This document shows positions 1 to 38,767 of a DNA stretch of 38,767 nucleotides, piece by piece. The notes under the pieces are model-generated. The model was not told the origin of the DNA. It saw only the letters and a program-made list of their open reading frames with translations, and did no database searches. The DNA comes from Salisapilia sapeloensis CBS 127946 (lineage: Eukaryota; Protista; Oomycota), in the NCBI GenBank assembly GCA_023334545.1, contig JAADVB010000181.1:1-38767 (forward strand), in the 5' to 3' direction. The position numbers were made by a program, and so were the translations under genes. The first letter of the stretch is position 1, and every line of letters begins with the position of its first letter.

Positions 1-543
1 GACGGTGGCAACTGCTCTAAAGCGTACAAAGGCGGACGTGGTCAATATTGCTATGATTGGGTCGACAATCTAGGAACTAGTCGTCCATGCTGCTGTCCAA
101 CGGATGCGGTGTGCAAGCCTTCAACCGATGAATGCCTGTGCCCACACAACGGGAACCATTCGGCGAAATCCACTGATGGTAACGCTTTTTACGATTCCAA
201 AAGTGACGATGGTTTTGGCAGTATCGGCGATGAAAACGGTTTCTTCTACCGTGATTCTGATGACGACGATCGTTCTTTTGGCGTTTCTAAAGACTTAGAG
301 TATGGCTTAGTCGCGCTGGGCATATGTATAGTTATGATATCCTCGGCTATCTGTTTCTCGTGCTGTCGACGTCGGTCGGGCAACAGTAACAACGGACACC
401 CTTACGTTCGCCACGGCGGTCGCACGAGTACTGTTTACGGAGGTACTGGTGTCGTACAGCTTCGTATGATTGGCAACAATGGCAGAGGTGGTGGCGGAGA
501 TAAGCCTGGTGGTGGCGGAGGAAACTGTGATGGCAATCGTTAG
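1..543 (+). CDS. 3' part of a Cys-rich single-pass membrane protein; 5' end lies outside the window
   Basis: Frame 1 is open from base 1 (DGGNCSKAYKGGRGQYCYDWVDNLGTSRPCCCPTDAVCKPSTDECLC) through a hydrophobic segment (YGLVALGICIVMISSAICFSCC) and basic stop-transfer RRR to a Gly-rich tail; TAG at 541-543. Confidence 0.75.
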   Translation, partial: DGGNCSKAYKGGRGQYCYDWVDNLGTSRPCCCPTDAVCKPSTDECLCPHNGNHSAKSTDGNAFYDSKSDDGFGSIGDENGFFYRDSDDDDRSFGVSKDLEYGLVALGICIVMISSAICFSCCRRRSGNSNNGHPYVRHGGRTSTVYGGTGVVQLRMIGNNGRGGGGDKPGGGGGNCDGNR

Positions 544-1046
544 TCTTGTAAAGCGATCGTATGCTATTGAAAACAATTAATGCAGCTAATAAAATGAACC
601 CAAGTAAGGCAGATAATAAGCTGTTGTCGATACTACAACTCCATCCAAGTACACTTTATTTTTTACTGGAAGCCTATTGCACGTTTCGTTTAGAAATCCG
701 ATCTGGGGAAAGCACTAGCCAAATAGGACCGACTACAACATTATTATAAACAACATTTCATTTATAAAGTTCGATATATCCACTAAAATTAACATTCAAG
801 ATTATTTATTACGATGGTAACTTCGCCTTCATGAAAATTTAGATGACTAGCACTGTAGTACGTTCCTTCCATCTTAAACAGCGACACATACAGCCTCCAT
901 GCTGCAACATGTGATAGTAGACTTGGCAATAAGGCTACGATCATCTTCCAAGAAATACATCTCTTTTATTGGCTTAAATCATCTAATTCTAGCGAATGAA
1001 ACACTTCAAATAGAGATCTAAGACAAGGAATTCACGAACAGGAATC

Positions 1047-2757
1047 ATGAGTACCGACAAATACGATCGTCAACTACGTTTATGGGGCGCCGAAGGTCAG
1101 AAGCGACTTGCGAGCAGCCACGTCCTACTTCTGCATGCTAGTGCCGTTGGTGCCGAAACTTTGAAAAACCTGGTGCTTCCTGGTGTTAAGCAATTTACAA
1201 TTGTTGATGATCAATCAGTTTCCTACGCCGACGTCACGAATAACTTTTTCGTTGATGAAGATGATGTTGGCAATTATCGAGCAGAAGTCGTGACAAAGTT
1301 ACTGTTAGAAATGAATTCCGACGTCTCTGGAAATGCACGGGTCGCCGATCCTCGTGCGATAGTCCAGTCAGGTACATCAATGCGATTGTCTTATAGACAC
1401 GATCTATTAGAATCGGCAACTAATAAGCCATTTAATGCATAGAACCGGAGTACTTTGATCAATTTAACCTTATCATTGCTTCCCAAGTGGACGATGAAGC
1501 CACGACGCGTCAACTAGGTCGTCTATGCCTACAAAAAAACATTCCTCTCATCGTACATATCCTACGTCTCCCATTAATCTGATCCATTTCTAATTCTGAA
1601 CGCAATAGATGGTGAATGTCACGGGTTTTCTAGGCTACTACCGGCTTCAAGTCGCGCAACATGCCGTCTTAGACACGAAGCCAGATCCCCCGATCCAAGA
1701 ACTCCGCCTCTCTCGTCCGTTCCCAGCTCTAGAAGAATTTGCCAACTCTTTTAAACTGACAGAGCTCTCGACTATCGATCATGCTCACGTTCCTTTTGTC
1801 GTTTTACTACTCCAAGCAATTAGTAAGTGGAAGTCAAGTCATGACGGCCAACTGCCTTCCACCTTTGATACGAAAGCAGAGTTTCGACAGATGGTGAAAA
1901 GCATGGCATGGGGTCCAGAAGGACACGAAGTCAACTTCACTGAAGCCGTGGACAACGCTTTCAAAGCGTATGCTCCTCCGATCATCCCATCGGAAGTAGA
2001 GGACGTCCTGTCACGGGCGAAAAGCATGACCTTGACAGCTCAAACCGATGCTTTCTGGATCCTAGCAACTGCTGTAGCCACCTTTGTGGACCAAAACGAC
2101 GGTATGCTCCCTGTAACGGGCGTCGTACCGGATATGACAGCATCCACAGACGGATACATCGCGTTGCAGCGTGTGTACAAGATGAAAGCAGAGGAAGATG
2201 CGACCAAGGTGCATATCCTCTTGCTCGATCTATGTCAGCGACTATCGATACCATGTCATATTTCGATGGATGAAACGCGAGACTTTTGTAGTAACTGCTA
2301 TAACCTCGCGATCATTCAGACGCGGTCGATTGAAGAAGAGTTGGATTGTGTCGATCTAAGCGACTTTGACGAAGAAGATGAAGACTCGACGCAATCACCA
2401 CTCATCTGGTACCTCCTCTTACGTGCTGCATCGTCCTTTACAGAGCAATTCCAGCGAGATCCAGGCAGTTCAGAAGAAAGCGCGACACAAGAACAGCTAT
2501 GGCTAGTGGACAAAGCTCAGTCGATCGCGACGAACGGATCAGGTGCCGGTGCTTCGAAGCTGGCGACGTGGGTTACAAGAGCCCATGCGATGGAGGTCGT
2601 ACGCAGTTGTGAAGCTGAGCTACATACCGTCGCGAGTCTCATGGGTGGCGTGGCATCTCAAGAAGCGATTAAAGTAATCACTCGCCAATTCCTTCCGCTT
2701 GATCATACGTACGTCTTCAATGGTGTGAACGGAACAGCAGGTACGTACAAGTTATAA
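1047..2757 (+). CDS. NAE1: NEDD8-activating enzyme E1 regulatory subunit (APPBP1/ULA1/AXR1 family); join(1047..1371,1443..1552,1609..2757), 527 aa
   Basis: N-terminus KYDRQLRLWG...AETLKNLVLPGV is typical of the family. GT-AG introns 1372-1442 and 1553-1608 restore a continuous frame (EPEYFDQFNLIIASQ...IPLI-MVNVTGFLGY). Motifs HAHVPFVVLL and ELHTVASLMGGVASQEAIKVITRQFLP are present. Confidence 0.95.
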
Positions 2758-2834
2758 GGTTGGAGAGTAAAACGAAACAAAGGTTGCTTGTTGCTTTGGT
2801 CGTCGACAAGATGTCGGAATACATAGAAAAGAGA

Positions 2835-4388
2835 TCACGCGCATAATTCTTCCTGGCAACGAGGACAAGTGCACGTAAATTGGTACTCACGTAGACACTC
2901 GTGACGCTCATGCACGTTTTGATCGACATCAATGTACGAGATACATAGCTCATCTCCTTCCTACACATTGCTTTAGTAGGAGATACAGGATACTAGTACA
3001 CGATAGACATACCTTGATCGGTTGCACGGCAAAGACGTGGGCGGATCCGTCCTTGGTGTAAAGGACGGTGCAGTTCGGGTCACAGCTATGGTTCATCGTG
3101 CAGATACCGGAGAAGAGGGCGGTGCCTTCGACACCGACAAAGTCTTCGTCGTCGGCAGATGCGTCCTCTTCATCCGGTTCAACTTCTTCCGCCACGTGGT
3201 GGTGGGAAGCAGAAAAGTCTCGAAGGGCGTTTTTCACTCGCACCAGGACCGGCGGCATGCCTGCACTCTTCTTCTCAGTGTTTGCTGCTTCAGCTAGTGC
3301 CTCTGCAAGCGCGTGGAACGGATGGTCGATCTCCATACTAATGTTGTTCATCTCGAACATGCCGACGATTTGACTGAAGAAGTCGACGTTGAGCACTGGT
3401 GCACATGCCGATAAGACGTCAGCGGTCGTGAGTCCATTCAGCTCTTCATTCTTTTCCAATGTCGATAAACTTTCTTCCAGTCCAGCGCGTAGATGGCCAA
3501 ACGTTTGAGCTAGCAAGTCCTTGAATTTCGCCTGATACTCTTCTAATGTTTCACTATCATCCGCTTCCAAGTCGGCTTCTGATGTAATGACCTCCCACCA
3601 AGGCTGTTTACAGAACATGTCGACAGGTTCCTTTGCTCTTGACAAGTCTTGTGTCTGGATGAAGGAACTGAGGATACGACTGAGGACTTTCGCTGCTAGT
3701 TGAAAGATCTCATTCGTGATCATCGAATGATTGATAAAGTGACCCATGGCACTTGAGTTATCTTCCGATCGAGTGCAGAGGAGAGCATGATGCTCCTTGA
3801 AGGCTTTGTCCAGACACGTTTGGGAGCAGTATTGCGCATGACACTTGTGTGGGCAATCGACGCGTCCCTTTCCGAGCGTAAAGACACTAAAGTAGCTTTC
3901 TTCCGGTGTCTTCCCACCCTCCTTTTGAAGGTAGTCGATCGCGTTGTAAAAGTCCTGCTCGGTCGCGACGGACTCTGAGGTACTAGTCGACTGGACACGC
4001 TGCCAACAGTCACTCGTGTCGATCAAAGGCACAAAGCACTCGTCACAGCAGTCGACAAACTCCTATCATCAATAGAACCCGTTTAATGTAAATTCGAAAG
4101 ACTAGACACATGGCCAACGTCGAAGAAGAGCCATGGGATGGCATGCTACAATGCGACTTGTAGCGACAATTAGTTAATAAATTCGAAACGTACACGATTG
4201 TCTTCGTGCTGCATGGCAACGAATGGAGCTTCTGTCCAGATCGGAGATCCGGCAGCAAAGGTCGATCGAGCAAAGACGCCTTTGCCTTTGTCCTTGCCAG
4301 CATCCTCACAAGCGATTGGTGGTCCATGGAGCTTTCCATCAATCAGTTTTTTAAAGTACGCCTGAACGTTTGCGTCTGAAGCTTGCAT
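2835..4388 (-). CDS. SET-domain lysine methyltransferase with split MYND finger (SMYD5-like); complement(join(2835..2960,3013..4062,4194..4388)), 456 aa
   Basis: Motifs KGKGVFA (SET-N), CCDEC...CPHKCHAQYCSQTC...HHALLC (split MYND), MNHSCDPNC, ELCISYI and post-SET FTCTCPRC. Introns 4193-4063 and 3012-2961 (GT-AG, phase 0) join the exons in frame. First ATG at 4388; TGA at 2837-2835. Confidence 0.9.
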
Positions 4389-4428
4389 TGAGCACAGTAG
4401 AAAGGGATATTCGTGCAGTAGATGGGCC

Positions 4429-4444
4429 AAATTTGGAAATGGAG
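4429..4444 (-). promoter_or_regulatory. Oomycete-type initiator + FPR core promoter candidate of the SET gene
   Basis: Minus strand reads CTCCATTTCCAAATTT, close to the GCTCATTYBNNNWTTY consensus, about 40-55 nt upstream of ATG 4388. Confidence 0.5.
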
Positions 4445-4798
4445 TCTGCAGCCGCGCTTCCAGCTTAACGTTTTATGCATCTATCGCCACTGTCATTACC
4501 AGCCACGTTTACTATTCATACATCTAATAACTTTATTCTGAACTTAGTAGACATGAAGTGTATAGACTCAACATCGATATCTTCAGTGAATGGCAGATGT
4601 ACTTGTAGTGCGGACAAGATTTAAAATGGCTACACCGATCTTGGAATCTCATTGCGCGAATGTTTCGCGAGATGGTGCTGATGGATCGGATGGCGTCAGG
4701 CGTGAGCTTTCGTTGGTCGTGAAGGGTGGATGAGTTCACCGATTCGGAAGAGGCGCTTTCTACTTTTATATGAATTTAGAATCCCTACGCCAGTGCAT

Positions 4799-5616
4799 AT
4801 GAAGATTACAACTCTGAGTACATATCTGCTCATTCGATCTTCAAAGGCTGCCATTGGCGACATTGATCCAGCAGCTTGCTCCAAGTGCTCTGGACTCGAG
4901 TATTGCACGGCACTTAATGGAAAATGGCTATACGATCCGGTTATTGGGTACACAAGGTAAGATCTCTTGACAAACAATGCATTGCAGTCGAATCCATTGG
5001 GTGTGGGACCTACTTTGCGACACCACCGAGCGATGATGTGGAAAGATATGTACTTACTCTCTTTCTTTTTGTTTGGAACAGGCAGACAACGTCGCAGCTT
5101 GAAGGCCAGGGTGCGTGCCAAGATATAGATACAAAGACTTACATCTTGAGCCAGTTCGGGCCCGAGCATCACTTCGTAGACACTCCAGCGTGTCACGAGC
5201 TCGTCTGGAATTTCCATTGTCTCGCATGGACAGATGCAATCTTCCAGCGAGTATCTATGCGTACTTCGACACCTTGCGCTAGTAGCGGTGGGTCGAAGCC
5301 GTTACCACCCTGTCGCTCACTATGCGTCGAAGTGGCAGACAAATGTGTCTACCCGCATCTGTATAGAACCTACTTGGAAGAAGTTTGTGGTAACATACCT
5401 TGTGTCACTGAAGAGGAAGAGCTCAAGTCATCCAATACATCTGATCCAGTCTACCAGAAGCCGTGTGTGCCAGGTGAATGGGAGAAAGAGGTGAACTCGT
5501 CATTTTCGAGGTGTTCCATACGTGCCTACGAGATTCCGAAGTCGATTGCTGCAAATTTGAAGTGCACAAAAGTGTTGATTGCGATTGTATTTACAATCGT
5601 ATTTCTGTTAGTGTAG
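4799..5616 (+). CDS. Small Cys-rich surface protein with Frizzled-CRD-like domain and C-terminal hydrophobic (GPI/TM) tail; join(4799..4956,5082..5616), 230 aa; start uncertain
   Basis: Strong donor AG|GTAAGA at 4957 and pyrimidine-rich acceptor ending 5081 (125 nt) join two ORF-track frames. Pattern DTPACHELVWNFHC...PLPPCRSLCVEVADKC resembles the CRD PCRxLCxxVxxxC motif. C-terminus is VLIAIVFTIVFLLV. Confidence 0.65.
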
Positions 5617-5959
5617 TCAAGCTGAAGTAGTATAGGAGTATTGGACCGTTTGATTATCAATCGACGATACGATAGTTTCGTACAGCATTGTAGAGACCAC
5701 GAGTTGACCACATACTATCCAATTATTGAAATAAATACTGTCTTTACAGATCTACTCGGTGGTATATTTCTTTAAGGTTGTACATGCATGTGCAAGAATT
5801 GTGACGGACGATCGGAAAATGTATATTGTAGTAAAATTAGACTACTTTTTGCGTCGATTAGCTTCAAATGTCATTCGAAGTGCTTTGATCGCCCGGGTCA
5901 AAGGTGAAAATGCTCTACGTAGTGTTCAAATCTTTCGACGCTGGAGACTTGGTACCAAA

Positions 5960-8900
5960 CTAGGACTCGCCCAATGCAAGTTTCTCGATTTGGTTAAATG
6001 TCGCCTTGTCGATTCGCTTGAGACCAGCTCCGTCGACTTGCTGGTTCGATGCTTTTGGTTCTTCCCTAGCTTTTGGCTTTTCGGTAACTTCTGGTATTTC
6101 TCCAGGCTCTGGTTCCGCTTCACTCTCGTCGTCTGGCATCCTCCCGTTTGCATAATAAGCTGCCTTATCATATACAAATTTCCATTTCAAATCATCATCG
6201 CTGTCTTTAGATGGTGACGCGTCTACAACCGAATTGTAGTACACTTTGTAGTCGTACTGTAGCATTGCATCCTCCCAAATACCGGTATCAGATTGATCAT
6301 CCTGCACTGAGCTGGAGCTTTCTTCACTACCTTCTTCAGCAGATAAAGATCCATCCGACTCGCTGCTGTCATCTTGCGACAAATCTTCATCTGACGCACT
6401 CTCAGACTCTTCATGCGAAGAAGATTGGCTTTCTGAGTCAATCTTTGACCCTTTATCGGGATCGTAGTAAGCTTTTTCATCATACTGTAACTTCCAATCT
6501 TCAGACTCAAACGTGTCCACTTCGTCTCTCTCATCTGATGCATCGATGCCAGATCCTGATTGACCGGCTGAGGTAGATGATTCGGATTTTACTTGTGGAT
6601 TGTAATACGTCTTGTTATCATACTGAAGTTGCCAGTCATCAGGCATGTCAATCACTTGGTCAGTACTGTTAGATGACGATGGCCCTTGGGAGGAAGCAGA
6701 ATTAGAAATAGAAGACGATTCACTCGAGTCGCTTTGTGATGCAGAATGGTCGTCTGAAGAATCTGATTGGGATTTTACTTCTGGATTGTAGTACGTCTTG
6801 TTATCGTACTGAAGCTGCCATCCTCTAGGAATATCAATCTCTTGCTCATCACTCTCAGTAGCCGATGCTTTTTCATCAGATTTTGCTTCAGAGCTTGAAG
6901 ATGATTCACTCGAATCCCTTTCTGATGCAGATTGACTATCAGAGCTAGACGCCTCTGTACTTGCATCCAAACTTCGACTCTCAGAGCTAGAATCATCTTC
7001 AAATGAAGACTTGGATTCTATCTCCGGATTGTAGTATGTCTTATTATCGTATTGGAGTTGCCACCCTTTTGGGATCTCAATCTCCACTTCATCACTGTCA
7101 GATGATTCAGACGTCTCTGATAAAGCTGAGGACGGTGCTTCAGTCGATTGAGAATTCGAATCTGAAGCGGAGTCACTCGAATCACTTCCCGATGCCGATT
7201 GACCGTCAGAGTTAGTTGATCCCATACTTCCACTCATGTCCAGACTGTCCAAACTAGATTTACTTTCTGATGCTGACTCGGAGTCTAATTCGGGGTTATA
7301 ATATGCCTCTTCTTCATATTGAAGTCTCCAGTCGCCAGTGACACTAGGCTCTTCCTCTAGACTTTCAGAAGATGATTTGTTTCTATCATCATCATCCGAC
7401 GATGAATCATCATCTGATGAAGAATCGGAATCCGAAGATGAATCGTCATCCGACGAAGAATCGGAATCCGACGAAGAATCGGACGCGGATGAAGAATCAT
7501 CGCTGGACGAGTCCGACCCAGAGCTAGAGTCAGATTCACTGGATGAACCACTGTCCGACATAGATTGACTGTCGGATTCAATCGATCCCATACTGTCGCT
7601 TGCAGAATCTAGTCCCGAGTCTGATGCAGAGCTCAGCTCGGAGCTACCTGCTTCACCACCAAATGAGCCTGAAGACGAACCACTCTCGGATGACATGGAT
7701 TGCGAGCCAGATTTGGAACCCGAATCACCATCCGATGAGTCTGAGAGAGACATAGACATCGAATCAGATCCACTGTCGGAGGCACCCGACAGCGAAGTGG
7801 ACATTGATACAGATCCAGCTTCAGGATCTTGTGAACCTGACGCAGAGGTACTTTCGGACGACGTCGAGTCCGAATCAGACTTCGAATCTGAATCACTGTC
7901 TGAGGAGTCAGACTTGGAATCGGAACTGCTATCCAAGGAGTCTGACATAGAGGTAGACATGGAGCCAGATCCGGCATTCGACTCGAAGCTACCAGCTTCA
8001 GGCTCGTTTGAGTCTGAGGCTGAACCACTATCAGAATCTGTGGAACTCGAGTCAGACTTTGAATCCGAGTCGCTATCGGAAGAGTCGGGTGTAGAGGAAG
8101 ACTTGGAGTCAGATCCACTGTCAGAATCCATAGAGAGTGAGTCAGACCCACTGTCCTCCATCGATCCAGCTTCATCTTCACCACTACCACTGGATCCAGA
8201 GCTACTATCCGAGTCATCGTCTGAGCTGGAGCTGCTGTCCGACTCACTTTCAGATCGGTCGCTGCTTCCAGAATTATCATCTGACGTGGAAGAACCGGAG
8301 TTGGAGCCACTCGAATTTGAAGTGGATTGATCCGAATTGTCATCTGATGTCGTCGACTGTGATCGACTCTTGTCCTTTGAAGTATCTGACGACTTGGAAT
8401 CCGGTTTCGACCTGCTTGTATCTTTATCGTTATTGTCATCATTATTGCCTTCCTTCTGCTTCGCTCTCTCTTTCAACTCCTCCAGAACCTCCTCCATCTT
8501 CTTTTCATTCTCCAGTTGTTCCTCTAGTTCCTGCATTTGTTCCTGTTGCATTTCCATTTCTGCTTTCGGAGTACCCGTGTTTCCGCCGCCACCGCCGCCA
8601 CCGCCGCCACCACCAAATAAGCTTGAGAAGAACCCACCGATTGCATCAGAAATGCCCGAAGCAAGTTTTGAAAACGCATCAATTGCATCCAAGGCGAGTC
8701 CAACTCCTTGAATGAATAACTTGGCTCTACGTATAGGACCGACAAGCTCAAGGAGTGGACCGAGCGTCGATATAACGCCGCTAAGAGAACCGGCCATTGA
8801 GCTGAGTGAAGTTAATGAGCTTAGGCCGGTGCTAATACCGGATATACCTGAAGTAAGACCACCAAGCTTGGTCCCAAGACCACCCATGTTACCAAGGCCA

Positions 8901-10880
8901 CTCAGCACTCCTCCCAAGCCACCTGCGGCTCCACCCGCCCCTCCGGCAAATGCACCTGCCAAACCCCCGGCAGCGCCTCCTAAACCACCACCAGCACCTG
9001 TTAAACCACCGGCGGCGCCAATCGCGCCACCAGCAGCACCAATCGCAGCAGCAGCTCCACCACCACCGGTAATCGCCGCTGTCACGCCACCGATGCCTGC
9101 ACCAATTCCACCAGCGAGGGCTCCGATTGCGCCAAAGCCGGTGCCTACTCCGACAATACCGGCACCGATCAATGCAGCTGCATCTCCGGCGTCACCATCA
9201 TTGTCACCACCTTCACCGACCATGTCAACGGTTGGGAGTACGGCTTCACCCGCTTCTACCCCGCCTTCTCCATCTGCGTCAATTCCAGGTAGATCGATGG
9301 ACGTTTCCGGTGCGTCCGTAGTCGGGCTTGGTGGATCATCATCATCACCGCCGTCTACATCCGGAACTTCGACAGGGGTTTTATCTTCATCTGATTCACT
9401 CGGAAGACCCCCGATGATGCCTGCGATACCACCTCCCGATTCATCAATACCGCTACTTGCGCTACCCTGATTCGATTCCTTCGAGACAGGTTCTACAAAG
9501 CCAGGAATAATAGCTCCCGACCCACCACTATCACTGCCTCCAGTATTTCCACTCGAGTCGTCCGGAAAAATTTCTACACCAGCAGGCAGACCAGCTTCTG
9601 GCTCATCACTACCGTCGCTTCCGCGATTGCCACTTTGACTGTTCACCGGTCGTTGAGGCTGCTTTGAATCCTCCGATGGTGGTGCAGTTGTGGAACTCTC
9701 ATTAGCGTTTTGATTCGAACCACTAGAATCTACGCTGTCTACACTTGGCGATATGAAGCCAGGGACTGTACCACCGGACGGTTGTTCATTTGCTCTTGAA
9801 CTATCTCCAGCGTCCGCAGTCGAACCTGTATCTGGTGACATGGAGCCAGGCACAGTACCGCCCGATGGCTCTTGACCTTCTCCTGGAGAATCTGGAGCTG
9901 ATGGTATGAAGCCAGGAACAGTACCGCCCGATGGTTCGTCTTGATCTCCTGAAGCCCCTCCAGTATCTGGAGTCGCAGTCGGTACGTTCTGGAACACACC
10001 AGTCTGCATAATGTCAGTCGTCGACTGACCTGGTATGTTCTTGAACACACCAGATTCCTTCGTTTCACTCTCAGGCTGAGTCGATTCGCCAGAGCCATCC
10101 GCTTGATTTCCGAGTAGACGTGGAGGCGGAGTCGGTAAGTTTGTGAACTGAGATAAGTGTTCAGTTTGACTCGTAGGCTGCTCTGGTAAGTTTTTAAATT
10201 CCGATACGTGTTTAGTTTGACCTGCAGAAAGACCCGATGTCGTCGGCTGTGAAACTTGTGAGCTTTTGTCGGTAATATCTTGTTCACCCAAGAGATGTCT
10301 GTGCGAGACTTTTAATGTTTTCGCAGCTACTGTAGTTGCGAATCGCGTTTGAATCTCAAAATCACTGCTACGACTACCCTTATTCATCTTACTTGACGAT
10401 AATATTCGCTTTTTCTTCATCAATTGGTTATCGCTATCCACAACTTTCCGGAGAGTTTGCGTCCGGGTATTTCGTCTCAGGTCCGACAGTACCGCATCCG
10501 GATGGTAACTTTGCTGCGAATCGGACGACACGAATGCATGAACACTATAATAGTTTCGTTCCCTGGTAGTATCGCTTACACCTTCACTAGCCGATATTGC
10601 TTTAGCACTTGCATGAGGCGCTATTGCATGCTTTAAGACTCGTACATCTAGGATGAATTAAATAGAAATGATTACCGTTCCAGACGCCCTGCTGGTCCTT
10701 CGTATCGTGTACTGATACCTCATTATATCTAGCACTATCTCCTGACCATTGATCTGTTGCTGCTGCGTCCATATTGCGATTTGTACTCTTATGCAGATCT
10801 GAAAAACTCTTCGCATCAATTACGATCTGTACCGATTGTAAGAAGCTGAGTACGAGCAACTTTTGCAATATTTTATTCAT
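5960..10880 (-). CDS. Very large (~1590-1630 aa) predicted secreted low-complexity protein: signal peptide, short repeats, Gly/Ala-rich hydrophobic core, coiled coil, Ser/Asp-rich stalk, seven Trp/Tyr motif repeats
   Basis: The 1523-codon ORF stays open upstream of the GTG at 10531 to about 10650. An upstream exon from ATG 10880 encodes MNKILQKLLVLSFLQSVQIVIDA (signal-peptide-like). Three frame-restoring GT-AG introns are possible (10675-10621, 10786-10648, 10675-10648); I cannot choose among them. Confidence 0.75.
6140..7335 (-). repeat. Seven dispersed coding repeats, consensus (P)x(G/D)W(Q/R/K)LQYD(N/E)K(T/A)YYNP, separated by Ser/Asp/Glu spacers
   Basis: Copies: GDWRLQYEEEAYYNP, PKGWQLQYDNKTYYNP, PRGWQLQYDNKTYYNP, PDDWQLQYDNKTYYNP, EDWKLQYDEKAYYDP, EDAMLQYDYKVYYNS, LKWKFVYDKAAYYAN. 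Confidence 0.9.
7380..7530 (-). repeat. Tandem SSSD(D/S)D coding minisatellite inside the Ser/Asp stalk
   Basis: Encodes SSSDSSSGSDSSSDDSSSASDSSSDSDSSSDDDSSSDSDSSSDDDSSSDDDD; plus strand shows repeated GA(A/T)GAATC(G/A)...TCCGACGA units. Confidence 0.8.
8583..8615. repeat. (CCGCCGCCA)x3 CCACCA microsatellite encoding 11 glycines on the minus strand
   Basis: Read directly from the sequence; translates to LF-G11-NTG. Confidence 0.9.
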
Positions 10881-11386
10881 CCTTTTGTCTGCCACGTATA
10901 CCACCCTCTTGGAGACTAAACAAGATTCCAAGTAATGGAGTACTGATGAAAATATTTGACCATCGCATGACGCAAGAAGTTCTACTAGTGTCCGGAGAAT
11001 ATACTTGAATTCAGTTCGACACGTCATAAATCATCATCTTGGGAATTGATGCAATCCTAGGTAGTATGTAGGGAACCCAAGCATCTACATAGAATCAAGT
11101 TACAGATCATCTTTGAATCTCCCTTGGATTAAGCTGTCATCGCAAGAAAGTCGTTTCATCCCTCGAGTGATGTTTCATATTGAAGTTAGGTCGAACCTGA
11201 TACGTCGTTTCAAGCTACCAAGCAGGCTCATGGGCACGTCCGTTTGTACTTGGCTAATGCATCGATCGCTATTTCAGGAACAGTTATCAAGAGATCGTTC
11301 ATTGGGCTATATAAAACTGCACGAAACAATCATTATAGTAGGCGAGAAGAGCTTTCTGCTACAAGTGATTGGGTGCAGTAGGCACG

Positions 11387-13766
11387 ATGCCGAGAGTAAC
11401 TGGACGTAAGCTGTTTATTATCGCTCTCAACTTGTTCGCCACTGCCATTACGCTTTATGCCGGGCTGCAAGAAAACCCTTTCATCGTGTTCGTCCTCGGC
11501 CGATACGATCGACTTCGAGGTCGCTTCCGAACTGATTCTATCAACTATGATTTGGCGATAACAACTCTGCAGGATGTATCGACGATGCCAAACTTGAAAT
11601 ACGTCGGAGACCACTACCGCTTCTATTCGACGCCATCGCGGTCTTTTGATAGTATGGGAGAGGACCAAAATACTTGCATGGCTCTAGGTACAATGTCCGC
11701 GGTAGACTACGTCATTAGGTACAAGGACTTTTGGGGTGTTGGCCCAAGACGACTCTTAAAAGTATTCTCCTCGTTTTCAGCTCCTGGATGTCAAGTCATC
11801 AACCTTAAGCCGAACTGGGTTTATGATACTTGCATAGAGGAACTTCACCAGGGTAACGAGACAGCTTGCTATCAGTACATTCATGACAATTTCTACGCAT
11901 TGAAAAGTAAAAGGAGCATCCAAGTGAAGAATGCACATGTAGATGGAATGCGTGGAGCACCATATCTATATTGTCATGATCGTCCTTATGAAAGCTTCTA
12001 CTACATTACAGACACGCTGATGGTTGTAAAATATTGGTCTGGAATGGATGATATAATCTATCTCCGATCGAGTCAATGTTTTGCCTGGCCGATTGCTGGT
12101 GGAGATATGAATGCTGTCAACCTTACCCGACTCTACCAAGGGAGCGCCGTGAACGAGCACAGTAATGCTGTTTATGGTGTGAATGATATCGGCTGGTTTT
12201 CAGCTATCGTGTCCACTTTGTACAGTCTAGTGTCGATCACACTGATATGGAAAGGGATTATAGCGACCATCACATACTCTTCGACTGTGAACTATGTGCC
12301 AAAAGCATTGAGATTCGTTCAAGAGCTGCATTTCTTCAAGTACTTTGTGCCGTTTATGTCAGTTGCAGTGGCATTTCCATCCGTTGACACTGCTGTGATT
12401 CGATTTAAAGGTGCTCGGTTCTTTGCTTCGGACATATGGATGAACCATTGGCTATACATTTCATTAAGTACGTATACGTCTTTTGCCGATATCTCCATTA
12501 GACGACATTGACCACATGACAACAGGTATGCTTGATGCAGTTTCTAACTTTCGTCCGACGTACATGCTATTTCAGTACGGCTCCTTTATGTTGGTCAATA
12601 AAATGGCCTTCGAGAATTTTATCTTCGTCTCGGCGAGTGTCGGACGGATGACATGGGCTATCTGCTTTGTCCATACGGTGGTCTATAGATCACTTAAGTT
12701 GTTTGTGAGGGGTGCACGCAAAAGTATAAGGCCTCGGACGTTCCATCGTATAAATCGCGCATTAGATGCATGGGCACTTTTTTCGACTTACAAGGTGATC
12801 GAATGATCTACTTATCCAGATATCATGGACTAACGTGCTTTCTGTAGGTTTATAGTATTCTAACGTTCCTGATACTTTTCGTGGTTTATCGAAGCCAAGG
12901 GACGACGACGTTTATGGTAAAACATAATAACTTACTCATCTATACATTTGTAAATCGATCTGAATTATTTCTTACGTTTCATATAGGTCCGTGATGAACC
13001 CTCCAAAGTTCCTGTGTATGGTGGAGAACCTTACCTTCCCAAGTTTTGGAGAAGCGAGCTCGTGTGTGACACCATTCTTCTATTTCCAACAGTTTTATTC
13101 TTAAGTAGCTTGTTCACCATCGCCATCATGCAGACGAAATATCGGTACGTCGTGGATAACAGTCTCGTCAAACTAATTCAGCGACGATACTTTGTCGTTG
13201 GATGGGATTCGCTCGTTATAATGGATGCTCTTGGCATTGATCCGTACAATAGTGATCGAATCTCCAATGGGGTTGCTATCGCCCATTCTTCACTTGGAAC
13301 GATGCTCAAATGCCTGTACAGCTCAAGTCCAAGTGGCTTGGTCGATCTAGCAGGTGACTATGTTTTACAGGGAGGCGACAAAGAAACAAAAGCGTATCGC
13401 TACACGCTTAAACAAGCAATGTCGCTCGGACTTTATAAACGCCATGATAGCTACTTTGCAGGATCCGATACCGGTAGCTTAAGTGCAGAACCTTTATCAA
13501 GTGTAAGAGATCGTGGTTCAGACGGTGGTGATGATGAAAATGCCAAAGCACGTAGCAACGTCAGCCTGTTTGATAAAAAACTACAGGTTGTATCTGCTAA
13601 TATGTTGTCACCAATCTTTATCGTTGAGACCGAACATAAAGGTCGAGTAGTTAAAGTGAATGAGGGATCGATCTCTATGTTTGAAGTCGAAGAAGCGCTT
13701 GCAGAACTTCAGATCCTTGATATTAAACATTTACTTGGAAACACACGAAGACTTGCTATTGTGTAG
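11387..13766 (+). CDS. Multi-pass membrane protein of unknown function, oomycete-type family; join(11387..12467,12526..12794,12848..12916,12987..13766), 732 aa
   Basis: Three GT-AG introns (58, 53 and 70 nt) join three ORF-track fragments plus a 69-nt exon in frame (WMNHWLYISL-S-MLDAVSNF; STYK-VYSIL; TTFM-VRDEP). Architecture: N-terminal TM, large Cys-containing outer domain, several TM helices, C-terminal soluble domain. Confidence 0.8.
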
Positions 13767-14563
13767 CATACGATGCGATCACCAGGTTACTATGGATAGG
13801 CAATGGAATGATAGAACTCGCTTTGAAGACTTATATACAAAGGTTGCTACCTTGCGGACGAGCACTGCCAGATAAATATACCATTAGCATGGGATTCGAC
13901 GTATTAGGCACAGCAGGTGAAAATAAAATAAATTCCACATATTATGATGATACAGTTGCTTTCAAAAAAGAACTTGATAGCACTTAACTTCTTTTGATGT
14001 GGCGTTCACTAGTACTAAATAATTTTGAAATGAAGAAGTATTGATGAACAATTTATACTTTTGCTTGCTACTGATGCCGTTCATCGCAATTTTCAATTAG
14101 CGATTAACTATTGTGTAGTTTTGCAAGTCAAAGGCTTTAAATGTTAAAGGCGCTTGTGAATATCCTATGAGTTCAAATCATTCATCGAGCCAGAGATACA
14201 AGTCTATTAGCATTGGCAGATTGAGCTTATCTATAAAAAATCTGTGCATAACAATCGATTGTTAATTATATCATCCTTAAGTGTTTCTGAAAAGCAATTG
14301 TCTTTTGGAGTCAGCTAATGGCAGTTTTTTAGGTCTTCACATTGGCAGTATTGCACGAATAAATGATATAGATGAGTATAGCACCTGCCATATACCCATA
14401 ATATATGCATATCGACTGCAGAACAATTTAAGCGTGAATTATGCAAGAAACGGCCATCCGAAATTTCCATTCTTGAATTAAACTCGCGATTTAGTCCAAG
14501 CTAAGCTCACCTGCACAAACGTTAGATCTACGCGTCGTGATCACTGCTATGTCCTCTTCAAAC

Positions 14564-16843
14564 TCATGGTACAGGAGTCCCTGCCGTAGCAATTACACTA
14601 CCTCCGCTCGAAGCACTTTCATCTGACCCACCCGAGCTCGACATTCCGTCACTTCCCGATGACTCTTTGTTCGCCTTGCCGCCATCCTCTGAAAAGTCAG
14701 TCATGTCCGTTGGATTGCTCCCGCTAGTACTTCCTTCATCCGACATGCTAGATCCGGACATGCTCCAGCCATCTGACGATGTCTCCGCTGACTCGGTGCC
14801 TTCATCGTCAAGATCATCCGTCTCACCGCTTTTAGAGCCGTCACTTTTAAAGCTGTTGTCGACAGAACTAAAGGTTGACGTGCTTGAGTCATCAGAAGGA
14901 GCAAACATCAACTCGTCACCTTCGTCAATAAGGTCGTCAGTGCCATCACTTTTAGAGCCATCAATTGTAGAATTACCGTCGATAGAGCCCGCAGTCGATA
15001 CACTCGAGCCATTGGATGAGGTTGTCGTCGACTCGGTGCTGTTGTCATTAAAAATGTCAACAGGATTGGCCGTCTCGGAGTTATCATTTTCACCGCCCTC
15101 ATCCATAGAACCAGAGGTCGACACATTCGAGCTGCCAGGTGGAGCGCCGACCATCCCCTCGTTTTCGTCCAATGAGCCGGAGGTCGAAATGCTTGAGCTG
15201 TCGGACGGAGCATCAGTAGCCACGATGCTTTCTTCGAAAAGGTCATCATTATTGTCCGTTTCGCTGCCATCATTTTCAGAGGCGTTGTCCACAGAACGGG
15301 AGGTAGACATACTCGAGTTTTCCGATAGAGCATTAGTCACCTCTTCGTCTTCGTCTACAGAACCGGAGGTCGACGTGTTTGAGCCGTCAGATGACACGTC
15401 CGTTCCCTCTCCGCCTTCATTCACAGAGCCACTACCATCACTCGTCTCGGAGCTATCGCTTCGACTAGCTTCGCCTGACATATTAGAGGTCGACATGCTC
15501 GAGCCATCGGATGAGGTTTCCATTGAATCGGTGCCTTCATCATCAGCAAGTTTTTCACTGCTATCCATCGACGCGGATGTCTCACTATCACCGGATTTGC
15601 TATTTTCAGCTAGACTACCGTCAGTGTTGCTGTCAGCTGCTTTAGAAGTGATGTCTTCCTGGTCGGTACTTGCGTCAGAATTGCTACTGGCATCAGTTGA
15701 AGGAACAGATCTGAAAGAGGAGTGAAAAGTATTGTCGCTCTCATCCGACCCGTCGCTGTCGTCACTCTCGGTGGAGCCTGCTTCGCCGTCCAGTTCGTTG
15801 TTCGAATCTAAACTGGAGGAACCATTTGCAGTGTTAGTCCCTTCTTTCATATCATCATCGTCATCTGATCCTTCGGTGTCCACATTAGCCGAGAGGTCAT
15901 CCGAATCTTGTCTAGAGTCGGCATGAACTACTCCAGCTTCCTCCTCTTCTGTCTCTGAAGCGGACGAATCAGACGGCTTGTGTTGACTATGAGGACTCGA
16001 AGCGATACCTAATAGTTCAAAAGTAGCCTGTGATGGAGATGGAGGTTGGTCACTATCGACGGCCAAGTCATCCGAAGTGTCACTGTCACTCTCTCCTACA
16101 TCCAGGTTATCATTATTCTCGCTTCCAGTACGCTTGACAGCCGAGTCATCAGAAGTATCACTATCACTCTCCCCAACATCTAGGTTTCCACCAGTTTCGC
16201 TTCTACCATTTTTCTCACTCGAACTCGAGCCAGACTCGCTCTTCGCATCTCCTTTTTCAATCGTTATGTCCGCGCAGTTCACATACATTTGATCTCCTTC
16301 GAATTGGAGTTGGAGAGCACATGCACCTTTATCGACGCATACCGTAACGTTTGACGGAATTTGGACTTGGACCTTCTTCGCATCAGACGATGGATTATAC
16401 TTGTCATTCGAATACAGCGTCTGGTAGGCGTTAAAGAAGGGCTTTGTAGCTCCACTATCAATGGGCTGGACGATTGAAACGGACAACTTTCCAGCTTCCT
16501 TCCCTTCCAATTCGAACGTCACATCCAGTTCATCTCCGGGCGACAACACTTCCACCGGCGTTTTCCCAGCTTCATAGACAGTCCCGCCACATCCATTGTA
16601 CAGCGCATTGTTAAATTCACCATCATTTCCATCCTTTGTCTTCGTAGCAATGGTAACAATCTCTTCCAGACTCTTTTTCTCGAAATCTTCGTCCGAGACA
16701 TCAAACTTGGTCAAATTCAATCGATCTCGTAGTCCATCCGTAAGTGGACGAGGCTTTGGATTCTTTAGAAACGTTTGTCCCAAGACACTCGAGGCTAGGA
16801 GACTCGAGATGAAAAGGTACGTCGAGGTAGAAGGTATCTTCAT
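14564..16843 (-). CDS. Secreted protein, 759 aa: LPMO/chitin-binding-type-4-like N-terminal domain (His-less) followed by a long Ser/Asp-rich stalk
   Basis: Signal peptide MKIPSTSTYLFISSLLASSVLG from ATG 16843; the ORF-track start at 16882 lies in the promoter. The domain NGCGGTVYEAG...PGDELDVTF...CALQL...QMYVNCADITI ends in the QxYxxCADI pattern seen at LPMO C-termini. The remaining ~560 aa are low complexity. Confidence 0.7.
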   Translation of the reverse strand: MKIPSTSTYLFISSLLASSVLGQTFLKNPKPRPLTDGLRDRLNLTKFDVSDEDFEKKSLEEIVTIATKTKDGNDGEFNNALYNGCGGTVYEAGKTPVEVLSPGDELDVTFELEGKEAGKLSVSIVQPIDSGATKPFFNAYQTLYSNDKYNPSSDAKKVQVQIPSNVTVCVDKGACALQLQFEGDQMYVNCADITIEKGDAKSESGSSSSEKNGRSETGGNLDVGESDSDTSDDSAVKRTGSENNDNLDVGESDSDTSDDLAVDSDQPPSPSQATFELLGIASSPHSQHKPSDSSASETEEEEAGVVHADSRQDSDDLSANVDTEGSDDDDDMKEGTNTANGSSSLDSNNELDGEAGSTESDDSDGSDESDNTFHSSFRSVPSTDASSNSDASTDQEDITSKAADSNTDGSLAENSKSGDSETSASMDSSEKLADDEGTDSMETSSDGSSMSTSNMSGEASRSDSSETSDGSGSVNEGGEGTDVSSDGSNTSTSGSVDEDEEVTNALSENSSMSTSRSVDNASENDGSETDNNDDLFEESIVATDAPSDSSSISTSGSLDENEGMVGAPPGSSNVSTSGSMDEGGENDNSETANPVDIFNDNSTESTTTSSNGSSVSTAGSIDGNSTIDGSKSDGTDDLIDEGDELMFAPSDDSSTSTFSSVDNSFKSDGSKSGETDDLDDEGTESAETSSDGWSMSGSSMSDEGSTSGSNPTDMTDFSEDGGKANKESSGSDGMSSSGGSDESASSGGSVIATAGTPVP
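16068..16186 (-). repeat. Two-copy internal duplication (period 78 nt) encoding NLDVGESDSDTSDD
   Basis: Near-identical segments at 16068-16109 and 16146-16186 that differ mostly at third codon positions. Confidence 0.85.
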
Positions 16844-16864
16844 GAAAAGTGTCGGCTGGCGATG

Positions 16865-16880
16865 AAAAGTAAAAATGAGC
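16865..16880 (-). promoter_or_regulatory. Initiator + FPR core promoter of the LPMO-like gene
   Basis: Minus strand GCTCATTTTTACTTTT matches the GCTCATTYBNNNWTTY consensus and lies about 22-37 nt upstream of ATG 16843. Confidence 0.75.
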
Positions 16881-17031
16881 ATGACAAGCTTTCCTTCCCT
16901 CCCTTCCCTTCCATGACGCTTGTATTAAGTATTATCCAGCGTACATTCCATTTATCAATTCGAATCACATCCACATACATATCTCACGAAACACATCCAA
17001 GGGCATAAGTATATTCCTACCACAAATCTAT

Positions 17032-19968
17032 TTACAATCCCTTCGTCGTCACCACTTCCTCCAGGACCTTGGATGCTAATTCATCGTGAGGTGGTAACTG
17101 CCCTTCGCTTAACAACTTCTGACGTATCTGTTCCGCTGCGGACAAGTGATGAACAGATCGTTGGGAAAAGATTTTCAACACAGCGTTCGACTCACTCGCT
17201 TCCGTCAAGACAGTCACGATCTTCTGTCGCCAGAGCTCGTGGATGCCACGCATCGCACTGTGTCGTAGCTCCTGTCGCATGTCGCTAGAGCCTATCATTG
17301 GGATTGCACACGACACGTTCAAGACGTTTGCAGCACAGTTCATCGCCGGATCTCGCTCGCCCTCAATGGTTACCAGGACTTCGACCGCAAAGGATTCTCT
17401 TCCAGCGACATGAATGTGCATCCCGAATTCAAGACGAGTATCTGCCTCGTCATCCGGATCTTGCGTACTTAAGAAACAGTACTGGACATCTTCAACCTGT
17501 ACGTTTTCCGAATTTTTCACCGACATACAAAACGTTTGCTTCCGGATCTTGCCAATCGTTTCCGGCGATGAGTACGATCGATCGCGACTGTCATCAAGTT
17601 CACTCAAGTCCATCTTGTCGTCCTTGACGACTTGCTTCTGGTATGGCATCCAAGACGTAATGTCAACGTGTCCGTTAGTCGTACACTTGCGACCCACGGC
17701 ATACTGTGCCATGGCACTTTCATCGGACAATAAAGTCTGGAAGACAACCCAAGGACTCAACTTGCCATTAAGTTTCTCCGTGACGACTGGAACGAATTCT
17801 TTCTTGCTGCACTGGAAGAAAGGAACGGATGTAGCGATTGGACCGCCTCGATCGGATCCGCTACTACGTCGCATGTCTCCGTCGCCATTGTACACATTCC
17901 ATGAGATACCTCCGATGGGAAGTTTGGCAAAGTGGAGCGAAGCAGAGGAAGCTAGTTCTTGACGAGTGTACGATTTGGCTAAAGCAGTGAGCATGGACTT
18001 AGCTACTTCCATCGGTAGAGGGTGCACTTCGAGCATCTTCTGACCTGTCAGTGACTTGCGCTCGGAGGAAGAATCACCACGTCCACGAGCAAACGTACCG
18101 AGCATTGTGTTGCATGCATTCTTGACGCCTTCGAATGCACTCTTGTAGAGTTCGTCATCCACACGTACGGGGGAGACGACACCGGCACGACATTGGACGT
18201 CAACCTCACTCATGCCAGGCTCGCCATGTCCAGTCTGGAAGTCCAATACACACTCGACTGATACGTTGTTTGCCATGGGGATACCTAAAAGCACTACGCA
18301 TGAACGTACTGTCATGCTTCGAAAGTTCTTTTCATCCACTTCGCATGAAGTATAGACGTCCATCGCCACAGGATTCACATTCTTCACGATGGCTGAAGTG
18401 CTCTTGCACATGTCTGTCGGTGGTCGATAACAAATGCGACGGACATAGCCAAAGCGTTTATGATAATGCCACTCACGTCCGTTCTTACTCTCATTTTGAG
18501 AGGTCGAACCAGAATGATTGCTCGTCGAGTCTGCGACAGGAGATTCAGATAGTTGCGTCGCGTCATCCATGTCGGTTGAAGAGGTGGACACAGACGGAAT
18601 GAGAATGCCTTTCTTCTTCTTACTCACCGCAACAGCGTTCCGTCGAGCTTCTGTATCGACCATAAGCTCCACAATGTCTCGAACAGACCATTGGGTTAAA
18701 CTTGTGGCAAAGATCTGCTTCATTTTCTTCGCTGGTAGTTGAGAAAACTTCTTGGTAGACTTTGGATCTGGTCGCCAAGGAATGTACACACACGAGTGTT
18801 TGCTCTGCGTCAAGATGGGCGGCTGGAAGGCTGTATTTCCAATACGAGGGAACACCACGGGTGCAGATGTACGCGTAGGTTTGGCCGACGGCAAGCCGAC
18901 GTCTTCCGAGGTCATCTGCTGTTCTTCTCGAGCTTCAAATGCAGATAGGTCGGAAGCATATCGTAGTTTTAGTGCGTTTGAAAAGCTTCTGGATAAATAA
19001 ACAGGCGACGATCCATCGCTACTAAAGCTGCTTTCCAATAGATTGTTCATGCTGGACGACAAGATGTTCGAACTGCTACCACTAAACCCATTATTCGATC
19101 CACCCCATGAAGTGGAAGAGTTGGACGATTGTGAGAGAAAGTCAGTTGTCCTGGAAAGCCATAGTCCCTGTCCAAACCTGGCAGAACAGAGCAATAAATA
19201 GATAGGAGAAGACACCTGTGGTTCCTCTTCTTCTTCCTCTGTCTTTCCTTTCTTTTGAGACCCGACGTCTGGTGTCAAGACACGGAATGCTTCCCATCCT
19301 TGTAGCTTTTTGGCACTCACAACAGGCTTACCGACAAATGTCTGTCCGATAAGTCGTTGAGAAATGGTAGAACGAAATCCCCAGTGGTGAGTCTTTCCCT
19401 TTTCAATATGGAACAAACAAGAGGCATCCGGAGATGCAGTCATGACGAGCTTCCGCTGCCTCGTAACGCATAAAAAGAGTCCGCTGTTTTCGTCTTGTAG
19501 ATACACCGACTCGGACTCACTCGCGCTGATTTGATGATCACATAGAGACTCCGTCACCTGATAATAGGCAGATTTGTCCGCGGTGGCTGCTGACACGACA
19601 TGCTCCGAAGCAGACGCATCCGACCAGGCCTTGGCGCGTGCTCGAGCTTCTTCAAACAGTTCATCCGACAGACCGCGCGAGAGCTCTTCTCGCGCAGAAG
19701 CTGTTGCTTTCTTCGACTTTTCAACAATATGCGCATTCGTACTTTTGGATATCTGGCGCGGGTCGCTCCAGTGGAAGCATGCAGCGGCAACTTCCCGCAC
19801 AAACGAGCAGTATGAGTCCGTGGAAAGACATGCGCACGCGAAGAGTGTCGGTACGAGCGCCATGAGGAGCATGTGGGACCAAGAGCTGGCGCTCGCGGAC
19901 GCCAGGATCAACGTCAACACGGCACTCGTCGCCAAAGATGCGGCAACTGGTAGAAGCTCTACCTCCAT
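17032..19968 (-). CDS. 978-aa protein: N-terminal membrane anchor, fascin-like beta-trefoil segment, two VASt/StART-like lipid-transfer domains
   Basis: Single ORF with a hydrophobic N-terminus. Segment VYLQDENSGLFLCV...WGFRSTISQRLIG...KKLQGWEAFRV resembles fascin-like repeats. Two helix-grip-like regions: YVRRICYRP...VLLGIPMANNVSVEC and SPWVVFQTLLSD...ITSWMP...IRKQTF...ESFAVEVLVTI. Confidence 0.6.
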   Translation of the reverse strand: MEVELLPVAASLATSAVLTLILASASASSWSHMLLMALVPTLFACACLSTDSYCSFVREVAAACFHWSDPRQISKSTNAHIVEKSKKATASAREELSRGLSDELFEEARARAKAWSDASASEHVVSAATADKSAYYQVTESLCDHQISASESESVYLQDENSGLFLCVTRQRKLVMTASPDASCLFHIEKGKTHHWGFRSTISQRLIGQTFVGKPVVSAKKLQGWEAFRVLTPDVGSQKKGKTEEEEEEPQVSSPIYLLLCSARFGQGLWLSRTTDFLSQSSNSSTSWGGSNNGFSGSSSNILSSSMNNLLESSFSSDGSSPVYLSRSFSNALKLRYASDLSAFEAREEQQMTSEDVGLPSAKPTRTSAPVVFPRIGNTAFQPPILTQSKHSCVYIPWRPDPKSTKKFSQLPAKKMKQIFATSLTQWSVRDIVELMVDTEARRNAVAVSKKKKGILIPSVSTSSTDMDDATQLSESPVADSTSNHSGSTSQNESKNGREWHYHKRFGYVRRICYRPPTDMCKSTSAIVKNVNPVAMDVYTSCEVDEKNFRSMTVRSCVVLLGIPMANNVSVECVLDFQTGHGEPGMSEVDVQCRAGVVSPVRVDDELYKSAFEGVKNACNTMLGTFARGRGDSSSERKSLTGQKMLEVHPLPMEVAKSMLTALAKSYTRQELASSASLHFAKLPIGGISWNVYNGDGDMRRSSGSDRGGPIATSVPFFQCSKKEFVPVVTEKLNGKLSPWVVFQTLLSDESAMAQYAVGRKCTTNGHVDITSWMPYQKQVVKDDKMDLSELDDSRDRSYSSPETIGKIRKQTFCMSVKNSENVQVEDVQYCFLSTQDPDDEADTRLEFGMHIHVAGRESFAVEVLVTIEGERDPAMNCAANVLNVSCAIPMIGSSDMRQELRHSAMRGIHELWRQKIVTVLTEASESNAVLKIFSQRSVHHLSAAEQIRQKLLSEGQLPPHDELASKVLEEVVTTKGL

Positions 19969-19971
19969 CGT

Positions 19972-20030
19972 GGCAAATTTTCAAATGGAGATAGTAGAGC
20001 CCGACCATCATCATTGACATCTGTGATTGG
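19972..20030 (-). promoter_or_regulatory. Initiator/FPR-like motif plus upstream CCAAT box of the VASt gene, within a divergent promoter shared with the channel gene
   Basis: Minus strand CTCCATTTGAAAATTTGCC at 19990-19972 lies just before ATG 19968; CCAAT on the minus strand at 20030-20026. Confidence 0.5.
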
Positions 20031-20539
20031 CTTATATTCGCATTTCTACCAATGAGACGGGAGCGTGAACATGGAGCAGATGGCAAGCGACGACTGATCA
20101 AGTGCCAGCAGCTCGCTCGTGTCACAGCATCTCTGCCTCGTATCATTGGAAACGTTTGGATGGTGAAGATATAAGGCGTTTTGCGAGGCAGAGATGGACT
20201 TTCGTGGACAAGGGTGTTTACGATGGTGCTAGTACCGCATCATCGAATAGTATCTCGATGGAAATGCATGTTGTGGTAATCGCATTTTAATCGGGTGAAA
20301 GATATGTATCTCCTACACGTAATTCCGATCCTATCTTGCGAAGAATAGAGACACGACCGTGTTAAAAGTGTGCAAGCTGCATGCAAATAGCCGATCTTCC
20401 TCTAGGTTGAAGTTATATTGAAGTGAAGTACCCTGGTCCTCGTTTCAAATAAATCTGTCGGGATTCATGCTTGTTAAAATCAGGAAGTGGGTACACGCCC
20501 AGCTACCAGTCTCTACTTTATTAACCCACAAGCTGCTTC

Positions 20540-23074
20540 ATGGACAAACCCAAAGTGCCAAAGTTCTCGTACTCTACCTCCATGGCAGACACGCGTGGAT
20601 GTGACCAAGCACCGTCGGTCGCTCAAGCAAAAGAATGGTTTCGAACGGTCATCCTTCCTCGACGTAAATGGGATGAGAACACAAAGAGCTATCGTCTTGT
20701 GGAAATGGGTGAAGACACGACTGGCTCTGAGCTCTTTCCAGTCTTTGGTACCAATCTGCGAGACCTTAGTCAATTCGGCATTGGCATCGGACTATACTTT
20801 CGCATGTTACTGCATCTAGCTGTGCTCATGTGCATCCTGTCTGCAGTTTCGATACCTGCCATCGTCTACTTTCTAAGTGCAGACTATTCTGGACCAATGG
20901 AAGAAAGACGTGTTCAAGTGGATGGACAGTTGGAAAGCGTCGACTGGCGCGTATGGGGTACAGCCGTGTGCACTCGCCATGAGCCAAATGGGACCACAAA
21001 CGATTGTCCTCTGGACGTCACACAATTCGGAGTAGACATAGTCTCGATTATCGTTCTCTGCCTTTATTGCATCATCGTGGAAGCACTGACGGAGCGAGCG
21101 CAGCGTCTCATTGATGCTCAGAATCAAACGGCAGCAGACTACTCAGTCGTCGTAAAAGACCCGAACGCGGATGCGTGGGAAGTAGATGAATGGTATGACT
21201 ACTTTCGTCAATTCGGAACGGTCAAAATGATCACTATAGCCGTGGATAACCACGCTCTGCTCTCGTCCTTGGCTCATAAACGATATTACGAAAGCATGGT
21301 CCGCATGGGCTCGACCAACCAGAGCTTGACGGAGCAAACGCTCCAAGAAGCCATGAATCAGGACAAAGCCATCCGTCGTACGCTTCGTCGAAAAGTATCC
21401 TTCTTCCGTCGCATGCTACAAGCCCTTGGTTTCTCTCGCGACCTACCATACTGGCAAGCAGCAGTCGCCAAGGAGCGACAGCGAGTGGCAGCACACTTGC
21501 GTCAAGGTCATTTCCCGGTCTCGGCTGTCTTTGCCATGTTCGAGACGGAGAAAGACAAGCAGCGCTGTCTTCTAAAGACACAGACAGGTCTTTGCGCTAC
21601 GTTCTACGATGCGAGCTCTCGTGTCGACTCTGCACATCGCTTTCGTGGGTCCAATGTTCTTCACATTGAAGAGCCAGTAGAACCTACGTCTGTCCTCTGG
21701 TCATCCGTTGGTGTCGGATGGCTCAAACGTTTCTCCCAACAAGTCTGTACGTTCATCATCTTAGTAGGCATGATAATCGCTGTCTACTTTGGTGCCACCT
21801 ACCTCAAGCATATACTCTACCCATCTGACCTGTCGGAAGGCGAAGCAAACAGTCGAGTGAAACAGTTTGTCCTTGCCTACGCTTTGTCTTTCTCTGACTT
21901 TGTCGGTTGCTACATCCTGTCGTACGTCGATCAATTGGAAGACCATCAGACGAAAGAACGGGAGCAACTGTCTCGACTGAATAAACTCCTGGTCTTTCGT
22001 GGATTCAACGGAGCAGTCGTACTATACTTGCTCATGGACTTTACAGACACCTTGTCGGAACGGAACTTAATGCAGATCCAAGCGTTGCTCATAGCTAACT
22101 TGACGACGAACCCTGTTCTCCAACTAATCGGTCCATATAGCCGGGTGATGCGTCTACTCTTTGCCAGAAGTGCTAAGACACAACGCAAGTTGGATCAGTA
22201 CTACTCGGGAGACTACTGGCAGCTATCCGAGCGCTACACGGACATCACCAAGTCTGTCGGTACGGCACTCTTCTTCAAGCCTTTGCTACCAACGGGACTA
22301 GCCATTACGATGTTATCTTTAATCGTCAATTACTGGGTTGACAAGTACTGTTTACTTCGGAAGTGGAAGACACCTCCCAAGTACGACGGTCTCCTCGCAC
22401 ATGCTTCGAGGTACCATTTACTAATCATCGCCCTCGCCTCGTTAATCATGGTCGGACACTGGTACAATGGATGGCCGTTTGATACTGAAACACAAGACAA
22501 ACTGAAAGACTTGAGCTTTTATAGCGACTATATGGATGAAGATGTAGTCCAAGTACTAGCGCGCATCGTCCCTCTACCTCGTGAGTTTGATAATATCGTG
22601 CTACGGATCGGTATGATTATCCTGTGTTCCGGCATCGTGTTGATTTGGGTGATTGGTGTTATCCTTTTTCTGTCAAGTGTCATCTTTCGAACGTATCGAC
22701 GCTATGTCAGCGGTCGATTGCGTGGTAATACGAAGAGTGAGACACAGCTCAGTACGGTGCCAGCTTCTAGAGTCAAGAACTTGGATGGATATGTGCAGAC
22801 GTATGAAACACCCTTGTCCGACTTTGCTTTCATCTCGGTGCCTTTGCATGACTTTGATAACAAGTACATCTCGTGGACGGGGGAACATGAAGACTACTGC
22901 CTTGCGGATGATGTACTGAAGGATATCAACTTTGCTAACATGGTTGCAGAGAAAGATGTTACGAGGATCTTTGGTATCTGCAAACAGTATGACACGTCGG
23001 AGGAAACAAGTGAAGGATCTTGGGTTTCCGTGAAGAAGCCCCAGCAGATCAAAGGTAGGCAGGATGTCGTTTAA
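20540..23074 (+). CDS. OSCA/TMEM63(CSC1)-like ion channel of the TMEM16/OSCA/TMC superfamily, 844 aa
   Basis: Single ORF with about 9-10 TM segments. Motifs: FGIGIGLYFRML, TAADYSVVVKDP, AVFAMFETE, EPVEPTSVLWSSV, ERYTDI...LFFKPLLP...VNYWVDKYCLLRKWKTPP. Confidence 0.8.
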   Translation: MDKPKVPKFSYSTSMADTRGCDQAPSVAQAKEWFRTVILPRRKWDENTKSYRLVEMGEDTTGSELFPVFGTNLRDLSQFGIGIGLYFRMLLHLAVLMCILSAVSIPAIVYFLSADYSGPMEERRVQVDGQLESVDWRVWGTAVCTRHEPNGTTNDCPLDVTQFGVDIVSIIVLCLYCIIVEALTERAQRLIDAQNQTAADYSVVVKDPNADAWEVDEWYDYFRQFGTVKMITIAVDNHALLSSLAHKRYYESMVRMGSTNQSLTEQTLQEAMNQDKAIRRTLRRKVSFFRRMLQALGFSRDLPYWQAAVAKERQRVAAHLRQGHFPVSAVFAMFETEKDKQRCLLKTQTGLCATFYDASSRVDSAHRFRGSNVLHIEEPVEPTSVLWSSVGVGWLKRFSQQVCTFIILVGMIIAVYFGATYLKHILYPSDLSEGEANSRVKQFVLAYALSFSDFVGCYILSYVDQLEDHQTKEREQLSRLNKLLVFRGFNGAVVLYLLMDFTDTLSERNLMQIQALLIANLTTNPVLQLIGPYSRVMRLLFARSAKTQRKLDQYYSGDYWQLSERYTDITKSVGTALFFKPLLPTGLAITMLSLIVNYWVDKYCLLRKWKTPPKYDGLLAHASRYHLLIIALASLIMVGHWYNGWPFDTETQDKLKDLSFYSDYMDEDVVQVLARIVPLPREFDNIVLRIGMIILCSGIVLIWVIGVILFLSSVIFRTYRRYVSGRLRGNTKSETQLSTVPASRVKNLDGYVQTYETPLSDFAFISVPLHDFDNKYISWTGEHEDYCLADDVLKDINFANMVAEKDVTRIFGICKQYDTSEETSEGSWVSVKKPQQIKGRQDVV

Positions 23075-24158
23075 ACACCTTGAAATGAAATCTATGTGGG
23101 AAAACTTGTAAGGTTGAATCGGAAAGTTCTTTCAGATATGGACAAATTGGTTTGAACACTATTCCAGGGTCTGTCCAGCTAGAGATACTATTCGTAATAG
23201 CCCGAGTAATGTTATTTAGAAGTTAACAACTGCTTGGACTAAGTATGATTGACGGTGTTTTCCAAATGCTTTTCGTGAGGATGACTCACCGTAGAGTCCT
23301 TCCAATACTTTATTTTCGTAGATTTAGAATCGTGCATGAGATATCTTGAGACTATCTTAAAGCGTTCTTGATTGCTTTTGATGCCATCTAGATGATTAGA
23401 ACTGTAGTGAGAGGTAGAAAGATTTATCGAAACGTCACAGTTGCGGTATATGGTAGTTGATGAAAGGTGTTTGCAGATTGCTTTAAATAAAATGGTGGGC
23501 TGGTAGAACTGAATACAGTTCACATGAGTGGATGGTAATTAAGTCTCAAACATTTTGCTTGGCAATGTTGTTGGCATCCCTATGAAAGCGAGGAAAGCGT
23601 TATTTATTTATCAAATAATAAATGTTTGCCCCTTTTCTGTCATAGCTTGGCGTATCCAACTGACCTATCGATTAAAAACTCAATGGCATTTAAATCTATA
23701 ATTTTGTCTAGCTCGCGAGAAATTGAAGCCATTTGTTATTTGTAATTATTTAGCATGATGATCAAGTTAAAAAATGGTGTCTTTACTGGCACTTATGCTA
23801 AAGTCAGTGCTCATACTGGTTTTGCTTCTAGATGGACTTAAAACATAGACGCAATTTAAAAAGAAAAGTCTCAATACCGACTACAGAACTCTTTCGAACA
23901 ACTAAAAGACTAGTGTTGTATCTGATGATGCACATAAATGTACGTCGCGCATTTTCATGAGTATATATACCTAGAATAGCAAAGTGCTACTTAACAGACT
24001 TAACTATATGAAGTGTGATCAAGCTAGACTTTATTATTTCTTGGTTATGACTTTAGTGTCATGGAGATGAGTCTATTTATTATTGTAGCCAGACAGGTTG
24101 AACAGTCTACAAGAAGATAGTTTTACGCTAACTTTTATCAAAATATCCTGTGAGAACG

Positions 24159-24322
24159 ATGAACGTCGATGGACACCTAGGTTACCAAGCCGATAGTGAT
24201 GGATGCAATTTTGCTGTGGCAGCCATTCAGCATGGAATAGGTTAGATCTAGTCGGCTATTTAGTGGATACAAATCTGATCAACCACTTAACTTATGAGAA
24301 ATCACTATGCCATTATATATAG
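24159..24322 (+). pseudogene. Possible decayed ankyrin-repeat fragment
   Basis: MNVDGHLGYQADSDGCNFAVAAIQHG, then a frameshift into RLDLVGYLVDTNLIN, together resemble one ankyrin repeat (DxDGxTxLxxAxxxGxLDxVxYLV). Short and could be chance. Confidence 0.25.
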
Positions 24323-26751
24323 GGTGGGCCTGGTCTGCTAATGACGCGAAAGCATACCAACCAACGAATGTCGGATACCGTCCATGTATCTGAAAGCATT
24401 TCATGCTGTCTATTTATTTGTTTCTGATGACGCAGTCCAAATAGTGGCATCGACGCATCTTATAGACAGAGAGTCGATCTAAAAACCATTCGGATAGATT
24501 CTCACAGCCTTAAAATGAATAAGCTGGTAAGGTGAAGTATGTGTAAATAAACGTCTAACATAATAGCATAAGTCTATAAGTATTGTATGCTTGGAGTATT
24601 TCGAATAGCGCGAAATTGTGCACATTCTACACAAACAATAGACTTTACATGCGGCATATGACCTGATATTCATACCAGCACCGCGTTGAGCTCTATGAAC
24701 ATTCATGCCAAGAAGAATAAGGCTGACAGCTGTTGCACATTAGCGATAATAGGTCAAAATTAAAGTAGAAAGCAGCTTATATGTTGTGTACTTGGTCCTT
24801 TCATAGAAATAAAAGCAAAGTTCACTATCAAGATAAGTCTTACGCGAGGTATGCTATAATATTTAATATCGAATGCATACTTTATTTATTTTAAGTGAAC
24901 ATCTGTTGTTGAAAAGCCTGAATAAACACATATAAGTATTAAATTATCTTACGTATTTGGTATCGTCTCATATATGACATATACATGTGAAGTATTGGTT
25001 TTTCTATCTATTGTTGCAAAGGCAGAGGTATATTAAATTTCGTTTAGTCTACGTCTACCCTTGAAACCCACCGGCGGTGGGCTTAACCATTCCGAGAAAT
25101 GGTGTTATACACGCTCGGTTCATTCGGAGTCAGATGAATGGAGTGAGACCGCTAATTGATTCCAGAGCTCCCAATGCTGTGACCTACGCTCTTTAGTGAC
25201 GATGGTCGATACCAGTGGCGCAGTCGACAGTGTTTCTACTACTTGACTGCACTCCCTGACTTCTCCGTGGATCCTGTGGAATGCCTTTAACCATGCTCAC
25301 CATTCGGTATGTTTGAATGACGCTTGGTTGTTCATGACTATAAGTTTATCCCCATTGGAAGGACAGTTGTGGATAAGTCGCAGTGTTGTCGGTTGCTCTC
25401 TATATTGGTTCTTTCTTAACACGGATCCAAGGCAACATATTTTCTCCATTGAAGTTGATGCCATTGAAGGGATCAAACATCCAAGATGGACTCACTATTC
25501 GGCGTACGAAGACCTCAGTCGTTTATACGAAGAGCCTACGTTAAAGAAACATAGACTGCCAATTGCCGTGCGTGCTATGAGGACCGGTGTGATATAAAAC
25601 AAGTTTTACTAGGTTTGTAAGTATTAGTTTGAAGTTTTTTGTATTTAAAGCGTACATTGAACCAATGCTTGAAAGCTTATAGTAATGGTGAAGATTATTA
25701 TTAGAAGAATGGACTGGTCTGGTATGACAGGGAGATAAAGACATCTATAGCGGGGATGCATCGGCCTGGGCACGAAATATCCTCTTGTCTTAAAATTAAG
25801 TTATGTTATTTCGCATACGCATAGTTGAGCTACCCTAAAGTTAAAGCCATCGCTTCCGTCCGTAGTGTCTACAACGGCATGGTCAGTTAGAAGCTTATAC
25901 TGCGCTGTTGTACTCCATGACGCAAAAGGCTACAAAATTCTAGTGATCGCTATAGTACACAGCCATGACTAATGATTAACTTGTGCGCTCTTTATTAATG
26001 GGCGTTTGTACAAAGAAGCAATGTATCTCCTAGTCTGTTGTTTGATGATGAACAGATACCACATTTATAACATGAAATGCAACTAGCGGCAGTAAGAGCA
26101 ACGTCTTAAAATGGAAAGAAAAATATGCCCCTAAGTATTTGCCATGGAAAGTAAAATTCATATTATGTACGTAAGTATGCTCGTCATTTGGTACCGGAGT
26201 TTCTCCGATTAGATGTCGCTTTTCGAGTAGTGAATCAGTAACAGATTCATTGGTACGCAAAGATTCAATTTGTTCGATTTATCTAAATTCATAGTAAGAC
26301 ATTGCATTAATGGTAATGTCAACGAAATACAAGATCTATCGGAGCTATGCATATGCAAAACTCCGAGTAGATCTCCATGCATAATCGTAGTTTTCCACAA
26401 CTGTTCTGGAAACTTCCTTCATATACCGCCTCTACAAAGACTCCTCTGCTTTGAAAGGCATTAAAAGACATATCAATAATGACCACAGTCACAAGCCGAT
26501 ACGACTCAACACTTCCACATTCTATTTATCTGCTAACAAACCAATACATCTACTTCCTCCAGCATCTCCTCATAGTACAACGTAGAGTCGGATTCAGCAC
26601 CATCCAAACAGTACCATCCCATTGACTTGCACATCCTTTCATCGCACTTAAACACACCATCCTACTTGAATCTTTTTCATCCACATATATTTGCAACTGT
26701 AACAAGAGGCCAATCCGACTCAAGCTCTCTTGCACACTCCGACTTGTCCGT

Positions 26752-28242
26752 CTAGACATTCGCCGACTTCTGTGGGTCCTCAATCGTTTTATCCAGCAAG
26801 TAATTCTCCACTAGTTGATGGCTCCAGCTAATGGTCGAAGTCACCGAGTTCGCCACCAAGTCCGTCAGGAGCCGCACACTCTTCTCATCCACTTCCCGAC
26901 CTCCTTGCTCTCCTCCATGCATGCCATGGAAACTATCGTTATTAATCTCTGGTTGGATGATAAAACACGTCTGGACGAGCGTATAGTCATGCGGTGTCGC
27001 GTGGATGCGTTGCAAGAGACTATAGCCTCTCTCTTGAAGCGTAATACCGTCCGCGACACCGTGCGAAAAGTTAAACGGACTCGAGTAACATCGCCAGGCG
27101 ATAACGACTTTATCATTATCCACATGCTTTCGGAACGTCTGACGGACATCAAAGTCGCACGTCATCTGATTATGCCGCAGCTCCAGTCCAAAGCGTTCGA
27201 TGATAATGTCTGCAGCCAGATCCTTGTGCTCACATTGCTCCAAGACCTTGGCGGCCAAGTCTGATGTGCGACGGAAGCTCTGGTGATTGTAGCTATACCT
27301 TTCCGGGATATTCGTCAAGCAGTCGGCAAAATGCTGCCACGTCGCTTCCGCCACAGGTTCGAGACTAAACGGCATCACTTTGCTACCAAAGATGTCCATC
27401 ATGGAGCCTGTCGGACCTTCCTGCCGGACTTGAACGCCGCGACGAGAAGCAGAGAGTCGCTGACAACCGTCCGGACCGAAGACAGCTTCCACGCGACTTA
27501 GCGCGTGGTCCGTGTCGTCCAGTAAGGCTTTAAAAATTTTCACTTCAGTCTTCTCGTCTCCCATTTCATGCAAATGTTTCTTCCGACGACGTTCTGCCTG
27601 TCCTTCCTCCGACTTGAGGATACGTGTCGTCGTGCGTTTATTCAAATCGGCCTGTAGCTTCCGCGCGACTTTCATCTGACCTTCTAATAGGAGCTTGAGG
27701 CGAATGTTTTCTCGCTCGGAACGTTCGCGGGCTTCAAATTGACGAGAAGCGAGGTCCTGCCACACGTATGCACCATGTGTTGCGGACCAGGAGCTCGCTC
27801 GCACGGCTGACGCGACCCACGAGGAGCCTGCAGGCGCCGACACTGGCCGCAAACGCTGCCGACGCTCGCCCTCCGGCTGCTGCTTCATTTCATGTAGCTG
27901 CTGTTCGAGCTGCTGTGCGCGACGACGCAAATAGATGAGCTCCTGCTTGCGTTCGTCCCGCGCCCTATTGGAGTTCGTGCTACGAGAAGCCGTGAGTGGC
28001 GGCTGCGAGACGCGCCGTCGCTTACTAGTGTTCCTATCTGTACTATTGTTGCTATTGGTATTGGTGTTCGCTGACTGTGGTGCTGGCAGTTGAAGCTCCG
28101 TGGTGTCTTGCAAGAGGGTCTTGAGTTCATGATCATCTTCGGTCGAGTGATCATCCATTTCATCCAGTAGATGCAAGACCGAGGACAGATCATCGTCTGT
28201 GAATTGCTCGTGAATCGGGAGCACGGGTGACAATTCCGTCAT
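26752..28242 (-). CDS. Basic/coiled-coil (bZIP-like) + START-like protein, copy A (family often labelled M96 mating-specific in oomycete annotations), 496 aa
   Basis: NRARDERKQELIYLRRRAQQLEQQL; WQDLASRQ...ERENIRLK; KVMPFS...IIERFG...RKHVDNDKVVIAWR...GITLQERGY. Single ORF. Confidence 0.85.
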   Translation of the reverse strand: MTELSPVLPIHEQFTDDDLSSVLHLLDEMDDHSTEDDHELKTLLQDTTELQLPAPQSANTNTNSNNSTDRNTSKRRRVSQPPLTASRSTNSNRARDERKQELIYLRRRAQQLEQQLHEMKQQPEGERRQRLRPVSAPAGSSWVASAVRASSWSATHGAYVWQDLASRQFEARERSERENIRLKLLLEGQMKVARKLQADLNKRTTTRILKSEEGQAERRRKKHLHEMGDEKTEVKIFKALLDDTDHALSRVEAVFGPDGCQRLSASRRGVQVRQEGPTGSMMDIFGSKVMPFSLEPVAEATWQHFADCLTNIPERYSYNHQSFRRTSDLAAKVLEQCEHKDLAADIIIERFGLELRHNQMTCDFDVRQTFRKHVDNDKVVIAWRCYSSPFNFSHGVADGITLQERGYSLLQRIHATPHDYTLVQTCFIIQPEINNDSFHGMHGGEQGGREVDEKSVRLLTDLVANSVTSTISWSHQLVENYLLDKTIEDPQKSANV

Positions 28243-28907
28243 GCTACTAGTCCGATTCCTACTTGATCCGTTCGTATTGTTTCTACCAGTCGAGGTCGTA
28301 CGAGTGCGTACGTTTCACAAGTAACATGTTATCTGAAATGCCTTGGAGGCCAGGAGAATATATGATTCGAACGAACCACTCATCATTAGCATCTGCCGGA
28401 CGGACGGTATGAGATACGGAGCACGACAGAGAGGCTCGAGTCAGAGCAGGTGGTTGTGGATGAAGAAAGCGACTAAGATAGAGTGTCCGTAGACGTACAA
28501 GCAGATACGAACGACGTGCAACTTTCTATCGTACAAAAGAGCTCGAAAGGGTTGACAAGATATTTTTCCTACTTGGAGAAGAAATGAAAAGTCGTCTATT
28601 CCAGGATACACGTAGTACATTAAGTGTCCCTTGGATTCACATGTAACCGTCTGATAACGGCAAGATGGTCCAGACCACGTACCTTCAAGTGCATATAAAG
28701 CAGACGAAAGAAAGGATAATTGGTATTCCTTACGAGAATCTATCTCTACGGCTTGAAGACATGACGATACACGGTAGCATCAGATACAAACACCCAGTCA
28801 ATTACGCATATTCGACTCGACGTGTGCGTACGCTCCTGTCTACGCCAGACATCGTCGAATGCTGTGTACGCTAGGTTTAAATCAAGTACATCAAGCATAC
28901 GAATCGA

Positions 28908-30285
28908 CTAGACACATCGTAGTTGTGGAATCGATGGCTGGGTACACGCTTCTGCAAAGTGTTCGACTAATTTACTCTCCACCGCTCGCTGGGCAGAGCT
29001 AATGTTGCGGACGGTCGAGTCTAGAATGAACTCGGCTAGTGCCTCGACATGTGTCTGGGAGGCAGCATTCGGATCCGTCACGCGTGGCTCACCGACGTAC
29101 CTCGTACGCACGAGAGCATAGTCACTCGACAGCTCATTCGATTTTTCAATGACAAAGTACCCGCGCTCGATAAACTGGACACCTGTCGTCGGCTCAGAGG
29201 CAAAGTTCTGCGGATCAATGTGCGCTCGCCAGATGATCACGACGCGATCTTCTTCCACACGTCGACTCCACAGCTCGTGCACGCGGAAGCTCGCAGCTTT
29301 CCCATCTACATGTAGCTCAATCCCAAAGCGTTCTAATATCGTATCGGTCTCGTCGGACGGAATCTGCGACTGGAACTGTTGACGTTCATTTCCTGCTGCG
29401 ACTGTCTTCCAGTACGCTGCACCTGTGCTCCGAACGTCGAATGGAAGACGCTTACGGAGCATAATCTCAATGTTAACGCTATTCTCTGTCTTGTTCGTTC
29501 GAGCCGTGACGTCGTCGACGAACGATCGGAAGCCGACGGTCGTATTGAGATTCGATTCCATCGGGACACCGTCCGTCGCTTCCTGGAATAGCTTTTCGTT
29601 ATTTTCAAGTAGTTTATTACGAATCTCTCGATCCGTCGGATGCTCCTCCGTGTCATAGATGCGATAGAAGCGACCTTCATTGCCTAAGAAGGAAGATTTC
29701 TACCTCGAATACGTTAGTTGCAAGCACTATCAGCATCCACAAGTAAGCACGTACCGATGACTCAGTCTGACTACGCCATTGCTGCTGCAATTGATGGATC
29801 TGGAGCAATTGTCCGGCCATTTGAATACGTAGACTCGCATTCTCCTGCTCGGAGTCGGTACGTGCAACGGCTCGTTGGACTGCCATTTGTCGCCAGCTCG
29901 CTTTATTACGGTCTTCTGGTGCCATAGCCTGCCAGTCGAGCTCCTTCATCGCTTTCTTCTCTTCTAGCTCTTGCACATGCTTCAATAACGTTGGCACGAC
30001 GACGTCCCGAAGGTGTTTATGCTCCCTCGTGCGCTCTTCCCGAGCTTTGTTCGGGTTAAAGCCAGGCGGTCGGACCTTCTTCGGCTTAGCCCCATTGCTC
30101 GTCTTCTTTTGCGATGTCTTGCGTCGACTCTGCTTGGGTTTACTAGTGGTGGAGGACGTCGTCGATGGGACGCTCGTGCTATTGCTACTGCTACTGCTAG
30201 AAATCTCTGTGTACTTGTCTAAGAATGAAACGACGTCTTCAATAGTGCCCCAGTCGTCTTCTAGTAGCTGCATGTCCTCCCCCAT
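28908..30285 (-). CDS. bZIP-like + START-like protein, copy B; complement(join(28908..29699,29755..30285)), 440 aa
   Basis: Phase-0 intron 29754-29700 (GTACGT...CTAAC...TAG). Motifs NPNKAREER, SEQENASLR, RLPFD, TILERFG, RRVEEDRVVIIWR, GVQFIERGY. Confidence 0.85.
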
Positions 30286-30307
30286 GACGTCCTTACGCTG
30301 TCTGCCG

Positions 30308-30322
30308 AAGATTGCCGAATGA
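30308..30322 (-). promoter_or_regulatory. Initiator/FPR-like motif of copy B
   Basis: Minus strand TCATTCGGCAATCTT lies about 25-35 nt upstream of ATG 30285, which argues against the ORF-track GTG start at 30342. Confidence 0.5.
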
Positions 30323-30739
30323 CTCGAATGAATGGCATGCACTTCCTCCGGATGCTTTGTACCTGTCAGTGGGTAAAAACGGGTCTATTCAGATAACATT
30401 ACATAGACTACATTCAGGTCATATAATTTTATATTGGTTGTATTTTGTATAAAACGATACTATCCTTAGAGAAAGGCTTAATTAGATATTATTCAGTCTC
30501 AGAGGGCACGCTATGCCAGTTGATGATGGGGACATTGAAGATACGTGCGTATGGTCATGGATACGTCGACACTACTTCAACGTAACGTTCAGTTGCCACG
30601 TATCATTGGTAGCTTGGAGGCTGCGAAGCGATCTAGTTGGACGAAATAGAAATGTACACGACATGAGTGTATCGTATGATTGGAATCAGAACACGCTAGA
30701 TTCTAGGATCAATGGCCTTCCATGCTTTCTCAGCTTTAG

Positions 30740-32193
30740 CTAGACATTAAAGACCGACCGGACTTTTGCGGTGCTACCTCCGAATCCAATGTCTAGACTT
30801 TCATCTTCATCGTCGCTTAGGATCGCTGTGCCATCACTTCGTTCGCCCGACTCGAGGTCTGTTGCTACTTGCGAGTACGTCGAAGCTCCGTCCATTCGCT
30901 GCATCTGGCGCCAGAGGTACCATCCACTGCACCCGATGATGATGCAACAACCAACGACCGGCAAGACTTCTTCTAGCATCACTGGGTGTATGTCGATCCA
31001 CGCCTGCGGAACAAGGGACATGTACAAGAAAACAGTAAAGTCGAAGGAGCCATGAGCCAGGACAGCTGGCACAAGTATCTTAGCCTTGGTCTTGTACGAT
31101 CCCAAGGACTTGGACACAGCCGCAGATGCCGACGACGATGCATTCTCCACCGCCTGGCGACGATGACGACGCACTTCCTGCATATGCGACACGAGTCGGA
31201 CGCCAGTGAGGCCACCGCAGACAGCGTGGATAGGTGCACTCGTGCATGCTCGAAGCAAGGCTGTCACGAGGCGCTTGTGGGTCGTACTTTGCATGATAAC
31301 GTATCCAATATTTTCAATAAATGAAAAGCCGAGAGCACCGGAGATGACAGCAGCAAATACGACAAAGTTGTGGCTGTCGTGTCGGTCGGCGGAATACAAG
31401 AGTCGTTTCGGGTGACACAACCATCCTCGCTGCCTCCGACGCTGCGGAATGGAGGCAGACGATCGACTTGATGAGCGAGTGCACCTTCGACAGCATTTCA
31501 TCTGACAAGCACATTCGCCTTGGACGATCCATAGCTTGACCGCTTCTTCCACCAGCCCTGCGACAATGTAGGCCATGAGGAAGAGAAAGATAAAGTAACC
31601 AAGTGTCTGCTCAATATCTAACTTGTGGAGGATGTGACCCCATCGTGTGGAAGCAGCTGCAAGCTTGGGAGCACCGAGTGCCTCGATAGTAAGGTCTTGA
31701 TACTGTTGTTTAATAGATTCCAACTGGTCGGCAAAGCACACGAAGAGAAAGATAGGTAGCAATAGGAATTGCAATAGTAAAACAATAATAGATCCGGGCA
31801 CAATTCCACCTATAAAGCAGTAGACGAGCTGAAGGAGTTCCCGGTCACTGTGCATGGCATGGCGAGTAGGACATGAATTAGTTTATAACATGTCATTTCG
31901 ACTGTATAAGACGCATAGGAGCGTACGTGATGCCGCGGGTGGATTGCTGCTTTTTGATGTATGTTGTGAAAAGAGCTGGAGGTATGGACAAGATGACAAG
32001 TATCAGCGCTAATTCCGCTTGGCCCAAGATCTACGTCCGAAGCTTCGATTAGAACGCCTTGTACGCAACAAAGCAGCATATAAATGGATAGAAAGATCCG
32101 TACCGCAAGTATGAAAAACAAGAGCAAGCATCCAATCGCATATTGCGTCCGACTGCCCGTCCAAAGCCTCGAGAATGCGGCGCGAATGGCCAT
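30740..32193 (-). CDS. PrsW-family intramembrane protease; complement(join(30740..31847,31927..32030,32104..32193)), 433 aa
   Basis: Catalytic motifs GLVEEAVK, GFSFIEN, PIHAVCG and AHGSFD. Two GT-AG introns (32103-32031, 73 nt; 31926-31848, 79 nt) add two N-terminal hydrophobic exons in frame (…LFFILA-ILGQAELALILVILSIPP…RGI-T-DRELL). Confidence 0.88.
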
Positions 32194-32299
32194 CTCGCGA
32201 ATTGTGTTGTGCTTGTACCTTACCTGTACAGCCCCTCAAACGTAATACTAACAAAAGAAAAAGAAAAGAAGTGGTATTTCGAAAGAAAAGAAAAACAGC

Positions 32300-33682
32300 T
32301 CAAGCAACGCATTCCGGAACGAGGCTGTCCAGCGTCCCGTTCAACTCGCGATCGACTAAGAAATTCTCAATCATCTGGTGACTCCGTCCGATATTGCGGG
32401 ATGTCACGTCCAGGACGAACTGAGTTAGCGGTGACATGCGTTCAGAGGCAGTGCAGTCGTCATGAATCACTGGTGTGATCTTGTACAGCGTCTGCATCAA
32501 CGTCATCTTATCTTCGACTTTCCGGATCACATAGTAGCCCTGCTCAAAGAAGTGCATGCCTAAGGATGCATTCGTGGTTTTATCCAGTGGCTCAATATAG
32601 GCCCGCCAGATGATGACTGTCCGCTCTTCTTCCACACGCTTTCGCCATATCTGGTTGATGCGGAACACCTCCGATTGGCCTGGCGTGTGCATTTCCACTT
32701 CAAACGTTTCGTAAATGGTGTACAGCTCGACATCGCCAAACACCTGCGGGGTACGTTCATAGTAACGGAAGGGTGCGCGCTCTTCAGCCAAAGAAAAGTT
32801 ATCCCACACACAGTGCGCAGTTGTGTGCCAAGCAAAAGGTAACATCATATCGGCAAAGATATCGATGTAAAGACCATTCGGACCGTCGGAATGAATTTTC
32901 GCATGACGGTTCTTCGGTTCGGCAGTCGCTGCGTGCTCTGGAAAGAGCTGGTCGACATCGCGAAAGGCATCTTGAATATTTCGAAGTAACTCTTCAAATA
33001 CTTGCGGGTCCTTCGCTTGACGCGGAGTAGCGCGCAACTTGCTACGGCAGGAAGCGGCAGTCGTATTCGCATCGGTCTTTAGAGGTAAAGTATCAGTTAT
33101 CAGGTGGTACTAGAAAGGTACAAGTATTAAACAACGTACGTCGAGTTGGTTGCGACGTTCGATGAGTTTGAGCAAGCTCTGAGATGTCTTATGATGAGAT
33201 TCGACAGCCAGCTTTAGTCGAGTATTCTCCGTTTCAGCACGACTGCGCTCTTCGCTCTGTCGAATCGCCATCGACCTCCATAACTTGATGCTACGAGAAA
33301 CATTGGGACTGGCAGACTCAGATGAGTTTGAAGTGGAGCTCATCGTATCGCTCGATCGCTTCCCAAGCGTTTGCTTCATGTTCACAACTCGAGCTTCCAT
33401 CTCCTGGACTTTGTTTCGGAGATACAAGAGCTCCTTTCGACGCTCTTCCCTCGCCTTATTCGGATTGTAATTACGCTTCTTCTTGCTCTTTGGTTCAGGG
33501 GCTACAGTCGCAGGAGGCAAGAAGACTGGAGCGGGAGACGCAGCTTCCGATGAAGAGGACGTAGAAGAGCACTCATCGATAAACGACAGCGCCGCTGCGA
33601 GCGTAGCACCTTCGTCGGCATCCAGCCCTAGCGGTGCCTCTGGGTCTAACGACAGAAGCGATGGCAAGTCTTCCTTCTCCAT
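32300..33682 (-). CDS. bZIP-like + START-like protein, copy C; complement(join(32300..33076,33140..33682)), 439 aa
   Basis: Phase-0 intron 33139-33077 (GTACGT...AAG). Motifs ALSFIDE, YNPNKAREERRKELLYLRNKVQEM, ETENTRLK, MLPFA, RKRVEEERTVIIWR, GMHFFEQGY. Confidence 0.88.
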
Positions 33683-34089
33683 CGTAGAGAGCGTTTAATG
33701 GAGTGCGACTGACTACGGTTATCAGGTGTCTGCCCCGTCTTTGCGTTGATAAGGATCCCTATTTGCGCAATATGTACCCAGCATGTCGTCTAGATGCTGA
33801 GTATGGAAACGGGGTGTACTCGATGAATATGTGAGTGTTGGTTCACATATCCGCTACCTTGGATTCTCCTCTGCATATGCCTGCTTCCATGCTCGTATTC
33901 TAGCTTCCTTTAATCTAGTCATGCCGCAGTAGTATCCAAGTTACCATGTAAATGCGTATAGTACAGAGTCTTATCGACGATCGAAAGCAACGTTTCTATT
34001 CTCTTGGTCTCTGCCATTAAATTCTATTCACGTATGTGATGTAGTCGTTAAACCTCTACGGGAGTACTGCAAAATGGCTACTGATTATG

Positions 34090-35517
34090 CTAAAGCTGAT
34101 ACATTTGTAGACTACCACCTTCAGTACACGCATTTCGTAGTGGAGCTTTCTCTTTCGAGTCTTCATCCAAGAGCAATCGGACAGTCAAGTTGGCTATGTT
34201 CGTAGACACTGTTCGCTGTGCCCGAACGACATTCAAGAGTTCACCCAATCGATTGTCGCTCCAGTCCAATTTGTCGTTATCTGGGATCGACCGATAGGTA
34301 AATCCCATGTGCATCACCGTCATTATACCATCATCCCTCACCTCCTGCGAACATATAAAGCACAATGTTGTGTCGAGAGTTATACCAGTCACTGCTTTGC
34401 CCATGATTTGCATCGGACGACCTTTTACTCTGGTGATAATGACGTCGCGATCGGCTTCTCGGTAACGACGGACCATTCGCTTGCTTACGGTATGAAAGGA
34501 AGTGCTGGAAAGATCCATGAGGCCAGTTTTCTCAGCGAACGTATCGTCCGAAACAAAGTACGGTAGTCGAAAGTAGACGTTTAAACCACCAGTTTCATGC
34601 ACCAATAGTCTCCAAATGGCTTTGGACACGACCTTCCTCGTAAGTGGTAGATCGATTTGACGTAGAATCGATGTGCTTATACGTCCAGACGCATCTGGCG
34701 TCGTACATACAGATTCTTTATCTTTTGGTAACTCGCCATGAATGTGATGGAGATTCGAAAAGTATTGGTCCACATGCTCATGCGCTTGATGCATTTCTTC
34801 TGAAAGAACTTGAAAATCATGTTGGTCTTGTACTTGGAACGAAAGTCGGTCTTCGGCTGTTATTTGAGCCACCGTATCGGACACTTTGGTGTCGTGAAGG
34901 GACAATCGAAAGTCCTGTTGACGGATGGAAAGTTAGACTAGATGAGATGTATATTTATACCAGGGATGGAAGCTTCTACGTACACTGGACGAAACAGAAA
35001 AGTCTTTTTGAACGGCTTCCGACAGTTGTAGAGCTTCAAAGGCTTGGCGTTCCAGTATCTGGCGCAAACGAGTGTTCTCTTGCTCTGCCTGTCGACGGTC
35101 TTGCTGACGTTCGCGACTTTCAGCTCGTTGATCTACAAAGTCTTGTGTGTCATGCACCCCCTTTTGAACTTTCAATCGGTTCAGCTGAGAATGGAGCCGT
35201 TCAGCTTGTTGGCGCAAGTCTTGCAGCTTCTGCTTCTGAGAAAGTGAACGAGTATTCTTCCTCGATTCATGTTGTGCTGTACTCGACGCACTATCACTTG
35301 AAATACTACTAGAATCAAGCAAACGGGATGGGTTGCCACCGCTATGATATATGTAGTTGTCGTCAAGTTCGCTGTTCCATGCCACAAGCTGTAGCTCTTC
35401 TTCAAGTGAGATGTTGATAGATGAATAGATCAAGTCATCAGAGTCCTCTGGTAGATGCAATGGCTCATCAGTCAGAAATTCTTCACTCAACATATCTAGC
35501 ATTTCGTTGTCTTCCAT
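34090..35517 (-). CDS. bZIP-like + START-like protein, copy D (divergent subfamily); complement(join(34090..34914,34984..35517)), 452 aa
   Basis: Phase-0 intron 34983-34915 (GTACGT...CTAAC...CAG). Motifs QKQKLQDLRQQAERLHSQL, EQENTRLR, LPLTRKVVSKAIWRLL, PYFVSDD, WSDNRLGELLNV. Confidence 0.8.
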
Positions 35518-36270
35518 TTTGTAGTAATGAGCAGGGAGAAGTTGGTGAGTCGGGCTATGAAAATCCACGCAAAAAATGCTGGTCAAGAAGCGTGTCAGAT
35601 GTGCGGTGCCTAGAAGGTACCACTGACACAGTCTTCAACGTATCTTCAATATTAAGACTGCTAGGATCATTTTCGATGCTACATGTACCTTTGAAAGATA
35701 CTTCGATGATAGAACATAATCATGTATCGTAGTTATCGTTCTCTTATAGCATGCTCTGTTCTCCGTGCTGCTGTAGTCTCAGAAAGTAGTTGAAGTTTTT
35801 CAAGAGAAGAGAATGCTTGGATTGACAACTTGGACGAGGCATGCGAGCGCGAAGAAATACACGTTCGTAGTGCTTGTCCGGCGTATGGACATTTCCTGAA
35901 TATGATGCAATAGCTTGAAGATGGTGATGAAACATGAAGTAGACAGATAGTTTAAAGCAGTAACCTAGAAGCCTAGCTGTTGAATACGCTGGAAATGAGA
36001 TCACCTAATGGACCAAAGCTATGGCTACGACAGGCATACCAATTAACAAGGTTGCTATTGCTTACTCGTTTCAATATGATAACACCAAACACATCCGAAT
36101 CACACGAGCTACACTTTGATAGATACAACAATGATTGGGGCATTGTAGACACGGATATACCAAAAGATATTCGCGTCGACTTACATCGCTAACAGGTCAA
36201 ATGCAACCTCATAGATTCTATTGTCAGAATCAAAACAATCATTTGTTTGCTTGGTACATATAATTCTATT

Positions 36271-37458
36271 TCATTGTGGTCTCGTGTTTTCCTCATCTAG
36301 CACACGAAACATCAGATTGGTCACTTCCTTGGATACAATACGTTGAGCTTGTGTCACGTTTAATAGCTCGCCTAGCTTTGTATCCATCCAATCCTTGTTC
36401 TTATCATCCGGAATCGCTTCGTACGTCGTGCCCATTCGAAAGACCGAATTGGCCTCGTCACCATTTAATACAGGTGTAGAGGTGATAACTCCAGTCGTGA
36501 CAATCGTCACACCATGCACAGGCTTATCCATGATACGCAACGGTCGACTGCGCGAATGGATAATCGTCACGGTACGTCCATTACTACGAAACTGACGCAC
36601 GACTCGTTTCCCGATCATGTGGACGGCAATCTCGTTTCCTCTTATCGTTCCAATCTTTTGAGCGCAAACGTCATTCGAGACAAAGTATGGCTCTTGATAG
36701 TATGCCTTGGTACCACCACCTTCATGTGCTAGCATTCGCCATATTGCCCGAGAGACAACGTCTACGTGAAGCGGTATCGCGACTTGATGCATGACACTCG
36801 TGTTCATGCCACCATCGCCATTCTGAGCCGTAAACCAAAACGGGAAATCTCGATCAAAGCTACCGTGCATCTGCTCTATATCGCTGAAAAAGTCATCAAC
36901 ACGGTCGTGTGTCGCATTGACATGCCCTAGTAATTTGACAAAGTCTGCATGATCCTCGTCCGAGTACAGACCAGAGTCTCGATAGTCACCGACTGCGTGC
37001 AAGCCTTGCGGCCATACCTCAAAAGCTCTTGACATTGTCATTGCTTCCAACGCTTGCTTCTCTACTAAGCGTCGAAGTCGAGAATTCTCATTCTCAGCAT
37101 GGTCTCGAGCTTGCTTATGCACGTCCACACTGTCTTGGGCTTTTTGCGTGTTCTGTCTACTCAATCGAGTCTGAAGCTGCTGTAACTCGGTCGTCAATGT
37201 GCCCACTTTTTCCCGTAGCTCCAACAGCTCACGTTTCTGTCTGCGCATCGGCCTCTTCTTTTTCACTGGCTTACGTGCAGATTGCTCCATTCCGTTGGTA
37301 CTGGTAGATGAGATATCATCGTTTGTCAATGGAGTGGACTGGAGCTTCACGTCACGTGGGACTTCCGATAAAAGTTCGTCCAAATCCTGCAGAAGCTCCA
37401 CTGGAGGTTCGAACATCACGTCATCTCGCAGCAGATCAAAGAGACTGTCGTTTGGCAT
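36271..37458 (-). CDS. bZIP-like + START-like protein, copy E (same subfamily as D), 395 aa from ATG 37458
   Basis: KKKRPMRRQKRELLELREKVGTL, ENENSRLRR, IPLHVDVVSRAIWRML, PYFVSND, WMDTKLGELLNV. Single ORF. Confidence 0.82.
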   Translation of the reverse strand: MPNDSLFDLLRDDVMFEPPVELLQDLDELLSEVPRDVKLQSTPLTNDDISSTSTNGMEQSARKPVKKKRPMRRQKRELLELREKVGTLTTELQQLQTRLSRQNTQKAQDSVDVHKQARDHAENENSRLRRLVEKQALEAMTMSRAFEVWPQGLHAVGDYRDSGLYSDEDHADFVKLLGHVNATHDRVDDFFSDIEQMHGSFDRDFPFWFTAQNGDGGMNTSVMHQVAIPLHVDVVSRAIWRMLAHEGGGTKAYYQEPYFVSNDVCAQKIGTIRGNEIAVHMIGKRVVRQFRSNGRTVTIIHSRSRPLRIMDKPVHGVTIVTTGVITSTPVLNGDEANSVFRMGTTYEAIPDDKNKDWMDTKLGELLNVTQAQRIVSKEVTNLMFRVLDEENTRPQ

Positions 37459-38161
37459 GATTGCTTCAGCCACGAGTGCTACTGTTGAGTATATTCTCGA
37501 TGGAGCTGAGAGCGGACACTGTACCTGAATAGTACCAGCCAGTCATCGAGCCAGTTCAAGATAGGACAAGGAAGATGTAGGTGCGTACAAGTATCTCCTT
37601 TGCAACAAGTTGATGGGCAAGATACGTCCTATCTTCGAAGGAAATGTCAACTATACCATAATAAACCCTGGATATTCTGTTGTAGAGTATGTTATATGAC
37701 AAGAGATGAAAGCATGCTATCACATTGAAGGATGTCTAGTTTCCAAAGTATCGACCTGATCTATCATCAACAGTTTCACGGCTCTTATTAAAACGGATCG
37801 ATCTGCTACTTTTCCATTTTAAATAAACCATTTCTGAAGTGGTTCTTAATGCTCAAAGATAAGACGGCAAGGTAAAATGAGAGTCAGCAGAGGAAACCAA
37901 GTCCAGATTTTCACAAGTATAACAACCCAAACTATAAATGAACATATTTTAAAATGCCTTGGCACGCTAAGATAGATAGCGACAAAGTCTAGAAAGGTTT
38001 AAAGTAAAGAACGCAACTTGTGCTTTGAGTTGGTGACCTCAATGAGTATTGATTCATTTACTGCCATTTCACATATAGTTGCTTCTGGGAAAAAGAGGAC
38101 TTTGGGAAGTAGAATGAAGAAGTTTGGATCAAGCTCTTTAAGTTCCATCGTGGGGTCTCGA

Positions 38162-38767
38162 TTATCCGCGAATTGGTATCACCTTTACTGGCAAATCACT
38201 ATCCACTGATAACTCGAGTCCAGGAGTGGAGACGATTTGGTTCGGATCCTCCACCATCTTCAAGTCAAACTTGCTGAGCATCGAGCACATCACGATCTGT
38301 AATTCTACCATCGCCATCCGCTGTCCAATGCATCGTCTTGGTCCAGTAAGCTATGATAATAAACGACGTCGTTGAGCAAACGGGCAGTATAGAACAATAG
38401 AAAGGAACGTACGAAGATCGGGAACTGGGTCGGCGTAAAAGCAATAATGCCTCCTGTCGACGGATCAATCCAGCGCTCGGGCTTAAACTCACGCGCATCT
38501 TCTCCCCAAACACTAGGCAAGCGTCCTGTTGCTTGCATCGACGCCATCACGTCAGTGCCTTTGCTCACGTACGTCCCGTCACTCAGCGTAGTCGACTGAA
38601 GGGCACCTCGCGATGAAAGAGGAATCGTCGTATCTAGACGAAGTGTCTCTCGGATCACAGCCTCCAAGTAATGAAGCTGATCAGCCTCTTCCACGGTCGG
38701 AACATCCGAGTTTTTGTTCAAAAGATGAGGTAGCTTGGTCTTGATCTCAGCGCGAATTTTATTCACA
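38162..38767 (-). CDS. Cytochrome P450, 3' part (CYP86/94/704-like, fatty-acid-hydroxylase type); complement(join(38162..38350,38413..>38767))
   Basis: ExxR (ETLR) and WGEDAREFKPERW. A 62-nt intron (38412-38351) joins F to LTGPRRCIG, giving the FxxGxRxCxG heme motif. TAA at 38164-38162. Confidence 0.93.

What the first reader, a model, noticed from the sequence alone, without database searches (positions are those of the whole stretch)
16260..16777. LPMO-fold-like domain with no histidine: candidate pseudo-enzyme
Seen: the predicted mature protein starts with Gln (VLG|QTFLKNPKPR), the ~175-aa domain contains no His, it has four Cys, and it ends QMYVNCADITI. Established: LPMOs need His1 plus a second His for the copper brace. 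From memory, related oomycete secreted domains begin with H and carry an HPG motif where this one reads KEAG. Inference: a copper-free LPMO-like module on a ~560-aa acidic stalk, acting as polysaccharide binder, wall scaffold or decoy.
Basis: partly seen in the sequence, partly recalled or inferred. Interest (0 to 1): 0.72.

Follow-up and report, generated by a model that had tools for sequence, protein, structure and literature searches.

The report
Copper-site-less AA16 LPMO relic on acidic stalk
An oomycete gene encodes a secreted protein whose head is a clear descendant of the AA16 copper enzymes (LPMOs) but has lost both copper-holding histidines and gained a very long acidic tail, so it is most likely a non-enzymatic offshoot of an enzyme family in which those histidines were thought strictly conserved.

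Summary
ORF 14564-16882(-) encodes a signal peptide, a 173-aa head (16259-16777) with no His and four Cys, and a 564-aa acidic Ser/Asp-rich tail.

- **Copper site:** in 127 oomycete relatives, His1 is present in 114/114 and the second His in 125/126. Here they are Gln and Glu. The axial Tyr, the Q-x-Y motif and all four Cys are kept.
- **Position:** the gene sits in the syntenic slot where two Phytophthora species carry three intact tandem AA16 genes, between the same flanking genes. The histidines were therefore lost, not ancestrally absent.
- **Divergence:** the head is 23-31% identical to relatives, which share 37-94% with each other.
- **Tail:** it is about seven times longer and far more acidic than usual, and lacks the family's usual Cys-polybasic end.

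Most likely this is a copper-free, non-catalytic AA16 derivative acting as an extracellular binding or matrix protein. That function is inferred only. It is a new variant of a known kind, of moderate interest. Other first-reader notes on this genome report further His-less LPMO-like genes; these are unverified.

The parts
14564..16882 (-). Whole ORF, 772 codons plus stop. The probable start is Met14 at 16843, giving a 759-aa precursor.
   Evidence: ORF list and translation. Met14 aligns with the start Met of relatives. It is the only AA16-like hit in a six-frame HMM scan of the window.
16778..16843 (-). Signal peptide (22 aa, MKIPS...SSVLG). Predicted cleavage is Gly|Gln.
   Evidence: This is the most hydrophobic 19-aa window of the protein. 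It has Val at -3 and Gly at -1. It aligns column for column with the family's ...V-D-A|H-G-Q site. SignalP was not available.
16259..16777 (-). AA16-fold head domain, 173 aa, with no His and four conserved Cys.
16775..16777 (-). Codon CAA = Gln1 of the mature protein, at the position of the copper ligand His1.
   Evidence: This column is His in 114 of 114 relatives that have it. Model residue 23 aligns to residue 1 of 7ZE9. The codon was read.
16496..16498 (-). Codon GAA = Glu94 (mature numbering), at the position of the second copper-ligand His. The local motif is G-K-E-A-G instead of A-P-H-P-G.
   Evidence: This column is His in 125 of 126 relatives. All four residues of the A-P-H-P motif are changed. 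The codon was read. His to Glu needs two base changes, so this is not a single-base sequencing error.
16283..16285 (-). Tyr165 of a retained Q-M-Y motif. This corresponds to the family's Q-T/N-Y motif, which holds the axial Tyr and the second-sphere Gln.
   Evidence: This column is Tyr in 117 of 120 relatives and is kept here, as is Gln163. The stacking Trp is changed to Phe159. Motif roles are taken from PMC6420742 and PMC10088020.
14567..16258 (-). 564-aa polyanionic Ser/Asp/Gly/Glu/Thr-rich tail. No transmembrane segment, no GPI-like end, no Cys-polybasic end.
   Evidence: Composition, pI 4.05, net charge per residue -0.21, 9 N-x-S/T sequons, loose repeats of an S-x-S-T-S-G-S-x-D type unit. 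No Pfam family.
16058..16203 (-). 78-bp tandem duplication (1.9 copies, 79% matches) just after the head. It encodes two copies of a 26-aa acidic unit.
   Evidence: Tandem Repeats Finder.
17032..19968 (-). Upstream neighbour on the same strand (978 aa, no Pfam hit). This is a synteny anchor. Its Phytophthora homologue lies directly upstream of the canonical AA16 tandem array.
   Evidence: tblastn E 3e-62 to L001 and 3e-57 to L002, about 27% identity. The fused gene model P0010 joins this gene's homologue to a His1 AA16. Pfam found nothing.
2950..4032 (-). SET-domain gene. This is a downstream synteny anchor, about 61% identical to the SET gene beyond the Phytophthora AA16 array.
   Evidence: tblastn E 1e-122 to 1e-130. 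Pfam SET.
4924..5616 (+). 230-aa ORF. This is a second downstream synteny anchor, 51-55% identical to the opposite-strand 193-aa gene between Peptidase_C69 and SET in Phytophthora.
   Evidence: tblastn E 2e-61 and 9e-58, with relative orientation conserved (gene tables).

Best explanation
The gene encodes a secreted, non-catalytic descendant of an AA16 lytic polysaccharide monooxygenase. After signal-peptide cleavage, the 173-aa head keeps the AA16 beta-sandwich, with both disulfide pairs, core Gly/Pro residues, the axial Tyr and the Q-x-Y motif. The two histidines that, with the N-terminal amine, form the copper 'histidine brace' are replaced by Gln1 and Glu94. The surrounding A-P-H-P motif, Gly2, the Trp that stacks on the Tyr, and much of the helical L2 region are also changed. 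Without the brace it cannot hold copper in the LPMO manner, so it should have neither LPMO activity nor the H2O2-producing oxidase activity reported for AA16. An N-terminal Gln is also liable to cyclise to pyroglutamate, which would remove the amine ligand as well (general chemistry, an inference here). The head carries a 564-aa strongly acidic, Ser/Thr-rich, probably glycosylated disordered tail with no membrane or GPI anchor. The gene occupies the chromosomal slot where Phytophthora keeps three intact tandem canonical AA16 genes, so it arose from a normal AA16 by loss of the copper site and expansion of the tail. Shown here: homology, fold, residue replacements, synteny, the intact ORF and the tail properties. 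Inferred: that the protein is made, is copper-free, and works as an extracellular binding or matrix protein. In that reading the remodelled former active face is a ligand-binding head on a polyanionic, hydrated stalk in the wall or adhesive layer, or a decoy in host interaction.
For: - **Homology:** 14 hits with no length limit, best E 6e-13, all oomycete 'chitin-binding type-4' proteins. The relatives pass the Pfam LPMO_10 gathering score. The family profile's best PDB hit is 7ZE9, MtAA16A, at E 3.5e-18 (entry identity from PMC10088020). An HMM built without the query gives 102.4 bits, against 5.4 or less for shuffles.
- **Site loss:** His1 in 114/114 relatives, His2 in 125/126, Tyr in 117/120, and Cys in at least 118 of 119-126 filled columns. 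The query has Q, E, Y and all four C.
- **Pattern of retention:** of 49 columns at least 90% conserved in the family, 22 are kept, including all four Cys and other core residues. The changed ones include H1, G2, the A-P-H-P motif, W159, S161 and L2-region residues. Retention falls to 31% in moderately conserved columns and 15% in variable ones, which is the gradient expected under continued selection on the fold.
- **Synteny:** conserved flanking genes and orientation relative to two Phytophthora loci that carry canonical AA16 arrays. An AU test does not reject grouping the query with that array's clade (p 0.32).
- **Contrast with true decay:** a fourth AA16 copy at both Phytophthora loci is split across reading frames, and one has also lost a Cys and the Tyr. 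Both still show the His motifs. The query shows the opposite: an intact 772-codon ORF with all four Cys but no His.
- **Tail:** 564 aa at net charge -0.21, against a family median of 80 aa (maximum 156) at -0.02. 91 of 107 family tails end in Cys plus a polybasic run, which is absent here.
Against: - There is no expression or protein evidence.
- No orthologue was found in any other genome, so purifying selection could not be measured.
- The terminal branch is extreme (8.7 substitutions per site against a median of 0.3), which would also fit relaxed constraint.
- The AF2 model leans on an alignment of canonical AA16s, so it cannot show the local geometry of the altered site.
- Gln, Glu and Tyr could still bind some metal.
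- The closest characterised AA16 does not bind cellulose (PMC10088020), so there is no positive evidence for any ligand.
- The tail-length comparison is biased, because the word search only saw proteins up to about 341 aa. The unrestricted search found no long-tailed relative either.
Confidence: 0.75

Rival explanations
1. The head is still a metalloprotein. The replacement residues (N-terminal Gln amine or amide, Glu94 carboxylate, the retained Tyr165 and Gln163) form a new site for a harder metal such as Fe, Mn, Zn or Ca, or a weaker Cu site. Together with the polyanionic tail, the protein would sequester or deliver cations, loosely like the copper-acquisition role of X325/Bim1 LPMO-like proteins.
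For: The axial Tyr and second-sphere Gln are kept although both His are gone, and the second His became a potential ligand (Glu) rather than an inert residue. The tail is strongly acidic, with 137 Asp+Glu. The language-model search lists BIM1-like clusters among weaker neighbours at 0.83-0.87. LPMO folds are known to be re-used for metal handling (PMC7924993).
Against: There is no Pfam BIM1-like match and no GPI anchor. An N-terminal Gln tends to cyclise, which would remove the amine. No conservation data exist because there are no orthologues. Tyr and Gln may be kept for packing alone. The site geometry could not be examined.
Confidence: 0.12
2. It is an evolutionary relic: a former AA16 gene drifting without function, whose reading frame survives by chance or because of recent inactivation.
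For: The branch is extremely long and identity is lower than between any two canonical members. No orthologue exists in 15 billion proteins. The low-complexity tail also keeps a 352-aa ORF open on the opposite strand, so ORF length in the tail is weak evidence. Phytophthora loci do carry decaying AA16 copies.
Against: The non-repetitive head has no stop or frameshift over 195 codons. All four Cys and 22 of 49 highly conserved positions survive, with retention graded by family conservation. With that much divergence, neutral decay would be expected to have broken the frame and the disulfides, as seen in the Phytophthora pseudogene copies. The signal peptide and cleavage site are intact.
Confidence: 0.1
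3. It is an artefact: a sequencing or assembly error, or a wrong gene model hides a normal His1 enzyme.
For: Gln (CAA) is one base from a His codon. The genome's proteins are not in the public collections, so the model could not be cross-checked.
Against: The second ligand needs two base changes, and the whole A-P-H-P motif plus about 27 other conserved positions differ. There is no His in the first 262 mature residues. The ORF is continuous, and the signal peptide aligns with the family.
Confidence: 0.03

Closest known systems
AA16 LPMO family (CAZy AA16, formerly X273): MtAA16A (PDB 7ZE9), AaAA16, and the oomycete clade of Phytophthora, Pythium and Globisporangium
   Different: Both brace histidines are gone (Gln1, Glu94). 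AA16 was described as having an N-terminal His in all sequences and a second strictly conserved His (PMC6420742), and 114/114 and 125/126 relatives here have them. The L2 region is remodelled, with a 3-residue deletion before the Q-x-Y motif. The tail is 564 aa and strongly acidic, against about 80 aa and near-neutral. There is no Cys-polybasic C-terminus. Identity is 23-31%, against 37-94% within the clade.
AA9 member lacking the histidine brace (Frandsen et al. 2019, J Biol Chem 294:17117; cited in PMC10354095 and PMC10486138; the paper itself was not held and not read)
   Same: It is a precedent for a natural LPMO-family protein that keeps the fold but lacks the copper brace, and so is a presumed non-catalytic LPMO-like protein.
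   Different: It belongs to a different family (AA9, fungal), with different replacement residues and no giant acidic tail. I found no report of an equivalent in AA16 or in oomycetes, but the literature search was limited.
X325 / Bim1 LPMO-like copper-acquisition proteins
   Same: They have an LPMO fold re-used for a non-polysaccharide-cleaving role on the cell surface. They appear as weaker language-model neighbours.
   Different: X325 proteins keep a His-brace copper site and are GPI-anchored (PMC7924993, PMC8615602). This protein has neither, and it has no Pfam BIM1-like match.
AA17 oomycete pectin LPMOs (PDB 6Z5Y)
   Same: They are secreted oomycete LPMO-fold proteins. AA17 genes lie next to AA16 genes at another Phytophthora locus, shown by the fused models P0001 and P0004, whose second domain hits 6Z5Y at E 1e-14.
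   Different: The AA16-type profile does not hit 6Z5Y at E of 1 or less, and 6Z5Y is not among the top 50 structural matches. The head is not AA17.
Disordered C-terminal regions (dCTRs) of LPMOs
   Same: A catalytic-type module directly followed by a long disordered extension is the common AA16 architecture. Cell-wall attachment has been proposed as its role (PMC8615602).
   Different: 86% of AA16 dCTRs are 50-150 residues long, and 90% are weakly charged 'disordered globules' (PMC8615602). This tail is 564 aa, with a charged fraction of 0.28 and net charge of -0.21.

Membership tests
AA16 LPMO (CAZy AA16 / X273 module) | Significant sequence similarity of the module to AA16 catalytic modules | tested here: met
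   phmmer E 6e-13 to oomycete AA16 proteins. 102.4 bits to a family HMM that excludes the query. That family's profile hits MtAA16A (7ZE9) at E 3.5e-18 as the best PDB match. The query alone does not reach 7ZE9, so the link is transitive.
AA16 LPMO (CAZy AA16 / X273 module) | LPMO immunoglobulin-like beta-sandwich fold, closest to AA16 | tested here: met
AA16 LPMO (CAZy AA16 / X273 module) | N-terminal histidine after signal-peptide cleavage (copper ligand 1) | tested here: not met
   Gln at the aligned position. It is His in 114/114 relatives and is described as present in all AA16 sequences (PMC6420742).
AA16 LPMO (CAZy AA16 / X273 module) | Second strictly conserved histidine (copper ligand 2) | tested here: not met
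   Glu at the aligned position, within G-K-E-A-G instead of A-P-H-P-G. It is His in 125/126 relatives.
AA16 LPMO (CAZy AA16 / X273 module) | Q-T/N-Y motif with the axial tyrosine | tested here: met
   Q-M-Y is present, with Gln and Tyr kept and the middle residue changed. Motif definition from PMC6420742.
AA16 LPMO (CAZy AA16 / X273 module) | Binds one copper and shows oxidase or LPMO activity | not testable with these tools
   This needs purified protein. It is predicted absent because both brace histidines are missing.
Pfam LPMO_10 (PF03067) | Score above the gathering threshold | tested here: not met
   The query has no Pfam hit even at E of 1 or less. Its relatives P0002, P0006 and P0011 pass at 33-36 bits against a threshold of 23.
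AA17 LPMO | Sequence or structure similarity to PiAA17C (6Z5Y) | tested here: not met
   6Z5Y is in the library. It is not hit by the family profile at E of 1 or less and is not in the top 50 structural matches.
X325 / BIM1-like | His-brace copper site, GPI anchor and a Pfam BIM1-like domain | tested here: not met
   No His in the head, no Pfam match and no hydrophobic C-terminus.

The most novel reading that the evidence does not exclude
The head is not merely inactivated but neo-functionalised. The Gln1/Glu94/Tyr165/Gln163 pocket on a remodelled L2 face would bind a new ligand or a hard metal ion. Together with the 564-aa polyanionic, probably glycosylated tail, it would define a new class of oomycete extracellular matrix, adhesion or cation-sequestering protein built from an LPMO scaffold. 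It might be one member of a wider set of brace-less LPMO-like genes in this genome, as unverified first-reader notes suggest.
Probability: 0.12. Interest if true: 0.7.

Novelty: new variant of a known kind. Interest (0 to 1): 0.45.

Why it matters
AA16 is a young and contested LPMO family. One member was reported to cleave cellulose (PMC6420742). Two others do not, and act as H2O2-producing helpers instead (PMC10088020). Their role in oomycete plant pathogens is unknown, although they are co-expressed with the AA17 virulence enzymes (as cited in PMC10088020). Both histidines were described as strictly conserved across the family.

A natural, intact, secreted AA16 derivative without either histidine, sitting at the same locus as canonical copies in relatives, is a ready-made 'copper-dead' control made by evolution. 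Comparing it with its canonical paralogues could show what the AA16 scaffold does apart from redox chemistry, such as binding, wall association or host recognition. It would also extend the short list of LPMO-derived pseudo-enzymes to oomycetes.

This is not a new principle. Brace-less AA9 and non-catalytic LPMO-like proteins are already known.

Tried and rejected
- **Pfam:** scans of the whole protein and of the head gave nothing at E of 1 or less.
- **PDB sequence search:** the head alone gave only a chance hit at E 1.4.
- **Word-index protein searches:** both came back empty, one with the head (length window 107-341 aa) and one with the head region of the full protein (425-1351 aa). Relatives appeared only with the exhaustive HMMER search.
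- **Single-sequence AlphaFold:** useless at pLDDT 33. It worked only with the 36-sequence alignment.
- **Exact look-ups:** this protein and five neighbouring ORFs are not in the public collections. The organism could therefore not be named. It is an oomycete about 51-62% identical to Phytophthora in two conserved neighbours.
- **AA17 reading:** rejected. Other notes on this genome use it for similar genes.
- **Synteny elsewhere:** I looked in Pythium insidiosum, Lagenidium giganteum and Globisporangium splendens AA16 loci and found none. Those are other AA16 loci.
- **Phylogenetic placement:** unresolved because of the long branch. The AU test only fails to reject orthology with the syntenic clade.
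- **Tail origin:** BLASTP between the tail and the neighbouring giant secreted protein found no significant alignment. Both contain short S-M-S-T-S motifs and have similar composition.
- **Phytophthora fourth copy:** I asked whether it might be a brace-less orthologue. It is not. It is a canonical-type copy split across reading frames. I described the pieces and did not join them.
Full report
**Observation.** The region lies on the minus strand inside ORF 14564-16882, which is 772 codons long. The likely start is Met14 (16843), which aligns with the start of relatives. The precursor has three parts.
- A 22-aa hydrophobic signal peptide ends in ...SSVLG.
- A 173-aa head runs from Gln (codon 16775-16777) to ...CADITI (ending at 16259). 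It has no His, no Trp and four Cys.
- A 564-aa tail is made mostly of Ser, Asp, Gly, Glu and Thr, with pI 4.05 and net charge per residue -0.21. It has no transmembrane or GPI-like segment.

Only the strand needed stating.

**What the head is.** Pfam, a PDB sequence search and two word-index searches found nothing. The exhaustive HMMER search of 1.84 billion representatives found 14 relatives, with a best E of 6e-13 and 32-35% identity. All that carry a name come from Phytophthora, Globisporangium, Plasmopara or Peronosclerospora, annotated as chitin-binding type-4 proteins. Several pass the Pfam LPMO_10 threshold.

A profile of these proteins finds the crystal structure 7ZE9 as its best PDB match at E 3.5e-18. 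7ZE9 is MtAA16A, the first AA16 structure (PMC10088020). Oomycete AA16 genes are documented in Phytophthora and Pythium (PMC6420742, PMC8393829).

AA17 is excluded. Its structure 6Z5Y is in the library, but it is hit neither by the profile nor among the top structural matches.

**The copper site.** A profile search returned 132 oomycete relatives. I aligned 127 of them to the family HMM.
- The first ligand position is His in 114 of 114 sequences that cover it. The rest are truncated gene models.
- The second ligand position is His in 125 of 126.
- The axial position is Tyr in 117 of 120.
- The four Cys are near-universal.

The query has Gln, Glu and Tyr at those three positions and keeps all four Cys. 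It is the only member lacking both histidines.

The founding AA16 paper states that all sequences have the N-terminal His and a second strictly conserved His, plus a Q-T/N-Y motif (PMC6420742). Here that motif reads Q-M-Y. In MtAA16A a Trp stacks on the axial Tyr and a Gln sits in the second sphere (PMC10088020). Here the Gln is kept and the Trp is a Phe.

Of 49 columns at least 90% conserved in canonical members, 22 are retained. These include all four Cys, several Gly and Pro, and N-G-C-x-G. The 27 changed columns include His1, Gly2, the whole A-P-H-P motif, the Trp, a neighbouring Ser, and many positions of the helical L2 region. Retention falls from 45% to 31% to 15% as family conservation falls. 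That is what continued selection on the fold would produce.

His to Glu needs two base changes and the whole motif differs, so a sequencing error is not a credible cause.

**Loss, not ancestral absence.** The fused gene model P0010 joins a homologue of the window's upstream 978-aa gene to a His1 AA16. Fetching that locus (L001) and the Phytophthora boehmeriae locus (L002) shows the following gene order: the 978-aa gene's homologue, then three intact AA16 genes and a fourth broken copy, then Peptidase_C69, then a 193-aa gene on the opposite strand, then a SET-domain gene.

Read along the minus strand, the window has a matching order.
- The 978-aa gene (19968-17032) is about 27% identical to its Phytophthora homologue (E 3e-62).
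- The target follows at 16882-14564.
- About 9 kb of other genes comes next.
- Then comes the 230-aa ORF at 4924-5616, in the conserved opposite orientation and 51-55% identical.
- Last is the SET gene at 4032-2950, about 61% identical.

The target is the only AA16-like sequence in the window. It therefore sits in the slot of a canonical AA16 array.

The tree cannot place it. Its terminal branch is 8.7 substitutions per site against a median of 0.3. An AU test does not reject grouping it with the syntenic Phytophthora clade (p 0.32). It is 23-31% identical to all relatives, whereas canonical members from Phytophthora to Pythium and Lagenidium share 37-94%, with a median of 55%.

**Relic or functional?** The fourth AA16 copy at both Phytophthora loci shows what decay looks like. 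It is split across reading frames, and in L001 it has also lost a Cys and the Tyr. Both copies still carry the histidine motifs. I only describe these pieces and did not join them. The target shows the reverse pattern: both histidines gone, but the frame, signal peptide, disulfide Cys and core intact. This favours a retained, re-purposed protein. Without orthologues or expression data it is not proof.

**The tail.** Among 112 full-length relatives the tail is 10-156 aa (median 80) and near-neutral (median net charge -0.02). In 91 of 107 it ends in a Cys followed by a polybasic run. This agrees with the published picture that 86% of AA16 disordered tails are 50-150 residues and weakly charged (PMC8615602).

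The target's tail is 564 aa with net charge -0.21. It has nine N-glycosylation sequons and 34% Ser+Thr, a 78-bp tandem duplication just after the head, and loose repeats of an S-x-S-T-S-G-S-x-D type unit. It has no Cys-polybasic end. One caveat applies: the word search could only see proteins up to about 341 aa. The unrestricted search found no long-tailed relative either.

**Mechanism.**
- *Shown:* an AA16-fold secreted head without the histidine brace, on a long polyanionic disordered tail, derived from a canonical AA16 locus.
- *Follows from established LPMO chemistry:* without His1 and the second His there is no brace, so no LPMO-type copper centre and no copper-dependent oxidase or monooxygenase activity.
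- *Inferred:* an N-terminal Gln may cyclise to pyroglutamate. The protein probably acts outside the cell as a binding head on a hydrated, glycosylated, cation-binding stalk, as a wall or matrix component, adhesin or decoy.

MtAA16A does not bind cellulose and lacks a flat aromatic face (PMC10088020). A polysaccharide ligand should therefore not be assumed.

The rivals are a new metal site built from Gln, Glu and Tyr (0.12), a drifting relic (0.10) and an artefact (0.03).

**Comparison and novelty.** By descent and fold it belongs with AA16. It fails the two residue criteria that define an LPMO active site, so it should be called AA16-like or AA16-derived, not an AA16 LPMO. The nearest precedent is the AA9 member lacking the histidine brace (Frandsen et al. 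2019, known to me only through citations in PMC10354095 and PMC10486138). X325/Bim1 proteins re-use the fold but keep the copper site. Within the held literature I found no report of a brace-less AA16 or a brace-less oomycete LPMO. This is a new variant of a known kind and of moderate interest.

**Limits.** The organism could not be named, because its proteins are not in the collections. First-reader notes on other pieces of this genome mention further brace-less LPMO-like genes and canonical AA16 and AA17 genes. I could not see those sequences and treat the notes as leads only.

Noticed in passing
L001:8988-9711 and L002:9068-9912: At both Phytophthora loci a fourth AA16 copy follows the three intact tandem genes. 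It is split over two or three reading frames and no gene is called there. The L001 copy has also lost a conserved Cys and the axial Tyr. It looks like a decaying AA16 pseudogene, or in L002 possibly a frameshifted assembly.
   Followed up: partly
P0009 (240 aa, MetaClust record, organism unknown): This is a divergent oomycete-type AA16 with His1 but no His at the canonical second-ligand column. It reads Q-H-K-A-F-G, with a His two residues earlier, and has Phe instead of the axial Tyr. It has the second-longest branch in the tree (2.3). It may be an altered or intermediate copper site.
   Followed up: partly
P0001 and P0004 (Phytophthora gene models, 596 and 527 aa): These gene models fuse an AA16 domain to a second His1 domain with its own signal-peptide-like stretch. 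The second domain of P0001 hits the AA17 structure 6Z5Y (E 1e-14) and two 'mucin-like protein' structures, 8S71 and 8S6S. AA16 and AA17 genes are therefore direct neighbours at another Phytophthora locus.
   Followed up: partly
C-termini of oomycete AA16 relatives (P0016-P0127): 91 of 107 tails end in a Cys followed within a few residues by a run of Arg/Lys, for example ...K-C-x-x-R-R-x-R. The conserved motif has no function known to me, and it is absent from the target.
   Followed up: partly
window 5960-10531 (-): The neighbouring giant ORF (1523 aa, no Pfam hit) is also Ser/Gly/Asp/Glu-rich and contains two G-S-x-S-M-S-T-S motifs like those in the target's tail. BLASTP finds no significant alignment between the two. 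It lies in the interval where the two Phytophthora loci carry Peptidase_C69.
   Followed up: partly
window 14667-15725 (+): A 352-aa ORF on the strand opposite the tail is almost certainly a by-product of the low-complexity acidic repeat coding, not a gene.
   Followed up: no
window 20540-23074 (+): This 844-aa ORF, divergent from the 978-aa gene, matches Pfam Anoctamin at 28.3 bits, just over the threshold of 28. It fits an anoctamin/TMEM16-like channel or scramblase.
   Followed up: no
window 17032-19968 (-): The 978-aa upstream neighbour has no Pfam family at E of 0.001 or less and is only about 27% identical to its syntenic Phytophthora homologue. The SET gene in the same block is about 61% identical, so this conserved-position gene is evolving fast.
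   Followed up: no
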